A DNA stretch of 64,000 bases from an uncultured delta proteobacterium (GTDB taxonomy: Bacteria > Desulfobacterota > Binatia > UBA9968), in the NCBI GenBank assembly GCA_963745035.1, contig CAVUVW010000010.1, positions 32,001-96,000 on the forward strand. The letters run 5' to 3'. Within the stretch, counting starts at the first letter, position 1. Every line of letters starts with the position of its first letter. The translations under genes were made by a program, and so were the position numbers. The notes beneath the pieces are model-generated. The model had not been told where the DNA came from and searched no databases. It saw only the letters and a list, made by a program, of their open reading frames with translations. Positions 1-64,000 of this stretch are shown here, piece by piece.

Positions 1-246
1 CTCGGGCTTCCATTCATTTAGCCAACTCATCACCAGCCGCTTCTGCGAAACGCTCTCGAGAATCTCGCCCGAGTCCATGAGGCTTCCGTCAGCATACATT
101 CTCCACGTGGAGCCGACCTTCCATTCGCTTTCGACGCTCATTCCGAACCGATACTGCTTTATGATCTCGGGCGTTGTTAGTGCATGCCACAGCTTCTCGG
201 GTGTTATGCGGATGTAGGTAACGTAAACAAATTTCGAGCCAGACAT
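1..246 (-). CDS. SRPBCC/AHSA1-domain protein (3' end outside window), integron cassette gene
   Basis: Manual translation MSGSKFVYVTYIRITPEKLWHALTTPEIIKQYRFGMSVESEWKVGSTW...; GGAGAA RBS upstream; not in ORF track because it runs off the edge. Confidence 0.85.
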   Translation of the reverse strand, partial: MSGSKFVYVTYIRITPEKLWHALTTPEIIKQYRFGMSVESEWKVGSTWRMYADGSLMDSGEILESVSQKRLVMSWLNEWKPE

Positions 247-300
247 GGGATTCTCCTAAGTTTGCGATTCGCTTCTTTGGGGATGGACGCGCCACACGAG

Positions 301-395
301 ACCTAACGCCCTGCCGCTCGGTCGCGAGCGGCAGCTACGTTCACGCGAAGAAGTCTAAACCAACTGCCGCTCGTCGGCTGCAGCGCGGGTTAGGC
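301..395 (-). other. attC integron cassette recombination site
   Basis: Minus strand GCCTAAC-CCGCGCTGCAGCCGACGAGCGGCAG...CTGCCGCTCGCGACCGAGCGGCAGGGC-GTTAGGT: RYYYAAC/GTTRRRY cores around an imperfect palindrome, between two co-oriented small genes. Confidence 0.85.
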
Positions 396-496
396 GGACT
401 ACACGACCGATGTACACGATCGGAGACGTTCTCTGACCGCGCTCGGGCCGAAGCGCGATGACGGCGGATTGAGCGAAATCGCTGAGCGGTCGTCGA

Positions 497-784
497 TCAG
501 TCGTGCGCCTTGATCGATCCTTCGATGACTTCGGGTTTTTGTCTCAGCAGTTGCGCCATATGCGTGCGCACGAACTCGGCCGCGAGAGCCACCGATTCGT
601 CCGCACCGTCCTTGTCCTTGAAGACGCCGAATGAGGCGCCCTCACCATTCCCGGTATCCAGCCAGTAGTAGCGGACGAAGCCCTTGGCCTTGCGCATGAT
701 GGGCACGAACTGTTCCTGGATGAGCCGATCGATCTCGGCACTGTCCTTCTTGTCGAAGTGGTAATGGCGGATGACGGCAAACAT
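497..784 (-). CDS. ABM-like (dimeric alpha/beta barrel) protein, integron cassette gene
   Basis: MFAVIRHYHF...FVPIMRKAKGFVRYYWLD...; AAGGAGGT RBS before ATG at 784. Confidence 0.75.
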   Translation of the reverse strand: MFAVIRHYHFDKKDSAEIDRLIQEQFVPIMRKAKGFVRYYWLDTGNGEGASFGVFKDKDGADESVALAAEFVRTHMAQLLRQKPEVIEGSIKAHD

Positions 785-925
785 GGGACCTCCTTTTGCG
801 AGCCGAACTTGGAGTACATGACAGCTTATCGTGCCATCAGGCGGACCGCGAGCCCGCCCCAGCAAATGAGGAGGGAACGCAAGGCCGCCTAGGCCCTGTC
901 GTGGCGATCACGCAGTTGAGAAATG

Positions 926-950
926 CCGCCTAACTAGTGAGTATACTGAC
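926..950 (-). other. putative attI site / first cassette boundary
   Basis: GTTAGGCGG core complementary to CCGCCTAAC of the attC at 389-397; no attC-type palindrome upstream of it. Confidence 0.55.
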
Positions 951-952
951 CA

Positions 953-982
953 GCATTTGCCGATATTAATATCGGCAAATGC
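953..982. promoter_or_regulatory. perfect 30-bp palindrome, possible operator
   Basis: GCATTTGCCGATATT-AATATCGGCAAATGC; palindrome is certain, function inferred. Confidence 0.5.
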
Positions 983-1008
983 CTCTGCAAGGTGAGGGCC
1001 GTTTCGGC

Positions 1009-1141
1009 TGTGCTAGTTTTGTGCTAGTTCAATCCGCAAACACGGACAATCATCAGCAGGAAAAAGGGAGAGAGGCGCTCACTGCTGTTGGTTTTTGCTG
1101 GTGTATGTCGGTGAGCACCGACCACTCCTAGACTCGAAATC
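1009..1141 (+). mobile_element. probable integrative-element end: arm-type direct repeats plus tRNA-Ser(CGA) anticodon-arm fragment
   Basis: TGTGCTAGTT twice (1009-1018, 1020-1029), then GACTCGAAATC at 1131-1141. Confidence 0.4.
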
Positions 1142-1189
1142 ATCAATCAGAGACAGCCGCTATAATCTGCCAACGCACGAGGATCAGAC

Positions 1190-2558
1190 ATGACGATGCA
1201 TCACCAGCTTGAAGCCTACGTCAAACAGAATCGCAAACGATTCGAAGATCTCCTCGGTCAGATGGTCAAGATTCCATCGATCAGTATGGATCCGGCCAAA
1301 GCAAATGACATGCGGCGCATGGCAACTCTTGCGAGGCAAGTATTGAGCGATGTCGGCGCCGAAGCGGAGATCGTGGAGACTGGCGGCTATCCCTTTGTGT
1401 CTGCTGGCTGGATGACTGGTGCACACTATCCTACGGTCACGGTCTATAACCATATGGATGTCCAGCCGGCACAAGAGCCAGAATGGCAACGGGATCCTTT
1501 TGCCTTCCAGAACGAGGGTGGCATCTATCGCGGCCGTGGAGCAACCGATGATAAGGGACCGGCGCTGTCGGCGTTGTTCGGTGCCCGTTTCGCGATCGAT
1601 CAAGGCGTGCCGATCAATATTCGCTTTCTCTGGGAGCTTGAAGAAGAGATCGGCAGTCCTCATTTTGCCGCCGGTCTCAAACAGCGAGCCGAGGTTCCCC
1701 GCCCCGATTCTGTGGTGGTCTCCGATACGATTTGGATTGCGAAAGGGCGTCCGGCCATGCCGTATGGATTGCGAGGATTGATTGGCGCGAGGCTGACCTT
1801 GAGAACCGGCAGCAAAGACGCCCATTCCGGGGTAACTGGTGGGGCCGCGAGAAATCCGTTAGCTGAATTGATGGAAGTTGCACAGGCTTGCGTCAATGCC
1901 AAAACAGGCGAAGTGAAAATCCCCGGCTTTTACAAGGACGTGATGAAGCCAACGAAAGAAGAGATCAAGAGCTTTCTCAAGTCAGGGTTTCAGGTCAAGC
2001 GCTTCAAAGCAGGCCTATGGATTCCACTCTCTCAGAACCGATGATCCGGCTGAAGTGATGCGCCGTATTTGGGCAGCTCCGACTTTCGAGATTCATGGCT
2101 TAACCGGCGGGTACAATGGGCCTGGCATCAAGACTGTGGTGCCGGGTCATGGCGAATTGAAGGTCAGCATGCGGCTCGTTCCGAACCAGACACCAGAGAA
2201 AGCCTTCGACCTGCTGAAGCGCTATGTGGCCAAGCTGAATCCGAACGTCAAAGTGGAAAGGGAAAGCATGCAACCTCCATTCAAAGGCAGTTTTGATGGG
2301 CCTTATGTCGAATGTGTGAAACGAGCGGCGAAGGCGGGATTCGGCAAAGAACCGGCTTTTATTCGTGAAGGGGGATCGATCGGTGCGGTCGTCACGATGC
2401 AGAAGGCCTGGAAAGTGCCGATTCTCTTTCTCGGCTTGAGTCTGCCCGAACATGGCTATCATGCACCGAACGAATACTTCGACTGGGGCCAAGCTTCAGG
2501 CGGAATGAAAGCGTTTGCGCATTATTTTTCGGAGCTCGCCAAAATGGAGAACCGTTAG
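1190..2558 (+). CDS. M20/M25/M40 metallopeptidase (dipeptidase-like), one frameshift near 2010
   Basis: YNHMDVQP, GRGATDDKG, EEEIGS, AHSG and HAPNE motifs across ORFs 1190-2044 and 2055-2558. Confidence 0.9.
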
Positions 2559-2599
2559 AAAAATTCATAATGGATAATGGAAAATTGATAATGGACACC

Positions 2600-2732
2600 T
2601 TCGACCAAATCTAGTGGGGCGGCAGCGGGCCCGTGCCGGCGATTTTTTTGAAAAGATCCACGTCTTGCGGATCGCGAGGAAGCTTCTTTAGGACTTCATC
2701 GAATTCATCCGGCGTGAGCGGGGAAGGCGCGT
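2600..2732 (-). repeat. diverged copy of the 3' end of the TctC-like gene (14332-14463)
   Basis: By-eye alignment: 5 substitutions in ~120 coding nt, all synonymous; includes the stop codon. Confidence 0.95.
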
Positions 2733-2734
2733 TT

Positions 2735-2838
2735 GGGTGGTTACCTGCGGCAACCCTACATCTTGGCGAGCAAGCCACTCCCGTGGCTGGCGATCACAGC
2801 ATCGAAGTTGTCGACCGCCGTGTTCACGTCCATGGCCC
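2735..2838 (-). repeat. diverged copy of the 3' end of the Rieske oxygenase gene (11612-11716)
   Basis: RAMDVNTAVDNFDAVIASHGSGLLAKM* versus RAMDVNTAVDNFDAMIASHGNSLVAKA*; shares the downstream GGTT(A/G)CC..GGCAACC hairpin. Confidence 0.95.
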
Positions 2839-3106
2839 GGCGCGCTGTTCAGTCGACCACCGATCGATCGGGAAGAGCGACCGCTGGAGCCACTGGAACA
2901 TCCGCCATCCGACGGGGTCGAGGGCGAGCGTCGACGCTGCAAGCGCAGCGGCCTCGTCCGAGATCGGTCGCCCGTTCGGCGCTATCACGTGGACCTCAGC
3001 CACCCGTTCGGCCATCACGAACCATCCGACCGATTCCTCCACCGACCGGCCGACCGTGACCAGGCCGTGGTTGCGCAGGATGCAGAACTCCTTGTTGCCG
3101 AGCGCG
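2839..3106 (-). repeat. diverged copy of the 3' end of the class II aldolase gene (5331-5599)
   Basis: ALGNKEFCILRNHGLVTVGRSVEESVGWFVMAERVAEVH... versus ALGNRKFCILRNHGLLTVGRSVEESVGWFVMAERVAEVH... Confidence 0.95.
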
Positions 3107-3507
3107 CGCCGAAGATTGAGGGCTGGTCCAGTGTTAATCCTACCGCTTACCGATGTGGTAAGGTCCTGAATTCGCTTCCGGTATCTTCGGTTAATTCTCG
3201 ATCTTTTCCCTGATCGCCCTGCCATCGGGCCAACTCCTCGGCCAAACCGCCAAATGGCTCGCCGATCACCCGGCTCCTGCATTCCCCGAGCCGTCAAAAG
3301 CAACACCGGGATTTTCCTCGATCAGAAAGGCAATTGACAACTCTCCGGTCCGGCGTTACTGCTCGGGCAGAACAAAAAGCTGGTTTGAATTTCTTATGCA
3401 TACGCGAGATCATGCAGCGTGGCCAATTCACGCGGGTGATCGTCCCGCCCGCCGAGGCGCCGGCGCCCCTATCGGCATAAAATAAAAAATAGAAAGTTGG
3501 ATTTCAG

Positions 3508-5063
3508 TTGCCCCAACAGGACCGTCTCAACATTGCCGTCTTCATCGACTTCGACAACATCGAAATCGGCGTCAAATCGACGCTCGGAGAGAATTTCGAC
3601 ATCGGCGCTATCCTCGACGCCTTGAAGGAGCGGGGTGAGGTGGTCACCAAGATCGCCTATGCCGACTGGACGCGCGCGGGCGAGTACAGCCGCCATCTCA
3701 CGCAGCACGCCATCCGGCTGGTGCAGCGCAATCTGACGCCCGGCGGCGACAAGAACGGGGCGGACATCAACCTGCCCTCGACGCCCTCGAAATGGCGTTC
3801 ACGCACCCGCACATCAACGCGTACGTGATCGTGGGCGGCGACAGCGACTTCCTCTCGCTGGTCGAGAAGCTGAAGCAGTACGACAAGAAGGTCTTCGTCG
3901 TGGGCGGCCGCGCTTTCACGAGCATTATCCTGCAGCGCAACTGCCACGAGTTCATCGCGTACGAGAACCTCACGGGTGGCCGTCGCTCCGCGTTCAAGGG
4001 TGGTCGCCCGGTGGCGCCCGCAGCCTCCAGCCCGATCGCGCAGGCGTTCCCGATCGTGCGCCGCGCGCTGAAGATCCTGTCCGACCGCGAAGTGTCGCCA
4101 CAGACGGGGCTCCTGAAGAGCACCCTGCTCCAGCTCGACTCGACCTTCTCCGAACGCAACTACGGTGCGTCATCGTTCCACGACTTCGTCGAAAAGCTGG
4201 CTCAGGCCGGACTCGCGCAATTGAAGCACACTGGCCGGAGCGTGATGGTCGAATTGAACGAGCAGTTCGAAGAAGGCGATCAGTCGACGGCACCGGCGGC
4301 CAAGGCCGAGGCTGCGCCGGAGACGCGGCGGGAGGTCGTTCGACCGCCTTCTCCCGAGGCGGACGCCGTCGAGGCACCTGTCGTCGCGGCGGCGCCCGTC
4401 ACGCCGGCGGGTGACCAGGCTGATGGTGTTCGGCTTGTCGGGAAAATTCTGACGGCCGCGACGACCGCGCGGTGGCCGATATACCTGCGCAATGTCAAGC
4501 AGCTGTTGCGCGCAGCCGATGGTGGTTTCGACGAGCGCCGCTACGGGTTCCCCGGCCTGATCGATCTGTTGCGTGCCTGTCAGCGCGAGGGCCTCGTGCG
4601 GCTCGAACGAGATCGCCGCGGCGGCCTGCTCGTCTTCAAGGGGCCGGTCCTGCAGCAGACGGGGGCGACCCGGTCTGCGGTCCCGCAACGGGACCCGGGC
4701 GCAGCGGAGTCCGACGACGTCGTCGAATCGATGGACGCCGGTGCGCGCGAGCAGCTGGAGGAACTTAATCAAGGCGAGCCGGGCAATCGGCTGGAGCCGC
4801 AGGCGGAGGCCGTTGACGACGAAAGGCGTCGGAGATCGGGCCCATTCCCATCGACACGACCGCGGAACCCCTCGGGCGCGCCAAGCCGCGCCGTCCGCGC
4901 GCCCGCGTCGGGGCCGCCACCCCGGCCGCCGCTCGTAGCACGCGAAAGACGACGGCGCCGAACAAGCCCGCGCCCCGTCCAACCACCCGATCGCGGAAGA
5001 CCGTCCGCTCCGACTCCGGCGGCAAAAACGAGAGCTGACGCGCAGAGGAGAGGGTTCCGCTGA
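3508..5063 (+). CDS. NYN (LabA/DUF88) domain protein with OST-HTH/LOTUS domains, frameshifted near 3775 and probably again near 4830
   Basis: IAVFIDFDN, KNGADI, GGDSDF motifs; FSERNYG and FDERRYG LOTUS-like repeats. Confidence 0.85.
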
Positions 5064-5250
5064 GGGTCAGACTTTTACGTCTGGACGATCTTGCTCAGCC
5101 GGTCTCCCGTCCTGTCGTATCATCGGCTTGCAACCGATCGCTCGGCGGTGCGAGCGCGCAGGCCAGGAGGGTCTGGCCTGAGTATTGAGTTATGGTCGTC
5201 ACTACCAACTTCAGGATCGGACCTGTGCAAATTCTCGAATTGAAAATTTA

Positions 5251-5330
5251 GGCGTGTTCACTTCCATGCGCGCACGCGATAAATGCCGCCGCGGGACGCG
5301 GGGAAGGGCTCAATGCCCTGCTGGAAATCG
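5251..5330 (-). repeat. second Rieske-gene remnant (matches ~11697-11780)
   Basis: FQQGIEPFPASRGGIYRVRA versus LQQGIEPFPASHGDIYRVRA; abuts the aldolase 3' end. Confidence 0.85.
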
Positions 5331-5340
5331 GGCGCGCTGT

Positions 5341-6129
5341 TCAGTCGACCACCGAGCGATCGGGGACGAGCGACCGCTGGATCCACTGGAACATCCGCCA
5401 TCCGACGGAGTCATGGGCGAGTGTCGACGCCGCAGCCGCAGCAGCCTCGTCGGAGATCGGTCGTGCGTTCGGCGCTTTCACGTGGACCTCGGCCACCCGC
5501 TCGGCCATCACGAACCATCCGACCGATTCCTCCACCGACCGGCCGACCGTGAGCAGGCCGTGGTTGCGCAGGATGCAGAACTTCCTGTTGCCGAGTGCGG
5601 CGGCGATGCGCTTGCCGCCATCGATCGAAAGCACCTCCACCTCCTCATCGTCGAAGAGGGCCTGGTCGAACACGAAGGCGCACGCCTCCTGACTGAGCGC
5701 GCGAAACGGCTCGACGTTGGCCGACCATGGCGTGCCGAAGGCGGTGTGGGTGTGAGATGCGCTCACGACATCGGGACGGGCAGCGAGCAGCGGATGGTGA
5801 ATATAGTAACCGGCCGTGTTGACGGCACCGGTCGCGTTGCCGTCGGCATCTTTCACTTCGCCACCGGGCCCGACCAGCACCAACTGGTGGACCGTCGCCT
5901 CGGCGAATGGGACACCCCAGTCGAGCAGCCAGAAGTGGTCGGTCAACTCGGGGTCACGGGCGGATACGTGGCCGTCGCCGAGCATCCCCCACCGCATCGC
6001 GCCGAAGATGCGGTATCCAAGCGCACACATCCGTTTGCGATGCGCCCGTTCGTCGGCAACCGAACGGACGGTGCCGTAGGGCTCGACCCCGTCGAACGGT
6101 GGATAGGGACTCGATGTCATGTCGTCCAT
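5341..6129 (-). CDS. class II aldolase/adducin family protein
   Basis: GDGHVSARDP, SHTHT, ILRNHG motifs. Confidence 0.9.
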   Translation of the reverse strand: MDDMTSSPYPPFDGVEPYGTVRSVADERAHRKRMCALGYRIFGAMRWGMLGDGHVSARDPELTDHFWLLDWGVPFAEATVHQLVLVGPGGEVKDADGNATGAVNTAGYYIHHPLLAARPDVVSASHTHTAFGTPWSANVEPFRALSQEACAFVFDQALFDDEEVEVLSIDGGKRIAAALGNRKFCILRNHGLLTVGRSVEESVGWFVMAERVAEVHVKAPNARPISDEAAAAAASTLAHDSVGWRMFQWIQRSLVPDRSVVD

Positions 6130-6214
6130 GATACCTCGCGCAATTCAGTCGGATGTACAGGCTGTTGAAAAAGGCCCACCTGCTTCGTCAATGCGCTCGA
6201 TCATCTCATCGGGA

Positions 6215-6290
6215 TCGGAGTACTGGAGTGACGAGAGTGGTGGAGTGATGGGTTTAAGACGCAATACTCCAGTACTCCATTACTCCAACA
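6215..6290. repeat. palindromic octamer REP-like repeat (TGGAGTRN / NYACTCCA); second copy at 55788-55860
   Basis: GGAGTACTGGAGTGA...TACTCCAGTACTCCATTACTCCA. Confidence 0.75.
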
Positions 6291-6908
6291 GTGTAGCAAT
6301 CCTTTTGTGGGTCATAGATAAAGTCCTCTTTAGTAAACAGTCCGCGCTTAAGGTTCGATGAATTATTGGGCTTAGGCACGTAAACCGTCATCCCGGACTG
6401 CTCGCAGGCTTTTACTTCTTCCCCGTTGTAGTAACCTCGGTCGGCCACTACCTGTAGAGTCTGTACGCCGAGCGTCTCTTGGGCCTTCTTTGCCATGGGT
6501 GGACAGTTGCCGTTAGCCGGTAACTTCGTTGGTGACCTCGTGCTCCACCACCAGCTTGTGCTTGTGATCCACCACGATCTGCACGTTGTAGCTGACCTCC
6601 ACCCCGTGCCCTACACGCATCGAGCGGCTCTGCGGATCTGTCAATGATATTTGACTCTCTACACTGCCTTCCAGATCGGTCTTCAGCTGCTCATACTGCG
6701 CTAGGCGCTGCTTGTATTGTTCGATCTTGTCCTGGAGTTGTTCTGGACTCACACCCCGTTGCCCGGCTACCTGCTGATCCTCTTGGTCCAATTCCTTAAG
6801 ATACTGATCGATCTTACCGTCGATCTCTTCTATCATCCGCCTAAGCTTTTTTTCTGTGAAGTTGCGCTTGGGACTATTCACGGCTCCAAATTTGCTGCCG
6901 TCCTCCAT
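6290..6908 (-). pseudogene. IS1182-family transposase internal fragment
   Basis: DGSKFGAVNS, SLTDPQSRSM, SYNVQ, ADRGYY, FTKEDFIYD motifs; truncated at both ends. Confidence 0.85.
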
Positions 6909-6997
6909 TTTGTTCGCGCGCCTCGCATCTAGACTTTTTTGAACAGCCTGGAATCAGGGTTCTTCAACAGACTGTTTACTTTGCTATTGCTTGCCGG

Positions 6998-7429
6998 TTA
7001 GGTGAGCACCACCAGCGAAAATGAGCGCCGACTCTGGAGCAACGTGAAATCGTCGCGGTTCCTAGTGTACAAGGTTGCGCCGAGGGAGCGGGCGCTGAGC
7101 GCCAGCAAGCAGTCGTTCACCAATGTCGGTAGTTTGCTTTTAAGGTTCGGTCTGGAGTGTAGTATCTCCGCCAAAATGGCTCCGGCATCTTTCCAATGGT
7201 TATGATCGGGCGTCACGATACGACCGACTTTCTCGAACGGTTGGAATAAGGTATCTACACGCTTTCTACCGGCGGGCGACTGGGCGCCGGCGAGCAATTC
7301 CTGAGCTACGATGGAGCTGAAGTAGATTCCTGGAGCCTCTTTGTCATAGAGCTCTCGGATGAAAGGAAGGGTTGTCCCGCTTTGGATGAGATCGATATAA
7401 AGATCCGTATCGATCAGATGCTTAGCCAC
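6998..7429 (-). CDS. vapC: PIN-domain toxin, type II TA
   Basis: HLIDTD, QELLAG, VNDCLLA, TRNRDDF PIN motifs. Confidence 0.9.
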   Translation of the reverse strand: MAKHLIDTDLYIDLIQSGTTLPFIRELYDKEAPGIYFSSIVAQELLAGAQSPAGRKRVDTLFQPFEKVGRIVTPDHNHWKDAGAILAEILHSRPNLKSKLPTLVNDCLLALSARSLGATLYTRNRDDFTLLQSRRSFSLVVLT

Positions 7430-7620
7430 TAAAAAACCTTTTCTACACCGCCTTTGCCAGCGACTTTTTCCAATGATCTGAGAATGTCTTTTCGGAAAAC
7501 TACCAGGTCTAAAGCAGCATCAATTGCCTCGGTTTCGGTCTTCGCGCCCAGAATTGATCTGACTCGCCGAATCTTTTTTTCGTCCAGATAGTAGTTTTTC
7601 CGCTTAAGGTTTGTTTTCAT
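7429..7620 (-). CDS. VapB-like antitoxin
   Basis: 63 aa, LGAKTETEAIDAALD, 1-nt overlap with vapC. Confidence 0.8.
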   Translation of the reverse strand: MKTNLKRKNYYLDEKKIRRVRSILGAKTETEAIDAALDLVVFRKDILRSLEKVAGKGGVEKVF

Positions 7621-7647
7621 GATAATCCCAGATACAGACGATTACTT

Positions 7648-7675
7648 ATTTTATACGTATCAACTTAGAGGTCAA
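7648..7675 (-). promoter_or_regulatory. sigma70-like promoter of the vapBC operon
   Basis: TTGACC-N16-TAAAAT overlapping the ATACGTAT palindrome. Confidence 0.5.
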
Positions 7676-7823
7676 GGCTGCCCGAAGAAGCCGATGGACG
7701 AATCCGTCAAGCCGACGCTTTTTTCAATGGATCGAATTGGGCTAATAGGTCGCATCTTTGCTTTCAGCGTTTGATTGCCTTTCGAAATTAAAGGCGCGGT
7801 CCCGGCTCGCCGGTAAAGTTCGT

Positions 7824-9290
7824 CTATGCGGTCGCAGCGGGCGATGCCCTTTCCAGGCCCAACTCATCGGCAACCGCTTGCTCGACAACGGTACCCTTGA
7901 AGAAGCCCGTATTGTTGCGCGTGTGCAGCATTGCGGCATTGGTGAACGTGAACTCGCGAAAATCCTGTTCGGTGACGAAGCCCTTCTCAACCATCTCAAA
8001 CGCTTCGGGTATGACATCCGCAAAGTCGGGGACGTCAAAGTGCGTGAAGTCGGAGCTGAACACCGGCCGCAGCCGAAAGCCCATCCGGGGATCGAAGGCC
8101 CATAGGGTCGTTCTGTCGTCGGCCTCGCAACCGAAATAAAAGTTGGTGGATAATGCCGCTCGGATATCGTCTTTTGACTCGATGCCTGCCGCCGCGAAAT
8201 CGTCGGCGATAAACTCCGGCCGCGCGAGTTCTTCGACGCTGCATTCCGGCCGCAAAAAGTCCAGGCTGTTCATGATCGCGTCGGCATTGGCTTTCACTCT
8301 CGCGTCGCCATACCGGGCGATAAATTGATGCATCTCGGCGATGCTGGTGGCGTGGGGGTTTTGCAGGCCGGCAGGGCGGCGCTTTTCCCAGTGTTCGATC
8401 AGGTCGGCGCACAACTGACAGGCCCAACTGACGCCGCCTTCCATGAAGCCGAAATTGAGGCTCGGGTAGCGCCGCAACAGACCGCCCAGGAAAACGCCCT
8501 TCGCGAAGGCGTGATTCGATGCGGCGAAGTGGCCGATATGGTTGTAGGTGAAGTTGCTGATGGAACTGCGATCCGGCCAACGGCCGCTGCCCGAGTGTTG
8601 GGTTACGGCGACGCCAAGATCAACGCAGCGCTGCCAGAATGGATCGTAATCAAGCGGGCTGTCGAGGGCGACGGTATCGACGTACCACGCGGCTTTCTTC
8701 GCATCGATGCCTTCCGCTGCACTCGGGATAGGACGCTCCTGGTTTCCCTTGAGCATGATCGCTCGGTAGCCCAGCTTGCCGACGGCGTATTCGAGTTCCT
8801 CGATCGCTTCCTCCGGCGTATGCATGGGAATAATCGCCACCGGGGCAAATCTTGCGGCATAGGGCGCGAACATGTCGACCGTCATCTTATTGTAGGCACG
8901 GGCGGCGGCCCGGCGCAGGTCATCCTGAGCAACGCCGTTGAATGCGAGCCCAAGGCTCGGATAGATCAACGCGAAGTCGATGCCCAACTCCGGCAATCGT
9001 TCGTTCAACAAAGCCGGCAGCAGCGCAGTGGCCTTGTCGAGGGTCTTGCTGGTGACGCCCCACCAGTTGCTTCGCCTGGTGCGATCGTGCTGGCGCTGCG
9101 ACCAGGTGGAGCGGTACCACGCGTGAGTGCGCTGCCAGAGCGCTCTCATCCGGTCGACCGATTGAGTGCCGCCCACTTCACGCAAGTACTCGAGAAAGAC
9201 CGGCACCGGTTCCAACCAGTGGCCGTCGCCGTCGATCACGGGGTGTTTCAGGCCGGCGTGTATTTCAGCGGCGCGATTACTCACCGTCAC
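7824..9290 (-). CDS. amidohydrolase family protein (amidohydro_2)
   Basis: VIDGDGH, FMEGG, FSSDFTHFD motifs. Confidence 0.9.
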   Translation of the reverse strand: MTVSNRAAEIHAGLKHPVIDGDGHWLEPVPVFLEYLREVGGTQSVDRMRALWQRTHAWYRSTWSQRQHDRTRRSNWWGVTSKTLDKATALLPALLNERLPELGIDFALIYPSLGLAFNGVAQDDLRRAAARAYNKMTVDMFAPYAARFAPVAIIPMHTPEEAIEELEYAVGKLGYRAIMLKGNQERPIPSAAEGIDAKKAAWYVDTVALDSPLDYDPFWQRCVDLGVAVTQHSGSGRWPDRSSISNFTYNHIGHFAASNHAFAKGVFLGGLLRRYPSLNFGFMEGGVSWACQLCADLIEHWEKRRPAGLQNPHATSIAEMHQFIARYGDARVKANADAIMNSLDFLRPECSVEELARPEFIADDFAAAGIESKDDIRAALSTNFYFGCEADDRTTLWAFDPRMGFRLRPVFSSDFTHFDVPDFADVIPEAFEMVEKGFVTEQDFREFTFTNAAMLHTRNNTGFFKGTVVEQAVADELGLERASPAATA

Positions 9291-9320
9291 GGCTCCTCTG
9301 TCGCGCGCAAAATTTGAGGC

Positions 9321-9872
9321 TTAGGCGGCGCCGCGAAAGTTGGGGCGCTTCTCTACCACCATGGTGCCTGCTTCGCTGTTGTAGCGGCCGCGCGCGATGT
9401 TTTCTAGATTCGTGCCGGTGACACGGATGAAACGCGCGCCGGCGGGATAGGCGATGGAATGGATGGCGCGGTTCTGGAAGATACCCGACTTGCCGCGCTC
9501 CATACGATAGGTCTTTACCTTTTCTATTGTCGCTTTGCCGGGAACCGAGCCGTCATCCGTACGCTTCCACTCGCTCATTTCGGTATGTTTGACCGCCTGG
9601 CCGTAGATGGCCCACGAATCACCGTGATCGTGCGGCCCGCCGGCATAGTCCCGGTCCATGACATGCGCCAAGATCTGGAAGCCCAGCTCCGGGTCCTCGT
9701 AGAGTAGATTGGCGCCGACGGCGGCGTTCGGCCCGCAATGGGCGGCGACGAAATCGTCGTTCATCAGCAAGTCCGGCAATTTTTTTCGCACCGTCTCGCG
9801 CCCCGCCGGACCCGGGTCGGCCTCGAGGATGCGGCGGCAGTCGGCGGCAAACTCATCGAGCGTGTAAGCCAT
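9321..9872 (-). CDS. cysteine-dioxygenase-like cupin protein
   Basis: PHDHGDSWAIYGQ...AIHSI; start taken at MAYTLDEF. Confidence 0.7.
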   Translation of the reverse strand: MAYTLDEFAADCRRILEADPGPAGRETVRKKLPDLLMNDDFVAAHCGPNAAVGANLLYEDPELGFQILAHVMDRDYAGGPHDHGDSWAIYGQAVKHTEMSEWKRTDDGSVPGKATIEKVKTYRMERGKSGIFQNRAIHSIAYPAGARFIRVTGTNLENIARGRYNSEAGTMVVEKRPNFRGAA

Positions 9873-9935
9873 GCTATTTCTCCTGACGCAGTGGAAATTC
9901 AATCCATTTTTTGACGCGGGCTGCTAGTGATTGAC

Positions 9936-11456
9936 TTAGCTTTTGATTTTCATGTCCGCGGCAAGAATCTTACCGTCCGGCGAGCCCTTCCAGATGACGT
10001 TGCGCTGCACACCGTAAAGTTCCGCAAGCGTATAGAGCGGCGCGAACGGGACGTCTTCCATGAGAATGCGGCCGGCCTGATGCAGAATCGCGACGCGCTT
10101 CTTCTGGTCGCCGGTTCGCTGCTCCTCGTCGATGAGCTTGTCGAATTCCGGATTGTTGTAGTTGATGCGCTTGGAACCGCCGGTGCGGAAGTATTGCTCG
10201 AAATAGACATCGGCGTCGCTGCCGTTGCTGCCGGCGTAGTAGAACGGCAGCTTGCCGCCGTTGACGCCGTCCTTCCCCCAGTAGATGGCGTACTCCTGCG
10301 GCACCAGCTCGACTTTGATGCCGACTTTGCCCAGTTGATCGGCGATCACTTCGCAGACCTCCTTGCCTTTGAGGTGGCGGTCCGGGGCCAAATAAAGTTT
10401 GACCTCGAGTCCGTTCGGGTAACCGGCCTGGGTGAGCAGTTCGCGCGCTTTCTTCGGATCGTAAGGATAGCGCTTGATTTTCGGATCGAAGCCGACCCAA
10501 TTCGATCCCAGCGGGCCATTCACCACCGCGCCGTGGCCGTCGTAGATGTGCTTCAACATGACATGGGGATCGAGCGCATAGTTGATCGCCTGGCGCAGAA
10601 GCTTGTTGTCGAAGGGTTTCATCTGCACATTCATGCCGAGAAAGTACATGCGAAAGCCGACTACCTTTTGGATCCGAACGCGCGGATGCTTGGCGATGCG
10701 GTCGACATCTTCGATGGGCACGTTGCTGATCAGATCGGCCTGCCCGGCCAGCAGGCCGGCCACCCGCGCCGCTTCTTCCTTGACGCCTTTGATGATGACC
10801 TCGCGGATCTGCGGCTTGGCCCCCCAGTATTCGTCGTTGCGCCGCAGAACCAGGTTGCCGCCGCGCTGCCAGCTCACGTATTTGTACGGCCCGGTGCCGG
10901 CCGTGGCCTTGTCCAGATCGTCGCCGTATTCCTTCGAGAGAATAAACCGGGTCTCCAGTCGGGTCAGCAACAGCGCATTGGGACTCTTGGTCGTAAGCAC
11001 CACCGTGTAATCGTCGGGCGTCTCGACCTCGACGCCTTGCACATAGGCGCCCTGCAGGCTGCGCTTGTCATTTTGCAGTTTGTCGATGGAGTAGGCGACG
11101 TCTTTCGAGGTAAGCGGCGCGCCGTTGTGAAAGCGCACGCCTTTGCGTAAATGAAAAATCCACTTGCGGCCCTGAAACTCCCACGACTGAGCCAGCACGC
11201 CGACGTATTCGTTGCGGTCGTAGTCCATCTGGATCAGCGGTTCGATGATGTGGCGCCAGATGCCCGTGATTCCGCCGCCGCTGTAGCCGTAGGGATGGAG
11301 CGAGTCGAGACCGACGCCTTGATAAATAGCGACGCGATCTTTGGTTGCCGCCGACGCCTTCGACGCCAAAGCGGGCGTGAAAAGTGTTCCCAATCCCAGA
11401 GCCGCGCTCTGTTGCAGGAACCGGCGCCGATGGATTGCCGCACTGTATTTACGCAT
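9936..11456 (-). CDS. ABC transporter substrate-binding protein, family 5 (peptide/nickel), Tat signal
   Basis: HRRRFLQ Tat motif; FHLRKGVRFHNG, GTGPY, LRQAINYALD. Confidence 0.9.
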   Translation of the reverse strand: MRKYSAAIHRRRFLQQSAALGLGTLFTPALASKASAATKDRVAIYQGVGLDSLHPYGYSGGGITGIWRHIIEPLIQMDYDRNEYVGVLAQSWEFQGRKWIFHLRKGVRFHNGAPLTSKDVAYSIDKLQNDKRSLQGAYVQGVEVETPDDYTVVLTTKSPNALLLTRLETRFILSKEYGDDLDKATAGTGPYKYVSWQRGGNLVLRRNDEYWGAKPQIREVIIKGVKEEAARVAGLLAGQADLISNVPIEDVDRIAKHPRVRIQKVVGFRMYFLGMNVQMKPFDNKLLRQAINYALDPHVMLKHIYDGHGAVVNGPLGSNWVGFDPKIKRYPYDPKKARELLTQAGYPNGLEVKLYLAPDRHLKGKEVCEVIADQLGKVGIKVELVPQEYAIYWGKDGVNGGKLPFYYAGSNGSDADVYFEQYFRTGGSKRINYNNPEFDKLIDEEQRTGDQKKRVAILHQAGRILMEDVPFAPLYTLAELYGVQRNVIWKGSPDGKILAADMKIKS

Positions 11457-11484
11457 TAAAGTTCTCCCGCGCTGAATTGAGCCC

Positions 11485-11514
11485 GTTATATTCAGCCTGC
11501 GGCGAACCTGTCAA
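11485..11514 (-). promoter_or_regulatory. sigma70-like promoter
   Basis: TTGACA-N18-TATAAC ~30 nt upstream of the ATG at 11456. Confidence 0.55.
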
Positions 11515-11634
11515 CGAAATTCTCTGAAGCGGCAAGCGTTGTGAATGACATCGCGAGCGGCGCCCGCGTTCGTGGATTGCGCTTGGGGAATCCACTTTGC
11601 CGCGAGCGGTCCGAGTGGTTGCCTGACGGCAACC

Positions 11635-12903
11635 CTACGCCTTGGCGACCAAGCTGTTCCCGTGACTCGCGATCATCGCGTCGAAGTTGTCGACCGCCGT
11701 GTTCACGTCCATGGCGCGCACGCGATAGATGTCACCGTGGGATGCGGGGAAGGGCTCGATGCCCTGCTGGAGCTCACGGGCCAGATTCAGCAATCGCTTG
11801 CGCGCCGTGATGATCGCGAGGTCGCTGGTGCCGAGGTGCTCCTTGCGGCGGTCGTAGATGGGCCCCATGCTTTCCTGAATCGCGCGATCCTGATCGTTGA
11901 CGCCCCAGATGCCGGTGTAGGTCGTAGTGCGCTGGATCTCGCGATCGAGCAGGTAGTCGTTCTCCATGTTGCGCTTCGGGATGAACGTGCCGGGGATCAA
12001 CTCAGGCGGAAACGCGCGACCCGTGCGGCGTATTGCGAGGTCTTCGTCGATCAGCGGCCGATCCGGGTGGTAGGAAATATAAAAGGTCATGGTGCGATTG
12101 TCGTCGACCGGAATCCAGGCTCGTCCGCCGGCCGGGAAGCGCATGAACGGAATCAGGCTATAGGTCGGGAGCAGCGCCTGGGTCACCCGCCAGTTGTAGG
12201 TTCCTTCGCCTACTATGCGACGGGCGCCGTAGCGGAAGCCGTAGTCGGTGTCGTTCACGACGATCTTGGGTGCCCCGTCCCGCGCTTTCAGCCTGGGATC
12301 GATGGTGGTGCCCTCACTCGGGGAAGCCGCCGGGTTCAGGTAGGTGTGCAGGAACGAGGCGTGGGAGCTGTCGATGTCGCCCTCGTACCCCTGGAGATAG
12401 TTGGTTTCCTGGTACCACTTCGACACCGAGCGGTGGCTATCGGGGACTTGGGTCCACTCCAATTGAGGCAGCTCTGCGCGGAGATGTTGGGGCCCCATGT
12501 AAACCCAAATCAGGCCGCCGTGGACGGCCGTCGGGTAAGCCGTGATGTGAATCTTGTCTTTGAAGTTGCTTTCGGCGGGTTCGGACGGCATGTCGACGCA
12601 GTTGCCGTCGACATCAAATTTCCAGCCATGATAGACACAGCGAATGCCGCACTCCTCGTTGCGCCCGAAGTAGAGGGACGCGCCGCGGTGCGGGCAGTGA
12701 GCCTCGACGACCCCGATTTTGTTATTTGAGTCGCGAAAGGCGACCAGATCCTCACCGAGCAGGCGCAGGCGCACGGGCGGGCAATCCGCTTTGGGCAACT
12801 CGTCGGCCAGCATCGCCGGCAGCCAGAATCGCCGAAATAGCTCGCCCATGGGCGTTCCCGGCCCGACACGGCACGCGAATTCGTTGTCTTCTTTGCTTAA
12901 CAC
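11635..12903 (-). CDS. Rieske non-heme iron oxygenase alpha subunit (phthalate dioxygenase/LigXa-like)
   Basis: CPHRG...CVYHGW Rieske motif; DSSHASFLH; QDRAIQESMG. Confidence 0.92.
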   Translation of the reverse strand: MLSKEDNEFACRVGPGTPMGELFRRFWLPAMLADELPKADCPPVRLRLLGEDLVAFRDSNNKIGVVEAHCPHRGASLYFGRNEECGIRCVYHGWKFDVDGNCVDMPSEPAESNFKDKIHITAYPTAVHGGLIWVYMGPQHLRAELPQLEWTQVPDSHRSVSKWYQETNYLQGYEGDIDSSHASFLHTYLNPAASPSEGTTIDPRLKARDGAPKIVVNDTDYGFRYGARRIVGEGTYNWRVTQALLPTYSLIPFMRFPAGGRAWIPVDDNRTMTFYISYHPDRPLIDEDLAIRRTGRAFPPELIPGTFIPKRNMENDYLLDREIQRTTTYTGIWGVNDQDRAIQESMGPIYDRRKEHLGTSDLAIITARKRLLNLARELQQGIEPFPASHGDIYRVRAMDVNTAVDNFDAMIASHGNSLVAKA

Positions 12904-13233
12904 AGCGGCTCCCGTCTATTAAAAATTTAAAGCACTTTTTTCTCTCCGGTGATTTATCCCTGAACCGGCGAAGGTGTCAATCGTCGGAGAGTTGACTGAA
13001 ATTCACCCTGTCGCTCGGGACTAATCTTCTTGCGGCTCGCTCAAAAATTGGAGACGTCTGAATATTGATTATTTAGTCAAACGCTGGCCGAGCTTCTTTT
13101 TTCGCTCATCTCTTGAGCACCTAGTTGCAATAGTGAACGAGTCGTAGGGAAAAACTTTACTTTCATCATGCAATGTCCGCTTGATCTAGAATCAAGTTCG
13201 ATTCCGCTGCATTGACAGCCAACGGAGGGCAAG

Positions 13234-13422
13234 CTACTGCGGCGACCAGGCGCGGATCTCCGAACGCCCGATGATCACGCTATTGTTTTGTGCGACTTCT
13301 TGCGACATCCGCTCAAGCAACGTCGCAAGATCGACCTCGGCCGCTGTCGCCACGCCGAACTTCTCCATTGCCGGCAGCAGAGTGGCGGCAAGTTCGGCAA
13401 TCGCCCGTAACCACTCTCCGGT
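13234..13422 (-). pseudogene. 3' fragment of a class I SAM methyltransferase-like gene
   Basis: Manual translation ...LLPAMEKFGVATAAEVDLATLLERMSQEVAQNNSVIIGRSEIRAWSPQ*; no 5' part; family assigned from memory. Confidence 0.55.
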
Positions 13423-13431
13423 CCTTGTCCC

Positions 13432-14310
13432 GCCGCGTCACGCTGATTAGCGCATGCGTGAAAAGACTCCGGACCCCTTTTTCCAATTACGGTCGCCGCT
13501 ATTTACTCTGTGCGGAAACACCGGTCATCGCTTGCTCCAGCGCCGTGCGCGCAGCCGCTAAAGTTTGCGGATCGGCCAGCTCGGGACGTCCCGTCCCATA
13601 CGGCGGTTGGGGCGCGTATTCCAGGAGCAGCTCGACGACTCGTCCCATGCTCTGGCCGGCCCATCGCCCGGCCATTGCGATGCCGAAGTCGATGCCCGCT
13701 GTGACGCCGCCTCCGGTGAGTCGATTGCGGTCGACGCAGATACGTTCGGTGCTGGGCTCGGCGCCAAATTGGCTGAGGGCTTCCCGGGCACCCCAGTGCA
13801 CGGCGGCACGGTAGCCCCGCAACAGTCCAGCCGCCCCGAGCAGCAGCGAGCCGGTGCAGACACTGCACACCCAGCGGGCGCGGGATCCGCGATCCGCTAG
13901 AAAGGCGATTGTGGCGGAATCACTCAACAGGTCCAACGTCGGCTTCGCGCCACCGCCGACAAAGAGGACGTCTGGATCGGTCCAGGTATCCTCGAAACGG
14001 TGGGTCGCTTGCACGCTGAGGCCGCAGTCCGTGGGCACCGCGCCGGAATGCTGCCAGGCGTACTGAACTTCGAAGCCTGCCAAGACACTCCACGCCTGCA
14101 TGGGACCGACCAAGTCCAAAAGGGTCATGCCGGGATATACGAGGGACAACACTTTCATTGCCGCGCGCTCCTTTGAGTCAACAAAATCGTTCTGTGCCGC
14201 GAGGTCGGTTCCGGGGTCGGGCCTGAGTTATTGACTTATTGCTCATCGCTGATGCGATCTCGCGGCGTCACGCTGTGCGTGAAAAGATCCCGCCCCCTTT
14301 TCCCAACTAC
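13432..14310. repeat. diverged direct repeats (13432-13490, 14261-14310) flanking the DJ-1 gene
   Basis: GCGTCACGCTG...TGCGTGAAAAGA.TCC.G.CCCCTTTT.CCAA.TAC at both sites. Confidence 0.7.
13499..14158 (-). CDS. DJ-1/PfpI family protein (isonitrile hydratase-like)
   Basis: TLLDLVGP, SVCTGS, TGGGVTAGID, LEYAPQPPY motifs. Confidence 0.9.
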   Translation of the reverse strand: MKVLSLVYPGMTLLDLVGPMQAWSVLAGFEVQYAWQHSGAVPTDCGLSVQATHRFEDTWTDPDVLFVGGGAKPTLDLLSDSATIAFLADRGSRARWVCSVCTGSLLLGAAGLLRGYRAAVHWGAREALSQFGAEPSTERICVDRNRLTGGGVTAGIDFGIAMAGRWAGQSMGRVVELLLEYAPQPPYGTGRPELADPQTLAAARTALEQAMTGVSAQSK

Positions 14311-14341
14311 AATTGAATCTAGCGAGCGTGTTTCGACAAAT

Positions 14342-15424
14342 CTAGTGGGGCGGGAGCGGGCCCGTGCCCGCGATTTTTTTGAAAAGATCCACATCTTGCG
14401 GATCGCGGGGAAGCTTCTTTAGGACTTCATCGAATTCATCCGGCGTGAGCGGGGAAGGGGCGTCGCCGGTGAGCTTCTTATAATCGTTGGAAAACTCAGG
14501 GTCCTTATAGGCTGCGGTGATGGCATCGCGCAGCGTCCGAACCCGCTCCGGCGGGGTGCGCGGCGGAGTGATGAAGGTCGCGCCGGCGATACTGAAGGAC
14601 CGATAGATCTCCAGCAGCCGCCGTTCCCTGTCCGTCCTGGCAAAAGATTCGAGCTCGGGCAGATGAGCGAAGCGCGGATGCGTGCTGGCTTTGGGGATCT
14701 GCAAGATCGCGTGAAAGTCGACGAGTTTCTTTTCGATCCATTCGGGATTGCGCCGCAGCAACGAAGGGGCGACGTTCACTCTGGCGTCGAGTTCGCCGCG
14801 CAAGAGCGCCTGATCCATCTCGGGTCCCGAGTATCCGGTGACGAATTTAGGCTCGTTCAGGCGCAGAATATACGCGAACAATCGGGCGAGCGTATGGATC
14901 ACATGGCCCACCGATTGCGCGCCGATTCGTATTCCCGGGCTGGCGCGGAGACGATCCAATGTGCCTAGATTGGACTCCCGTCTGGTGAGAAACACATAGT
15001 GGTCCTCGGATTCGGCGGTACCGAAGAAACTAAATTTGTCGAGCTCGTAATCCACTCCAGGTTCATTGAGGGCTGCGGCCCGGACGAAGCCGCCCGGCGG
15101 ATAGCCGAGCGTCAGGCCGTCGGGACGAGCGGTTCGAAAGATGTAGTTCGCGGCCTTTCGGCCGCCGCCGCCAGGCATGTATTCCGTCACGATATTCGGC
15201 TGTCCAGGAATATGCTTTTTCAAATACGGCAATATCGACTTCAGCCGCAAATCTCCCAACCCTCCCGGCTCCTGGCCAGCGATCACGGTGATGGTCTTGC
15301 CTTGATAAAAGAGCGCCTGCGGTAAGACCGGGTGCGGCTGGCATAAGAGGAAGAACGCCGATGCGCACATGACTGCGCCATTACTAACTTTGCGATATTT
15401 TCCAAAGAGCATCAGAACTCTCAA
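14342..15424 (-). CDS. TctC/Bug-like tripartite tricarboxylate transporter substrate-binding protein (true start may be ~15370)
   Basis: FYQGKTITVI, PGGGG, PDGLT, GYSG, RGELD, PPRTPPERV. Confidence 0.85.
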   Translation of the reverse strand: MRVLMLFGKYRKVSNGAVMCASAFFLLCQPHPVLPQALFYQGKTITVIAGQEPGGLGDLRLKSILPYLKKHIPGQPNIVTEYMPGGGGRKAANYIFRTARPDGLTLGYPPGGFVRAAALNEPGVDYELDKFSFFGTAESEDHYVFLTRRESNLGTLDRLRASPGIRIGAQSVGHVIHTLARLFAYILRLNEPKFVTGYSGPEMDQALLRGELDARVNVAPSLLRRNPEWIEKKLVDFHAILQIPKASTHPRFAHLPELESFARTDRERRLLEIYRSFSIAGATFITPPRTPPERVRTLRDAITAAYKDPEFSNDYKKLTGDAPSPLTPDEFDEVLKKLPRDPQDVDLFKKIAGTGPLPPH

Positions 15425-15425
15425 A

Positions 15426-16652
15426 CTAACCGGCTTTATAATGGGTCGAGGCTAAGACCTGCTCGACGATCGCCTCGGCGAACTGCGGATCGTTGATGTG
15501 ACAGTCGAACTCGGTCACCGGCACGGACGCCGGCAGGGCCTTCTTCAGCGCTTCCGAGAACACCGGGCACAGCGACGGGTCGTGCAAATGCCCTTCGGGG
15601 CTGTCGTGGTGCGAGAAGCCCTTCAGCGGCACGAAGAACGAGACCGGCCCCTTGGCGCTGCTGATCAGGCCGCCCATGTGCTTCGCCAACTTCTGCAGTT
15701 CGCCAGCCTCGGTGCGTACCGCGGTAATTGCCTGGTTGTGGATGTGATAACGCTTGTTCGGGAATTGTGTCTTCGCCATGTCGATGGGTCCGGACAGCAT
15801 GAAGTCCGCGTTGCCCGGCGCGAAGATCACCGGCACGCCCTTCTCGAGCGCCGCTTTGGCGCGGTCCGGGCCGGCGCTGAACATGCCGTTGTTCAGATAA
15901 TCGTTGATCTCGACCAGCGACACGTCGACGACCGCGCTGACGTCGCGCTCCCGCACGATCTGGTCCATCGCCATGCCGCCGGTACCGAGCGTGTGGAACA
16001 CCATCACCTCGTAGCCTTTGCTCTCCAGCGACTTGCGCACGCGCACGGTGCAGCGATCGGTGGTGCCGAGCGTCGTCATCGCGATCAGCGGCTTCGTTTC
16101 CGCGCGCACGGGCGAGTAGCTCTTCGCCATCGCGGCGGTGGCGATCGCCGCGTTGCGGAACGCGTCGCGGGTGATGCTGTTGAGCCCGGCGATGTCGCAT
16201 ACCGGGTTCACCATGATGATGTCCTTCGCGCCGACGAACGGCCGGGTGAAGCCCGATGCCATCGTCGACACCATCACCTTCGGCAGGCCGTACGGGAACG
16301 CCTGCATCACGACGCTGCCGAGCGTGGTGCCCATCGATCCGCCCACACCGATGATGCCGGCAATGCCATGCTTTGACTGGGCCTCCAGAGCGCACTTGAC
16401 GGCGCCTTCGATCATCACTGCCTGGCACTTGCCTTCATGACGAAGGTCGCGAACCTCCTGGATCGTCTTGCCTGCCGCCGCGGCGACGGTCTCCGGCGCG
16501 ATCTCGACGTTCGGATCGGTCGAATCGCGGATGCTGGCGTCGAGGTGAACGACCTCCACCCCTTCGGCCTCCAGTGTCTGCCGGACGAATTGCGCTTCCA
16601 CTGCCTTGGTGTCGAGGGTCACGATCATCAGAACCTTGGGTTTGCTGCTCAT
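15426..16652 (-). CDS. Tm-1-like ATP-binding domain protein (UPF0261)
   Basis: TLDTK, GGSMGT, PKVMVST, FHTLGTGG, HINDPQFA. Confidence 0.88.
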   Translation of the reverse strand: MSSKPKVLMIVTLDTKAVEAQFVRQTLEAEGVEVVHLDASIRDSTDPNVEIAPETVAAAAGKTIQEVRDLRHEGKCQAVMIEGAVKCALEAQSKHGIAGIIGVGGSMGTTLGSVVMQAFPYGLPKVMVSTMASGFTRPFVGAKDIIMVNPVCDIAGLNSITRDAFRNAAIATAAMAKSYSPVRAETKPLIAMTTLGTTDRCTVRVRKSLESKGYEVMVFHTLGTGGMAMDQIVRERDVSAVVDVSLVEINDYLNNGMFSAGPDRAKAALEKGVPVIFAPGNADFMLSGPIDMAKTQFPNKRYHIHNQAITAVRTEAGELQKLAKHMGGLISSAKGPVSFFVPLKGFSHHDSPEGHLHDPSLCPVFSEALKKALPASVPVTEFDCHINDPQFAEAIVEQVLASTHYKAG

Positions 16653-16787
16653 GGCCTGTCTCCTGTCGAATGAAAGAGCACTTCAAATCGCCCACGCCGA
16701 CGGTAATCGGCACCGACACCGTCTCGGCGCCCTTCAGATGATGGAAATCCGCTTTTGGGAGGCTCGGCGACGGTACATCTGCATAGA

Positions 16788-17195
16788 TTACACAGTGCGA
16801 CCCATGTCGAAGACGATCTCCCGTGAGATCTTCCCGTTGCGCATCTCAAAGATGTGAACCAGCCGCATTTCAATCTTGCTGCCGATTGGAAAATGCCAGT
16901 ATCCATCTTTCGCCACCTCGAACGTGACGATGCTGTCATCCACCACACGCTCTTCGGTAGCGAAGCGCTGAAGAAACTGGAACTTTACATTACGCATGGA
17001 CGCAAAGAGTTCCCGGTAATTCTTGGCAGTAGCTTCCTTCCCGGAAAAAGATCGATTAAGGCCATTCGGGGCAGGTGCTTCCCAAACGATGTCGTCGGTG
17101 AAAGTCTTGAGCGCCGTTTCGACCTCATTCAGCGCTTCGCTGTGGAAGTGGCTCTCCACAGCCGCCAGATTTTGGGCTATTTGATCCCTATCCAT
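16788..17195 (-). CDS. SnoaL-like/NTF2 family protein
   Basis: TFTDDIVWE, LVHIFEMRNGKISRE; GGAGGG RBS before MDRDQ. Confidence 0.8.
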   Translation of the reverse strand: MDRDQIAQNLAAVESHFHSEALNEVETALKTFTDDIVWEAPAPNGLNRSFSGKEATAKNYRELFASMRNVKFQFLQRFATEERVVDDSIVTFEVAKDGYWHFPIGSKIEMRLVHIFEMRNGKISREIVFDMGRTV

Positions 17196-17283
17196 CTCGT
17201 TCCCTCCATCTCTTGCTTTACTTCGTGTTGCCGCCAAACGCCCAGAGCGCTTTGTTTCAAGTCACACAATTATTGCATCTGCT

Positions 17284-17450
17284 TTAAGTCGACACCCACC
17301 ACGTGTTACCTCCCGGATCGATAGCTCGCTTGGCGCTCGTCGTACGGTATGTCTTCTGGCGGGACATGGTCGTGGCTCCAAGTCGAATGGCTCGGCCGTA
17401 CACCGCATCTACGTCGTCAACGTAGACGTGGATCGACCCGACCGAGGGTG
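17284..17450 (-). pseudogene. 3' fragment of a VOC/PhnB-like gene
   Basis: IHVYVDDVDAVYGRAIRLGA...DPGGNTWWVST*; 5' half missing. Confidence 0.7.
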
Positions 17451-17710
17451 AAACATGAAATGATGGGAATTTGCTTTTCTCTCGACGCGAGTAATTGAAC
17501 CCCGGCTCCATCAGCCGCTTGCGAGCCAGCTGTCAACAGCTCGACAGCGAGTCGGACCAAAAGAGCAGCCTCCATTCGTACGATTTGGGCGTACCGTATC
17601 CGATAAAGGTGGTCTCATACAACTATAAACGGCTTGAGTGGGCAGGAAACAACCTTTGCTCAATCATCGTAGCTGATCCAAGGATATGTCGCTGCGAAAA
17701 ATACCTTCTC

Positions 17711-17866
17711 TCAGAGGACAACGGGTTTCTTGACGAGGCTTTCGGTGACGAAAGGGAAATTGTACGCGAGCCAGGCGTCGATCCCGCCTTCGAGCGGGCG
17801 GACCCTGGTGATTTCTTTGGCTCGCAGCAGCAGCGCCACACGGGCGCTGGTCGCTTCGTTGGGTCA
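17711..17866 (-). repeat. diverged copy of the DedA-rhodanese 3' end (18834-18989), starting at the Sec UGA
   Basis: Same length, near-identical sequence; hairpin CAGCGCC-CGTGT-GGCGCTG retained. Confidence 0.95.
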
Positions 17867-17949
17867 CTTCTGCAGTTTAGGGTCAGGTCGGCTTGCAACC
17901 AGTGCCGGCATGAAAAACGGAGCGATGAGTTGCCCCGGGTTTGACGGAT

Positions 17950-18267
17950 CTACGAACCTGACTTTAGGTTTCTTTTCCGGACTTGCGAAGGGAGTTTGGC
18001 TCGGCGGCGCCGGGCGACTGTTTTCCAGAATTCTCCGTGGGATACGCCTTTGCCTGCTTTGATGCTTCTTCGTGACTTGCTGAGCAAAGACTGGAAACGG
18101 CGCGAGTGGGCCAGCATCAGTCGTTCCAAATCGTCATTATCCTTAGGCGCCAGCAATACCGCCGCGGCCTTGCCGTTGCGCGTGATAATGACCGGGCCCT
18201 CGTTCTCGCATTCGTCCACATAGGCACTGAGATGGGCTTTCACGTCCGCCAGCGCTGCGATCTTCAT
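17950..18267 (-). CDS. Phd/YefM antitoxin
   Basis: ADVKAHLSAYVD, GPVIITRNGKAAAVL. Confidence 0.88.
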   Translation of the reverse strand: MKIAALADVKAHLSAYVDECENEGPVIITRNGKAAAVLLAPKDNDDLERLMLAHSRRFQSLLSKSRRSIKAGKGVSHGEFWKTVARRRRAKLPSQVRKRNLKSGS

Positions 18268-18587
18268 AATTGGAACTCCTCTCCTCCGATAAACAGCCGG
18301 TTGCCTTCTTTCACGCCGATCGCCAGGACAGCGACCGTTTTTTCCTCATGATTCACGTCATAAAAGACACGAAATGAGTTTTTCGGCCCAAAACGCACTT
18401 CCCAGGTCGCGCCGAACGAGGCGGGCTCCTCAAGCGGTTTGCGGTTTCTGGTCTCCTTTGCGGGTGTGTGAGAAAGCTGCTCCTTGATCGTTGTCGCAAC
18501 CAAACGGTGATATTTAAGCTCAATCCAATCGAGATGCTTGTATGTCTCCGGCGCGTAGATGATCGTAAATACGGCTTGCCGCGCCAT
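18264..18587 (-). CDS. RelE/ParE-family toxin (upstream of the antitoxin)
   Basis: WEVRFG, FRVFYDV, VLAIGVK; ATGA overlap with the antitoxin. Confidence 0.85.
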   Translation of the reverse strand: MARQAVFTIIYAPETYKHLDWIELKYHRLVATTIKEQLSHTPAKETRNRKPLEEPASFGATWEVRFGPKNSFRVFYDVNHEEKTVAVLAIGVKEGNRLFIGGEEFQL

Positions 18588-18595
18588 TGACCAAA

Positions 18596-18623
18596 ATTAT
18601 AGTCATCAGCGAGCGGAAATCAA
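18596..18623 (-). promoter_or_regulatory. sigma70-like promoter, probably leaderless transcript
   Basis: TTGATT-N16-TATAAT ending 8 nt before the ATG. Confidence 0.55.
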
Positions 18624-18833
18624 ATACTTGGGGAAGAAGAAATGGTAACGCGAACCGTTTGGTGTTCTAACCATTCTTAGGTCTGCCGCGGGCTGAAGTG
18701 TGGTTCCAATTCGAGCGCAGCCGCGATGAAATAATGGAGAATTGATAATGGATAATGGACAATTCAAGAACGTTACCTCTCCCTGCGATTGCTCTTACGA
18801 TGCCTGTCGGTTAACAATGACGACGACTCTCTC

Positions 18834-19790
18834 TCAAAGGACAACGGGTTTCTTGACGAGGCTTTCGGTGACGAAAGGGAAATTGTCCGCGAGCCAGGCG
18901 TCGATGCCGCCTTCGAGCGGGCGAACCCTGGTGATGCCTTTGGCTCGCAGCAACAGCGCCACCCGGGCGCTGGTCGCTTCGTTGGGTCACGAACAGTAGA
19001 GGACGACGTCGCGATCCCGCGGAATCTCGCCGTGGCGCTCTTCGATCTCTTCCATAGCCATACGAAGCGCACCCGGGATCATCTGAGGAAACGCCTCGAT
19101 ATCCATGGGCTGGCGCAAGTCCACGATGGAGATGTTTTCTCGGGCGGTGAGTTTGTCCATGAGTTCTTTCGCAGTGATGCGCGCAATCCGCAGCCGGCGA
19201 AGAAAGCGTTGCCGCTGGATGAATTTCCACAAAACATAAGCCGCCAAACTTCCGGCCAGGACTGCGACCAGCCAACCGCCCCAGCGCAGCGCGATCCGCT
19301 CGAGTTGATCGCTGAGAATCAAGCCCAAGCTCGTAACGGTGACGACCCAGAGGAATCCGCCCAGAGAATCGAAGATCAGGAAACGTTCTAGGGGCATGCG
19401 AAAGACTCCCGCCAGAGACGGTGCTGCGGTATTCAGGCCGGGTATAAATTTGGCAACGAGCAAAGAACGGACGCCATGCCGGATGAAAAGGTTCTCAGTC
19501 CGCCGCACGCAGGAGTCAGGTTCGAGAGAAATGCGGCACAGTAGCTTCAGTATACGGCCGCCGCGGTAACGGCCTAGAAAGTACCAGAACAGGTCGGCCA
19601 AAATAACCGCGATAAACGCCAAGGTCACCGCGAACGTTAAGTTCATTTTGCCGGCACGGGCCAGCGCGCCGGCCGCGATCAACAGAGGAGCAGCCGGGAT
19701 AGGCAGACCCAGCTGTTCGAGCAGCACCCACCCGAACAGCACAACGTAGCCATGCCTGATCAGGAAGTCGGCCGCTTGTTCCAGGCTCAA
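18834..19790 (-). CDS. DedA/VTT-rhodanese fusion, probable selenoprotein (C-S-U at UGA 18987-18989)
   Basis: DedA motifs EQLGLPIP and AKFIPG; rhodanese IVDLR..IPGA; frame continues past UGA as YCS-U-PNEATSARVALLLRAKGITRVRPLEGGIDAW. Confidence 0.88.
18950..18977 (-). promoter_or_regulatory. bacterial SECIS-like hairpin
   Basis: CAGCGCC-CGGGT-GGCGCTG; G-rich loop ~21 nt after the UGA. Confidence 0.7.
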
Positions 19791-20184
19791 GTCCCCGGGT
19801 CGCCTCGGGCAATACGCTCGCAAAAAAGAAACTAAGGACAGTCAATATCAGCGCCGCAATCGCCGATTCGACATAGATCCAACGAGCCTGGGAGCGGAGT
19901 CGTTTCTCGACGCCTTCATCTCCGACCGGCTCTTCGGTGCCGTTCATCTTGCGCGCGCCGCGCGCCGCCAAAGCGACTCAGGTCTTTTTGCGAGCCTGGG
20001 AAATAGCGAGAGTTCCCATCCAGAACGGCAGAAATAGCGCCGCATACCAGCCGCGGCTTACATCTGCATGCGCGAGGACGACCGCCATGACGACGCCCAG
20101 GACGAGCATGGCGATACCCATGAGCAGGCGCTTGCGGGTCTCCTTCGGCCCGATATTGGCGAGCTCCGCATTTCCGCCGTTCAT
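19787..20184 (-). CDS. small membrane protein, probable selenoprotein (KT-U-VALAARG at UGA 19978-19980)
   Basis: ORFs 19978-20250 and 19516-19971 are in frame across one TGA; GC hairpin follows; 3' end likely blurred by an indel in the A-run near 19825 (a TGA overlaps the DedA TTG). Confidence 0.65.
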
Positions 20185-20518
20185 CGAAAGCCACCGGTGC
20201 TTTTGTTCATTTCTTGATCTCCGCTTGGTCTCACCCTTAATAGCCGACATTGGGACATCCGGCTAGAGTCCGCTGATGCAGATAGACCATATTGTTGGGC
20301 GATCGGTTAGGTCGCGGTGATCTACGAAACGGCGCCTGAGGCAGTAGAGGCGCGCGCCAAGAACTAATGGCTATCGAACAAGATTTGAAACTTGCTGACG
20401 CCGATTCTCTCCCATCCGTCGTCGCCTCTGGGGTCGGGCCGGAGTCATTGAAGGGAAGGCGCGCGTGAAAAGCGTGTTGCGGCTCGGGCCCACTCGGAGT
20501 AAAGCTCGCTCGTGATCT

Positions 20519-21904
20519 ATGGCCAGCGCTGATTCACCTGCTACCCTGGTGCAGCAAATCGCCCGCAACGTGCTCGACGTCGCCGCCGCGGCGATTCCTT
20601 CGGAGGTCGTCGAGCATACCAAGGCGCTGATCCTCGACTCCATCGGCTGCGCCTTGGCCGCGGCCGAGGAGCCGGCGTTCGCGCGCGCGTCGCGGGTTTT
20701 CGCGCAACTCGGCGGCAACCCGGACTGCACCGTCATCGGCTCGGCGCGCCGGGTCAATCTGCCGCAGGCCGTGTTGCTGAACGGGATTTTGATTCGCTCG
20801 CTCGACCTGAACGATGCCTACATCGGTCCCGGACAGATGGGGCATCCGAGCGACAATATCGCGGTGGCGCTTTCCGTCGGCGAAAAGTTCCGCGCCTCCG
20901 GACTGAGCGTGATCGCCGGCGTAGCGCTCGGCTACGAGATCTACTGCCGCATGCAGGACATCATTCCGACGCGCGCCACCTGGGACCACACGACCGCGTC
21001 GGCCCTGGCGGCGCCTTTGATTGCCGGCCGCTTGATGGGATTGAACGCGGAGCAGCTTACCCATGCGGCTGCACTGTCGGCCACGCACGGCAACACGCTC
21101 GCCGTCGTGCGTACCGGCCAGCTCGCCAACTCCAAAGCGAGCGCCAACGCCATGGTGGCATCCCAAGCGGTGCTGTGTTCGTTGCTTGCCGCCGAGGGCA
21201 TGACCGGCCCGTTGGGGGTGATCGAGCATCCGCGCGGTCTGAGCACGGGCATGCTCGCCGGGGCAAAATTGGATCTCCTCGCTCAACCGATCGGCGACCG
21301 CTATCGAATCCTGAGCTCGGCGATCAAAGCCTACCCCTGCATCGGTACGGCGCAGACCCTAGTCGCCGGCGTGCTGCAAGCGCGCGGCGGCATCGCCGAT
21401 CCGGCGCGGGAAGTCGAACGCATCGAAGTGGCCATGGCCGACATCCCGATCGTCCGCGCTCAAGCGGCGGACGAACAACGGCGCCACCCGGAAACTCGCG
21501 AAAGCGCCGATCATAGCTTCTACTATCTGGCGGCGGCGGCGCTGTCGGACGGTGAAATTTCCGAAGCGCAATTTGCCCCCGGGCGCTGGCTGCGGCCCGA
21601 AATGAGAGAAGCGATGGCGCGGGTCTCGCTCCGCACCGACGCGAGCTTGAACAAATACACGCCCGGCAGCTACCCGGCCGTGGTGAAGCTGATTCTGCGA
21701 AGCGGCGAGAGCCGCGAAGTGGAGGTCATTTTTCCCAAAGGCCATCCTAACAATCCCATGTCGCCGGCCGAAGTCGAGGCCAAATTCCGCGCCTGCGCGC
21801 GCGGGAGAGTAGCGCCGGAGCGCCAGGAGAAAATGATCGGAAAGGCGCGCGAGCTGGAAAAACTCGCGTCCGTGGCCGAGCTCATGAACGATCTGGCAGC
21901 TTGA
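20519..21904 (+). CDS. MmgE/PrpD family protein
   Basis: ILDSIGCA, LDLND, GHPSD, KAYPC, KGHPNNPM. Confidence 0.9.
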   Translation: MASADSPATLVQQIARNVLDVAAAAIPSEVVEHTKALILDSIGCALAAAEEPAFARASRVFAQLGGNPDCTVIGSARRVNLPQAVLLNGILIRSLDLNDAYIGPGQMGHPSDNIAVALSVGEKFRASGLSVIAGVALGYEIYCRMQDIIPTRATWDHTTASALAAPLIAGRLMGLNAEQLTHAAALSATHGNTLAVVRTGQLANSKASANAMVASQAVLCSLLAAEGMTGPLGVIEHPRGLSTGMLAGAKLDLLAQPIGDRYRILSSAIKAYPCIGTAQTLVAGVLQARGGIADPAREVERIEVAMADIPIVRAQAADEQRRHPETRESADHSFYYLAAAALSDGEISEAQFAPGRWLRPEMREAMARVSLRTDASLNKYTPGSYPAVVKLILRSGESREVEVIFPKGHPNNPMSPAEVEAKFRACARGRVAPERQEKMIGKARELEKLASVAELMNDLAA

Positions 21905-21990
21905 ATTTGTGCTCGTGGTCCGTGTTCGTGCAGTCTAGTCGGTCACGTTTCCCGGACACGATCACGATGGTCAAAGCAGGTGGGCCTTTT

Positions 21991-22926
21991 TCAACGGCCT
22001 AATGACATATCTCTGATCAGCGTGTCGATGAAGCCTTCGTCGTCGAGCTCCTTCACCCAATGGAGATCCCAGAGAGCGAGCGGATTCAATCCCTGGGCGC
22101 CGTATTCGTCGCAGGCGATCTCATAGGTGGCGGCCAGGGCCTGCGGGGTCGGATACGGCTTGATCTGGAGCTTCCCGACGATGGCGTCGAAGTGCTTCTC
22201 CATCTCGTGCGCGTCACTGATTTCCATGCGCCGCATCGGCTCTGCCGTGACGACTCTCATGGCTTCCTCTTTGCGATGCTTCATCCAACAAATGCCGTGA
22301 ATGACCGCCTTCACATAATTTTTTAATACCGCGGATTTCTTGCGCGCGAACTCGGCGGTGCACGCCTGGGCGTAATGGCTCACCACGGCAAGATCGGGAA
22401 CCGGGAGAATTTTTAATCCGGCTTTCAAGGGCTCCGCCTGGTAGAGCGGATCCATGAAGCAAGCGATGCATTCGCCGCTGGCGACTTTCTTCCACTGCCC
22501 CCATCGGCCCACGTCCGCGTCCTTGAAGATGGGAACTCCCACTTTGCCTTCCAGTCCCATCATCCTCAGCCAGAGCGTGATCGCAAAAGGCCGGCCCGAA
22601 TCCCGGACCGCCATGTTCTTGCCGACGAATTCGCTCGCGTTGTCGACGTGCTGGGGCACCATCAAATCCAAACCGCGGACGATGCGGGGGGCGCAGAAGA
22701 AAGTAATTTTCTTCCCCTTGGCCGCTTCGGCGTAAAGAAATTCCACGTGATCGATCAACACGTCGGCCGAATCGTCGAACAGCGAAGCTTCGAACTCGGC
22801 ATAAGGTTTGATCTTCAAAACCTCGACGTCGATACCATAATGCTTCGCGCCCATTTCCTTGATGCAATAGATGACCGGAGTTCGATCATCGTCGCGATAG
22901 GCGACTCTTACAGTGTCCATGGACAT
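21991..22926 (-). CDS. ABC substrate-binding-like protein (NitT/TauT fold), no obvious signal peptide
   Basis: C-terminal KPYPT...WDLHWVKELDDEGFID resembles the other SBPs in this window. Confidence 0.7.
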   Translation of the reverse strand: MSMDTVRVAYRDDDRTPVIYCIKEMGAKHYGIDVEVLKIKPYAEFEASLFDDSADVLIDHVEFLYAEAAKGKKITFFCAPRIVRGLDLMVPQHVDNASEFVGKNMAVRDSGRPFAITLWLRMMGLEGKVGVPIFKDADVGRWGQWKKVASGECIACFMDPLYQAEPLKAGLKILPVPDLAVVSHYAQACTAEFARKKSAVLKNYVKAVIHGICWMKHRKEEAMRVVTAEPMRRMEISDAHEMEKHFDAIVGKLQIKPYPTPQALAATYEIACDEYGAQGLNPLALWDLHWVKELDDEGFIDTLIRDMSLGR

Positions 22927-22968
22927 TAACCTCTCTGCCGCAGGTGTAATCGACTTAGTATTGTCCGC

Positions 22969-24294
22969 TCAGGAGTTTGGCTTTACTCCAACGGCGCAGT
23001 GGAACGGCTGCGCGATAAAGTACGTTCCGTCCGCGACCGCTTGCGCCATGGCCGCGTGCCATACTCGTGTTTCCTCGGCCGTGAGGGCGCCGAGAATGGC
23101 GCCATGCGTAAATTGCGCACGCGGCGTAGCGGTGTCCGCGGAGGTGGCAAGTTGAGGCCACGTCTGTACGCTTGTGAGCCCCGAGCCGCGAAAACGCCGG
23201 TAGAGACTGGCATCGGCGCACCCCTGGGCGCCCACGAAGCCGCGCGGAATTTGCACTTTGGTTTTTAGCTCGGGGCTTAAGGGGAGATTCACCACCAATG
23301 GGATATCGATCGCCCGCGTTATCACAGCTACGCGTCCGCCGGGTTTTGTGACCCTGATCAATTCGGCGAGCATGCGGTCCGCGTTTCCCTCTTCGAGCAC
23401 CGTAAACGATAGCGCGACGTCGACGTGATCGTCGCCAAAGGGGAGAGCCTCGGCATCTCCTTCTTGAAAGGTAATTACATCCGCGAGATCCTCCTGAAGT
23501 GCAAGCGACTTTGCTTCGCGGAGGAGATATGGATTGACGTCGACGCCGACGATGCGATTGTTCCGGACCGTGTGACGGGCGAGCCATCGATCCAGCACAC
23601 CCGACCCGCACCCGACCTCGAGGATGACTTCGCCTGGGCGTGGTTGCGCCAAATCGATCGAGCGCTGTACGACGCTGAGATAGCCGCCTGGGCGCCCGCG
23701 CGATTCGAGCATCGCGAGAAAACCCAGTTCAGGACCGCCGAGCGTAACCGTGCGGCAGCGCGCGCTGAGGCTGGACAGCAGAGGGTCCCATTGAGACGCC
23801 GCCAAACTCAGCGGCAGCAGAACGAGCGGCGGGCCGCCGCCTTGAGCGTGATATGTAATGCCTGCGATCTCACCTTGAACGTCGGCGGACACGGTTCCGT
23901 CATTCTGCGGTTGCTCTCTCTTTAGGAAGCGAAGCAAGGCGCTCTCGATGTCCGCGCGGCAGTCGGCGACAGGGTCCGCCCACGGCGGACTGAAATAACC
24001 GGTGAGCCAAACTACCGCGGCCTCCGGAAGGTTTGTGACCGCCTCGCGCACCATGGCCGCGGGGCGTCCCTGATCGCCCGCGATGATCAGCAGCCGGCTG
24101 CCCAATGCGCGGAGACCTGGATCGAGACGCGGCGGACAGACGAGGGTCAGCGATGCGATTCGCTCCGAGTAAGCCTCGGCAAATCCCGTGACGTCCGCCA
24201 GCATGGAAGCCGCGAAGTGAGCGCGCTCGATTGCCAGATGATCGAGCACCTGGGCAAGACGGTCAGCGACGGCAATGTTCGCTTCTGTTGTCAT
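22969..24294 (-). CDS. alpha/beta-hydrolase-like domain fused to a class I SAM methyltransferase
   Basis: ILEVGCGSG, GDAEALPF, ELIRVTKPGG; N-terminal hydrolase-like segments. Confidence 0.8.
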   Translation of the reverse strand: MTTEANIAVADRLAQVLDHLAIERAHFAASMLADVTGFAEAYSERIASLTLVCPPRLDPGLRALGSRLLIIAGDQGRPAAMVREAVTNLPEAAVVWLTGYFSPPWADPVADCRADIESALLRFLKREQPQNDGTVSADVQGEIAGITYHAQGGGPPLVLLPLSLAASQWDPLLSSLSARCRTVTLGGPELGFLAMLESRGRPGGYLSVVQRSIDLAQPRPGEVILEVGCGSGVLDRWLARHTVRNNRIVGVDVNPYLLREAKSLALQEDLADVITFQEGDAEALPFGDDHVDVALSFTVLEEGNADRMLAELIRVTKPGGRVAVITRAIDIPLVVNLPLSPELKTKVQIPRGFVGAQGCADASLYRRFRGSGLTSVQTWPQLATSADTATPRAQFTHGAILGALTAEETRVWHAAMAQAVADGTYFIAQPFHCAVGVKPNS

Positions 24295-24392
24295 CGGCGC
24301 ACCTCCTGCTTGCGACTGCGCGGCACAGAAAAAGGTCTAACGGTGTCGGTAGGCGGCCTTTTGCTCTATGCACCGGCGTCATCTCGAAACGA

Positions 24393-25211
24393 TTAAATCT
24401 CGACAATGATCACGTGTGCCTGGATCTTGCCGTCCACGGCTCCACGCCCGAACCGGTGGGCGATGGCTTCAGTGGCGACATCGGTTGTTTCCTCAAGCCG
24501 TGAGGCAGCCCTTGCTTCGATCTCGTTTCGCAGGGGCGTCCCCTGGCAGTAGGCGATGGCTGGAATCCGCGATGATTCGGCGCGACTGCGAGCGGCCACG
24601 GTGACGATCTGTGGCCGCGCAGTGAATCCGCCATTCTTTAGGTCACGCTCGATGGTTTCGTGATCGTAGTATCCATGCGGGGTGCGGACAAGGAATCTCG
24701 GTGGGGCGTCGGGAAAGACGCTTTCGAGCGCGGTTGTCACGGTATCGGCAAAGTCGTTTTCTTCGATCCTATCCCAGACGTTGAACATGAAAATGCCGCC
24801 TGAGCGCAGCACTCGCCGCGCTTCCGCATACGCCTTTGACTTTTCGGGCAAGAACATCAGGCCGAACTGGCACACTACGGCGTCAAACGTCTCGCCTTCG
24901 AACGGAAGTTGCATGGCATTTGCCTGGCGCCACTCGACCACGCGCTGCGTCCCCATCGCAGCCGCATAGTCGAGCATCGGTTGATTCAGGTCTGTGGCCA
25001 CGATGGACACATTCTCGGGCAGCACGGCTGCCATAGCGCGCGTAACGACGCCGGTCCCGGCCGCGATTTCGAGTACCCGAGAGAGGCGTCGTCCGGCGAG
25101 TCGATGCGCGAGGTCCGCTGCATAGGGCTCGAAGATCAGCGGAACCAAATACCTATCGTAGAGTTCCGGAATCGAACCGGCGAAGACTTTGTCGGTATCT
25201 TCCCTGCTCAT
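24393..25211 (-). CDS. class I SAM-dependent methyltransferase
   Basis: FAGSIPELYD, VLEIAAGTG, VVCQFG. Confidence 0.9.
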   Translation of the reverse strand: MSREDTDKVFAGSIPELYDRYLVPLIFEPYAADLAHRLAGRRLSRVLEIAAGTGVVTRAMAAVLPENVSIVATDLNQPMLDYAAAMGTQRVVEWRQANAMQLPFEGETFDAVVCQFGLMFLPEKSKAYAEARRVLRSGGIFMFNVWDRIEENDFADTVTTALESVFPDAPPRFLVRTPHGYYDHETIERDLKNGGFTARPQIVTVAARSRAESSRIPAIAYCQGTPLRNEIEARAASRLEETTDVATEAIAHRFGRGAVDGKIQAHVIIVEI

Positions 25212-25216
25212 GAGAG

Positions 25217-25492
25217 TCACGCTTTGGTGCGAAACCGGCGGGACAAAAACCAGGCGGCGCCGGCCGGCACTCCGAAGACGACGACGTGCACGGCGAGTTC
25301 GGTCAGCACGGAGTAGCCGGCAACGAAGACACCGATGAAGAAATTGACGATGGACGCCGCCAACCAGATCCAAACGAACACGCGGGCGCCGTCCACGGGC
25401 GCCCGCGTCTTGCGCTGATTGAGTTGGGCGGCGACGAAGACGAACAGAGACAGAAGAATAAGGCCGATCACCGTGATTCTAAGCGTGTGCAT
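25217..25492 (-). CDS. small membrane protein
   Basis: 91 aa, three hydrophobic segments. Confidence 0.65.
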   Translation of the reverse strand: MHTLRITVIGLILLSLFVFVAAQLNQRKTRAPVDGARVFVWIWLAASIVNFFIGVFVAGYSVLTELAVHVVVFGVPAGAAWFLSRRFRTKA

Positions 25493-25759
25493 TGTAGCTG
25501 TCCGTTAGCAGGCTGTTGAAAAAGGTCACCTGCTTCGTTGCGTTCGATCGCCTCGCTGCCACATCAGGCAAAAGGCAGTAGGCAACAGGCAACAGGGAAA
25601 CATCCCAGTGGAACTTGTTTTTAAGCCGGTCACTTCGAGAGCGCACAGTTTTGCCTCGAGCCTGTCCTGAGACTTGTATGATGGATGTCGGCTCTGAACC
25701 GGGAGTGCTCTGCTACAATGCCCGAAACGCCAAAGGCATTGTGCAAGGAGGCACTCAGC

Positions 25760-26854
25760 ATGGGACACAAAGCGTTTATACCACAAGAGTACGATGTGTT
25801 TGCGGGCTTGGACGTAGATAAAAGAAGCATCTCGGTGACCTTTAGCAACCATCAGCAAGGATTTGTCCGATCGTTGCACATGCCGTACAGCGTGGAGCAC
25901 TTGCTCAAGCACGTACGCAAGCATTATCCCGATCAGAAGGTTGCGTTTGTCTATGAAGCTGGACCGACGGGGTATGGATTGTATGATGGGCTTTCGGCCC
26001 AGGGGTATAACTGCTTGGTGGCGGCACCTTCGATGATCCCTCGAGCTCCCGGGCAAAGAGTCAAAACCAATCGCCTCGACAGCCGAGGGTTGTCGGAGAG
26101 CTTGCGCGGTGGACAGTTGAAGAGCATTCACGTGCCTTCGCCCATTTATCGAGAGCTTCGCCATCTCACCCAGCTGCGCGACACCTTGGTCAGTGAAGTG
26201 GCGGGGATGAAGCAGCGGATTCAATCGCTGTTGCTGTTTGAGGGGATCGCTTTCCCAGCGGCTCCCGCTGGGAGCCGCTGGTCTTTGAAAGTGAAGAGCC
26301 AACTGAGGAAACTTCAGTGCTCTAAGAGCATGCGCTTTAAACTCGATCAGTTGCTCGACAACGTGGAGTTTTCTGAGAAGCAGGTCGTGAAAGTGACCAA
26401 AGAGATTCGCAAGCTCTGTCAGAACGATCCTGAACTGGCGCAGTGCATGAAGTATATGATGAGCGTTTGTGGCATCGGCTGGATTGTGGCCAGTCAGCTC
26501 CTGGCTCGTATCGGTGATTGGCGGGAACTTAAAAACGTGCGTCAGCTGGCAGGGTTTTTGGGGCTGGTTCCGAGTGAGGACTCTACGGGAGAGAAAACCG
26601 ATCGAGGCTCGATCACCCGCACGGGACATGGCCGCCTGAGGAGTAAACTCATCCAAGCGGCCTGGTCGGCGATTCGCCAAGATGGTGAACTTCGGGAGTT
26701 TTACAGTTCGGTATGCCGCAGACACCCGCGGCATATGGGTCCGCGAGTCGCCATCGTCGCCGTGGCGCGCAAGCTCAGCACCCGGATTGCTGCGGTGTTG
26801 ATGGAACAACGGCCCTATGTGATGAGACAGAAAAAGTTCATTCAGCTCCTTTGA
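25760..26854 (+). CDS. IS110-family DEDD transposase/recombinase
   Basis: AGLDVDK, YEAGPTG, KTNRLD, GLVPSEDSTG, VAVARKL; GGAGG RBS. Confidence 0.95.
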   Translation: MGHKAFIPQEYDVFAGLDVDKRSISVTFSNHQQGFVRSLHMPYSVEHLLKHVRKHYPDQKVAFVYEAGPTGYGLYDGLSAQGYNCLVAAPSMIPRAPGQRVKTNRLDSRGLSESLRGGQLKSIHVPSPIYRELRHLTQLRDTLVSEVAGMKQRIQSLLLFEGIAFPAAPAGSRWSLKVKSQLRKLQCSKSMRFKLDQLLDNVEFSEKQVVKVTKEIRKLCQNDPELAQCMKYMMSVCGIGWIVASQLLARIGDWRELKNVRQLAGFLGLVPSEDSTGEKTDRGSITRTGHGRLRSKLIQAAWSAIRQDGELREFYSSVCRRHPRHMGPRVAIVAVARKLSTRIAAVLMEQRPYVMRQKKFIQLL

Positions 26855-26859
26855 CCCAA

Positions 26860-27080
26860 GAGGAGACATCGCCCCAGGGAACGGCTCGACGACTTTGAGA
26901 ACCGGGAGAAAGAAACTCCTGACGGTTCGATCCTTGAGACAGAGATCCCGGGGCTTTGTGCCTTAGAGAGGGGCGCATTTTAAGTCAGTGTGACGGCCGG
27001 GTGCCGTGCCACGCATAGCAGCAAGTCTCTCTTGGCCGGGAAAGAAGAAGGGATAAACTAAGAGCATTCGCGGTGTAGCG
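26860..27080 (+). ncRNA. putative seekRNA/bridge RNA in the IS right non-coding end
   Basis: CGACTTTG (26890-26897) is the reverse complement of target CAAAGTCG; CATAGCAG and CAAGTCT (27014-27028) match both strands of the donor junction. Confidence 0.7.
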
Positions 27081-27208
27081 ACTTGACATCCACATAGCAG
27101 CAAAGTCGAAGGATCGATTTCTCGCGCGCCTCGCATCTGGAACTTTTGAACAGCCTGGAATCAGAGTTTTTCAACAGTCTGTTAGGGTCTGTCGCACTAG
27201 GCCAACCA

Positions 27209-28390
27209 TCACACGAGCTTCACGGTCAACGGGTTGTACGAGTAGAGCCACGCGTTTCGATCGGCGCCTTCGTCGCGCGCGGCGAACACTTGGCGGAGCT
27301 TCGGCTGGTCGCGCATGTGGAACAAAGTGCGGTTGGCATCCGATCCTTTAACGATGCGCGAGGTGCGCGGGATGCGGTTGCGCTCGTAGAGCTTGAGAGC
27401 CTCGGCAGCGTCGTCCGTCGCTTGCAAGGCGCGGGTAAGGACGGCGGCGTCTTCGATCGCCATACATGCGCCCTGGGCGAGGTAGGGCAAAGTCGCGTGG
27501 ACCGCGTCGCCGAGCAAAGTCGCGCGCCGGGTGCTCCAGCTCGCGATCGGCGGGCGATAGTAGAGCGACCAGCGAAAGCACGAGTCTTTATCGACCCGAT
27601 CGATGACCGTCTGGATGTCGGGATGCCAACCGACGAAATCGGCCTTGAGCCGCTCCCACGGAAACTTGGCGGTCCACGATTCTTCGGAGATCTCTTCGGT
27701 TTCCACCAGCCCGACGAAATTGAGCAAAGCCCCCGCGCGGAGATAATAGCAGACCACGTGCGCTCCGGGCCCCATCCACACCGACATGACTTGACCCATG
27801 AAGTTGTCGGGCAACTGATCGGTGGGAAGCGTCAGCCGCCAGGCGGCATCGCCGGTGTATGCGGCATGGTCCGCGCCTGCGATCTGCGCGCGCACCGCGG
27901 ACTTGACGCCGTCCGCGCCGATCAACAGGTCACCTTTGGCCGCGGAGCCGTCGGCGAAGCGAAGCTCGACCCCGGCCGCGGTTTCTGCGAAGCCGACGAC
28001 CCGGCGGTTGAGGCGCACGACGTTCTTGTCGAAGTCCCGCGCCCTGGCGGCGAGCACATCGTGAAGGTCGGCGCGGTGAAGTTGATTGTACGGCGCGCCG
28101 TTCAGCCTCTCGTGCTCGGCGGCGAGCGGAAACTGGCCGATGACCTCACCGATATCGTGAAGTCGAAAGACATAGGCGCCGGGCCGGACCGAAAGCTTGG
28201 CGATGGTCTCGCCAAGCCCGAGGTGGTTGAGCACGTGCATGGCATTGGCGCTCAGTTGTATGCCGGCGCCGATCTCGCTCAGCTCCGGCGCCTGCTCATA
28301 GATCTCGACCTCGTAGCCCGCCTTCATGAGGCAGGAAGCCGCCGTCAGGCCGCCGATGCCGGCGCCGGCGATCAGAATCTTTTTGACCAT
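27209..28390 (-). CDS. FAD-dependent monooxygenase (salicylate hydroxylase-like)
   Basis: GAGIGG, GADG, LLGDAVH, QGACMAIED. Confidence 0.92.
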   Translation of the reverse strand: MVKKILIAGAGIGGLTAASCLMKAGYEVEIYEQAPELSEIGAGIQLSANAMHVLNHLGLGETIAKLSVRPGAYVFRLHDIGEVIGQFPLAAEHERLNGAPYNQLHRADLHDVLAARARDFDKNVVRLNRRVVGFAETAAGVELRFADGSAAKGDLLIGADGVKSAVRAQIAGADHAAYTGDAAWRLTLPTDQLPDNFMGQVMSVWMGPGAHVVCYYLRAGALLNFVGLVETEEISEESWTAKFPWERLKADFVGWHPDIQTVIDRVDKDSCFRWSLYYRPPIASWSTRRATLLGDAVHATLPYLAQGACMAIEDAAVLTRALQATDDAAEALKLYERNRIPRTSRIVKGSDANRTLFHMRDQPKLRQVFAARDEGADRNAWLYSYNPLTVKLV

Positions 28391-28566
28391 GAGAATGAAT
28401 CGGCCATCGCAAGATGAGAAAAATCTTCCGGCCACACAATACTAATTCCGGCTATTCAAAGCGAGCCGCGCCCGCCGTCGGAAAAAAAGGAAATTTGTGT
28501 TCTTGCTCGACGGAAGCGAACGGGAGTAGATTGTCGGCAAATCGATTTCGAAGATACGGAGACGCC

Positions 28567-29694
28567 ATGGCAACGCAATTTCGAGCGGACAATATCGGCA
28601 GCTTGCTGAGACCGGCGGAGTTGCTGGAGGCGCGGGCGGCGCTGCGCGAAGGGCGCATGGATGAGAGGCAAGTGCGCGAGATCGAGGATCGCTCGATCCT
28701 CAAGGCGCTGGAGATGCAGAAGGGTGCCGGCGTGCAGATCTTCACCGACGGCGAGTATCGACGCGATATTTTTACCGCCGATCTCACCAAGGCGATGGAC
28801 GGTCTCGTGCCCGGCAAGCCGGTGGTGAAATTCGAATGGCGCGGCAAAGGAAAGGAGCTTGCCGAGGAATCCAAGGAAGGCAATCTCCAGTACATCGTCG
28901 GCGGCAAGCTGCGCAAGAAAGGGCGCTTCACGCCCAACGAAGCGCCGTTTTTGAAGCAGCATGCGCCGGGGCCGTTCAAGGTGTGCACGCCGGCGGCGAT
29001 GCAGCACGCGATCATGCGCTATCGGCCCGGCGTCTCGGATAAGTTCTATCCGACCGTGCATGAAATGCTGCAGGACGTGGCCGCGATCATGCGCGAAGAG
29101 GTGCAGGCGCTGATCGACGAAGGCGCATCGTACGTTCAACTGGATGCGCCGTCCTATTCCAACTTTTTCGATCCAAACCGGCGGGAAGTGCTCAAGCAGA
29201 GCGGGATCAACTTGGACGAAGCGCTCGATGCCGCGATCGCCGCGGACAACGCGATGATCGCGGGCATCAAGCGAGATCCCGGCGTCGTGATCGGCATCCA
29301 TTTTTGCCGCGGCAACAAGCGCAGCGCCTGGGGCGCGGAAGGGAGCTATGAGCCGATCGCCGAGAAGGCTTTCGGATCGCTCAAAATGGATCGCTATCTG
29401 CTCGAGTTCGACAGCGAGCGCGCCGGCGGATTCGAGCCGCTGCGATTCGTTCCCAAGGGGAAGACCGTGGTGCTCGGGCTGATCACCACGAAAGAACCGG
29501 AGTTGGAATCCGCGGATGAGATGCTGCGGCGCATCGAATGGCTGCCAAGTATGTCCCGATGGAGAATCTTGCCGCTCAGCACGCAATGCGGCTTTGCGTC
29601 AGCCGCTTCCGGCAACCTGATCTCGTGGGACGACATGCGGCGCAAGCTGGAACTGGTTGCGGCGGTGGCGCGGCGGGCTTGGGATAAGAATTAA
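28567..29694 (+). CDS. cobalamin-independent methionine synthase II family protein
   Basis: GSLLRP, TDGEYRR, HFCRGN, STQCGF. Confidence 0.9.
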   Translation: MATQFRADNIGSLLRPAELLEARAALREGRMDERQVREIEDRSILKALEMQKGAGVQIFTDGEYRRDIFTADLTKAMDGLVPGKPVVKFEWRGKGKELAEESKEGNLQYIVGGKLRKKGRFTPNEAPFLKQHAPGPFKVCTPAAMQHAIMRYRPGVSDKFYPTVHEMLQDVAAIMREEVQALIDEGASYVQLDAPSYSNFFDPNRREVLKQSGINLDEALDAAIAADNAMIAGIKRDPGVVIGIHFCRGNKRSAWGAEGSYEPIAEKAFGSLKMDRYLLEFDSERAGGFEPLRFVPKGKTVVLGLITTKEPELESADEMLRRIEWLPSMSRWRILPLSTQCGFASAASGNLISWDDMRRKLELVAAVARRAWDKN

Positions 29695-29695
29695 C

Positions 29696-29732
29696 GTGTT
29701 CAAATCGTTCAAGCCGTTCAAAACGTTCAAGC
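29696..29732. repeat. 9-bp tandem repeat CGTTCAANN x4; second copy at 48276-48310
   Basis: GTTCAAATCGTTCAAGCCGTTCAAAACGTTCAA directly after a stop codon. Confidence 0.8.
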
Positions 29733-29907
29733 CTCCACCTCAATCGTCCTCCGCGCGGCGCGGGGGATGACGGGGGCTTTAGGGTGAAGTGTAGGTATGC
29801 ATGTTCCGCATCGCTGGACAATCCGCATGCGTTCCGGTTTAAGAAAAAGATCGAAATGCGGCGTTGCCGCAGGAAATTTACATTACGAACAAGTGGGAGG
29901 AAATTAG

Positions 29908-32136
29908 ATGACGCAGGTGGTTGGCAGACCGACGCCGAGAGTCGAGGGCGAGCTTAAAGTCACGGGCAAAGCGCTTTACAGCGCGGATTTGAACCTGCCG
30001 AATATCTTGTGGGGCAGGTGTTTGCGCAGCCCGATTCCGTACGGCCGCATTCGGCGGATCGATACCAGCAAAGCGTCCCAGGTGCCGGGAGTGAAGGCGG
30101 TGATCACCGGACAGGATGTCGCGGGACTGCGGATCGGCCGGTGCATTTACGATACGCCGGTTTTGGCGGATGGCGTGGTCCGTTTTATCGGCGAGAAAGG
30201 TTGCGGCGGTGGCGGCGGAAACGAGATTGGCCGCCGAGCAGGCGCTCGAATTGATCGAAGTCGAGTACGAAGAGATCGAGCCGCTGCTCGATCCGGTGGA
30301 AGCGGTGCAAGCCCGGATGCGCCGGTGCTGCATCCGGATTTGCTTACTTACAAAGGACTGCCGGTTCCGCTCGACAGCGTCAGTAATGTGGTCGCTTATC
30401 TCAAGTGGGGCAAGGGAAATCTCGAAGAAGGCTTCCGGCAGGCCGATCTCGTGGTCGAGAATACGTTCACGACTCAGGTGACCCATCAGTCCTATTTGGA
30501 ACCGCACGCCTGCGTGGTGAAGGCGGAAGCGTCGGGCGGCGCCGAAGTTTGGTCATGCAGCAAGACGCCGTTCGCCGTGCGCGGGCAATTGTCGAACTGC
30601 ATCGGCATCGCCAAGGAAAAGCTGGTCTTTCATCCGATGCACATCGGCGGCGACTTCGGCGGCAAGGGCGGTTTCATGGACGTGCCGGTTGCCTATTTTC
30701 TTGTCCAAGAAAAGCGGCCAGGCGGTCAAGATGGTGATGGACTACACGGAAGAATTGACCGCCGGCAATCCGCGCCATGCCTCGATCATCAAGATCAAAA
30801 CCGGCGTCAAGAAAGACGGGACCATCGTCGCGCACCACATCGACTTTCTCTTCGACAGCGGCGCGCTACGCGTCGATGAAGCCGGCGGGCTATTTGATCG
30901 GCGCGTCGACTTGCGCCGGGCCGTACAAGATCGCCAACTGCTTGATCGAAGAGCGCATGGTTTACACGAACAAGATTCCGTGCGGTCACATGCGCGCGCC
31001 GGGCGATCCGCAGGGGTTTTTCGCCAACGAGAGCCAGCTCGACATCGTCGCGCGCAAGCTCGGCATGGATCCCGCGGAGTTCAAGCGCAAGAACATGCTG
31101 CGCGACGGCGACGAAACGCCGATCGGCGGCCACATCTCGCATATCCGCGGCAAGGAAGCGCTGGAAAAAGCGATACAGCTCGCCGGCTACGACAAACCAA
31201 AACCGAAGAACGTCGGCCGCGGGTTGTCGTTTTCGGAATGGAGCCCGAGCGGCGGCGAAGGCAACGTGTTCGTCACCATCGAAGAAGACGGCGGGGTCAA
31301 AGTCATTTCTCCGGTAGTCGACCAGGGCGCCGGCGTGCTTACGGTGATCGTCGAGGTCGTCGGCGAGGAATTGCAAGTACCGGCAAGATCAAATCGAGCT
31401 AAAGCAGGTCGACAGCACCATCGTGCCGAGCGACGGCGGGGTCGGCGGCAGCCGGGCGACGCGGGTTTACGGCAACGCTTCCTACGAAGCGGGCATAAAG
31501 GCGCGCGAAGAGCTCTTTGCCTTCGCGGCGCAATCGCTCGAGGTCGATCCCAAGGAATTGGAGCTCGACAATGGCATCATCTCGCACAAGAAATCCAAGC
31601 GCAAAATGAGCTTCGCCGACGTGGTGAAGTTCAAAGGCGCGCCGATCTACGTGCGCGGCTATTACAAGAGCACCGAGAAATCCCACGACGCTTCAGTGTC
31701 GGCGCAAATCGCCGAGGTCCACGTCGATCCGGACACCGGCAAGGTGACGTTGCGCAATATGGTCTCGGCGCACACGACCGGCAAGGTCATCAATCCGCTC
31801 ATGCATCAAGGACAGATCGACGGCGGCGTAGTGTTCGGTCTCGGCTACGCGCTCACGGAAGAAGTGCTTTTCGACGGCGCCAGGATCACCACGTCGAACT
31901 TGGGCGAATTCAAGATTCCCAACATCATGGATATCCCGCCGCTGAAGACCGACGTCATGGAAAACGTGCCGGCGGGGCCGGGGCCGTACAACAGCCTGGC
32001 GATCGGCGAAGTGGCGAATACGCCGACGGCGGCGGCAGTGGCGAACGCGGTAGCCGACGCCTGCGGCGTGCGCATCACGGACTTGCCGGTGACTTCGGAG
32101 AAGGTGTATCGGGCGCTGAAGGCGCGGGGCGCGTAG
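29908..32136 (+). CDS. xanthine dehydrogenase/CoxL-family molybdopterin-binding subunit, several frameshifts
   Basis: KVTGKALY, GGDFGGK, MRAPG, DQGAG, GQIDGG, AIGE motifs spread over five ORFs. Confidence 0.88.
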
Positions 32137-32246
32137 AAAGGATAAAGGCGAAAGGATGAAGGATAAAGGAAAATTGGAATGACGGACGGTTGGGTTCCGG
32201 ACTGAGATTCCGAACCTTCATCCCTCCGCCTCATCCTTCATCCTTT
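32137..32246. repeat. palindromic heptamer repeat (AAGGATA/G ... TCATCCT)
   Basis: AAAGGATAAAGGCGAAAGGATGAAGGATAAAGG...CCTTCATCCCTCCGCCTCATCCTTCATCCTTT. Confidence 0.7.
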
Positions 32247-32264
32247 CGTTTACACGGAGGTTCT

Positions 32265-33341
32265 ATGGACTCGCTGCGCTATTACATCGCTCATAACGGC
32301 GGCTTGAAGGTGATGGAGAATCGTGGCGGCTGCATTCGCGGCTGTCGGCGAATTCTTCCAGGGAAAGACTCTCGAGCACTTGATCGGCTGCACGAAAAGG
32401 CCGGAAGTTGTTTTTGCCGCGGTGGCCTTCGACGGCGGCTACCGGACCGAGGACGCCGGCAAGACCTGGACGAAGATCATGGATGGCGACGTGCGCACGT
32501 TCACCGTCGATCCGCACGACGAGCGCGTCGTCTATATGGGCATCGGTCCGATTCGACTTTTCCGCAGCGAGGACAATGGAAAGACCTGGGAGCCGCTCGA
32601 CGGCATGCTCGACTTCGGCGACGACGTGAAAAAGAAATGGGGCGTGCCGCCCCGTCTCGTCGGCGTGGAGTTTCCCCACGTGCGCCATATCTTCATCCAT
32701 CCCGAGGATCAGAATCTTATCTGGGTGCTGCTCGAGCATGGCGGCAACCTGCTCAGCCGCGACCGCGGCAAAACCTGGGAGGACCGGAGCGCGGGCATCG
32801 ATTACGTCGATATGCACTACATCGAGAACTATCCCGGCAGCAAAGAACGCTACTACGTCTCGTCGGCGCGCGGCTTTTACCGCAGCGACGATGCGGGCAA
32901 GCAGTGGCGCCGGGTCGAGACCGGCATGCCGTGGGCGTATACGGAGCTGCACAGCTATTCGCACGAGTGGCATTTTCTGCCGGGCGAAAAGCCGCGCATG
33001 GTGCTCTGTGGCGGGAAAGGTTCGCCGGGTGTGTGGGCACGCGAGAAAATGAATCCCAAAGGGCACATCATGCTCAGCGACGACGGCGGCGACAACTGGC
33101 GCATCGTCACCCAAGGATTGGAAAAAGAAAATCCCTGGATGCCGTGGGTGCTTGGTGCATCATCCGACGGATGCCAACTGCTCTTTTCTGCGGCATGGGC
33201 GACGGCGCGCGCGGCTACGGCTTCGACGCGCGGATCACGGGCAAGGGCGCTCTCTATACGACCCGGGACCGCGGCGAGTCTTGGGAGCCGGTGATGCAGG
33301 ACACGCCGTCGATTCTGACGGCCTGGGTCGCGAACTCATAG
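32265..33341 (+). CDS. BNR/Asp-box beta-propeller protein, frameshifted near 32330 and 33150
   Basis: Repeated S/T-x-D-x-G-x-T/S-W boxes; GGAGG RBS. Confidence 0.85.
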   Translation: MDSLRYYIAHNGGLKVMENRGGCIRGCRRILPGKDSRALDRLHEKAGSCFCRGGLRRRLPDRGRRQDLDEDHGWRRAHVHRRSARRARRLYGHRSDSTFPQRGQWKDLGAARRHARLRRRREKEMGRAAPSRRRGVSPRAPYLHPSRGSESYLGAARAWRQPAQPRPRQNLGGPERGHRLRRYALHRELSRQQRTLLRLVGARLLPQRRCGQAVAPGRDRHAVGVYGAAQLFARVAFSAGRKAAHGALWRERFAGCVGTRENESQRAHHAQRRRRRQLAHRHPRIGKRKSLDAVGAWCIIRRMPTALFCGMGDGARGYGFDARITGKGALYTTRDRGESWEPVMQDTPSILTAWVANS

Positions 33342-33826
33342 GATGCAATCCCAGCGACCGTAGTGCCGCATAACCGCAACCAAGAAGAGATGGATAGCTC
33401 ACCACGAAGCACGCGAAGGTCACGAAGGCTTTTTGTAGGGTGCGCTTGCGCACCGATCGTAGCCCGGATGTAGCTTAGCGGAATCCGGGTTCTTTCTGAC
33501 TCTTTCGTCGAACATGTGTTTTCGAGCGGCTACGTTTCTTGCATCACGTGTCCTTCGTCTACAATCTGCTGCTTAGCTTTGGCGTGCCTCGCGTCCAACA
33601 TAGAAACAGTTACGCATTCAGGTGAATTCAGATTTCCGCCATTCTTGCGGTTGCGCTTGGAATGAGTCAGATTTTTATATTCGGGCGGTGGGCATTTGCC
33701 TGAAGGTTCTTATCGGCATCGCATGCACGGATTCGCCTGGATTCCCGCTAAAAGCATGCGGGAATGACGGCAGTGACGAATAAGCACAAGGTCGCGCCAT
33801 AGTATACAGATAAATCCAAGACTTTG

Positions 33827-34774
33827 ATGAACAAGCCAGCTTCATCTGCATCGCCCATTGTCGAGGCGAGGAAGATTTCGAAGAAATTCGGCGACCGAGT
33901 GGCGGTCGATCAGCTCGATCTCGATGTTCCGGCGCGGGTTTGTTTTGGGCTGCTAGGGCCCAACGGCGCGGGAAAGACCACGACTCTGCGGATGATCTAC
34001 GGCGTCACGGCGGCGACCAGCGGCACGATTCGCGTGTTCGGCATGGACATCGCGCGGCATACGCGCGCGGTGCGCTCCCGCCTCGGCGTTACTTTGCAGC
34101 AAAACGTTTTGATCGAAGCTTTGTCGCCGAAAGAAAACCTTTTGGTTTTTGGCCGGTATCATTTGCTGCGCGAACCGGAGCTTTCGCGGCGCGCCGAAGA
34201 ATTGATCGACTTTCTCGAGCTGCGCTCCCATGCCGACATCCCGGTGCGCCAGCTTTCGGGGGGATTCCAGCGGCGTTTGGCGCTGGCGCTTTCCTTGGTC
34301 AACGGCCCGGAGCTTTTGATCCTGGACGAGCCGACCACCGGGCTCGATCCTGCCGTGCGGCTGGCGTTATGGTCGCGCATCAGGGAACTGCGCGGGGCGG
34401 GAACGACCGTGCTCATCACGACCCACTACATGGACGAGGCGCAGCGGCTTTGCGATCAAGTCGCCATCGTCTCGGCGGGGAAGGTGATTGCGACCGGCGC
34501 TCCGGCAGAACTGATCGTCACCAAGCTGGCGCCGGAAGCGGTGGAGTTCGACTGCACGCCAAACGAAGAAGCAGCGCTGATTGACGGCGTTGCGCCGGGC
34601 CGGCGCCTGCGGGTCGGCAGGCGGCTCATGCTTTATCTCGACGACGCCGGCGATGTGATCGAGCAAATTCGCCGTCACGACAATGGAGACCGGCGCCCGG
34701 TTATCGTCCGGCCCACCAATCTCGAAGACGTCTACCTCTCGCTCACGGGCACCAGCCTGGAGGCCAATCCGTGA
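33827..34774 (+). CDS. ABC exporter ATP-binding protein (NodI/DrrA-like)
   Basis: GPNGAGKT, LSGG, LILDEP, TTH. Confidence 0.92.
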   Translation: MNKPASSASPIVEARKISKKFGDRVAVDQLDLDVPARVCFGLLGPNGAGKTTTLRMIYGVTAATSGTIRVFGMDIARHTRAVRSRLGVTLQQNVLIEALSPKENLLVFGRYHLLREPELSRRAEELIDFLELRSHADIPVRQLSGGFQRRLALALSLVNGPELLILDEPTTGLDPAVRLALWSRIRELRGAGTTVLITTHYMDEAQRLCDQVAIVSAGKVIATGAPAELIVTKLAPEAVEFDCTPNEEAALIDGVAPGRRLRVGRRLMLYLDDAGDVIEQIRRHDNGDRRPVIVRPTNLEDVYLSLTGTSLEANP

Positions 34775-35538
34775 GCGTTTCGTTTCCCTACGCACTATCG
34801 GTATGGCGGCGCAACGCCGTCATGTACAAGCGGACCTGGAAGTGGAACATCCTGCCCAACTTCTTCGAGCCGGTTCTCTATCTTTTTTCTCTCGGTCTCG
34901 GCGTCGGCGCGTACATCTCGGAGATGGGCGGCACGAGCTATATCGCGTTTCTCGCGCCGGGACTGGTGTGTGTGGCGGCGATGAACGGTGCGAGCTTCGA
35001 GGTCACCTATAATATCTACGTGCGTCTGATCTTTGAAAAGACCTATGACGCCATGCTGACGACGCCCATCGAGCCCGATGACATCCTTGCCGGCGAGGTG
35101 CTGTGGGCGGTGACGCGCGCCAGCATCTACGGCGGCTGCTTCTTTCTTGTGCTGATGCTTTTCGGGTTGGCGCCGTTGCCGTCTTCGCTTTGGGTGATCC
35201 TGTTGATTCCCCTCACGGGGCTGCTCTTTGCCGCGATCGGTATGGTCTTCTCGCTGCGAATCCCCAACATCGATATGTTCAGCTTCTACTTTACTTTGTT
35301 TCTTACCCCGCTGTTTTTGTTTTCCGATGTTTTCTTTCCGCTGAAGGAAAGGTTGTCGGGCACGTGGCTCTGGGTCGCCGAAGCTCTGCCGCTTTTGCAC
35401 CCTGTGCGCTTGGCGCGCGCGTCCTTCAGCGGCGAGTTTTCCATGATCGTGCTGTGGGATCTCGCTTACATGATCGCGATGTCGGCATTGCTGCTCTTGT
35501 GGGCGCGCCGCGGCGTGCGCCACCGGCTGACGAACTAG
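34771..35538 (+). CDS. ABC-2 permease (NodJ-like)
   Basis: EPVLYL, YIAFLAPG, six TM segments; GTGA overlap. Confidence 0.9.
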   Translation: MSVSFPYALSVWRRNAVMYKRTWKWNILPNFFEPVLYLFSLGLGVGAYISEMGGTSYIAFLAPGLVCVAAMNGASFEVTYNIYVRLIFEKTYDAMLTTPIEPDDILAGEVLWAVTRASIYGGCFFLVLMLFGLAPLPSSLWVILLIPLTGLLFAAIGMVFSLRIPNIDMFSFYFTLFLTPLFLFSDVFFPLKERLSGTWLWVAEALPLLHPVRLARASFSGEFSMIVLWDLAYMIAMSALLLLWARRGVRHRLTN

Positions 35539-35753
35539 ACCGGCCGGCGACAACAGTACGCCTGCGGCAGTTTTATCCATATCCCCCCTTACTCGTACAT
35601 CGCGCCGTGTGCGGCGGTGACGCAGAGAAGCTATAAAAAAATTTAATCGGGTATGAATCTCTTGACTCTCGCCACGATTTGAAATTAAGTGCGTTAACTC
35701 GGCGGAAAACGTCGAGTGAATTTTCAATCATTCAACACCTGGAGCGAAGCAAC

Positions 35754-35954
35754 ATGGATCATCTCAAACACTCCTGGCCCGGTCTGGGGTTGGAGTGTCC
35801 TTTTTGTTCCCATTCGAAGTGTCGCGCCTGTCTCGAAGTTTCCGTCAATGTTCTCGCCTGTTGTGAGTGCAGAACGAGAGCGATCCGCCGGCTGGCGTAC
35901 CTAAAAGAAGTTCACGAACTACAAGATGTCGCTTCGAGAGGAAGGGCTTCGTGA
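35754..35954 (+). CDS. small Cys-rich putative Zn-binding protein
   Basis: CPFC-x3-CRAC-x9-CCEC; GGAG upstream. Confidence 0.45.
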   Translation: MDHLKHSWPGLGLECPFCSHSKCRACLEVSVNVLACCECRTRAIRRLAYLKEVHELQDVASRGRAS

Positions 35955-35998
35955 GCTTGTCCGCAGTGAAGGACATCCGGGATTTCCCGGATGTCTCC

Positions 35999-37147
35999 TC
36001 AAATTCGTAGATTGTAAAAGCGCCGGGCGTTTTCGCCGAGGAGGTCGGCTTTTTCAGCGCCGGTCAGGGCCGCGGATCTCTTGATCGTCGGCACGCGGTT
36101 CCAGTCCATGTCGCTGTGCGGATAATCGCTGGCGTACATGAAGCCTTTGCTGCCGAGCTGGTCGATGATCGCGCGCAGGTTCTCGTCGCCTTCGAAGCCG
36201 CTCAAGATCCTGCCTTCGAGAATGTCTTCACCGGGCTCATGCACGGTGGAGGGCAATTCGTAGGGTTCTCTTCCCCAATCGCTTTCTTTGCGGCCGGCGC
36301 GCGGCTCGAGGACATGCTCGATGTGCTTTCCCACCCACCAGTTCCAGTAGGGCAGCCAGCTCGCGCCGATCTCGAGAAATGCGCAGCGCAGTCGCGGCAG
36401 TTTTTTCAATAAGCCGGAGCGGACGAGCGACATCATCGCCACCATCATCGAAAACGGCATGGCGGTGACGTGGGTGGAGAAAAAATCCGTGAAGCAGTCA
36501 GCCCAGGGCGTGTAGTGCATGCCGGTCACGGCGTGAAATCCGACGGGAGCGTCGAGATCGTTCATGGTCTCGAAGAACGGCACGAATTCCTTGGCGTGAA
36601 GCGGTGTGTTTCCCACCGTGCCGGGAATGACGACGCCGTTGAGTCCGAGTTTTTGCACCGCGCGGCGGGCCTCTTCGGCGGCCGCGCTCGGATCCTGAAT
36701 CGGCACCAGAGCAACGCCGCCCAGACGTTTCGGCGCCTTCGCGCATTGCTCGGCGATGTAATTATTGTAGGCGCGGCACACGGCGGCGGCGAGTTCCTTG
36801 TTTTCGAGATCGAAGACCCAAACCAAAGCGGTCGGATAGACGATCTGAAAATCGATCTCCATGCGATCCATATCCTGCAGACGCCCCTCGATGTCGTCGA
36901 GGGAGTTGTCCTTGGCTTTCATTTCGGCGTGGCGCGGCGTCTGGTAGCGGAATCCGCCACCGCCCACGCCTTTGGTAAACGGTAGACGAGGCACGAGCCG
37001 TCCTTCCACGAGCCAGCGTCCGGTATCTCTCGGCTCGTCGCGCAGGTCGACGATGCGCGGACGCATGGAAAAGAATTCCTTCTCCATGTAGCGTTCGAAT
37101 AGATCAAATGGCTCGTGTAGATGGCCGTCCGAATCAATGACTTGCAT
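35999..37147 (-). CDS. amidohydrolase family protein
   Basis: VIDSDGH, FLEIG, ASDYPH. Confidence 0.9.
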   Translation of the reverse strand: MQVIDSDGHLHEPFDLFERYMEKEFFSMRPRIVDLRDEPRDTGRWLVEGRLVPRLPFTKGVGGGGFRYQTPRHAEMKAKDNSLDDIEGRLQDMDRMEIDFQIVYPTALVWVFDLENKELAAAVCRAYNNYIAEQCAKAPKRLGGVALVPIQDPSAAAEEARRAVQKLGLNGVVIPGTVGNTPLHAKEFVPFFETMNDLDAPVGFHAVTGMHYTPWADCFTDFFSTHVTAMPFSMMVAMMSLVRSGLLKKLPRLRCAFLEIGASWLPYWNWWVGKHIEHVLEPRAGRKESDWGREPYELPSTVHEPGEDILEGRILSGFEGDENLRAIIDQLGSKGFMYASDYPHSDMDWNRVPTIKRSAALTGAEKADLLGENARRFYNLRI

Positions 37148-37263
37148 GAATGTTTCCTCCGCAGGCTGTCGTCCTAGACCTAGCGGATGGCCATCGCTTT
37201 TTCAACAAATATGAGCCGCCGCTTACGCCGCGGCGCGGTTTTAAGTACTATCCGTGTGGACCC

Positions 37264-38151
37264 ATGAGCGAGGCAAATTTCTATCAGATTCTCGGCGTCG
37301 GGCGCTCGGCGAGCGCCAATCAAATCCGATCGGCTTATCGCGAGCTCGTGAAACGCCATCATCCGGATCTGTTTTCCACGCCCGCGGAAAAGGCCCAAGC
37401 CACCGATAAACTCAGACAGATCAATGAAGCGTACGCCGTCCTTGGAAATTCCAAGCGACGCCACGATTACGATCAAAGCTTTGTGCAAAAGCCGAGGCCG
37501 CGCGCGCACGTTCGTCCGTCGCGGAGGGGACCTGGCGCAGCGCGGCCTCAACCAAAGGCGACCGCGCGCCGCAAGCCGCGGAAAATACCAATCGAGTGGC
37601 GGTCTTTTTCCAGAAAGCGCGCTGGGTACGCTCTGATCGCCGTCACGGCGGTTATGCTCTTTATTTACGCCGCCCGCAGCGTGCCGACATTGACCACGGC
37701 GTGGACCCTGGTGGAGAAAGTGGAAACCTCCTCGGCGGCGAGCACCGTTTCCTCACCGATGAGCATGCCGCCGGCAAGCGCGCAGGAGCGCGGTAAAGGT
37801 TGGTCGGCGGTAGCGCAGTTCGCGTCCGTCGCCGAATGCGCCGAAGCGCTCAAGAAAAAAGTGCGCGAGGACGAACGCGAAGGGGGCAAGGCGGTTTTTG
37901 ACGAACGGAACGGCATGATGGCCATCACAGTCCAGGTGAAAAAAGCCGAAAACCCATCCAATCCAAACGCAGAGTCGGAACGTGCGGCGGCGGCCGATGC
38001 TGCGCCCGGGGAGGGATCTTCGAAAGAGAGCGCGACGGCGTCCGTGAGCACTGTGAGCCGCGTGAGAAATCTCGAGTGCCGGGCAACGCAGCGCATGGAA
38101 ACGGAGCCCTGGTTTCAGCAAACCTTGCGCGGGTGGGGATTTCTTCAATAG
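37264..38151 (+). CDS. J-domain (DnaJ-like) membrane-anchored protein
   Basis: FYQILGV, HHPD, INEAYAVL; one TM segment. Confidence 0.85.
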   Translation: MSEANFYQILGVGRSASANQIRSAYRELVKRHHPDLFSTPAEKAQATDKLRQINEAYAVLGNSKRRHDYDQSFVQKPRPRAHVRPSRRGPGAARPQPKATARRKPRKIPIEWRSFSRKRAGYALIAVTAVMLFIYAARSVPTLTTAWTLVEKVETSSAASTVSSPMSMPPASAQERGKGWSAVAQFASVAECAEALKKKVREDEREGGKAVFDERNGMMAITVQVKKAENPSNPNAESERAAAADAAPGEGSSKESATASVSTVSRVRNLECRATQRMETEPWFQQTLRGWGFLQ

Positions 38152-38361
38152 CAGATTGCGGCCAACATCTCTCGGTTATCCAGGACGAACCGCGAAGACT
38201 TCAAATCGCTAAGAGTGGTTGAATACCTCGCCTTAGTCATGCCCGCGCAAGCGCACAGCTAGGCTATGCGGAGTAAAAATCCAAAAACCTGGATCCCGCT
38301 TTCGCGGCAATGACGCATAGACCAAATCGTCGCGGGTCGACGCTGACGAGAATCCAGGTCC

Positions 38362-39912
38362 TTATCGTGAGCGCTTGGTCTTGAGGAACAGCGCGATGAT
38401 CAGCAAAGCGACGTGCAGGACGCCGATCAGGAAAAACAGGTCCTGATAGGCCTGGGTCAGAGCCTGATTGATCAAGGTGTGCGCGAGCAAGGAGCGGGCG
38501 CGTTCCTCCAGGGCGAGGCCGTGCTGGCCCGCGTAGACCAGCATGTTTTGAATCTGCGAGAGCGCCTGCAGGCGCTCGCTTGCCGCGAAAGCGGCGCCTT
38601 GCAGCGGCGGGATCGAATACAAGTTGAAAAACGCGTAGCGCTCGAGCAGGAAAGTCAAAACCGCGATGCTGAAGGCGTCGCCGAGGCCGCGCGTCATGCC
38701 GATCATGCCGCTGCCCATGCGCGCGCGGCCTTCCGGAATGGCCGCGAGCGCGACGGTATTGAGCGGCGCGTTGAGGCTCGACTGGCCGACGCTTTTGACG
38801 CACATGAAAAAGAAGATAAATCCGACGGTGCTCCAGAGCGACAATTGCGACAACCCGTAAAGCGCGAAGATCAGAATCGCCAAGCCGCCGACGATCGGTA
38901 TGCGCGGCCCCACGCGGTCGGTCAGCTTGCCGGCGAGCGGGGACCACAGGCCGGTGATGACGGCGCCGGGGAGAAGAAAGATGCCTGCCTGGGTGGGCGT
39001 GTAGTTGAGGCCTTTTTGCAGGAAGATGGCGAGCAGATAGCTCGCGCCGCGAAAACCGAACACGCGAAAGAAGATCAAGAAGTTCGCCAAGCTGAAATTG
39101 AGATCGCGAAAATAGCGCAGCTCCAGAAACGGGTGATCGGATTTCAACTCCACGACGATGAACAACGCGACAAACAGGACCGACGCGCCGAACAAGGAGA
39201 CGATCAACCGGCTGCCCCAACCTTGCTCATGACCGAGATTGAGCGCGAGCAACAAGGTCACGGTGGCGATGGTCATCGTCACTAGGCCGAGGACGTCGAG
39301 CGGCGCCGCAACGGATTTCGCGGGCCTGTGTGGCAGCAGATAGTACCCGCTGATGATACTGAGCACGCCGGTCGGCAGGTTGATGTAAAAAATCGCGCGC
39401 CAGTGCACGTGCTCGGTGAGGTAGCCGCCAAACAAAGGCCCGAAGAACGGCCCGAGCGACCAGCCGGTCATGAACAGCCCCATGGCGAGACCGCGCTCAT
39501 GGCGGGGAAACGATTCAAACATGATCGCCATGGAAATGCCGAGCAGCGGTCCCGCGCCCACCGCCTGGATGATGCGAAAAACGATCAACGATTCGGCGTT
39601 CCACGAAAAGGAGCAGAGCAGCGAGCCTACCGTGAATATCGTCGTGCTGGCAATGAAAAGATTACGGTCGCCCATGCGGTCGCCAAGCCAGCCGACGGAT
39701 GGAGTCAGCACCGTGCGGGTAATCATGAAGCCGGTGAGCACCCACTGGATGCGATTGAGCGAAGTGCCGAGTGAAGACATGATCGTCGGAATGGCGACGT
39801 TCACCGCTGTGACGCTGAGTCCGATCGACAATGTGCCGAGGAACAGCGTGATCGCGATCCACCACTTGCGCATTCCGTCGGAGGTTGGCGAATCGGTCGC
39901 GGTGGTTTCCAT
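38362..39912 (-). CDS. DHA2 MFS efflux permease (EmrB/QacA-like)
   Basis: Many TM segments; GWLGDRMG, WRAIFYINLP. Confidence 0.9.
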   Translation of the reverse strand: METTATDSPTSDGMRKWWIAITLFLGTLSIGLSVTAVNVAIPTIMSSLGTSLNRIQWVLTGFMITRTVLTPSVGWLGDRMGDRNLFIASTTIFTVGSLLCSFSWNAESLIVFRIIQAVGAGPLLGISMAIMFESFPRHERGLAMGLFMTGWSLGPFFGPLFGGYLTEHVHWRAIFYINLPTGVLSIISGYYLLPHRPAKSVAAPLDVLGLVTMTIATVTLLLALNLGHEQGWGSRLIVSLFGASVLFVALFIVVELKSDHPFLELRYFRDLNFSLANFLIFFRVFGFRGASYLLAIFLQKGLNYTPTQAGIFLLPGAVITGLWSPLAGKLTDRVGPRIPIVGGLAILIFALYGLSQLSLWSTVGFIFFFMCVKSVGQSSLNAPLNTVALAAIPEGRARMGSGMIGMTRGLGDAFSIAVLTFLLERYAFFNLYSIPPLQGAAFAASERLQALSQIQNMLVYAGQHGLALEERARSLLAHTLINQALTQAYQDLFFLIGVLHVALLIIALFLKTKRSR

Positions 39913-39920
39913 AGCGACGG

Positions 39921-41003
39921 TCAGTGGGAGCTTCTTTTGATCTGTACGACGGCGAGCATGCCGACCTTCAACAGACCGTCGCTGTTGACGACCGATATTT
40001 TGACCGGCAGCCGCTGGGTCGATTTGATGAACTGCCCGGTAAGCTTCTGCGGATTGAACAGTGAAAATTCGGAAACCGTGGCCCCGCCGACTTCCGTGAC
40101 CTTGCCGGCGAATTCCCGGTCGGGATAGGAATCGACTCGAATGATCACCGCGCGCCCCGCCTGCACGTAGCGAATCTCCGTTTCCTCGACATTGGCTTCG
40201 ACCCAGAAGCGGCTCGAGTCGACGATCATGTAAATCGGCTGGCCGACCTGAGTGACTTCGCCGCGATTGGCGCTCTTCTTGACCACCACGCCGTTGACCG
40301 GACTGCGAATCACCGTCAACGTCAGTTTGCGGCGCAAATCGGCAAGCACCGCGGTAGCGCGTCGCACCTCGGCTTGGCGCGCTTGCAGCTCCGCCTGCAT
40401 GACCGCGGTTTCTCGGGCTTTGATCCGCGCCAGATCCAGCATCGACTCGCCTTCCTTGATTTTCTCCAGCATAGCGGACATCTGCGCCTCGGATTGCCGC
40501 AGCATGGTCTTGGCGCGGTCGAGCTCCTGCGCGGGCACCAGTTGCTTCTCGAAGAGCTTGTGGTTGCGATGCCAATCGTCTTTGGTCTGGGCGGCATGGG
40601 CGAGGGCGTCGTCATAGCTGTAGCGCGAGGCGCGCAACGCCGCTTCCGCCTTTGCCACTTCCTCCTTCTGTCTGGCCAGATGCAGCTCGATGCCCATGGC
40701 TTCCTGCCGCGCCTTGCTGTTCAAGCGATCCAGATCTGCTTCGGCTTGTTGTATCTGGATATCGAGCTCGCGACGGTCGAGGGTGGCCAGGATTTCGTCA
40801 CGGGCGACCGTGTCGCCTTCGGTCTTGGTGAGAGAATCGATTTTCGCGGTCAATTCGGCGCTGATGGCGACGATATCGGCTTTGATTCGAGCGTCGTCCG
40901 TGGTCACGTAACCGGAGGTGAGCCACCACCAGAATCCAAATCCACCGAGCGCGGCGAGCACCGCCGCTGAAAGCAGCAGTGTCTTCCAGGGTTGTTTGAA
41001 CAT
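39921..41003 (-). CDS. HlyD/EmrA-like membrane fusion protein
   Basis: VTTDDA, IRSPVNG, QRLPVKI. Confidence 0.9.
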   Translation of the reverse strand: MFKQPWKTLLLSAAVLAALGGFGFWWWLTSGYVTTDDARIKADIVAISAELTAKIDSLTKTEGDTVARDEILATLDRRELDIQIQQAEADLDRLNSKARQEAMGIELHLARQKEEVAKAEAALRASRYSYDDALAHAAQTKDDWHRNHKLFEKQLVPAQELDRAKTMLRQSEAQMSAMLEKIKEGESMLDLARIKARETAVMQAELQARQAEVRRATAVLADLRRKLTLTVIRSPVNGVVVKKSANRGEVTQVGQPIYMIVDSSRFWVEANVEETEIRYVQAGRAVIIRVDSYPDREFAGKVTEVGGATVSEFSLFNPQKLTGQFIKSTQRLPVKISVVNSDGLLKVGMLAVVQIKRSSH

Positions 41004-41075
41004 CAAAAGTCTTGGCGCCGCGCGGCATGGGCTAGCCTCACTCGCGCGGCGGCCTGAACCAACCAAAGCTGTGGT

Positions 41076-42197
41076 TCAGGCACCAAATCCGTAAAGCCGC
41101 GCGCAGTTGTCCCAGAGATACTTGCGCTTGGTCTGATCGCTGAACGGCAGCTTTAAAAACGTCTCCACCGCGTGCGGAAATTTGACGTCGAGGTGGGGAT
41201 AATCGGTAGAGAACACGATGTTGTCTTCAAGACCGAAGTCGGGGATGTTCTTGGCGACGATCTCATCGCATTCCACCGCGCCCCAGCATTGGCGCTGGAA
41301 ATATTCGAGCGGTTCGAGCTTCATTTCCGGATGCTCCGCGACGCCGGTCAATTCGGCGTACTCGCCCATGCGCCAGAGCAGCCAGGGAATCCACGCGCAG
41401 TTGCCTTCGAGATAGGCCACTTTGAGTTTGGGAAAACGCTCCATCACGCCGCCGTAAATCATATCGGCGCAGGCAAACATGTTGGCCATGGGGAACGACA
41501 GCGTGTTGAACATGGCGAAACTCGGAATGAACTCCGACAGCGCGGGCTGGGGCAGGTACACGCGTCCCGCTTCGTGGAAACCGATGGGAATGCCGAGCTT
41601 CTGGCATTCTTCCCAAAGCGGATTGTAATAGGGATCGCTCCACATGCGGCCGTTGACGTGATTGGGCCGCACCAGCACGCTGCGAAACCCCAGCTCTTTA
41701 ACGACACGGCGAGTTTCTTCGACCGCCGATGAGACGTCGTGCGGCGCGATGATGCCCGCGCCGTACATGCGGTTTGGATCGACTTTGCAGAAATCGTGCA
41801 GCCAATCGTTGTAGGCCCTCGCGATCGCCGCGGCCAATTCCGGATCAAGCCCGTCCACGGCGAGCACGAACAAGCCGCGGCTCGGGTAAAGAATCGCCAC
41901 GTCGAGGCCCTCTTTGTCCATGGCGCGGAGTTGCGCGACGTTGTCGAAGTCGCGCGCCTCTTCTTCGGGATACTTTTCGTTGAGAATGTTTTCGCGGATC
42001 GGTCTCAGCTCGGGATTGGGTTTCGGCGTCGGACGCGGCATGACTTTGCCGTCCACTTGAACGCCGAGGTCGCGCTTGTGGCGATTTAGGCCGACGGGCG
42101 CGCGGTCGGCGAACTTCCTGTCGATATATTTCTGCCACAGATCGCATGGCTCCATGACGTGCATGTCCGAATCCATCGCCCTGAATCCGTTTTTCAT
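41076..42197 (-). CDS. amidohydrolase family protein
   Basis: DSDMH, YLEGN, STDYPH. Confidence 0.9.
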   Translation of the reverse strand: MKNGFRAMDSDMHVMEPCDLWQKYIDRKFADRAPVGLNRHKRDLGVQVDGKVMPRPTPKPNPELRPIRENILNEKYPEEEARDFDNVAQLRAMDKEGLDVAILYPSRGLFVLAVDGLDPELAAAIARAYNDWLHDFCKVDPNRMYGAGIIAPHDVSSAVEETRRVVKELGFRSVLVRPNHVNGRMWSDPYYNPLWEECQKLGIPIGFHEAGRVYLPQPALSEFIPSFAMFNTLSFPMANMFACADMIYGGVMERFPKLKVAYLEGNCAWIPWLLWRMGEYAELTGVAEHPEMKLEPLEYFQRQCWGAVECDEIVAKNIPDFGLEDNIVFSTDYPHLDVKFPHAVETFLKLPFSDQTKRKYLWDNCARLYGFGA

Positions 42198-42410
42198 AAT
42201 GTCCTCCAAGCCGCGACTCGTTCCTTCGAATAACAAAGGGGTGGGGCGGGTGTCAATTCGCGTACCGGGGAGCTAGTCGGAAAGACCCCATCATCGTTCG
42301 AGACTGCCAGCGTGAAGGGATGGAATTTCGTGAAGAGAATGATGCTACTCAGTGACTTTTGGCGTAGGTACATGTTCGCCGCGGGACAGCGAACCGTGGT
42401 TGGCGCCAAG

Positions 42411-43365
42411 TCAGCGACTCGCCTTTGCGAGAAAGCTGAAGTCGAAGACTTGTTCCGCGGAGACCGGCGCGCCTAGCTCGAGGCTTTTTCGCGTGAAATC
42501 GAGAACGCCGTTGATCCAAGCCTGGCTGGGCCGGCCTTCGTCGGCGAGAACCGTTTGATGCCAGTCGAACATTTGTGCCGCAAGGGATTCATCCGGACAT
42601 GCGCAGTTCCTTGGCGATGAACTTAATCGACTCGGCGCGGTTCTGGCGATAGTAGGCGATGCCTCGAAGAGTTGCCGTTACAAACGATTGGATGACCGCG
42701 GGATTGCTTTTTATCAACTCGTCTGTCACTCCCAGGCCGCCGATCGGATAGTGCGGCAGGTAATCGCCGGAAACCGCGAGTTTGTGAAAGCCGTCGCGGT
42801 AGAGCATCAGGCTTCTAGGCGGGCTGAAGATGGCGGCGGAAATTCTACCGGCTTTGAGCGCGAGATGGATATCGTCCTGACGGCCGAGGGCCAGGATCGT
42901 CAGGTCTTTGTCAGGATTCAACGAATTTCGCTCCAGGATGAGGCGGGTGATGTGCTCGAAGGTGCCGCCGCGTGTCGATATGCCGACGAGTTTGCCCTTG
43001 AGCTGCTGGAAATTTTGAATCTTCGGCTCGGAGATCAGATCGAAGGTCGGCTTCGATGTGATGACGGAGACGAGCTTTACCGGCACGCCGCGCGCCGCGG
43101 CGGCCAGAATCGATCCCGACGCTGTGGAAAACTCCACTGAGTTGCCGAGCACGGCGCGCACGCCCAACGCACCGGCGATCAGGATAATCTCGACCTCCAA
43201 TCCTTCTTTTTGATAGAAGCCTTTGGCTTGCGCCATCTTCAACGGCAAGGTGACGATATCGACGGTAGGAATCGCCAGGCGGACTTTCTTGAGCTGAGCG
43301 AAGCCTGGGCTAGCACTCAGCAATAAGCAGAGGAAGATGATTACGCTTGCGATCGCTCTCAACAT
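42411..43365 (-). CDS. NitT/TauT-type ABC substrate-binding protein, frameshift near 42595
   Basis: Signal peptide; the shifted frame continues DESLAAQMFDW...QVFDFSFLAKASR*; paralog of 45158-46114. Confidence 0.85.
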
Positions 43366-43377
43366 ACAGAATCACTC

Positions 43378-45000
43378 CTACGAAACTGCACCGCGGACTT
43401 TATCGATGATCGCGGCGGCGTTTTCGGGTAGCGCATCACCACGCCAGGCGACGTGACCGTCGGGCCGGATGAGGACAAAGTCGCGCTCATACGCTGCGCG
43501 CACGCCTGGTTCATCGAGGGTTATGAATTCCAGGGGCAAGCCAATCGCGCTCGCGACATTCGCTATCCTCGTCGTACCCGCGTTCTTGCCTGATAGGTTC
43601 AGCAACGTGAAGCCTTTGCCGAACAGGTCCAAGGTCGAGCGGCCATCTTTGAGCCAAGCATGCGGCGCGCGCACACCCGGCCACGTGGAAGCTGCATAGA
43701 GACCGTGATCGAGTGGCGGCGCCGGCGTGCCGTCGCTGACGCAAATCGGCGAGTTCTCGTAGCGGTAACCCAGCTCGATGCCAGCCGAGTCGTGCTGGAA
43801 TTCCTTGGCGCGCGTGCGCATGGTCGCCGCGCGGGCTTTTTCGCGCAGTTGCTTGCCGGTCTCTGTGTCGTCTTCGATCTGCGGCGAAAAAGGCGTTTGA
43901 TTGTCGAAGTTGGCGCGCATCTCGGCGGCTTCGTTGACGTTGATCATCGCGATCGGTTTGCGCTCGGCCGTGTAGCTATCGAGCAAATGGGCGCCGCCCC
44001 ATCCGTGAAGCACCGCCGCGAGCTTCCAGCCGATATCTACTGCATCGCCGACTCCTGTGTTCATGCCGAAACCGCCGGCCGGCCAGTTGAGATGCGCGGC
44101 GTCGCCGGCGAGGAACACGCGACCGTCTTGATAGCGCTCGGCCACGACGCAGTGGCCGGTCCACGGGCGCACGGCGAGGAGCTCGAAGGGAATGCTTTCG
44201 CCGAGGGCGTAGCGGATTTTCTGCGGCGCATCGAAGACATCGAGCTCTTCCTGCTTGACGTTGCGCACGTTCAAGCGCCACAACTCTTTGCCGTCAACCG
44301 CCGCGATGGCGCCGTTGATTTGTGAATTGATGATTTGATACTGGACCGCCGGACCGTGCTTGGTGTACTCGAGCAACGGCGAGCGGAACAGCACCGCCAC
44401 GTTCATGCCCTGGGAAAAGACGCCTTGGTATTTTATGTCCAGGGCGCGGCGAATGTTACTCCGGCCGCCGTCGCAGCCGACCAGGTAGTCTGCTTCGATG
44501 ATTTCTTTCCGTCCGGTTTTCTTATCGAGGATTTCGGCTTTGACCGATTGGCCGGGTTGGTCAAACGACTCGAAAGATGTTTCGTAACGGATCCTGACCT
44601 GCGGCAACGACTGGGCGTGAGCGCGCAGCACCGGATCGAAGTAAGGCTTGGAAATCCACAGGCGGCCCTCCGGACTGAAAGGCGAGCGCGCGGCGGGATC
44701 ACCGTTGGATGGGTGATCGAAGCGCGCGATCTCATAGCCGGTCATGCGCGTGACGAAAAGATAGTTGCGCGGGTAGTCGGTCGGGTAGCCGGATTCGTAG
44801 CGCATCTTGTCCGCAATACCCCAGCGGCGCAGGTGCTCGCAGGTGCGGGTATTGGCGAGATTAGTGGTCGGAAACTCGACGGTACCGTCGCTCTGCTCGA
44901 CGACGAGAGACTGTATGCCGCGATAGGCCAGCTCGATGGCCAGCGACAAACCCACAGGTCCCGCGCCGGCGATGAGAACGGGGTAGTGGTTGGAGGTCAT
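43378..45000 (-). CDS. FAD-dependent monooxygenase (PheA/TfdB-like)
   Basis: GAGPVG, GCDG, AGDAAH, IRPDGHVAWRG. Confidence 0.92.
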   Translation of the reverse strand: MTSNHYPVLIAGAGPVGLSLAIELAYRGIQSLVVEQSDGTVEFPTTNLANTRTCEHLRRWGIADKMRYESGYPTDYPRNYLFVTRMTGYEIARFDHPSNGDPAARSPFSPEGRLWISKPYFDPVLRAHAQSLPQVRIRYETSFESFDQPGQSVKAEILDKKTGRKEIIEADYLVGCDGGRSNIRRALDIKYQGVFSQGMNVAVLFRSPLLEYTKHGPAVQYQIINSQINGAIAAVDGKELWRLNVRNVKQEELDVFDAPQKIRYALGESIPFELLAVRPWTGHCVVAERYQDGRVFLAGDAAHLNWPAGGFGMNTGVGDAVDIGWKLAAVLHGWGGAHLLDSYTAERKPIAMINVNEAAEMRANFDNQTPFSPQIEDDTETGKQLREKARAATMRTRAKEFQHDSAGIELGYRYENSPICVSDGTPAPPLDHGLYAASTWPGVRAPHAWLKDGRSTLDLFGKGFTLLNLSGKNAGTTRIANVASAIGLPLEFITLDEPGVRAAYERDFVLIRPDGHVAWRGDALPENAAAIIDKVRGAVS

Positions 45001-45048
45001 CGATTCACCGGGGCGATTACGACCGGGATCAGATGCGCTCCATGGTTT

Positions 45049-45125
45049 GTCATCCCGAACGAATGTGAGGGATCTATTCTTTGCTTCGTACAAAAGAAAG
45101 ATTTCTCGCTCTGCTCGAAATGACA
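45049..45125. repeat. TGTCAT...ATGACA REP/RPE-like palindrome; relatives at ~46200-46230, 49148-49240, 59660-59750
   Basis: TGTCATCCCGAACGAATGTGAGGGATCT...AGATTTCTCGCTCTGCTCGAAATGACA. Confidence 0.75.
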
Positions 45126-45157
45126 CCGCAAGTACATGCCGATGACTCCTTCGTTCA

Positions 45158-46114
45158 TCACCGCACAGCCTTCTGCACGAAGCTGAAATCGAAAACTTGC
45201 TTCGTTGGAATCTCTTTTTCTGCCCCGCCGAGACTTTTCTGGGTAAAGTCGATAGCGCCTTTCATCCACGCGTCATCCGCTGAACCGTTCGCGGGCAGGC
45301 GGCTCAAGTAGAGTTCGAAGAACTGCTCGCTCAAAGCTTGATCCTTGATGTGGAAATAGTCCGAAAGGATTTTCATCGCTTCGGCGCGATTCTGGCGGGC
45401 GAATTGAAGGCCGCGCACGCTGCCTTTGACGAACGCAAGCACGTCATTGGGAGCGGTTTTGATTTTTTCATCTGTCACGCCGATGCCGCCGCTCGGATAG
45501 GACGGCATGTAGTCACCGGAGTAGGCGATACGGTTGAAGCCCTCGCGCTGCAGGATCAAAGGACGGGGCGGCGTAAGCAAAGCGGCGGCGATGCGTCCGG
45601 CGCGCAGCGCAAGCACGGTGTCTTCCTGGCCGCCGACGACCAGGCTGACCACGTCTTTGTTCGGAATCAAGCCATTTTTCTGCACGATCAACTGCGTGAG
45701 CAGATCGACCGCGCCGCCGCGCGAAGAAATGCCGACGTGTTTGCCCTTCAGGTCCGCTACGGACTTGATTTGAGGCTGCGCGATCAAATCGAATTGCGGC
45801 TTGGCGGAAGCGATAAAGACGAGCTTGACCGGGATGCCGCGGACCGCAGCGGCGATCGTCGAGCCGGAAGCGGAGGTGTAATCCACCGAGCCGCCGAGCA
45901 GCGCCTGCATGCCCACGGCTCCGCGAATCAGGATCACTTCGACATCGAGGCCTTCATCTTTGTAGAAACCTTTGATGTTGGCGATGCGAAACGGGACTTC
46001 GGCAATGGACGCCGCGCTGACCGAAAAGCGCACCTTCTTAAGTTGCGCGGAGCCGGGTGAAATACTTGCGAGTAGAAAAATTGCCGTGAAGAAAGCGAAG
46101 GAGCCGAGTCTCAT
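45158..46114 (-). CDS. NitT/TauT-type ABC substrate-binding protein
   Basis: Signal peptide; KGFYKDEGLDVE, DLKGKHVG. Confidence 0.88.
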   Translation of the reverse strand: MRLGSFAFFTAIFLLASISPGSAQLKKVRFSVSAASIAEVPFRIANIKGFYKDEGLDVEVILIRGAVGMQALLGGSVDYTSASGSTIAAAVRGIPVKLVFIASAKPQFDLIAQPQIKSVADLKGKHVGISSRGGAVDLLTQLIVQKNGLIPNKDVVSLVVGGQEDTVLALRAGRIAAALLTPPRPLILQREGFNRIAYSGDYMPSYPSGGIGVTDEKIKTAPNDVLAFVKGSVRGLQFARQNRAEAMKILSDYFHIKDQALSEQFFELYLSRLPANGSADDAWMKGAIDFTQKSLGGAEKEIPTKQVFDFSFVQKAVR

Positions 46115-46304
46115 GGGTGAACCTCCCCGGCAAGTAAACACGCGGTCAGGATTGCTGTCAACATAGTGAGTGAGCGCTAGCGGCTAAGTTGGATCAAGAG
46201 AAAGATTTCTCGCGGTGCTCGAAATGACAACCATCTCCTGTCAGAACGGACGGGGAGCGCCTTGACGGACTTACAGCGCTGGCATATGGAGGTTGTACGC
46301 TGCC

Positions 46305-47300
46305 ATGAAGATAGGTGAAGGTCTCGTCCTCTTCGCGCTGCTGCAATGTCTGCTCGAATCCGTGGCAGCGGCGCAGGCGCCGCAGAAAATTCGCATCGGC
46401 TATCCATCGATCAGCTCGCGTCAGGCGCAGCTCTGGATTGCCAAGGATGAAGGCATCTTTCGCAAGTACGGTCTCGACGTCGAGCTGATTTTCCTGCGCG
46501 GTGGGCAGGTGGCAATCCAGGCACTCACTGGCGGCGACCCGCCGCTCGTCACCATCGGCAACGTCATCATCGCCGGGCTGCAGGGGCACGATATCGTACT
46601 CGTCGGCTCCGTGGAAAATTCATACGATCAGACGGTGATGGCGCGGGCCGGCACCGTGGCGCGGATGGAGCAGCTCAAGGGCAAACGCTTCGGCATCAGC
46701 GGCTTCGGATCGGCGACACACAACGCCGCGCTGATTCTGTTCAAGAAATTCAATCTCGAGCCGAACAAAGATGTGCTGTTCGTGCCGACCGGCACGGGGC
46801 CGGAGCGGTTGGCCGCCATGGGCGCGGGCAGGATCGATGCGACGTTCTTCAATCCTTCGGAGGTGCCGCAAGCGTTAAAAGCAGGCTTCGTCGAAGTCAT
46901 TCAAATGGCGGACATCGGTTTCGAAGTGCAGGGCAGCGGCTTGGCGACTTCGCGGAGCTATATTAAAGCGCATCGGGAGACCGTCAAGTCGGCCCTCAAG
47001 GCGTACGTCGAAGGAATCTATTACGTTTTTGCGAACAAAGCTGCGACCGTCAAGAGTCTCGCGCGCTACATGCGCACGAACGATCAAGAAGTGCTCGAGT
47101 ATTCCTACCAGCACTATCTGAAACGCACGCCGAAAAAGCCGTACCCGACGATGAAAGGAATTCAGAATTTGATCGACATGTCGGCGCCACAGATCCCGCA
47201 GGCGAAGAGCGCCAAGCCCGAGCAATTCGTCGACTTGAGTTTTCTTCAGGAACTAGAGGCAGAAAAGTTTTTTGACGAGATGGCGAGGCGCTACAAATGA
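46305..47300 (+). CDS. NitT/TauT-type ABC substrate-binding protein
   Basis: Signal peptide; GIFRKYGLDVE, LKGKRFG, KPYPT. Confidence 0.88.
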   Translation: MKIGEGLVLFALLQCLLESVAAAQAPQKIRIGYPSISSRQAQLWIAKDEGIFRKYGLDVELIFLRGGQVAIQALTGGDPPLVTIGNVIIAGLQGHDIVLVGSVENSYDQTVMARAGTVARMEQLKGKRFGISGFGSATHNAALILFKKFNLEPNKDVLFVPTGTGPERLAAMGAGRIDATFFNPSEVPQALKAGFVEVIQMADIGFEVQGSGLATSRSYIKAHRETVKSALKAYVEGIYYVFANKAATVKSLARYMRTNDQEVLEYSYQHYLKRTPKKPYPTMKGIQNLIDMSAPQIPQAKSAKPEQFVDLSFLQELEAEKFFDEMARRYK

Positions 47301-47333
47301 CGGCGGCAATCGATTAGCAAAGAGGTGCAAGCG

Positions 47334-48264
47334 ATGATCATCGATACTCACTTTCACGCCTTCCCGGGTAAATTCCTCGATCTCGTCCCAGACGCGCAAA
47401 ACGATGTGCGGGGCGTGGGGTTCCACGCCTTCGACCATAACGAGTACCTCAATACCATGGACAAGTACGAGATCGATATCGGTGTGCTCTCGAACACCGG
47501 CGGGCGGATCGAAAAGGCGGGAAACAAGGGCCGGGCTCTGGAGCTTTGCCGCATATTGAACGACTCCTTCGCCGACGCCCATGCCAAGCACCCCAAACGC
47601 TTCATGGCGTTTGCTCGTTTGCCCATGGTCGACATGGACGACTGCGTGCACGAGCTCGAACGCTGCTACAAGGATCTCAAGATGCACGGCGTCATGATGC
47701 CGACCAACGTGGCGGGAAAATATATTGACGAGCCCGAGTTCGAGCCATTCTGGAAAGCGCTCGCAGCGGGTCGGCAAACCGCTGTTTCTCCATCCGTGCA
47801 ACGCACCGTGCCAAGCGAACTGGGACAAGTATTCATTGCATCAAAAGATTCTTTGGCCGACCGACAGCACTTTGGCGATCTCACGCATCGTCTACGCGGG
47901 CGTCTTGGATCGTTATCCCGATCTCAAACTGATCGGCTCGCACCTGGGCGGCATGATTCTGCTTTATCTGGATCGCCTCAACTGGCGCGAAGGCAATCCG
48001 GTTTGCAAGCAGGAGCCCGAGTTCTATTTCAAGAAAATGTACTACGACACCGCCGGACCGATTCGCGCGGCGTTCATCAAGCTCGTCTACGACACGGTCG
48101 GCGCCGACCAGATTCTTTTTGGCGCCGACTATCCGCACGGCCGCGGCGGGCGCGACGATCAATTCTATCCGATGACTTTGAAGGAAATGGAACTGCTGGA
48201 CATTCCAAAGGGCGACAAGGAGAAGATTTATTCGCTCAACGCCAAAAAGCTTTTCGGAATATGA
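47334..48264 (+). CDS. amidohydrolase (ACMSD-like), frameshift near 47765
   Basis: IIDTHFH, FLHP, SHLGG, YYDTA, FGADYP. Confidence 0.88.
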
Positions 48265-48422
48265 TTTAGAGTCTCGTTCAAGCCGTTCAAATCGTTCAAG
48301 ACGTTCAAACCGCTTGTGGGAGCGCTTCGCCGGTTCTAAGTCTGTCATTCCCGCATTTTTTGACGGGAATCCAGGTTCTCTTAGATTTGAATTCCGAATA
48401 GATGCACATTGTCGGAGGTTAA

Positions 48423-49062
48423 ATGGCCATCGTGCAGAGTCATGTCGTGCCGAAGAATTCTGGCGCGGCGTTCGAAATAAAAAAAGGGCAACGGTTGAGA
48501 ATCGCCGGCAGGAGCATCGTCGATTTCGTGGCGTTTAACCTGCACGATTTGAGCGAAAGGTTCGATCAGGCGCGGACGAAGACCAATCAGGTCAAGATTT
48601 TTGTTAGCACCGGAGATATTCTCTATTCAAAGCGCAATAATCCGATGTTGACGATCGTTGAAGATACCTTCAAAGAGGGGCGCCACGATTTGCAAAAAGG
48701 CATGTGCAGCCGCAAACGCTTTCAGATGGTCGCCGAGGGACAGTCGAAGAGAGTCTTTGCGGAGGGCGTCGATATCAATCCGAAGAAGGCGGAGGACATT
48801 CCGGATCACGGCTGCTGGGAAAATTTGAGTGATGCGCGTGAAGCCTTGGAATATCTTGCCCGACGACGTGCCGAGTCCATTCAATATCTTCCAGTGCATG
48901 CGCATCGATCCGGAGACGGGAATCATGTACGACACGATGATCCGCCCGAAAGACGAAGCCCACGTCGACTTCAGGGCCGAGATGGATTTGCTCGTCGCGG
49001 CGAGCGCCTGTCCGGAGTCAGGCAGGGGACAGGCGATTCGCGTGGAGATCTACGACGATTGA
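48423..49062 (+). CDS. DUF1989 (urea carboxylase-associated) protein, frameshift near 48835
   Basis: HDLQKGMC, HGCWENL, PFNIF, AEMDLLVAASACP. Confidence 0.88.
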
Positions 49063-49269
49063 GGATTGGATCTAACGCCAAGAACCCCAGAAACGCACTT
49101 GAGCCCGTTTAGGTAAAACGGCCGGGAGGATCGTGTTGAGCTTGGGCTGTCATCCTGAGGAGAGTCGAGCGACGAAGGATCTGTTTTTGAGCTGATTATT
49201 TTCAGTCAAAGCAGATGCTTCACTTCGTTCAGGATGACAGTAGAGAAGCTCTCTAGCCTAGAAGTGAAA

Positions 49270-50091
49270 TCATGCCGATACTTGGAACTTCAGCAGCTCC
49301 CTAGCGGCCTTGTTATAGGCGTCGACACACGCCGCCTCGGACTTCTCCTTCGGCGGTGCGATGATGCGCGCGCGGGCCGAGAACTGCACCGGGCTCACAT
49401 CGAAAGGAAACGGGTCCATGATCGCCGATCCGGAGCCGTTGGGGCGAATGCTCAATCGCACGGTCTCGTCACTGTCGTATGACACGCGCACGGGCGCGAT
49501 TCCGTATTCCTTGAACTGATTATCCGCGGTGTAGCCGTCGCAGCAGAAGTAGAGCGAAAGCAAGTCGAAGATTTGCAGCGCCATGTAGTTGTACGCGAGC
49601 TCGTTTTCGAACTTGGGATTGTTCGCCGCCAGGGATTTTTTCATGGTTTCTTGCTTTGCTTCCAATTCTTTCTTGGCGTTTTGCACGGCTTGACTACGCT
49701 CGCGCAAGCGGCCGCCCGGCTCGGTGAAAATGTTGTAGCGGTTATGCCACAGCCCGGTGCGGTGCATGGAAACGAGCAGACCGGCGTAAGGGTCCTGCGA
49801 GCTCAACCAATCGACATTTTTCGCGTATGCCTTGAGCTCGATCGCTTCGAAGTTGGGCACGTCTTCGCGATGCGCATAGGGTCGGCCTTTCTCCACGTTC
49901 ATCGGCGGCTTGCCTTCCCACTCGCGATAGCCGCTGTCGTGATAGGTGGTGGCAAAGACCATGGTTTGATAAGGCCGCAGCCTGGAGAAACGATCATTGC
50001 CCCAGTGAGCGGCGAACTGGGCCGATAGCTCGGCATGATCTTCTTGGAGACTCACATAGCAGCGTCCGTCTTTGAGTTCGCGTATGACCAT
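49270..50091 (-). CDS. DUF3891 family protein
   Basis: QEDHAELS...HWG, HDSG, LLVSMH, DLLSLYFC. Confidence 0.8.
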   Translation of the reverse strand: MVIRELKDGRCYVSLQEDHAELSAQFAAHWGNDRFSRLRPYQTMVFATTYHDSGYREWEGKPPMNVEKGRPYAHREDVPNFEAIELKAYAKNVDWLSSQDPYAGLLVSMHRTGLWHNRYNIFTEPGGRLRERSQAVQNAKKELEAKQETMKKSLAANNPKFENELAYNYMALQIFDLLSLYFCCDGYTADNQFKEYGIAPVRVSYDSDETVRLSIRPNGSGSAIMDPFPFDVSPVQFSARARIIAPPKEKSEAACVDAYNKAARELLKFQVSA

Positions 50092-50232
50092 TTTCGCCTC
50101 CTTAGTTACTGTGTGTTCAGAGTATGGTGCGCGGCAACTTCCGGCGGCTCGTGGTGTGGAAGAGAACTCACGGCCGAGGCGCGGAGTACGCCGAGAGAAA
50201 AGCTCGTCATCTAGAAAATCAGCTCCTTGTGA

Positions 50233-51285
50233 CTAAATGCGTTTGGGTACGTCTTCTACGCCAAGCTCGGCGGCGAGCTGCGTTAGCTCAGACCAGGTCT
50301 CTTCGTCGATCTCCACACCGCTTTCAAGTTGCGCCGCTTCGCGGCGCCTGCCGGATTCGCCCGGTAAAAGAATTTCGCTGAAACCCGGCGCGCGCGGGCT
50401 CGACTTGATGAACTCGATGAACTCTTCGACCTTATCATAAAAGGACTCGAGCGGTTGAAATTCCTCGACGGCGAAGGCCTGGAGAAAAACTCCGTTTACG
50501 CCATGGCCGCCGTTGTTCCACCATTGCTTTCCCGCGCCGGTGCCGGATAGCAGGCCGCCGAGCATCTCGGTGATGAGCGCGACGCCCGAGCCTTTGTAGC
50601 CGCCGAAGGGCAGGAAGACGCCGCGCGGCGGGCCGCGGAATTTTTTGAAATCGTTGGTCGGCTTGCCGTTGCCGTCAAGGAGAGTGCCGTCCGGAATGGT
50701 TTCGTTCCTTGCGACTCGTTTTTGGATTTCGCCCATGCTCATGGAAGCGGTCGCGAAGTCGAGGATGATGGGCTTGCCGCTGCGCGTCGGGATGCCGAAG
50801 GCCATCGGATTGGTGCCGGTGATCGGTTTCATGCCACCGTAAAGCGTCGTCGTTGGCGAGCCGACGCTTACGGCGCCCATGCCGATCAGTCCCTCATCTG
50901 TCGCCATTTCCATGTAGTCGGCCAGCCGCCCGGTGTGACCGGCGCGCCGCAGGCAAACGATGCCCGCGCCATGCTCTTTGGCTTTCTTGATGGCAATCTG
51001 CATGGCCATGTTCGCCGCGACCTGGCCGATGTAATGCTTGCCGTCCACGACGGCGGTGACTTTGCCTTCGCGCTCGACTGCAGGCCTGGCGCTGAGATCG
51101 TAAGTCTTGTTCCTGATGAACTGGAGATACTGCTCCACCCGAGTGCAGCCATGACCGGCGTAGCCGCGCAGTTCGGCTTTCACCAGCAGCCCTGCCACCA
51201 AATCGGCATCACCCGAAGGCACGCCGCCGGCATTCAGTAGTCGCCTGCAGAAATCTTTAAGTTGTTTGTGATCGACTTTCGGCAT
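50233..51285 (-). CDS. Ldh_2 (malate/L-lactate/ureidoglycolate dehydrogenase) family oxidoreductase
   Basis: GHG, HTGRL, GTNP, LDFAT, GGYKG. Confidence 0.9.
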   Translation of the reverse strand: MPKVDHKQLKDFCRRLLNAGGVPSGDADLVAGLLVKAELRGYAGHGCTRVEQYLQFIRNKTYDLSARPAVEREGKVTAVVDGKHYIGQVAANMAMQIAIKKAKEHGAGIVCLRRAGHTGRLADYMEMATDEGLIGMGAVSVGSPTTTLYGGMKPITGTNPMAFGIPTRSGKPIILDFATASMSMGEIQKRVARNETIPDGTLLDGNGKPTNDFKKFRGPPRGVFLPFGGYKGSGVALITEMLGGLLSGTGAGKQWWNNGGHGVNGVFLQAFAVEEFQPLESFYDKVEEFIEFIKSSPRAPGFSEILLPGESGRRREAAQLESGVEIDEETWSELTQLAAELGVEDVPKRI

Positions 51286-51319
51286 GTTGGTTTAGGTCAA
51301 AAGATTGGGTTGCATATTT

Positions 51320-51386
51320 ACCGCGGAGACGCAGAGGACGCGGAGGAGAGACACAAACTCTGCGAGCTCAGCGCCTCTGCGGTGAA
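51320..51386. repeat. palindromic REP-like repeat (CACCGCAGAG type); partial relatives near 33400 and 50170
   Basis: ACCGCGGAGACGCAGAG...CTCTGCGAGCTCAGCGCCTCTGCGGTG. Confidence 0.65.
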
Positions 51387-51433
51387 CCTTTCTCTTCTAT
51401 TTGATCGTGCTTTGCGCGCGTTGATGCTGCGAG

Positions 51434-52315
51434 TCATTTCTTCTGAACCGGGAAATAGCGTTCCAGCCAGTCGGCGACGATGCGTGTCAAGCGCTGATTC
51501 TCTTCGCTGAAGGTAAAATGATCGACATCCGACAGCAAATGAAGTTCCGCCGGTTGCCGGGCGCGTTTGAACATTTCGATCGACTCGTACGTTGGTGTGA
51601 CCGAATCGTTTGCGCTGTGCAGCAAGAGCACGGGACGCGGTGAAATATTGCCGATCTGGTCGTCGGCGCGGAAGTCGTTCATGCTCTGTGCGGTCTCGGC
51701 GGGAAATTCCATGATCGAGCCGCTGCTCATGCGATTGCGCAGTTTCTCCGGGATCGGCACGATGTCGTAGCGCGGCACCATGAGCGACTTGCCGGTGCGC
51801 TCGCGATGGCGTTTTCCCTCTTCGAGCATGTTGGTGAATTTTGCCCACGCTTCGGGAGTCGGATGCTGGCCGCGGAACTTCCGCTCGCCGTCGCCCCAAC
51901 CGCCGCAAGAGATTACTGCGGCCACCCGACTGTCCGCTCCTCCGGTGTAAACCGCGACCGCCGCTCCGAAGCTGCTGCCGACCAGGGCGATGCGTTGCGG
52001 GTCCACTTCCGGGCGCGCAGCCATGTAGGAGATTGCGTTGCGCGTGTCGGCGACCTGATCGAGGCAAATAATTCTGCCGTGCTCCCCCTCGCTGTCGCCG
52101 CAACCGCGAAAATCAATGCGCAAAGTCACGTAGCCCCATTGGACGAATTGCTTCGCCACAACGGCCTGGCCGTGGCCGTCCTTATTGCCGCCGAAGCCGT
52201 GCAGGACGATAAACGCCGGCCGGCGCTCGCCGGGCTTGTAGTCCGCAGGAACGTCGACGAGGCCGGCGATCCTAAGTCCGTCGGATTGAAAATTTATTTT
52301 CTCTTCCATAGTCAT
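51434..52315 (-). CDS. alpha/beta hydrolase
   Basis: VLHGFGG, DFRGCG, GSSFG nucleophile, D and H of the triad. Confidence 0.9.
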   Translation of the reverse strand: MTMEEKINFQSDGLRIAGLVDVPADYKPGERRPAFIVLHGFGGNKDGHGQAVVAKQFVQWGYVTLRIDFRGCGDSEGEHGRIICLDQVADTRNAISYMAARPEVDPQRIALVGSSFGAAVAVYTGGADSRVAAVISCGGWGDGERKFRGQHPTPEAWAKFTNMLEEGKRHRERTGKSLMVPRYDIVPIPEKLRNRMSSGSIMEFPAETAQSMNDFRADDQIGNISPRPVLLLHSANDSVTPTYESIEMFKRARQPAELHLLSDVDHFTFSEENQRLTRIVADWLERYFPVQKK

Positions 52316-53360
52316 GGCCCCTTTGTTTGGCTGGTCACAAGCCGGCGGCCCCAAAGCTCCTTCAAAAAGCCGCTTCTGTCCAACTGTTCGGCAAAGCTGT
52401 TATCGACGATCTCCGCGGGCGTTCGGCGGAGTTGCGTGCCTTCCTCCCGTGCTGTCTCGACCGCTTGCGCAACGGCCTGCGCCGGGACGATCAGGCGCCG
52501 GTTGACCAGTAGCTTGGCATAGGCATCGTAGGCGGACTGCAAGACTTCCTGATCGTTGATGCTCAGAACCTTCGACAGCGCGGCTTTGCCCTTTTCCGGA
52601 TTCATCTCGAGGAAATGAACCGATTCGGCGAGTGCGGCGACAAGTCGCTGCACGAGCAACTGGCGCTCTTTCAAGCCTTTCGCATTGGTGAACAGCGAGC
52701 TGTAAATCGATGGCACGCCGAGATCGTGCAAGTTGTAGATCAGCGGGAATCCGTCGCGCTTGGCGCGCACGTCCATGGGCGGCGTCAGAAACGTCGCCTG
52801 GGTGAGTCCTTGCACCATGGCGTTGTACGGCTCCAACTGGCCGGTGCCGCCGATATGAATGAGCTTCACGTCTTGGGTCGTCAAATTGAATTTCTTCATC
52901 ACCAACTTTGCCAGCTGGTCGGTGAGGCCGCCGGGACGCGACAATGCGATGCTCTTGCCCTTGAGATCCTGAGGCCGGCGAATGTCCTTCCGGCCGACCA
53001 AAACCCAAGGTAGACCGACGATGGGCGATCCGATCAACTTGGCGTCCGCGCCGGCAGCCATGCGCGGGATCATCGGATCGGCGGAGCAATAGATGAATTG
53101 AATCTCGTCCGCCGACAACGCGGCGAGACTGACAACGCCGCCGCGCAAGGTTACGTGTTCGACTTTGACGCCGTACTTGTCGAATAGCCCGTTGTAAAGC
53201 GCACTATAAAAATGAATGAACCCGCCGGTAATCGAGCAGGTGCCGACGCGCGCCGAGATCGGCAGCTTCGCCGGGTTTGGGCATGAAAGGGTTGGCGTGG
53301 ACGGCGCCGCTTAGGAAAATTGAAATCGCAGCGACAAGAAGATGTCTGTGGTATCCAGCG
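52312..53360 (-). CDS. NitT/TauT-type ABC substrate-binding protein, 5' end frameshifted (start approximate)
   Basis: The frame extends upstream of 53148 as GLFDKYGVKVEHVTLRGG; DLKGKSIA. Confidence 0.8.
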
Positions 53361-53532
53361 CGCCGTAATCCGAATATTCCTTCCCCCTCGACGGGGGAAG
53401 GTTAGGATGGGGGTGACGAAGTGGCGCAAATTTGAGGGACATTCCACCCCTCTAACTCTCCCCTGTCGAGGGTGAGAGGATCGGAGTAGGGGAGCGAGAA
53501 GCGTCATTGCTGCCTCACAATGTTCTTCGAGG

Positions 53533-54756
53533 TCATGCCCACGGGCCGGAGAATGCTTCTCCAAGATATGCGTTGACGTCGTGTTCCAGCGTTTCCGGCC
53601 ATTCGTTCAGTTTGCGCGGTCGTCTCATGTCTTTCGGCCGCGATTTTCCATCCCAGCCGATCTGCTCCATCGCGTAGTAAAGCTGGATCGTGTGGCCGTC
53701 GGGGTCGCGCACCGTGGCGGAGTATTCGATGCCGGGGTGGAGCTCGTGCGGCAGCGCTTCGGCGACTTCCACGCCGTGGTCGCGGAAGAACTTGACCGCG
53801 TCTCTTAGCTGGCGGTAGTTCGCGAGTTGCAGGCCGAAGGCGCCGCACTTCGAGTGCGCGCTTAAACCGAGAGGCTCGCGTAAGTTAAGCGGCAACAGGC
53901 CGACCGAGTGATGCTCGGTATTGGCGCGCAGGAACAAGCAGCGCTCGCCGCGCCAGAGCACTTCTTCGGTCAACGTGAAGCCCAGCGTGTCGCGATAAAA
54001 CGCCGCGGCCGTATCGAGATTTTCCGTGAAAAGATAGACCGGGCCGAGCCTGACGATCTTGAAAGGGCGGGGCAGCAGCACGCCGTCCACGTCGTAACTT
54101 GCCGGAAGCTTATCGACGTGGCGATAGCCGGAAAAAATATCGATGCCCTTGGCGCGCGCCTGCTCGACTTCATCGAATTCCGCGATCTGCGGCAGCTCGG
54201 GCGGTTTGTCGAAGCCGCGATCGTACATCGCGCGCGGCTTGCTGTGGCCGTTCCAGCCGATCTGCTCGATGCCATAGTAAAGCTCGTTACTCTGGCCGTC
54301 GGGATCGTACAAATACGTGTGCCAGTTCGATCCCGGCATATCGCGGCCGGAACGCTGCTGTTTGATGCCGCGTTCGTTGAACCATTGGATCGCATTACCG
54401 ACTTCAGCCAGGCTGCCGACTTGCCAGGTGATCTGATTGACGGTGATGCCCGGCTGTTCACTGCGGCCGAGCGCGTCGCGCACGCGTTTGGGAAAAAGCA
54501 CCATAGCGTGATGATCCGTGCCGTAACGGGTGAAATATCCGTTGGGGTCGCCGAGGCCGGCTACCTGCGCCGGGTCCTTGGCGCGGCGCGAGTAGTCCAT
54601 CACGTCGGAAATGCGAAAGCCGAGGAGATCGACGTAAAAATGCACGCCGGCTTCCATGTTACTGAGGTTGAAACCGAAGTGGCCGAGCCGCCGGATCTTG
54701 AAGGGCTGGTTTAAGAGCACGCCGCCCACGTTGAATTTGGCTTGGGTCGCAGACAT
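53533..54756 (-). CDS. two-domain VOC/extradiol dioxygenase-like protein
   Basis: RLGHFG, DHHAM, YDPDG, EHHSV, RDPDG. Confidence 0.85.
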   Translation of the reverse strand: MSATQAKFNVGGVLLNQPFKIRRLGHFGFNLSNMEAGVHFYVDLLGFRISDVMDYSRRAKDPAQVAGLGDPNGYFTRYGTDHHAMVLFPKRVRDALGRSEQPGITVNQITWQVGSLAEVGNAIQWFNERGIKQQRSGRDMPGSNWHTYLYDPDGQSNELYYGIEQIGWNGHSKPRAMYDRGFDKPPELPQIAEFDEVEQARAKGIDIFSGYRHVDKLPASYDVDGVLLPRPFKIVRLGPVYLFTENLDTAAAFYRDTLGFTLTEEVLWRGERCLFLRANTEHHSVGLLPLNLREPLGLSAHSKCGAFGLQLANYRQLRDAVKFFRDHGVEVAEALPHELHPGIEYSATVRDPDGHTIQLYYAMEQIGWDGKSRPKDMRRPRKLNEWPETLEHDVNAYLGEAFSGPWA

Positions 54757-54916
54757 CGAGCACCTCCGCGGTGATCCGGCCTCTCTATACAATCTTTCGT
54801 GCGTGGTCACAACGTGGTTCTGACATTTAACTTGCATGTGCCGTATTGCTGGTCTATCAATAGTCTTGCTCGCAGGTGGCGGTACACCTTTCATTATCCG
54901 ACGACAGGAGGTCTCG

Positions 54917-55777
54917 ATGGCGTTACAAGAACTTCATTCCAATCGCAAAATCTATTGGCCGGGCGATGCGCGCATCGCGGTGTTTTTGAGCTTCGATTTC
55001 CAAGGCGGCGAGGACGTGCGGCCGGACAAGAACGGCAGGATGAACCACGAAGAATATACTCAGGCCGAATACGGTCCGAAAACCGGCATCTACCGGATTT
55101 TGCGCATCCTGGCTGCGCACGAGGTCAAGGCGACGTTCTTGACCTGCGGCGGCATCGCCGAACGTTATCCCGAAGCCGTCGCGCAAATCGTCGCTCAGGG
55201 ACATGAAGTCGCGGGCCACGGATATCATCATGAGGTGGCGCGCGATCTCAGCAAAGACGAAGAGCGCGACGTGATCAAGCGCACGACGGATATGATTTAC
55301 AATCGGGCGCAGAAGCGGCCCTTCGGCTGGCGTTCCTGCACGCAAAGTCCGAATAGCCTGGAGCTGCTGCTCGATCAGGCGTATTTGTGGAACAGCAATT
55401 CATTTTCCTACGATCTGCCGTTCGTCTGGCAGAACGGCAAGAAAAAACTCGTCGAATTGCCGCGGCAGCCCTTCGGCGATGGGCGCACTTACGGCCATCG
55501 TGATTCCGGCAACCCCAACGATACGCTGGTGATCTGGAAGGGCATGTTCGATCAATTCTACGAAGAGTCGAGCAGCGCGCCGACCTTTTGCCCGTTCCAG
55601 TTTCATCCGTATATTTCGAGCCGGCCGGGCCGTGCGAAAATCTTCTCCGAGATCATCGGCTACATGAAATCACACAAAGGTGTGTGGTTCGCCACCGGCA
55701 GCGAAGTGGCGCATTGGTGGCTGGAGAAGGAATTCTCCGTGGAGCCGGCGCGGGAGCGGGTATCGAAAGTGGCGTAA
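54917..55777 (+). CDS. polysaccharide deacetylase/PuuE-like hydrolase
   Basis: WPGDARIAV, EYG, HEVAGHGYHH, FHP. Confidence 0.88.
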   Translation: MALQELHSNRKIYWPGDARIAVFLSFDFQGGEDVRPDKNGRMNHEEYTQAEYGPKTGIYRILRILAAHEVKATFLTCGGIAERYPEAVAQIVAQGHEVAGHGYHHEVARDLSKDEERDVIKRTTDMIYNRAQKRPFGWRSCTQSPNSLELLLDQAYLWNSNSFSYDLPFVWQNGKKKLVELPRQPFGDGRTYGHRDSGNPNDTLVIWKGMFDQFYEESSSAPTFCPFQFHPYISSRPGRAKIFSEIIGYMKSHKGVWFATGSEVAHWWLEKEFSVEPARERVSKVA

Positions 55778-55864
55778 CAAAGATCGGGTACTGGAGTATT
55801 GGAGTGATGGAGTGTTGGGTGGGAAGCAATACTCCACTACTCCATTACTCCAACACTCCACGCC

Positions 55865-56401
55865 TTATGACCTGAACCAGTAGCGAATTCTTTTTCTCAT
55901 TCCCCGTCCCATCCGCCTTTTTAGCTCGAACCAGATCCGCAAGAACCAGTTGCGCGAAAACCACGCGAAGGATGTCGAGGTGGTGATCCATTGGTGGTTG
56001 AATTCGAAAGCTGTTTTGAACTTGCGGATCTGCAGAGTTTTGCCGAACTTGCGCTTGAAGATCGCTTTCACGCTGACGGCGTTGCGGGTCTCGACGAAGA
56101 CCGTGATCGTTTCCACCGGCACGATGGCGCGCACGCGGGCGATTTTTTGCGCCAGCCCGACTTCATTCTTGGCGCTGACCTCGACGATATTTCCTAAAAG
56201 CTCCGGCTCCTGAATCGTGGCTTCGACGATTTCCCGGCGCAGTTTGATCTCCTCGCCATGATCGAGATCGTAGCCGGCCAGCACGAAATAGGTTTTGTGC
56301 TTGGTCGTCTGCATCGACTTCTGCCACCAGTCGAGCGCCCGTTCCAAGCTTGTGCGCGATGCATGGGAGAGCCGCCGCGGGTCCAAGATCCCGTAGGGCA
56401 T
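55865..56401 (-). CDS. hypothetical protein
   Basis: 178-aa ORF with normal codon usage, co-oriented with the DUF1989 gene; start uncertain. Confidence 0.55.
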   Translation of the reverse strand: MPYGILDPRRLSHASRTSLERALDWWQKSMQTTKHKTYFVLAGYDLDHGEEIKLRREIVEATIQEPELLGNIVEVSAKNEVGLAQKIARVRAIVPVETITVFVETRNAVSVKAIFKRKFGKTLQIRKFKTAFEFNHQWITTSTSFAWFSRNWFLRIWFELKRRMGRGMRKRIRYWFRS

Positions 56402-56455
56402 GGCGACGATGACGATGGAAATGGCGCAATACTCCTTGCCGACGAGACTTGGCGA

Positions 56456-57079
56456 TCAGGGCTGGTAGATCATGGCGTCGACGGATTTGCCGCCGACCGC
56501 GAGATCCGGGCATGCGCTGAGCGCCACCAGCAAATCCATTTCGGCGCGGATGTCCATGTAGTTGCCTTCGGGCGGGCGGACCTGGGTGTGTTCCATCTTT
56601 CCGGTGGCGCCGTCGATCTTCATGTGCTGATTCAAATTAAACGGGCTCGGGATGTCTTCGGGAATGATGCCGTATGGCGCCAGCGCCTTGGACAGATTCT
56701 CGTAGCAGCCGTGGTCGGGAATCTCCGCGATCGCGCGCGGATAATATTCCGCCAGGCGGTTTTCCTGTTGCGCCAGGCGAAAGCGATAGCCGCTGCACAT
56801 GCCTTTTTGCAGATCGTGGGTGCCGGTCTTGTTGCCGTCATAGACGATCGTCATCATGTGCTGGTTGTCGCGCCCCATGAGCTTGTGACCGGCGGTGACG
56901 AAGAGCGTCATGTTGTAGACTTTGGTGCGCGCCTGATCGAAGCGCTCGCGCAGGTTCTGAAGCTTGAAGAAGACGAAATCCACCGTGGTCGTGGCGGTGA
57001 TCCGAATCACTTGGCCTTGTTTCATCTCCGCCGACCAGCCGGTGTTGTGCGCCACGTGGGACTGGCAAATGGTATTCAT
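56456..57079 (-). CDS. DUF1989 (urea carboxylase-associated) protein
   Basis: HDLQKGMC, HGCYENL, AEMDLLVALSACP. Confidence 0.88.
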   Translation of the reverse strand: MNTICQSHVAHNTGWSAEMKQGQVIRITATTTVDFVFFKLQNLRERFDQARTKVYNMTLFVTAGHKLMGRDNQHMMTIVYDGNKTGTHDLQKGMCSGYRFRLAQQENRLAEYYPRAIAEIPDHGCYENLSKALAPYGIIPEDIPSPFNLNQHMKIDGATGKMEHTQVRPPEGNYMDIRAEMDLLVALSACPDLAVGGKSVDAMIYQP

Positions 57080-57102
57080 CGCAATCACCCTTTCTATTTC
57101 AG

Positions 57103-58125
57103 CTAACGATTCTTGTAGAGCGCGTCGACATAGCCGCTGTTCACCAGCTCGCGGATGAAGCGCGACTCGGTGAAGCGCTGCGGCGCCACTCCTGCAGGGA
57201 GGGGGCGGCTGGCGGAAATCTCTTCGAGAATGGTCTGGATCGCCGCCGGCGTGGCTTCGGGAGCGCGCTTGAAATACTTGGCCGCGTAGAGCTCGTAGAT
57301 CTTTTCCGTCGCCGGCGTGGTTTTTTGTTTGGTGTATTTCTCCAGCACCGCGAGGGCGGCGGCTTTGTCGGTTTTGAAGCGGTGAATGCCTTCGACGTAG
57401 GCCTTCATGAAGCGCGCGACCAATTCGGGCTGGCTCTTGAGGAATGACTGGCGTGCCGCGAACGGGCCGAAGGGATAGACCAAGCCCGACGCCGATACGT
57501 CGGCAAGCCTCGAATAGCCGGCCGCTTCGGCGTTGAGCGTCTCCGGCCCGGTGGAAAGAACCCCGCTCTGCACCGATCCGCCTTTTAGCGCGGCGAACAC
57601 TTGCGGGCCGGAGCCCGTTTGAAAAATGGCGACGTCTTTATCGGGGTGCAGGTTCCATTTCTTGAGCAGATAACGGGCGACGAAATCGGTGGTCGCGCCA
57701 ATGCGGCTGACGCCGAGCCGGGTTCCTTTGAGCTGGGCCGGCTCCTTGATGTGGGCAAGCGACCAGAGTTCGAAGGGCAGCGAGTCGATGCTGGCGCCGA
57801 GCAGCACCACGTCGGAGCCCTGCAAGTTGGCGGCAACGGTGGCGCCGGCGGCGGTAAAAGAAATCGAAACATCGCCGGCGATCAGTGCCTGCAGCGAGGG
57901 CGGCCCGCCGGCGATGTAAATGAACTCGGGTTCGATATTGTACTTCTTGAATATTCCCGCATCATTGGTCAGCCACAGCGGGCCGTAAACCACGGCAATG
58001 GAAGTATACGCAATGCGCAGAGATTCAGCCCCGGCGGGAAGCGCGGGAACGAGCAGCGCCGCGACGGTCAGCCAGCGCGCGATGCCGAGCTTGGCGCGCC
58101 GAAAAAGAGCTGAAAAAAATCGCAT
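57103..58125 (-). CDS. NitT/TauT-type ABC substrate-binding protein
   Basis: Signal peptide; GIFKKYNIE, QLKGTRLG. Confidence 0.88.
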   Translation of the reverse strand: MRFFSALFRRAKLGIARWLTVAALLVPALPAGAESLRIAYTSIAVVYGPLWLTNDAGIFKKYNIEPEFIYIAGGPPSLQALIAGDVSISFTAAGATVAANLQGSDVVLLGASIDSLPFELWSLAHIKEPAQLKGTRLGVSRIGATTDFVARYLLKKWNLHPDKDVAIFQTGSGPQVFAALKGGSVQSGVLSTGPETLNAEAAGYSRLADVSASGLVYPFGPFAARQSFLKSQPELVARFMKAYVEGIHRFKTDKAAALAVLEKYTKQKTTPATEKIYELYAAKYFKRAPEATPAAIQTILEEISASRPLPAGVAPQRFTESRFIRELVNSGYVDALYKNR

Positions 58126-58231
58126 GGCCGTTTTCTCGTGAGCAATCTGTAAGTGAGATTGCTCATCCTGTCAAGCAATCCGGCGCCATGACGGCAGCGC
58201 CCGCGCCGAGCAAAAATGAAGCTCTGCGCAT

Positions 58232-58271
58232 AAAAAAGCCTGGACGAAAGCAGTGACGTCCAGGCTTTTTT
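58232..58271 (-). terminator. rho-independent terminator
   Basis: AAAAAAGCCTGGACG-loop-CGTCCAGGCTTTTTT after the stop at 58290. Confidence 0.8.
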
Positions 58272-58289
58272 GCGTGCTTGTCGGCGCGC

Positions 58290-59552
58290 TCAGCCGCGGA
58301 AGTATTCTTTGAATCCCGTGACCATGACGTTGGCGAGCCGCTCGTTGTAGCTCTCGACATGGCCGTAATGGGTCAGGTTCGGCACCACGATCAGGCGCAG
58401 CTCTTCAGCGAACGGCTTGAAGCGGTTAAAGGCGTAGACTTCACGGCGAAATTCCAGCCCCCTCTCACCGCCTTCGATCCAGTGGCCTTTGTCGCGCTCG
58501 CCGACGATGTGGAGCAGTTTCTTGCCGCGCAGCCGGCTCAAATCGGATTGGTAGGTGATAAACAATTCCTCATCGGGAAGACCGGAAACTTTTTTGATTT
58601 CCGGCAGCAGCGTGTCGTGGGCGCTGTGCTCGATGTCTTGCAAAAACGGCTTGAACTGCGGCCGGCGGTGATTTTCCAACTCGAACCAGCGCTCCACGTC
58701 GCCCCACGGTTGGTTCGGTCCGACGTAGCCGCTTTTCGCGTAGCCCTTGGGCGATCTGCGGCTCAAGTCGGTCAGATTGCGAAACGGCGCCGCGCGCTCC
58801 TCCGGCGATTTCTCCGCGCAAGCGAGGTCCCATTCTTTGCGCACCCATGCCGGCATGCCGGTGCCGAAGCCGAGACCGCCGATCAATTTGTTTTTCAAGC
58901 CGTGTTGCTCCATCAGATAAAAATACTCGCCGCCCGTCGAATGACCCCACATGAAGATCGATTGCGTGAGATTCTTTTCGACCAGCGCCTTGATCGCTTC
59001 AACGCACATGCGAAAGGTGTAGACCGCGAGGCGATTCTTAAGCTCCGTGTCGCTCGGGATTTCGCCGATGATGAATTCGGGGCGGCGCTCGGCTATCGGC
59101 GGCCAAGGTTTGCGGCTGTAATGGCCCGGCAGCGAGATGGCGAGCATGGGAATGCCGAGCGACGCGATATGCTGCGCGACGCCGACGCGGGCTTTCTCCG
59201 GATCGCTTTTCGTGAGGTCCGGATATTCTTCCGGGCCGTCGGGTGTAAAGATGAATTCGTACTCGTTGGCGGCGCCGCCGTGGATCATGACGACGGCCAT
59301 GTCGGGAATGGAAACGTTGGCCGGTGTGAACAGCCGGCCATGAATATCCCAGGCAAATAATTTGCCGGGCTTTTCAGGGTTGGGGTAACTCTCGATGCGT
59401 TCCTGGACTTCTTTCACCGTGAATGGCGTGCGCGGAAGAGGATCGCGAAGATTTTTGTAGTCCTCGAAGGGCATGTAATAAATGAAATCGTCTTTCAGGC
59501 CGCTGCCGTGCTTCAGCGCTTTGACTAGATTGTCCATTGCTTGTTGGCTCAT
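58290..59552 (-). CDS. alpha/beta-hydrolase-fold protein
   Basis: MIHGG, GHSTG, VGERD, THYGH. Confidence 0.75.
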   Translation of the reverse strand: MSQQAMDNLVKALKHGSGLKDDFIYYMPFEDYKNLRDPLPRTPFTVKEVQERIESYPNPEKPGKLFAWDIHGRLFTPANVSIPDMAVVMIHGGAANEYEFIFTPDGPEEYPDLTKSDPEKARVGVAQHIASLGIPMLAISLPGHYSRKPWPPIAERRPEFIIGEIPSDTELKNRLAVYTFRMCVEAIKALVEKNLTQSIFMWGHSTGGEYFYLMEQHGLKNKLIGGLGFGTGMPAWVRKEWDLACAEKSPEERAAPFRNLTDLSRRSPKGYAKSGYVGPNQPWGDVERWFELENHRRPQFKPFLQDIEHSAHDTLLPEIKKVSGLPDEELFITYQSDLSRLRGKKLLHIVGERDKGHWIEGGERGLEFRREVYAFNRFKPFAEELRLIVVPNLTHYGHVESYNERLANVMVTGFKEYFRG

Positions 59553-59841
59553 TTCGTTCTCCTCATTTCGAATGTCGTTACAGAGATATGCGTTCAGCTC
59601 GATGGATGTCAACTTCCTGAGAAAATCTCTTGCCTCCGGTGAGCATGGCACAGCTCAGAATGTCATTCTGAGTGCGAGTAGCCGAAGAATCTGCTTGTTC
59701 TCGCGGGCCATTCGAAAATGCAGATCTTCGCCAGGCGCTTAGGATGACTACCCCTTCGTTAGGGTAGAATGACGGCTCCCAGCTTGATGCTGCGTGCGAA
59801 TCTGAGATAAATAAACCCAAGCACTTCGGCGGAGGTCTTTC

Positions 59842-60943
59842 ATGGCAGAGAACGGCGCGCGCCCTTCCTATGACAAAGTGGATCGTAAAGTGGAGGTGAT
59901 GGACACACCCTACGATCGCTGGATTTCATCCCAGGGGATCGATGTGATCCGCGGGTTTTTCGTCGACAATCTTTACACGGTGCCGCTCAAATGGTGGGAC
60001 CGCATGGGCGGGAACGGCGTGTATATCATGCTCGATGGGACGGGATATCTCGACGATGCGTACGTTGTCGGCATTCCGCCGGGCAAGAACCTCAACCCGC
60101 AGCGGCATATCTACGAGGCGCTCTACTATGTTCTCGACGGCCGCGGCGCGACCAGCGTGTGGCAAAACAACGGCCCCAAGCAGAGCTTCGAGTGGCAAAC
60201 CGGAAGCTTGTTCGCGATCCCGCTCAACGCCCAGTACCAGCATTTCAACGGCCAGGGCGACAAGGAAGCAAGATTGCTGGCGGTCACTACTGCGCCGCTC
60301 GTCTTCAATTTATTCCACTGCGAAGATTTCGTCATCAATAACCCGTATTCCTTCACGGACCGCTTCAAAGGGGAAGAAGGATTCTTCGCGGGCAACGGCA
60401 AGCTCTACAGCGATCGTGTGGTGGAAACGAATTTCGTCGCCGACGCCGATCAACATCGAGCCGGTGGCGTGGACGGAAAGAGGCAAGGGCAACGCCACGA
60501 TCTTTTTCGAGATGTCGGAAAGCATGATGGGCTCCCATGTGTCGCGCTTTCCCGTGGGGATTTACAAGAAGGCGCACCGCCACGGTCCGGGCGCGCACGT
60601 GTTTATTCTTACCGGCAAGGGTTATTCGCTGCTCTGGCCCGAGGGCAAAGAGATGACGCGCGTCGATTGGAAGCCAGGCTCGATCGTGGTACCGCCCGAG
60701 GGGTGGTTCCACCAGCACTTCAATTCGAGCGCCGAGCCTGCGCGATATTTGGCGCTAAAGATTCTCAGCCGCAAGTACAAGCTTCAGCCCGGGAAGATCC
60801 AGTCCGACGTGCCGCTGGCGTATGGCGGGTGGCAGATCGAATATGAGGATGAAGACCCGATCATTCGGAAGATATTCGAGGAGGAATGCGCCAAGTCCGG
60901 CGCCGAAGTGAGGATGCCGCCGATCGAGAGGCGCGCCAATTGA
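59842..60943 (+). CDS. bicupin protein (gentisate dioxygenase-like), frameshift near 60445
   Basis: QRHIYE..YQHFN and AHRHGPG..FHQHFN cupin motifs. Confidence 0.85.
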
Positions 60944-60969
60944 CAAGCCTGAGCGTGTTTTTTAATAAT
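60940..60969 (+). promoter_or_regulatory. sigma70-like promoter
   Basis: TTGACA-N18-AATAAT upstream of the VOC gene. Confidence 0.45.
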
Positions 60970-61013
60970 GGTTTATAAGTTGCCTAAAAGGCTCGTTTCT
61001 CCAAGGAGAGAAT

Positions 61014-61844
61014 ATGCTTAAACCTATCGGGCTTACTGAGGGTCACTACGAATGCCGGTCGCTGGACGAGACCCTGCCGATCTTTACGGATCTGTTGGCC
61101 GCCGAGATCGTCGAGCGCACGGAAAAGCAAGCCATCGTCAAACATCCGAATACTGCTTGGAGACTGGTGATTCACGAGGGCGGGCCGGACGCCAAGAACA
61201 AGCCGCACACGAACCATTACGGATTCCGCGTGGCTAATTCGAAGGAAATCCCCAAAGCTCACGAATACATTTCCGACCACAAGGCGCAGTACAAGATCAA
61301 GAGCGTCACCAAGCCCCACGAAGCGCACTTCGCTTACTCGATTTATTTTAAAGAACCCGGCGGCAACGATCTCGAAATCGAATACTATAATCCCGCGGCG
61401 ATCAAGCAAGGCCGGAAGATCGCCGCGCCGCACTGGAAGACGCCGATGCCGGAAGAGCGGTTTCCGGGCAAAGGCTACGTGCCCCAGGCGATGACCCACG
61501 GTACCCTCAATTGTGACGACAAGGAAGTCAGCGACAAGTTTCTTGCCAACGTGCTTGGCCTCGACATCATCGGCGGCGGGCGCACGTCCACTTATATCAG
61601 CGTGCCGAACATGGGGCCGTGGTACGTGGTCGTTCTGCCGACTACCCATCGCGATTATCTCTCGGAAGCGAATCGATTTACGCTGCAACTCGCCACGTCA
61701 GAGGAAGTCGAAGACGCGCACAAGGAGTTTTCCAAGAAGGGCAAAGAGCTCGGCATCACGGAGCTGCGCGACCTTCAAACCAACGGCCGCGCACACTTTC
61801 TGCTGAGCGACATCAGCAAGAACTGGTGGGAGATCACGTCGTAG
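61014..61844 (+). CDS. VOC family protein
   Basis: NHYGF, SIYFKEPGGNDLEIE, KNWWEI; AAGGAG RBS. Confidence 0.8.
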   Translation: MLKPIGLTEGHYECRSLDETLPIFTDLLAAEIVERTEKQAIVKHPNTAWRLVIHEGGPDAKNKPHTNHYGFRVANSKEIPKAHEYISDHKAQYKIKSVTKPHEAHFAYSIYFKEPGGNDLEIEYYNPAAIKQGRKIAAPHWKTPMPEERFPGKGYVPQAMTHGTLNCDDKEVSDKFLANVLGLDIIGGGRTSTYISVPNMGPWYVVVLPTTHRDYLSEANRFTLQLATSEEVEDAHKEFSKKGKELGITELRDLQTNGRAHFLLSDISKNWWEITS

Positions 61845-61868
61845 TATCGATTCTCTAACATTGCAGAG

Positions 61869-61904
61869 AACGCCGCTAACGGGAAACTGCTAGCGGCGTT
61901 TTTA
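61869..61904 (+). terminator. rho-independent terminator
   Basis: AACGCCGCTA-loop-TAGCGGCGTTTTT. Confidence 0.8.
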
Positions 61905-61982
61905 TTTTGGGAGACGCGGTTGCAGGAATTGTCGAGTCATCGATCCGCGAGTTAACCAAAAATCTTAGGGAGGATGATTGCT

Positions 61983-62327
61983 ATGCCGGAACAAATATCA
62001 AAATACCCTGACGTGACACTTCAGGTTTTGAGAGAGAGCGGCGCCGTTTGCGGTCAGGGCGCGCCACAGAACATCCTGAAGCAATGCCCTCGTGACCGTT
62101 TCTGTTCGCTCAAGACGGGAGAGATTTGCGTCTACGGCATCAACGATATTCCGAAGATGACTCAGGTGACAACGCAGGAGCTGGCCAAGGTCGTCTGTCC
62201 GCTCGCGCCGAAGGCGGCGTCGGTTTTTCCGGCCGGCGTCCCGGCGCTCGAAGCGGCTCTTGTTCTCGCCGTGTTTCTTTCCGGCGTCGGGCTCGGCAAG
62301 GTGTGGCGCAAGGGGCCGAGCAATTAA
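61983..62327 (+). CDS. hypothetical Cys-containing protein with C-terminal TM anchor
   Basis: GGAGG RBS; five Cys; hydrophobic tail followed by KVWRK. Confidence 0.6.
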   Translation: MPEQISKYPDVTLQVLRESGAVCGQGAPQNILKQCPRDRFCSLKTGEICVYGINDIPKMTQVTTQELAKVVCPLAPKAASVFPAGVPALEAALVLAVFLSGVGLGKVWRKGPSN

Positions 62328-62400
62328 AGCGATTGAGGCGCGTGAATCGCTTGTCAGCGCGCCGGTGGGTCCACTACACTGCGGAAAATCTTGGCTGAGC

Positions 62401-62495
62401 ATGAACGAGCCGCTGACGACGGCCGACTTGGCCGAGTTGGAGCGGATGCTCGCCGAGAGCGGAATCGGCACGGCGGAAGATCTGGAAAAAGCCAA
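62401..62495 (+). pseudogene. hsdR: type I RM HsdR C-terminal (EcoEI-like) fragment
   Basis: MNEPLTTADLAELERMLAESGIGTAEDLEKAK resembles the EcoEI R C-terminal domain (from memory). Confidence 0.55.
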
Positions 62496-62695
62496 ATTGG
62501 GCTGCGATGGGTGGATCTCTTCGTCCGCTCGGTGGCGGCCTAGATCGAAAGCTTTTGTAGCAGCGTGCTCGATAGGATGTTTGTTCGTCAAACAATGAAG
62601 ATATAGGACGGTCCGTCCAAGCGATTCGGTAAGCGTCGATTGTCCTGAAACGTGCTATACTCGGCCCTGAGCTGACAACGGCAGAGCTTGTATCA

Positions 62696-62977
62696 ATGCT
62701 CAATCGCAAGATGAAAATGGTTTATGTGTTCATTGCTGCCGCCTGCGTGCTATCCGGGTGTGCGCAGATTAAAGAGACTTTCCGCACCATCGGCCACACG
62801 ACGCGGGATGTGACTACCGAGATAGGGCACGGTGCCCGCGACGTCACCAGAGAGATCGGCCACGGCACCCGCGATGTAGTCCGCGACATCGGCGAGGGAA
62901 CGCGCGACGCGACCAAAGCCGCGAGCGAGCAAGTGAAAAAGGCCGTGCGGCCGGCGCCGGCGTCACCCGACTACTGA
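62696..62977 (+). CDS. small lipoprotein with four 11-aa repeats
   Basis: Lipobox VLSGC; IG(H/E)xxRD(V/A)xxx x4 (33-bp units, 62789-62920). Confidence 0.75.
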   Translation: MLNRKMKMVYVFIAAACVLSGCAQIKETFRTIGHTTRDVTTEIGHGARDVTREIGHGTRDVVRDIGEGTRDATKAASEQVKKAVRPAPASPDY

Positions 62978-63295
62978 GTCGCCCATAGCAACGCGGCCAG
63001 CGGGAGATTGCGGCGTTTTTTATGTGGTTCATTGCCGAGCGACTCCCGTTTCATCCGGTATCCCGTCGAGCGACAAACGATGTGAGAATACGTTCCTGGC
63101 CTCCTTCAGTCCCGCTCAGACCAGCTAGAGCGCAAAATGTTTTTATCGGGGCGTCCAGCGCCGGACCCCACCGGTATTTCCGCTTGAGAACGGCGAAACG
63201 ACGGTTTCCGCGCGCGGCTGCTGCGGTGCTTGTCAGGGCAGCGGTGGCTCCGGTACACTGCGGCAAATCTTTGTCATGAAACTCAGTTAACGCTC

Positions 63296-63394
63296 ATGCT
63301 CACCAATGAAATTCGCAGCCAAATCGATCAAATCTGGAATGCCTTCTGGTCCGGCGGTATTTCCAATCCGCTGGAGGTGATCGAGCAGATCACC
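63296..63394 (+). pseudogene. hsdM: type I RM HsdM N-terminal fragment
   Basis: MLTNEIRSQIDQIWNAFWSGGISNPLEVIEQIT, then similarity stops abruptly. Confidence 0.85.
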
Positions 63395-63458
63395 AATCCT
63401 CGAAGACGTGCGCAAGAAGGCGCTTGGGTAAGCTCTCGCTTGGACTGGCAAATCTTCG

Positions 63459-64000
63459 TTACGTGCGGAAATGCGGGATGACCTTCGTTGCGAAGGCTTC
63501 CACGCTTTCGTCATAGACTTTGCGCGCCGCGGTGAGCATCAGGTGTTCGACGCCGGCGGCTTTTAGCTCTTCGATTCTTGCAATGCATTCCTTCGGTGTG
63601 CCGGCGATGGAGAAGCGGTGCACGAGGTAGTCGTTGACCAGGTCGGGATCGACGCGGTCTTCCATCGGCTTCATGACGTCGAAGCCGGCGACGAATTTCT
63701 TGACGCCTTCCAATTCCTCGGGCGGCACGGTTTCGTAGGTAAAGCGGAAATTATGATGGGCGCGGTTGGCGATGCGGTTGCGGACGATCTTGCGCGCTTC
63801 GTTGCCGTCGTCGCGCACGCAGAGCATGCCCGCCGCGAGGATCGCGATGTCGCTCTCCTTGCGCCCGGCTTCCGCAGCGCCGGCTCGAATTTTTCGTTTG
63901 GCCCAATCATAAACGCGGAGATCGAAACCGGTGCCGAGGATGACGCCGTCGGCGCAGCGGCCGGCGAGCTGCAGTCCTTTGGGGCCTTCGGCGGAAACGT
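63459..64000 (-). CDS. LLM-class flavin-dependent oxidoreductase (5' end outside window, indel near 63850)
   Basis: AEGPKGLQLAGRCADGVILG, IAGTPKECIARIEEL, FATKVIP. Confidence 0.85.
   Translation of the reverse strand, partial: VSAEGPKGLQLAGRCADGVILGTGFDLRVYDWAKRKIRAGAAEAGRKESDIAILAAGMLCVRDDGNEARKIVRNRIANRAHHNFRFTYETVPPEELEGVKKFVAGFDVMKPMEDRVDPDLVNDYLVHRFSIAGTPKECIARIEELKAAGVEHLMLTAARKVYDESVEAFATKVIPHFRT

Follow-up and report, generated by a model that had tools for sequence, protein, structure and literature searches.

Phage 21 and e14 bring a replacement 3' end into icd, and their integration leaves an intact target gene together with a displaced copy that has diverged mostly at synonymous sites. 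Elements of this type depend on an integrase, and their att boundaries are fixed; neither feature was found when looked for at the present locus. Integrons and CALINs form polarised, mostly co-oriented arrays with toxin-antitoxin (TA) cassettes in which new units displace old ones. The array described here is alike in these respects, but it is without IntI or an attC-like common structure at the unit ends, and its repeats are coding gene ends.

Direct repeats of varying length lie downstream of rhs genes, and circular intermediates have been proposed (Jackson et al. 2009, PMC2935791). The likeness to the present locus lies in a full gene followed by co-oriented downstream fragments, variable direct repeats and retained 3' ends, and in lateral acquisition and homologous recombination with no dedicated recombinase. 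The displaced rhs fragments are described there as silent. The rhs repeats are made of a conserved core, with displaced tips that consist of non-homologous toxin domains accompanied by immunity genes, whereas the tails here are homologous alleles of ordinary metabolic genes and the cargo consists of whole unrelated genes. Rhs is a one-gene array, whereas here different genes take turns and so come to be nested. Toxin displacement of the Rhs/CDI type was rejected as an explanation because the tails match the resident ends of the aldolase, Rieske and binding-protein-like genes at 87-96%.

Sequential displacement has also been described for the T6SS effector-immunity modules of Vibrio cholerae (Kirchberger et al. 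2017, PMC5361080). There a homology anchor with an illegitimate joint, similar to homology-facilitated illegitimate recombination (HFIR), is proposed explicitly, and no integrase is reported. Insertions push older material, including the effector 3' end, downstream, and the polarised array is read as a history of these events. The Vibrio case differs in that it concerns toxin/immunity loci only, where the upstream anchor is fixed, and shows no nesting across anchor genes, and the persistence of the modules is explained by selection for retained immunity genes. Conjugation experiments in E. coli gave 109-950 bp duplications of homologous gene ends flanking an insert (PMC3240628), comparable to the tails of 54-353 nt here. 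Of 60 clones with such duplications, 56 arose from trimmed molecules that had circularised and then integrated by one crossover, and the remaining 4 by HFIR, which in its classical form couples insertion with deletion of recipient DNA at the illegitimate border. These were single events with identical repeats from a laboratory construct on a suicide plasmid, unlike the present case. Serial homology-anchored displacement leading to polarised arrays is already published for rhs (PMC2935791) and Vibrio T6SS modules (PMC5361080); in the present case, that of an uncultured soil bacterium, the apparent displacement scars lie at metabolic genes of an ordinary kind.

The window, the whole 64,000-nt stretch of DNA analysed from an uncultured delta proteobacterium (Binatia, UBA9968), contains a gap-free row of 3' end copies of a TctC-like, a Rieske and an aldolase gene (T2, R3 and A2; Table 1). 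Self-comparison gives three direct repeats: aldolase 2839-3106 against 5331-5599 (92%, E 4e-106), Rieske 2748-2839 against 11627-11718 (87%), and TctC-like 2600/2606-2732 against 14332/14337-14463 (95-96%). The Rieske copy starts at 2732 once the common downstream flank is counted in. Identities to the full genes are 96% for T2, 87% for R3 and 92% for A2, and all three tails lie on the strand of their full genes and in the reverse order. The initial annotation had reported abutting, co-oriented tails in reverse order, and this is confirmed as real. Its list of three pieces was correct but overlooked a fourth, RA, which follows the full aldolase stop directly and overlaps R3 by ~20 nt in Rieske coordinates; one Rieske tail is split into RA and R3 around the NYN and aldolase tail segment. 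The stop codon had been said to be kept in each tail. At the sequence level it is, in all three (aldolase TGA, Rieske TAG, TctC-like TAG), but a 1-nt indel ~8 codons ahead of the stop puts that of A2 out of frame. Metagenome contigs do have the additional base (at 2874), so the indel could stem from assembly. The TctC-like label itself comes from a Pfam match under the cut-off (19 bits vs 27), and NCBIfam gives nothing.

Table 1. Coordinates of the gene tails, full genes and cargo (plain numbers, window; C-numbers, contig coordinates)
Feature	Position	Strand	Remarks
AT-rich ATAATGGA direct-repeat element	2560..2600	+	between convergent M20 peptidase and T2
T2	2597..2732	-	TctC-like 3' end, last ~40 codons, TAG, ~10-16 nt flank; 95-96% to 14332-14463
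R3	2732..2839	-	Rieske 3' end, last ~27 codons, TAG, hairpin, ~35 nt flank; 87% to 11614-11718
A2	2839..3106	-	class II aldolase 3' end, ~85 codons, TGA, ~10-17 nt flank; indel 2874
Innermost cargo	3107..5249	+	non-coding stretch plus NYN + OST-HTH/LOTUS gene
~115-nt genus-wide repeat	3285-3400		inside non-coding part of innermost cargo
NYN + OST-HTH/LOTUS gene	3508-5063	+	1-nt frameshift near 3773
RA	5250..5344	-	second Rieske tail piece, Rieske coordinates ~11697-11790, 81-89%
Full class II aldolase gene	5341..6129	-	Pfam Aldolase_II E 9e-33; NCBIfam PRK06208
Two ORFs, IS1182-family transposase remnants	6254..6908	-	NCBIfam NF033551, E 5e-23 and 8e-16, partial
VapBC-like toxin-antitoxin pair	6998..7620	-	PIN toxin; VapB antitoxin match weak
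Amidohydrolase_2 family gene	7824..9290	-	cargo
193-aa ORF	9321..9902	-	cargo, without family match
SBP_bac_5 solute-binding protein gene	9936..11456	-	cargo
Full Rieske/LigXa-type oxygenase gene	11614..12903	-	
DJ-1/PfpI gene	13499..14158	-	cargo of outermost pair
Full TctC-like gene	14342..15424	-	family assignment under cut-off
Third aldolase tail	C10:19861-19977		
DedA tail D2	C10:21910-22053		
Rieske tail	C10:22060-22192		directly behind MoCoBD stop
Rieske tail	C10:31106-31201		directly behind cupin stop
Full gene/direct downstream tail	C14:13888/16746		95%
Full gene/direct downstream tail	C14:23225/29582		97%
Full gene/direct downstream tail	C14:621715/623218		92%
Full gene/direct downstream tail	C19:250665/251693		94%; cargo is an 866-nt Phd/PIN-type TA pair
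Full gene/direct downstream tail	C22		89%

A2 retains a Pfam Aldolase_II match (positions 137-182), and the downstream flank of R3 is common to other Rieske copies. The innermost cargo is 94% identical to a copy in G015 that adjoins the full Rieske gene there, and 80% identical to one in G004 that adjoins a Rieske tail. The transposase remnants correct the initial annotation of the nest content; their segment is absent in other strains (joints 6188->6915, 6254->6905 and 6290->6903). The 5' 300 nt of the DJ-1/PfpI gene have an inverted copy at C10:20012-20310. Four of the five ATAATGGA element clusters of the genome are on C10. Among the 40 relatives searched, none has a close DNA match to the M20 peptidase or to the TctC-like gene.

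The arrangement of full gene, cargo and displaced tail is found at five other loci of the genome with at least 86% identity. At the C19 locus, tail-tail homology stops at stop +1, which is the expectation for alleles with differing downstream neighbours. A census of 4131 genes, with gene ends that had more than four truncated matches removed, gave 21 tails downstream and direct, 8 upstream and direct and none inverted; heads numbered 9 upstream and 10 downstream, all direct. In the strict set (at least 86% identity, three paralogue arrays left out) tails are 11 downstream and 0 upstream, and heads 1 upstream and 3 downstream, again direct. The duplicated segment is direct to the full-length homologous copy, which stands on the anchor side, and the polarity proposed for the array is borne out, with tails that keep the orientation of the full gene and lie downstream of it. 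Head fragments also occur upstream of full genes (9 rows, 1 strict), so the process cannot be confined to 3' ends.

Related species carry the same structures. In G004 a 353-nt Rieske tail (97%) and the full gene upstream of it are 6.5 kb apart; an aldolase, three other genes and NYN form the cargo between them, and two more Rieske tails lie further downstream. G004 also has a copy of the locus without the gene body in which the last ~40 nt are retained. G003 has one Rieske tail. The anchor gene of the C19 locus has three tail pieces in series in G045, with the TA layer most distant from the gene, and two in G018. Tail lengths vary for each gene: Rieske 79-155 nt in the present genome and 353 nt in G004, aldolase 110 and 268 nt, and the C19 gene 54-306 nt across species. 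Neither an empty ancestral site nor a donor arrangement turned up for the three window events.

The tails are rather likely to be scars of repeated recombinase-independent insertions at a hot spot common to related soil lineages, as judged from sequence comparison. DNA from a related lineage would bring an allele of a resident gene plus extra genes. A homologous (RecA-type) crossover would take place within this gene or upstream of it, and the other end of the incoming DNA would be joined illegitimately inside the resident copy's last 70-350 nt. A joint of this kind would have no or short (0-10 bp) microhomology; by eye, 2-5 nt could be common to both sides at T2/R3 and R3/A2. The product would be a full gene with an imported 3' end, followed by the cargo, the old 3' end and the old downstream DNA. 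Repeats of this event that use earlier-imported genes would give nests such as that of the aldolase, Rieske and TctC-like tails. The most likely route would be a single (Campbell-type) crossover of a trimmed, circularised incoming fragment. Ku, ComEC and DprA are present in the genome, and end-joining is plausible because of Ku. A linear alternative with the same product would be HFIR with the illegitimate joint inside the common gene. The likeness to iterated HFIR that had been suggested does not hold well; classical HFIR deletes, recipient gene ends are duplicated here, and the circle route fits the anatomy better since circles gave most such duplications in E. coli (PMC3240628). The G044 tail copy, which lies upstream of its full gene, counts against this insertion model. 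What the sequences show directly is the anatomy and polarity of the tails, the lack of recombinases, the allelic nature of the divergence and the recurrence at other loci and in other species; the recombination route, the donors and the order of events are inferred.

A stricter serial form of this model, with linear HFIR, the displaced gene always the anchor, each new gene anchoring the next and a faithful last-in-first-out order, is unlikely. The nest belongs to a wider mosaic on the 204-kb contig C10, which totals four Rieske tails plus the split piece, three aldolase tails, a DedA-like gene tail and four tail copies of a further gene. Four pairs (aldolase-A2, Rieske-R3, TctC-T2 and DedA-D2) nest perfectly, and the G045 series at another anchor also agrees with serial insertion. 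With all C10 copies counted, however, Rieske-R1 and Rieske-R2 cross TctC-T2, and aldolase-A3 crosses DedA-D2. The stack had been read as a last-in-first-out chronology; because some pairs cross, and with the Rieske tail split, the chronology is not cleanly readable. The crossings call for extra assumptions, namely that incoming DNA was already scarred or that gene copies were lost. Divergence is also out of step with nesting depth (92%, 87% and 96% from the inside out), the indel sits in the innermost tail, and measured HFIR deletes while the duplications came from circles (PMC3240628). The preferred insertion model itself needs an extra event for the split Rieske tail.

Not one of 18 junctions cuts into a cargo gene, and half of them, 9, are within 35 nt past a co-oriented stop. 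Random breakpoints would be expected to fall mostly within genes, and a simple insertion model does not predict this result. A dedicated mechanism that moves cassettes delimited by gene ends, with tail homology as the landing site only, would account for it. Candidates would be a recombinase or nuclease that acts in trans and cuts just past stops, or Y1/HUH-type processing at gene-end hairpins. Metagenome contigs of other strains re-join the same modules at gene ends (9890->2748, 6976->2762 and 9299->2839), tandem Y1 transposase genes are on C10, and a perfect 7-bp hairpin (GGTTGCC-TGAC-GGCAACC) stands right behind the full Rieske stop. However, inspection of 27 stops by eye found no common motif, structure or hairpin at the gene ends, no minus-strand terminator-like hairpins were found, and no Rfam family matched. 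The Y1 genes are ~7 kb from the nearest tail with no Y1-type ends seen, and the boundaries of the Rieske copies vary from 18 to 35 nt downstream and from 79 to 155 nt upstream. A dedicated mechanism is quite improbable. It is similarly doubtful that the flexible gene islands of the genus grow mainly by an integrase-free process with the last few hundred bases of resident genes as landing pads, and with joints steered to the ~35 nt that follow stops. If joints are so steered, whole genes would act as cassettes without attC sites. This would mean that gene ends have a dedicated mechanism of breakage or joining, e.g. Ku-dependent circularisation of end-broken fragments. The process would also leave behind a fossil record in which successive acquisitions could be read in part. 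The avoidance of gene interiors is a concrete, testable lead on DNA break sites or selection.

Decayed integrative elements, in which the pairs are attL/attR with a carried replacement tail and the integrases have since been lost, would give the same product shape of intact gene, cargo and diverged tail with mostly synonymous differences. Tyrosine recombinases (PF00589) are absent from C10 and from the cluster-bearing contig regions of G004, G018, G014, G003 and G015, and serine recombinases (PF00239) from C10, C14 and C19. The only RVT_1 match of the genome (92.6% complete) is one broken locus on C13. The claim that the structures are free of integrase and reverse transcriptase was upheld, the former on C10 and at the clusters of the five relatives. 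The Rieske repeat varies from 79 to 353 nt between copies, unlike an att site, and the cargo is made up of TA pairs and ordinary metabolic genes and includes none for phage functions or conjugation. Decayed elements are very unlikely. A site-specific integrative element was rejected, as no recombinase gene adjoins the repeats and the Rieske repeat boundaries are not fixed. An integron or CALIN was rejected on the lack of PF00589 on C10 and of a common motif or hairpin behind the 27 stops inspected by eye. Retro-insertion of transcript 3' ends fails on the availability of reverse transcriptase, the sole match being broken.

Local duplication followed by decay, with the fragments as deletion leftovers of paralogous copies or segmental duplications, has very little probability. 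R1, R2 and R3 are ~94% alike and nearer one another than to the resident tail, which could mean that they are copies of one another and is a weak point of the insertion model as well; the bodiless G004 locus copy also points this way. However, every fragment has an exact 3' end with the 5' part missing, and the fragment order reverses that of the full genes. Pooled differences for 14 tail pairs fall 32/29/77 by codon position, all 5 coding differences in T2 are synonymous and at third positions, as the initial annotation had noted for synonymy, and so are 3 of 3 differences in the DedA tail (synonymous). Much of the divergence arose under purifying selection, in agreement with the earlier view of the TctC-like tail as a second functional allele and not a decaying copy. 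Against the G018 orthologue of the aldolase, A2 agrees with G018 at 10 sites where the full gene differs, the full gene agrees with G018 at 8 where A2 differs, and the two agree with each other against G018 at only 3. On this sequence pattern the displaced and resident aldolase tails are alleles from different lineages and no recent local duplicate, which fits homology-anchored import of a diverged allele plus cargo. The proposed arrival of allele and cargo by homology thus stands as far as import goes (for the aldolase); as to the anchor, the crossover may have been in the displaced gene or anywhere upstream of it.

An assembly artefact, with a second strain's gene end stitched behind the first strain's cargo, is hardly credible: the genome is a metagenome-assembled one with 5.8% contamination, the joints were read in assembled contigs only and several 1-nt indels against metagenome contigs suggest residual consensus errors, but the assembly has 28 contigs of up to 1.97 Mb, independent assemblies of other species (10-50 contigs) have the same architecture, contig X1 of an independent run (2159-2630) spans the peptidase-T2 border, unitig-like contigs from other samples contain tail-type joints, and a single mis-join cannot yield three abutting fragments of 108-268 nt.

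Most horizontally acquired bacterial genes are in hot spots without recognisable mobile-element machinery, and their arrival route is largely inferred. For one such route, which combines a homologous crossover in a common gene with one illegitimate joint, the tails give direct evidence in sequence, and they recur among several species and repeatedly at given genes. Should the pattern prove general, a systematic search for tails could count and order integrase-free acquisitions and identify donor lineages.

The window has three direct repeats between positions 1 and 17000 (BLAST self-comparison, E-values 1e-27 to 3e-106), each of which pairs the 3' end of a full gene with a displaced, truncated copy of that end, referred to here as a tail. 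The genes encode a class II aldolase, a Rieske/LigXa-type oxygenase and a TctC-like protein, and their tails are designated A2, R3 and T2. The TctC-like protein has 360 aa and no NCBIfam match, and its TctC Pfam match is sub-threshold (19 bits against a cut-off of 27). Alignment of the Rieske copies with their flanks extends the R3 homology to 2732, so the three fragments abut. They lie on the same strand as their genes, their order is reversed and each alignment keeps the stop codon. Self-comparison and alignments therefore confirm, to within a few bases, the nest of abutting 3' ends described in the initial annotation. A second Rieske-derived piece at 5250-5344 (Rieske coordinates ~11697-11790) is directly 3' of the full aldolase stop. 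It overlaps the piece at 2732-2839 by ~20 nt, so a single ~190-nt Rieske tail is split around a segment holding the aldolase fragment together with the NYN gene. In an equivalent description, the joint between aldolase end and Rieske tail occurs twice, once with a 70-nt deletion.

Coordinates of full genes and displaced gene ends (window positions unless a contig is named)
Feature	Coordinates	Strand	Identity	Remark
Aldolase pair, A2	2839-3106 vs 5331-5599	-	92%
Rieske pair, R3	2748-2839 vs 11627-11718	-	87%
TctC-like pair, T2	2606-2732 vs 14337-14463	-	96%
Class II aldolase, full gene	5341-6129	-		Pfam
Rieske/LigXa-type oxygenase, full gene	11635-12903	-		Pfam
Rieske tail	C10:22060-22192			23 nt past stop of MoCoBD-type dehydrogenase gene
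Rieske tail	C10:31106-31201			14 nt past stop of cupin gene
Third aldolase tail, A3	C10:19861-19977
DedA/VTT-domain gene, full	C10:50987-51823
DedA tail, D2	C10:21910-22053			abuts Rieske tail at 22060-22192
Further coding tail, four copies				ORF ending ...FPFVTESLVKKPVVL*; one copy begins at DedA stop
Clear tail case outside C10	C14:13888-14139/16746-16995		95%
Clear tail case outside C10	C14:23225-23458/29582-29815		97%
Clear tail case outside C10	C14:621715/623218		92%
Clear tail case outside C10	C22		89%
Clear tail case outside C10	C19:250665-250826/251693-251853		94%
Locus copy without gene body (in extracted G004:C4 region)	17657-17921 vs 9351-9546 + 10907-10981

A 1-nt indel at 2874 shifts the stop of A2 out of frame, and the extra base is present in contigs from three metagenomes. 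The indel may be real or an assembly error, since similar single-base assembly differences occur at 2010 and 3773. The M20/M25/M40 peptidase is found as two plus-strand ORFs (1190-2044 and 2055-2558); the base at 2010 is missing from contigs of three metagenomes, and the break is a true frameshift or an indel error of the assembly. The NYN + OST-HTH/LOTUS gene (3508-5063, plus strand) has a frameshift near 3773, between ...INL and ALD..., and an extra C in some metagenome contigs restores the frame. The TctC tail contains a plus-strand hairpin with a T-run (14356-14381, copied near 2620-2645), and the displaced copy, just 3' of the convergent peptidase gene, could act as the terminator of that gene. 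A ~50-nt element, TTGGAAAAGGGG...CTTTTCACGCA...GCGTGACGC, is located 3' of the DJ-1 and TctC-like stops (about 13410-13498 and 14250-14340, minus strand).

The nest is a portion of a larger mosaic, with further tail copies on the contig (C10) upstream of the window. The window spans C10:32001-96000, and positions on the contig exceed window positions by 32000. The pairs formed by aldolase and A2, Rieske and R3, TctC-like and T2, and DedA and D2 are perfectly nested. However, the pairs formed by the Rieske gene with its other two tails on C10 (R1 and R2) cross the TctC pair, and aldolase with A3 crosses the DedA pair. Taken strictly, the last-in-first-out chronology proposed initially is therefore valid only for the subset of pairs on which it was based. 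R1, R2 and R3 are ~94% alike, have common substitutions relative to the resident tail and are each followed by the tail of another gene. The arrangement amounts to three two-layer stacks, all involving the Rieske gene, which the proposed model leaves unexplained. A single gene fragment in the mosaic is inverted: beside A3, 299 nt repeat the 5' part of the DJ-1/PfpI gene at 88% identity (C10:20012-20310 vs window 13861-14158).

The same architecture occurs elsewhere in the source genome. A simple caller based on codon bias predicted 6781 genes (79% coding), whose ends were compared with the whole genome. The census took in 4131 genes with a minimum length of 600 nt, counted copies within 60 kb and excluded any gene end that had over four truncated hits. 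Truncated 3' ends were found downstream and direct in 21 cases, upstream and direct in 8 and inverted in none; the corresponding numbers for truncated 5' ends (heads) were 10, 9 and 1. Arrays of ~1-kb paralogues whose last ~150 nt are 80-89% conserved (C2:1-26000, C17:177000-202000 and C14:385000-412000) confound searches for displaced tails. A strict set, requiring at least 86% identity and leaving out these three arrays, has 11 tails downstream and direct (12 including R2, which is lost by the filter) and none upstream and direct, with one head upstream and three downstream, all direct. A looser megablast pass gave nine upstream, direct head rows, including C13:927841, C4:89659, C24:49987 and a tandem duplication in a Y1 transposase gene. 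The process favours 3' ends, although not exclusively.

The simplest case is on C19. An 866-nt Phd-type antitoxin/PIN-like pair separates a cystathionine gamma-synthase-family gene from a 160-nt copy of its 3' end further downstream, and the two tails are homologous only as far as stop +1. The displaced tail is nearest to the gene of its own genome (94%) and 84-86% identical to those of other species, while the resident tail is 89-91% identical to the latter. Judged by these identities, the event would have involved a close donor, with decay afterwards. A 62-nt element 3' of the displaced tail (C19:252061-252122) is repeated many times within the genus, at 80-90% identity. At the same anchor, the relative G045 has in succession the full gene, cargo (DNA between full gene and tail), a 306-nt tail (93%), more cargo, an 88-nt piece, a TA module (87% to the source genome) and a 54-nt piece. 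Two fragments are found 5.4 and 9.3 kb downstream in G018, and in G015, where the full gene was not found, a 128-nt tail runs into the TA module. G044 departs from this pattern: its 195-nt copy lies upstream of the full gene.

Among 40 relatives searched at the DNA level, with inspection of selected regions, these genes behave in the same way. The aldolase is directly 3' of the full Rieske gene in G004 and G014, so the older arrangement was probably an operon of the two genes. In G004, a cargo of the aldolase, the NYN gene and three others separates the full Rieske gene from a 353-nt tail that is 97% identical to it and lies 6.5 kb downstream. Two further tails follow at 11 and 24 kb, and all three are direct. 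G004 also has a copy of a locus without the gene body (~1.36 kb), in which the upstream region, the last ~40 nt and the flank are contiguous. G003 has one Rieske tail 2.3 kb 3' of the full gene, and in G015 a distance of 1.1 kb separates the stop of the full Rieske gene from the NYN module, which is 94% identical to window 3362-5041. Among the 40 relatives searched there was no empty or donor state of the three window events and no close DNA match to the M20 peptidase or TctC-like gene. A Deltaproteobacteria bacterium MAG record has only the Rieske gene in common.

Four metagenomes, from different studies of soil or rhizosphere, provided short contigs with strain variants. In these, R3-type Rieske ends adjoin window position 9890 or 6976, an aldolase end of the A2 type adjoins 9299, and a 158-nt amidohydrolase tail is fused to the NYN upstream region at 3319, which indicates that the same modules are arranged otherwise in other strains. 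Among the contigs listed, none bridges 2732, 2839 or 3106, a listing that carries no weight for or against those joints. Window 3301-4400 has a depth 5-10 times that of its neighbours in four soil metagenomes. This depth suggested that the NYN module is a multi-copy mobile element, a reading rejected because the module has a single copy in the source genome; the depth is probably due to its being conserved in many organisms. Upstream of the NYN gene, an element of ~115 nt (3285-3400) contains a TTGACA-type promoter-like site and has several copies per sister-species genome (76-80% identity).

No recombinase was found to account for the joints. Pfam scans detected no integrase in the 38 ORFs of C10:14-52 kb, and the 20 Phage_integrase matches in the genome are all outside C10. 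There is also no such match on the cluster-bearing contig regions of G004, G018, G014, G003 and G015, and no resolvase match on C10, C14 or C19. The sole RVT_1 match in the genome is a broken locus on C13. IS1182 transposase remnants (6254-6908, minus strand) are in a segment absent from other strains, whose joints skip it, and tandem Y1 (IS200-like) transposase genes are at C10:26477-27841, the second fused to a DnaA_C helix-turn-helix; neither borders a tail. The Y1 region (C10:26413-27841) contains a 394-nt tandem repeat at 98.7%. The Rieske tail was rejected as a mobile mini-element or attC-like site because its boundaries vary and because it is the native C-terminus, as distant homologues (~50% identity) align to residue 422. 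No Rfam family matched in C10:12001-36900. An AT-rich direct ATAATGGA repeat element is present at window 2560-2600 and at C10:14787, 31057 and 50732. Four of the genome's five such clusters are on C10, in the same orientation and each adjoining a displaced tail, and the element is multi-copy in sister genomes.

The joints between cargo and tail avoid gene interiors. None of the 18 mapped joints interrupts a real cargo gene, whereas random ends in a ~79% coding genome would be expected mostly to cut genes. Nine are at most 35 nt past a co-oriented stop (six after a called gene, three after the stop of another tail) and three are 65-175 nt past one. Four are upstream of a divergent gene, which for A3 is the DJ-1 fragment starting at C10:20012, and two are in long non-coding stretches. 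This is a strong trend among joints that are not independent and genes called by a crude caller, and it is beyond what the proposed model explains. No common motif or hairpin was seen 3' of 27 stop codons; a terminator scan yielded 8 sites where 13.5 were expected, with no terminator-like structure at gene ends on the minus strand. The placement may result from selection, from DNA breaking preferentially at the ends of genes, or from a dedicated mechanism.

An intact gene followed by cargo and a direct copy of the gene end of variable length would be the product of a single crossover with an incoming circular molecule that bears no more of the gene than its end. Linear homology-facilitated illegitimate recombination (HFIR), with the illegitimate joint falling inside the shared gene, would give the same end product, and the two routes are indistinguishable from sequence. 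It is moderately probable that a mechanism of this family is responsible. In E. coli, 56 of 60 integrants are reported to have 109-950 bp duplications of the homologous gene end, attributed by the authors to single crossover with trimmed, re-circularised molecules; only 4 were true HFIR, there meaning insertion with deletion (PMC3240628). For rhs loci, which have the same anatomy, circular intermediates were proposed by Jackson et al. (PMC2935791). The genome has two intact Ku matches and a split one (Ku is found in only 1 of 14 control genomes) and encodes ComEC and DprA, which makes DNA uptake and end-joining in this organism plausible at most.

The tails were also compared with their genes. 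Differences at codon positions 1, 2 and 3 number 32, 29 and 77 over 14 tail/gene pairs, a skew that is indicative only, since the resident Rieske tail enters three of the pairs and the set is therefore not independent. All differences are synonymous in DedA (3/3) and, in agreement with the initial annotation, in the coding part of the TctC tail (5/5). The resident aldolase tail and A2 were aligned with the orthologue of G018, the closest species found (96.6% over the rest of the gene). Over 267 columns, A2 and G018 agree against the resident at 10 sites, the resident and G018 against A2 at 8, and the resident and A2 against G018 at 3. The two aldolase ends are thus no closer to one another than either is to the gene of another species. 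This pattern fits alleles of different lineages that have been joined, and it argues against a recent in-place duplication.

The proposal of serial, homology-anchored accretion is partly supported: the architecture recurs, no recombinase was found and the aldolase tails appear allelic, but the crossing pairs contradict a strict chronology. The literature searched gave precedents at toxin loci and no account of metabolic genes whose displaced ends form a nest, which does not prove that none exists. Serial displacement with a homology anchor and an illegitimate joint, forming a polarised array read as history, is described for Vibrio T6SS effector-immunity modules in a paper that also cites it as a hypothesis for Rhs and CDI loci (PMC5361080). 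The downstream fragments at rhs are likewise direct repeats of varying length (PMC2935791). In contrast to these systems, the displaced ends here come from ordinary metabolic genes and are homologous alleles, unrelated whole genes and TA pairs make up the cargo, and different genes act in turn, hence the nest.

Follow-up and report, generated by a model that had tools for sequence, protein, structure and literature searches.

An IS1111-type insertion sequence probably guided by RNA into a repeated hairpin of an uncultured delta proteobacterium

Organization of the element and its insertion sites

The window analysed here is a stretch of 64,000 nt, and all coordinates are positions in it on the forward strand. 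It carries an insertion sequence at 25672-27100 (1429 bp, including the right-hand AG) with a duplicated AG at its borders. Direct reading places the two AGs at 25670-71 and 27099-100, in agreement with the core proposed in an earlier note on this DNA; the element boundary is ambiguous by these 2 bp. The left target half, GCCTGTCCTGAG (25660-25671), ends in the first AG, and the right target half, CAAAGTCGAAGG (27101-27112), follows the second. Within the element, the transposase gene (25760-26854, forward strand; 364 aa in the window copy) has AAGGAGG at 25745-51, eight bases 5′ of its start, and is flanked by 88 nt of non-coding sequence upstream (25672-25759) versus 246 nt downstream in the window copy. 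The genome holds five copies of the element, each 1424-1429 bp long and ~100% identical, and in the four others the downstream non-coding region measures about 200 nt. AG flanks all five copies on both sides. A short AG core is common to the ends and the target, with no long target duplication, as is typical of the IS110 family. Derivatives of 316 bp, in which the transposase gene is missing but the two ends and the putative guide-RNA region persist, appear to occupy at least four sites in one genome.

The ends bear subterminal inverted repeats, ATGATGGATGTC at 25678-25689 and GACATCCACAT at 27085-27095; the latter reads ATG-TGGATGTC in reverse complement and pairs with the former through a perfect 8-bp core, 11 of 12 positions being matched with one gap. 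They begin 6 and 5 bases from the element ends and are kept in relatives, the right one being invariant in an alignment of 59 sequences. An automated inverted-repeat search of the element did not detect them because of the one-base gap, and the ends of ISEc45 were likewise not clear in it. Subterminal inverted repeats of 7-17 bp are described for the IS1111 group (PMC11208160).

Four of the five copies are inserted in the repeat core CCTGAG|C-N2-3-GTCGAAGG, and the site of the fifth (L004) merely resembles it; the left flank ends in TGAG at all five copies and in CCTGAG at four. Thus, relative to the window copy, the same ends recur in 4/4 further copies and the same repeat core in 3/4, with the L004 site a look-alike, much as the earlier note had predicted. 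The 7.43-Mb genome contains 23 occurrences of the form CTGAGC-N2-4-GTCGAAGG, versus about 0.2 expected by simple arithmetic, and 46 to 68 of a looser form of the core, which bears out the proposal of a REP-like multicopy target. Exact target sites are rare, with one unoccupied site in the genome fitting GTCCTGAGC-N-AAGTCGAAGG. Approximately 90 relatives from genomes and metagenomes occupy the same kind of hairpin, and all their listed left flanks terminate in AG; the four copies in genome G022 lie in imperfect sites. One contig of run X3 represents an empty site, continuing from 25671 into CAAAGTCGAAGGATCG. A search of 40 kin genomes for an orthologous empty site returned none, the neighbouring gene alone being matched at 75-77% identity.

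The transposase

The transposase matches the Pfam domains PF01548 (DEDD_Tnp_IS110, 1.9e-14) and PF02371 (Transposase_20, 1.6e-21), and, over profile positions 1-343, the family profile NF033542 with 218 bits (cut-off, 140). Its C-terminal domain contains GLVPSEDSTG, an instance of the GL-P----S(T)G motif by which the IS1111 group is recognized (PMC11187229). A transposase of the DEDD family and this motif are features shared with the seekRNA elements ISEc11, ISPa11, ISKpn4 and ISPst6 as described by Siddiquee et al. (2024, PMC11187229). In contrast to that set, for which a length of 330-350 aa is quoted (PMC11187229), the proteins of the present element have 364-378 aa. With 23% identity to IS5075 and 25% to IS4321 (E about 1e-6), they are possible rather than assured members of the core IS1111 protein clade. 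The closest named transposase that we found is that of ISEc45 (31% over 299 residues, E 2e-42). The Figure 8b source data of PMC11187229 class this element as 'IS1111'; by the identity matrix of the same paper, it shares less than 25% identity with the core IS1111 set. With IS621 there is a weak match (E 2.7e-11) that extends over the C-terminal domain.

The third DEDD position aligns to Asn104 (KTNRLDS), which is invariant in six relatives; ISCro4 has KTDAVDA at this position and ISEc45 has KNDHRDA, with Asp where the clade of our element has Asn. Since the copies are near-identical and an empty-site contig exists, the sequences suggest that the clade is active despite Asn at the third acidic position.

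Candidate target guides in the 3′ non-coding region

The region 3′ of the gene contains CGACTTTG at 26890-97, the reverse complement of the right flank at 27101-08; as RNA, this candidate right-target guide (T guide; 26890-26897) reads CGACUUUG. In the window copy, 18 of 2000 mononucleotide shuffles of 26855-27070 contained a right-flank match of 8 nt; the same procedure underlies all single-copy chance estimates for sequence matches given here. To go beyond one copy, we compared 59 unique guide/flank pairs, comprising 28 distinct guides, with 5000 shuffles. The pairs showed 6.46 matches out of 8 versus 4.82 in shuffles (sd 0.15, maximum 5.34), and counting per guide type gave 6.27 versus 4.59. 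Fourteen of the 59 pairs were perfect and 37 had at least seven matches, with six or fewer in the other 22; among the 28 guide types, 11 had an 8/8 target and 20 had one with seven or more. The complementarity between guide and flank is seen column by column. In a separate set of kin genomes, L127 (hand count) and L130 (scripted) each gave 7/8, and in L130 the constant part of the guide changed from CGAC to CGGC alongside a target change from GTCG to GCCG. The reverse complement of the right flank reported in the earlier note is present, and its function as a guide is, at the level of sequence comparison, confirmed by covariation in relatives.

The candidate left-target guide (B guide), AUCC-U-UGAG at 26930-26938, runs in the sense of the left flank, whose GTCC-TGAG it matches through the core AG if one base is bulged out; the DNA at 26931-38 reads TCCTTGAG. 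Under this bulge model, 2.31 of four variable positions match versus 1.99 (sd 0.11) in shuffles, a small excess with the maximum of 5000 shuffles (2.42) above the observed value, and position 26932 agrees with flank position -6 in 78%. Pairing without the bulge (1.08/4) is no better than shuffles and was rejected. The best exact match to the left flank is 6 nt and is not above chance by itself, since 362 of 2000 shuffles reach that length. Among 86 discriminating cases at the variable left-guide positions, the base agrees with the distal right flank in 38, with the left flank in 32 and with neither in 16, the guide fitting the distal right flank equally well because the repeat is palindromic. 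In L038 and L108, however, which occupy non-repeat, non-palindromic sites, both guides have changed in step with both flanks. Given the one-base bulge and these two retargeted relatives, sequence comparison supports a left-flank guide, less strongly than it does the right one. Hence, of the left-flank resemblance claimed earlier, the part that stands is the bulged match, and the exact match alone is at chance level. A second left-flank candidate put forward at the same time, TCCTGA within a hairpin (26918-23), fell away: it forms the 3′ strand of a conserved stem (P2, below) and stays constant while the flanks of relatives vary.

Predicted fold

A consensus fold was computed with RNAalifold from 59 sequences. 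It begins with the hairpin P0 (26846-26865; CUCCUUU / AAGAGGAG), which is nearly invariant in nucleotides though the longer ORF overlaps it; because its pairs hardly vary, covariation does not test this hairpin. The target loop is predicted to be closed by the 5′ strands GCCCC (26871-75), GGG (26877-79) and CUC (26885-87) and the 3′ strands GGGGC (26950-54), CCC (26947-49) and GAG (26942-44). Between the two target guides, the folds place a hairpin, P2 (26899-26928; GAACC-GGGAG ... CUCCU-GGUUC), in which one pair has changed in a compensatory manner, from C:G to U:A, in L038. In this consensus the guides form opposite sides of one internal loop and 27014-28 is unpaired. The expectation that the matching segments are single-stranded is thus borne out by the consensus, but the left guide is mostly paired in the single-sequence fold (unpaired probability 0.20). 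The predicted fold is not more stable than those of shuffles (z -1.03 and -0.17), and a compensatory change is seen in one of 47 predicted pairs, the stems hardly varying and so offering few. A hairpin at 26957-77 followed by TTTT was considered as a terminator and discarded, the T run not being kept in relatives. Against Rfam, the best match in 25400-27400 had E = 3.2 and none in the whole window reached the gathering score; Rfam 15 may hold no bridge or seek RNA family. Contigs of the RNA library X15 include parts of the gene and 26836-80, possibly from DNA or other family members, and leave 26928-27075 uncovered, a coverage that is evidence neither way.

The circle junction, donor segments and alternative explanations

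Joining the two element ends brings TTGACA (27083-27088), invariant in 59 sequences, and TATGAT (25677-25682), found in most relatives, into the arrangement TTGACA-N17-TATGAT, with a spacer of 12 + 5 = 17 bases; these would be the -35 and -10 halves of a circle-junction promoter, and the sequence itself is as previously claimed. A promoter scan inside the element gave nothing useful. No contig running from right end to left end was found in X1, X2, X3 or X15, an absence that is uninformative because assembled contigs omit rare forms.

Further downstream, the two strands of the donor junction are both matched, as the earlier note had pointed out, with unequal comparative support. The candidate right-end-like donor segment (27014-27022, with AUAGCAG at 27015-21) repeats the right end plus core in the same orientation, CATAGCAG at 27014-21 being identical to 27093-100. 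Next to it, the candidate left-end guide CAAGUCU-C (27022-27029), the weakest part of the model, is complementary to G + AG + ACTTG of the left junction; as DNA, CAAGTCT at 27022-28 is the reverse complement of 25670-76, a 7-nt match reached in 100 of 2000 shuffles. Its AGUCU is invariant among relatives and it shows no covariation. For position 27023, neither a reading of the second flank base nor one of left-end base 3 gave a consistent rule. It is possible, though we do not favor it, that the RNA, being a seekRNA in the narrow sense, serves to pick the target and nothing else, with the protein recognizing the ends via the subterminal repeats; 27014-28 would then be conserved for some other reason, for example as scaffold or as a DNA-level signal. 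This would agree with the report that an 82-nt seekRNA of ISEc11 sufficed for movement, in experiments described as altering the donor flanks and not the ends (PMC11187229), with the natural left-end variant ACCTG going uncompensated in 8/8 unique combinations, and with the donor segments lying side by side and not across a loop. Conversely, the 8-nt right-end match was reached in only 28 of 2000 shuffles, and L018 combines the end ATAACAG with the guide ATAACAG, the sole compensatory case for this segment. Moreover, the donor segment is unpaired in the consensus fold, and 27022 equals the first right-flank base in 55 of 58 unique combinations (MI 0.94), which is not expected of a mere scaffold.

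A far less probable alternative, which we consider very improbable, is that the protein reads the shape of the hairpin and that the 3′ matches are a captured fragment of the repeat or an echo of its palindromy. The target is indeed a hairpin, the left guide could equally be a complement of the distal right flank, and a 2026 preprint on ISPpu10 proposes a structure requirement besides base pairing (bioRxiv 10.64898/2026.03.19.712850). Yet the 28 distinct right guides track the variable loop of that hairpin, and the relatives at non-palindromic sites, L038 and L108, carry changes in both guides. The matches are also not a copy of the repeat, since they stand in reversed order, on opposite strands and split by a hairpin. 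A separate question concerns the window copy, which alone has an extra AG at 26829-30 that stops the frame 14 codons early; the other four copies lack it, as do the contigs of runs X1 and X2, and encode 378 aa up to a TGA at about 26896-98. That this copy is defective, and moved, if at all, by the others, appears unlikely: it loses only a tail outside the conserved protein, because the family profile NF033542 ends at residue 352 of 378; tail length varies among relatives, with proteins of 386 to 411 aa; and in guides and ends it does not differ from the other copies. The element thus looks intact and has a multicopy target, as claimed before, with the qualification that the 2-bp insertion shortens the C-terminal tail of the window copy.

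Proposed mechanism and relationship to known systems

Taken together, we consider it very probable that 25672-27100 is an IS110/IS1111-family element of IS1111-type architecture that is guided by RNA into a repeated hairpin. We infer the RNA with its boundaries and fold, the circle, the activity of the promoter and the role of the donor segment. The DEDD recombinase would act with an RNA from the 3′ non-coding region, extending roughly from 26843 to at least 26955 and folding as a stem around one internal loop. The element would excise as a circle, whose joined ends would recombine with the target at AG, so that insertion falls at the tip of the short repeated hairpin CCTGAG|C-NNN-GTCGAAGG; the predicted circle joint is CATAGCAG-ACTTGT, the predicted empty-site joint CCTGAG-CAAAGTCG, and the circle junction would yield a near-consensus promoter. 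The second, unpaired segment at 27014-29 probably carries the element's own ends, and 27022 may read the first target base in a handshake-like fashion.

This mechanism is not new but the one described in 2024, of which the element is a good natural example. The target of ISPa11 is likewise a REP, and Tobes and Pareja reportedly also dealt with REP-targeting IS elements in 2006. The ISPa11 target is tabulated in a review (PMC13604230, Table 1). Like the present element, Pseudomonas ISPpu9 (PMC12288879) and ISPpu10 (bioRxiv 10.64898/2026.03.19.712850) are described as inserting into REPs in several copies per genome, although their hosts, repeats and sequences are different. The IS1111 elements of PMC11187229 share with ours the subterminal repeats and the long non-coding region 3′ of the gene, as well as natural retargeting among relatives and a pair of short matches to the target. 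In their seekRNAs the match to the top strand is the more 5′ of the two (PMC11187229), and here 26890-97 correspondingly precedes 26930-38; the repeats, the 3′ region and this order uphold the assignment to the IS1111 type made in the earlier note. Unlike that set, the left-flank match here needs a one-base bulge, and our element is known from sequence alone.

The IS621-type bridge RNA, as described, derives from the left end and has two internal loops, in each of which the 5′ side carries the bottom-strand guide and the 3′ side the top-strand one (Durrant et al., 2024, PMC11208160; Hiraizumi et al., 2024, PMC11208158). The 3′ region of our element does not have this arrangement, the pairing logic being the same: the left flank would be read via the bottom strand and the right via the top strand, the core falls within the bottom-strand guide, the guides lie on two sides of an internal loop and, as in the handshake guide, one position beside the donor segment would read the target. 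In contrast to IS621, where the RNA is in the left end, the presumed RNA is located in the right end, its target guides follow each other in the opposite order, and its candidate donor segments adjoin one another where those of IS621 are split across a loop.

Significance for the clade and its hosts

In its host, the element identifies a family of intergenic hairpin repeats as hot spots of insertion and is otherwise an ordinary mobile element. For this clade of soil bacteria, it is conceivable, though we advance this tentatively, that we are looking at a natural reprogramming experiment comprising at least 28 right-guide variants, two registers one base apart, the handshake at 27022 and guide-RNA-only parasites of 316 bp, which would exploit the full element. 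In this scenario, the hairpin repeat would be common to MAGs labelled as different phyla, guides ending in G-AG would pair with flank bases 1-8, and those ending in C-AG with flank bases 1-7 preceded by the core G.

RNA-guided IS110/IS1111 recombinases are in development as genome-writing tools, and less is understood of the IS1111-type RNAs than of the IS621 bridge RNA. The clade supplies many natural guide/target pairs on a constant scaffold; these reveal the freely varying positions and the mismatch tolerance of natural insertions, and show a one-base register shift and a one-base bulge in nature.

Anatomy of the element and its copies

The IS110/IS1111-type element occupies positions 25672-27100 of the window (1429 bp), and every motif named in the earlier note was recovered on reading the forward strand: the core AG (25670-71 and 27099-100), the left and right target flanks GCCTGTCCTGAG (25660-71) and CAAAGTCGAAGG (27101-12), the promoter halves TTGACA (27083-88) and TATGAT (25677-82), the right-flank and left-flank guide matches CGACTTTG (26890-97) and TCCTTGAG (26931-38), and the right-end and left-end matches CATAGCAG (27014-21) and CAAGTCT (27022-28). 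Joining the ends places TTGACA 17 bp from TATGAT, as had been proposed. Subterminal inverted repeats, also read from the forward strand (ATGATGGATGTC, 25678-89; GACATCCACAT, 27085-95), share a perfect 8-bp core and match at 11 of 12 positions with one gap.

The ORF starting at 25760, with AAGGAGG upstream (25745-51), carries PF01548 and PF02371 and matches NF033542 ('IS110 family RNA-guided transposase') over the whole profile (218 bits). Its translation contains GLVPSEDSTG, an instance of the GL-P----S/TG motif described for IS1111 transposases (PMC11187229). The third D-E-D-D residue aligns to Asn104 (KTNRLDS; window 26069-26071, protein counted from 25760), the corresponding place reading KTDAVDA in ISCro4 and KNDHRDA in ISEc45; this Asn is invariant in six aligned relatives. 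A 447-aa open frame antisense to the gene (25526-26869, minus strand) is taken as a chance frame in G+C-rich DNA.

The source genome (7.43 Mb, 28 contigs) holds five copies of 1424-1429 bp, and a family-profile search found no IS110-family genes in it beyond these. That the copies share ends and target is largely borne out: ends and guides are identical in all five and the left flank is GTCCTGAG in four, but the fifth (locus L004) has GTTGAG. The right flanks are CAAAGTCGAAGG twice, CGAAGTCGAAGG, CTAGTCGAAGG and CAAGTCGAAGA. In the window copy an extra AG at 26829-30, found solely there, shortens the frame to end at 26854, 14 codons early; in the other four it extends to about 26898. Contigs from the public sequencing runs X1 and X2 do not have the extra AG. 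One copy (L005; G000:C14:192694-194117) has three single-base deletions in the transposase gene, which the family-profile search recovers as two pieces; it is probably dead or mis-assembled.

A hairpin repeat as the target

The target core is a genuine repeat, in keeping with the multicopy REP-like target first suggested: CTGAGC-N2-4-GTCGAAGG occurs 23 times in the source genome against ~0.2 expected by our own arithmetic, and relaxed forms of the motif give 46 and 68 occurrences. The matches fall in several families with only the core in common (e.g. gtcatcCTGAGC..GGCGAAGgatctgcttt and ggagtttatcCTGAGC..GTCGAAGggttcgaaatgaca); CCTGAGC-N2-4-G(N)CGAAGG is common to different families genome-wide (for example on contigs C13, C14 and C16), and the five copies are spread over at least three of these families. 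The same core also flanks relatives in MAGs with labels of other phyla. The core can form a small hairpin with tandem G-A pairs, and the base right after the crossover point covaries with the one preceding TCG (C..G, G..C, T..A), which places the entry of the element at the 5' foot of the terminal loop. Few exact sites exist: a single unoccupied one in the source genome fits GTCCTGAGC-N-AAGTCGAAGG. Neither repeat nor element has an Rfam family match in the window. Intergenic DNA immediately left of the insertion (25503-25600) is a short repeat too, with dozens of 80-94% matches within the source genome and across same-genus genomes; hence different repeats cluster where the element has inserted.

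Assembled contigs from the public runs were aligned to 25300-27500. One X3 contig passes from the left flank beyond 25671 into CAAAGTCGAAGGATCG, exactly 27101-16, i.e. an empty site, and a second spans the occupied left junction; the empty form may be either ancestral or the result of precise excision. In further contigs this right end adjoins another flank (..AG|CTTGTCGAAGG), and a variant guide also appears. None of the assembled contigs over this interval crosses a circle junction.

Distribution of relatives

Five loci with protein identities of 70-93% came from a scan of species genomes; their MAGs bear the labels Sulfotelmatobacter, Binatia and 'delta proteobacterium', and these genomes hold additional copies. 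Metagenomes yielded 334 confirmed relatives from 599 pattern matches, the best 80 of which (75-94% identity) were retained. Flanks, ends and three candidate guide segments were extracted from 93 loci via anchor motifs, some fields being missing where a contig end truncates the locus. Two loci, L006 and L007, show ~89-90% DNA identity to the window element and come from MAGs labelled Candidatus Sulfotelmatobacter and Candidatus Binatia, which suggests either recent transfer across widely separated lineages or errors of binning. Of 40 kin genomes searched, six contain the 3' region (5/24 of the same genus, 1/16 of the others; 7/41 counting the source genome). This tally includes one genome flagged unpublished (G009), which underlies no other claim; because many genomes are incomplete, 'not found' does not mean absent.

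We also observed a transposase-less 316-bp derivative (L018:1455-1770; G003:C204:4863-5178) in which a short linker joins the outermost 26 bp of the left end to the entire 3' non-coding region and the right end. It is complete only at L018, the left parts at L023, L024 and L025 being cut by contig ends; the four left flanks differ, all lying behind ..CCTGAG. With its right end (CATAACAG) and guide (AATAACAG) altered jointly, it looks like a non-autonomous element bearing its own guide RNA.

Covariation of the guides with the target flanks

The 82 loci with both right-flank guide and flank reduce to 59 unique pairs with 28 distinct guides. Across these pairs, the reverse complement of 26890-97 matches the flank at a mean of 6.46 of 8 positions, compared with 4.82 when flanks are shuffled among pairs (sd 0.15; maximum 5.34 in 5000 shuffles); 14 of the 59 are perfect, 37 have at least 7 matches and 22 have 6 or fewer. 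Counted per guide type the values are 6.27 versus 4.59 (sd 0.18, maximum 5.26), with a perfect target for 11 of the 28. Unbiased mutual information, computed for RNA columns against DNA positions, recovers the same diagonal (26896/+1, 26895/+2, 26894/+3, 26893/+4), each 60-74% complementary. Two registers are seen. For guides ending C-AG, pairing takes in the core G and flank bases 1-7, and the target loop is 2 nt long; those ending G-AG, the window type, pair with flank bases 1-8, have targets with a 3-nt loop and place an A opposite the core G. In a separate set of kin genomes, L130 scores 7/8 by script and shows a joint change of guide (CGAC to CGGC) and target (GTCG to GCCG); L127 has 7/8 counted by hand from guide and flank, lacking a script score because the anchor missed its AGUACC stem. 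Four copies in one relative (G022) occupy imperfect sites. Thus, the proposal that this segment is a guide for the right flank is firmly supported by sequence covariation.

The left-flank guide (26930-38) is less straightforward. On its 3' side the loop has the sequence NNNN-N-UGAG, whose UGAG equals the flank TGAG including the core at nearly all loci (3.98/4). If one base is bulged, agreement of the four upstream positions with the flank is 2.31/4, versus 1.99 shuffled (sd 0.11), but the maximum of 5000 shuffles, 2.42, exceeds the observed value; at 78% of loci, column 26932 and flank position -6 are identical. Pairing without the bulge gives only 1.08/4 and was rejected. Since the repeat is palindromic, the four guide bases also complement the distal right flank (AAGGNN), and of 86 discriminating positions 38 follow the right flank, 32 the left and 16 neither. 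What tips the balance to the left-flank reading is a pair of non-palindromic sites at which both guides changed together: L038, with flanks ..TTCCGTAG|CGAACGC.. and guides ACGTTCGC and TCCGCAG, and L108, with left flank ..GCGATTGAG, left guide GCGAT-T-TGAG and a right-flank guide CGTTGCGC matching GCGCAACG. At the right end of L108 an apparent 6-base duplication (..CATAGCAG CAGCAG CGCAACG..) lies between the usual end and the guide-matched flank. Such paired changes amount to natural retargeting, as demonstrated for ISEc11 and ISXne4 (PMC11187229). The suggested left-flank guide is accordingly reasonably supported by these co-changes and the bulge model, short of the shuffle maximum.

The donor segment and the predicted fold

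In the consensus fold, two stems flank the donor segment (27014-29), which is itself unpaired. Its AUAGCAG agrees with the last seven right-end bases in 53 of 58 unique combinations, including one with a joint change to ATAACAG in both (L018); of the remaining five, two are G-T wobble-compatible and three plain mismatches. Position 27022 equals the first right-flank base in 55 of the 58 (43 C, 9 G, 3 T), with a mutual information of 0.94, the strongest signal in the whole analysis; the integrated right junction, or the post-exchange product, is therefore a better fit to the segment than the circle junction is. In IS621, positions beside the guides read the other DNA after exchange, as handshake guides (PMC11208158), and 27022 may be their parallel. 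The adjoining AGUCU(C), which complements G-AG-ACT of the left junction, never varies, the match reaching CAAGUCU in the window; as the left-end variant ACCTG is uncompensated in 8 of 8 unique combinations, this half lacks comparative support. Hence, of the donor-junction matches first noted, the right-end segment is suggestive of a guide, but the left-end segment is unsupported as one beyond the match itself.

RNAalifold on 59 distinct sequences predicts a hairpin at 26846-65, a stem (GCCCC/GGGGC, GGG/CCC and CUC/GAG) closing an internal loop, a hairpin at 26899-26928 separating the two target guides, further hairpins, and then CUCUU/AAGAG. The stems are nearly invariant at the divergence of these relatives, so compensatory change is seen in only 1 of 47 predicted pairs and the fold rests on energy and conservation. 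The window RNA has no excess stability over shuffled sequences (z -1.03 and -0.17). The guides had been expected to be single-stranded: in the ensemble computed for the window RNA, the right-flank guide largely is (0.63 open), but the left one mostly pairs with CUCGA at 26885-89 (0.20 open). Little weight is given to this pairing, since GAG (26942-44), the alternative partner, shows equal conservation and the loop may be remodelled by the protein. The stretch 26843-26890 is near-invariant in nucleotides despite the longer ORF reading through it, which points to RNA or DNA constraint.

Relationship to known IS110/IS1111 elements

For 93% of IS1111-group elements the bridge RNA is reported to lie in the right end (PMC11208160), and in IS1111 seekRNAs the top-strand match comes first (PMC11187229); judged by its sequence architecture, the element would belong to this group. 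Its transposase is nonetheless distant from the core IS1111 clade (23% identity to IS5075, 25% to IS4321) and closest to ISEc45 (31%), itself labelled 'IS1111' in the source data of PMC11187229 though below 25% identity to the core set; the match to the solved relatives ISCro4 and IS621 lies mainly in the C-terminal domain. REP-targeting members already in print include ISPpu9, ISPpu10 and ISPa11. The target of ISPa11 is listed in Table 1 of PMC13604230. We infer the RNA, the circle and the junction promoter of the element. Taken together, the confirmed observations support its interpretation as an RNA-guided IS1111-type insertion sequence that targets the tip of a hairpin repeat, and it adds a well-documented example to an already known kind.
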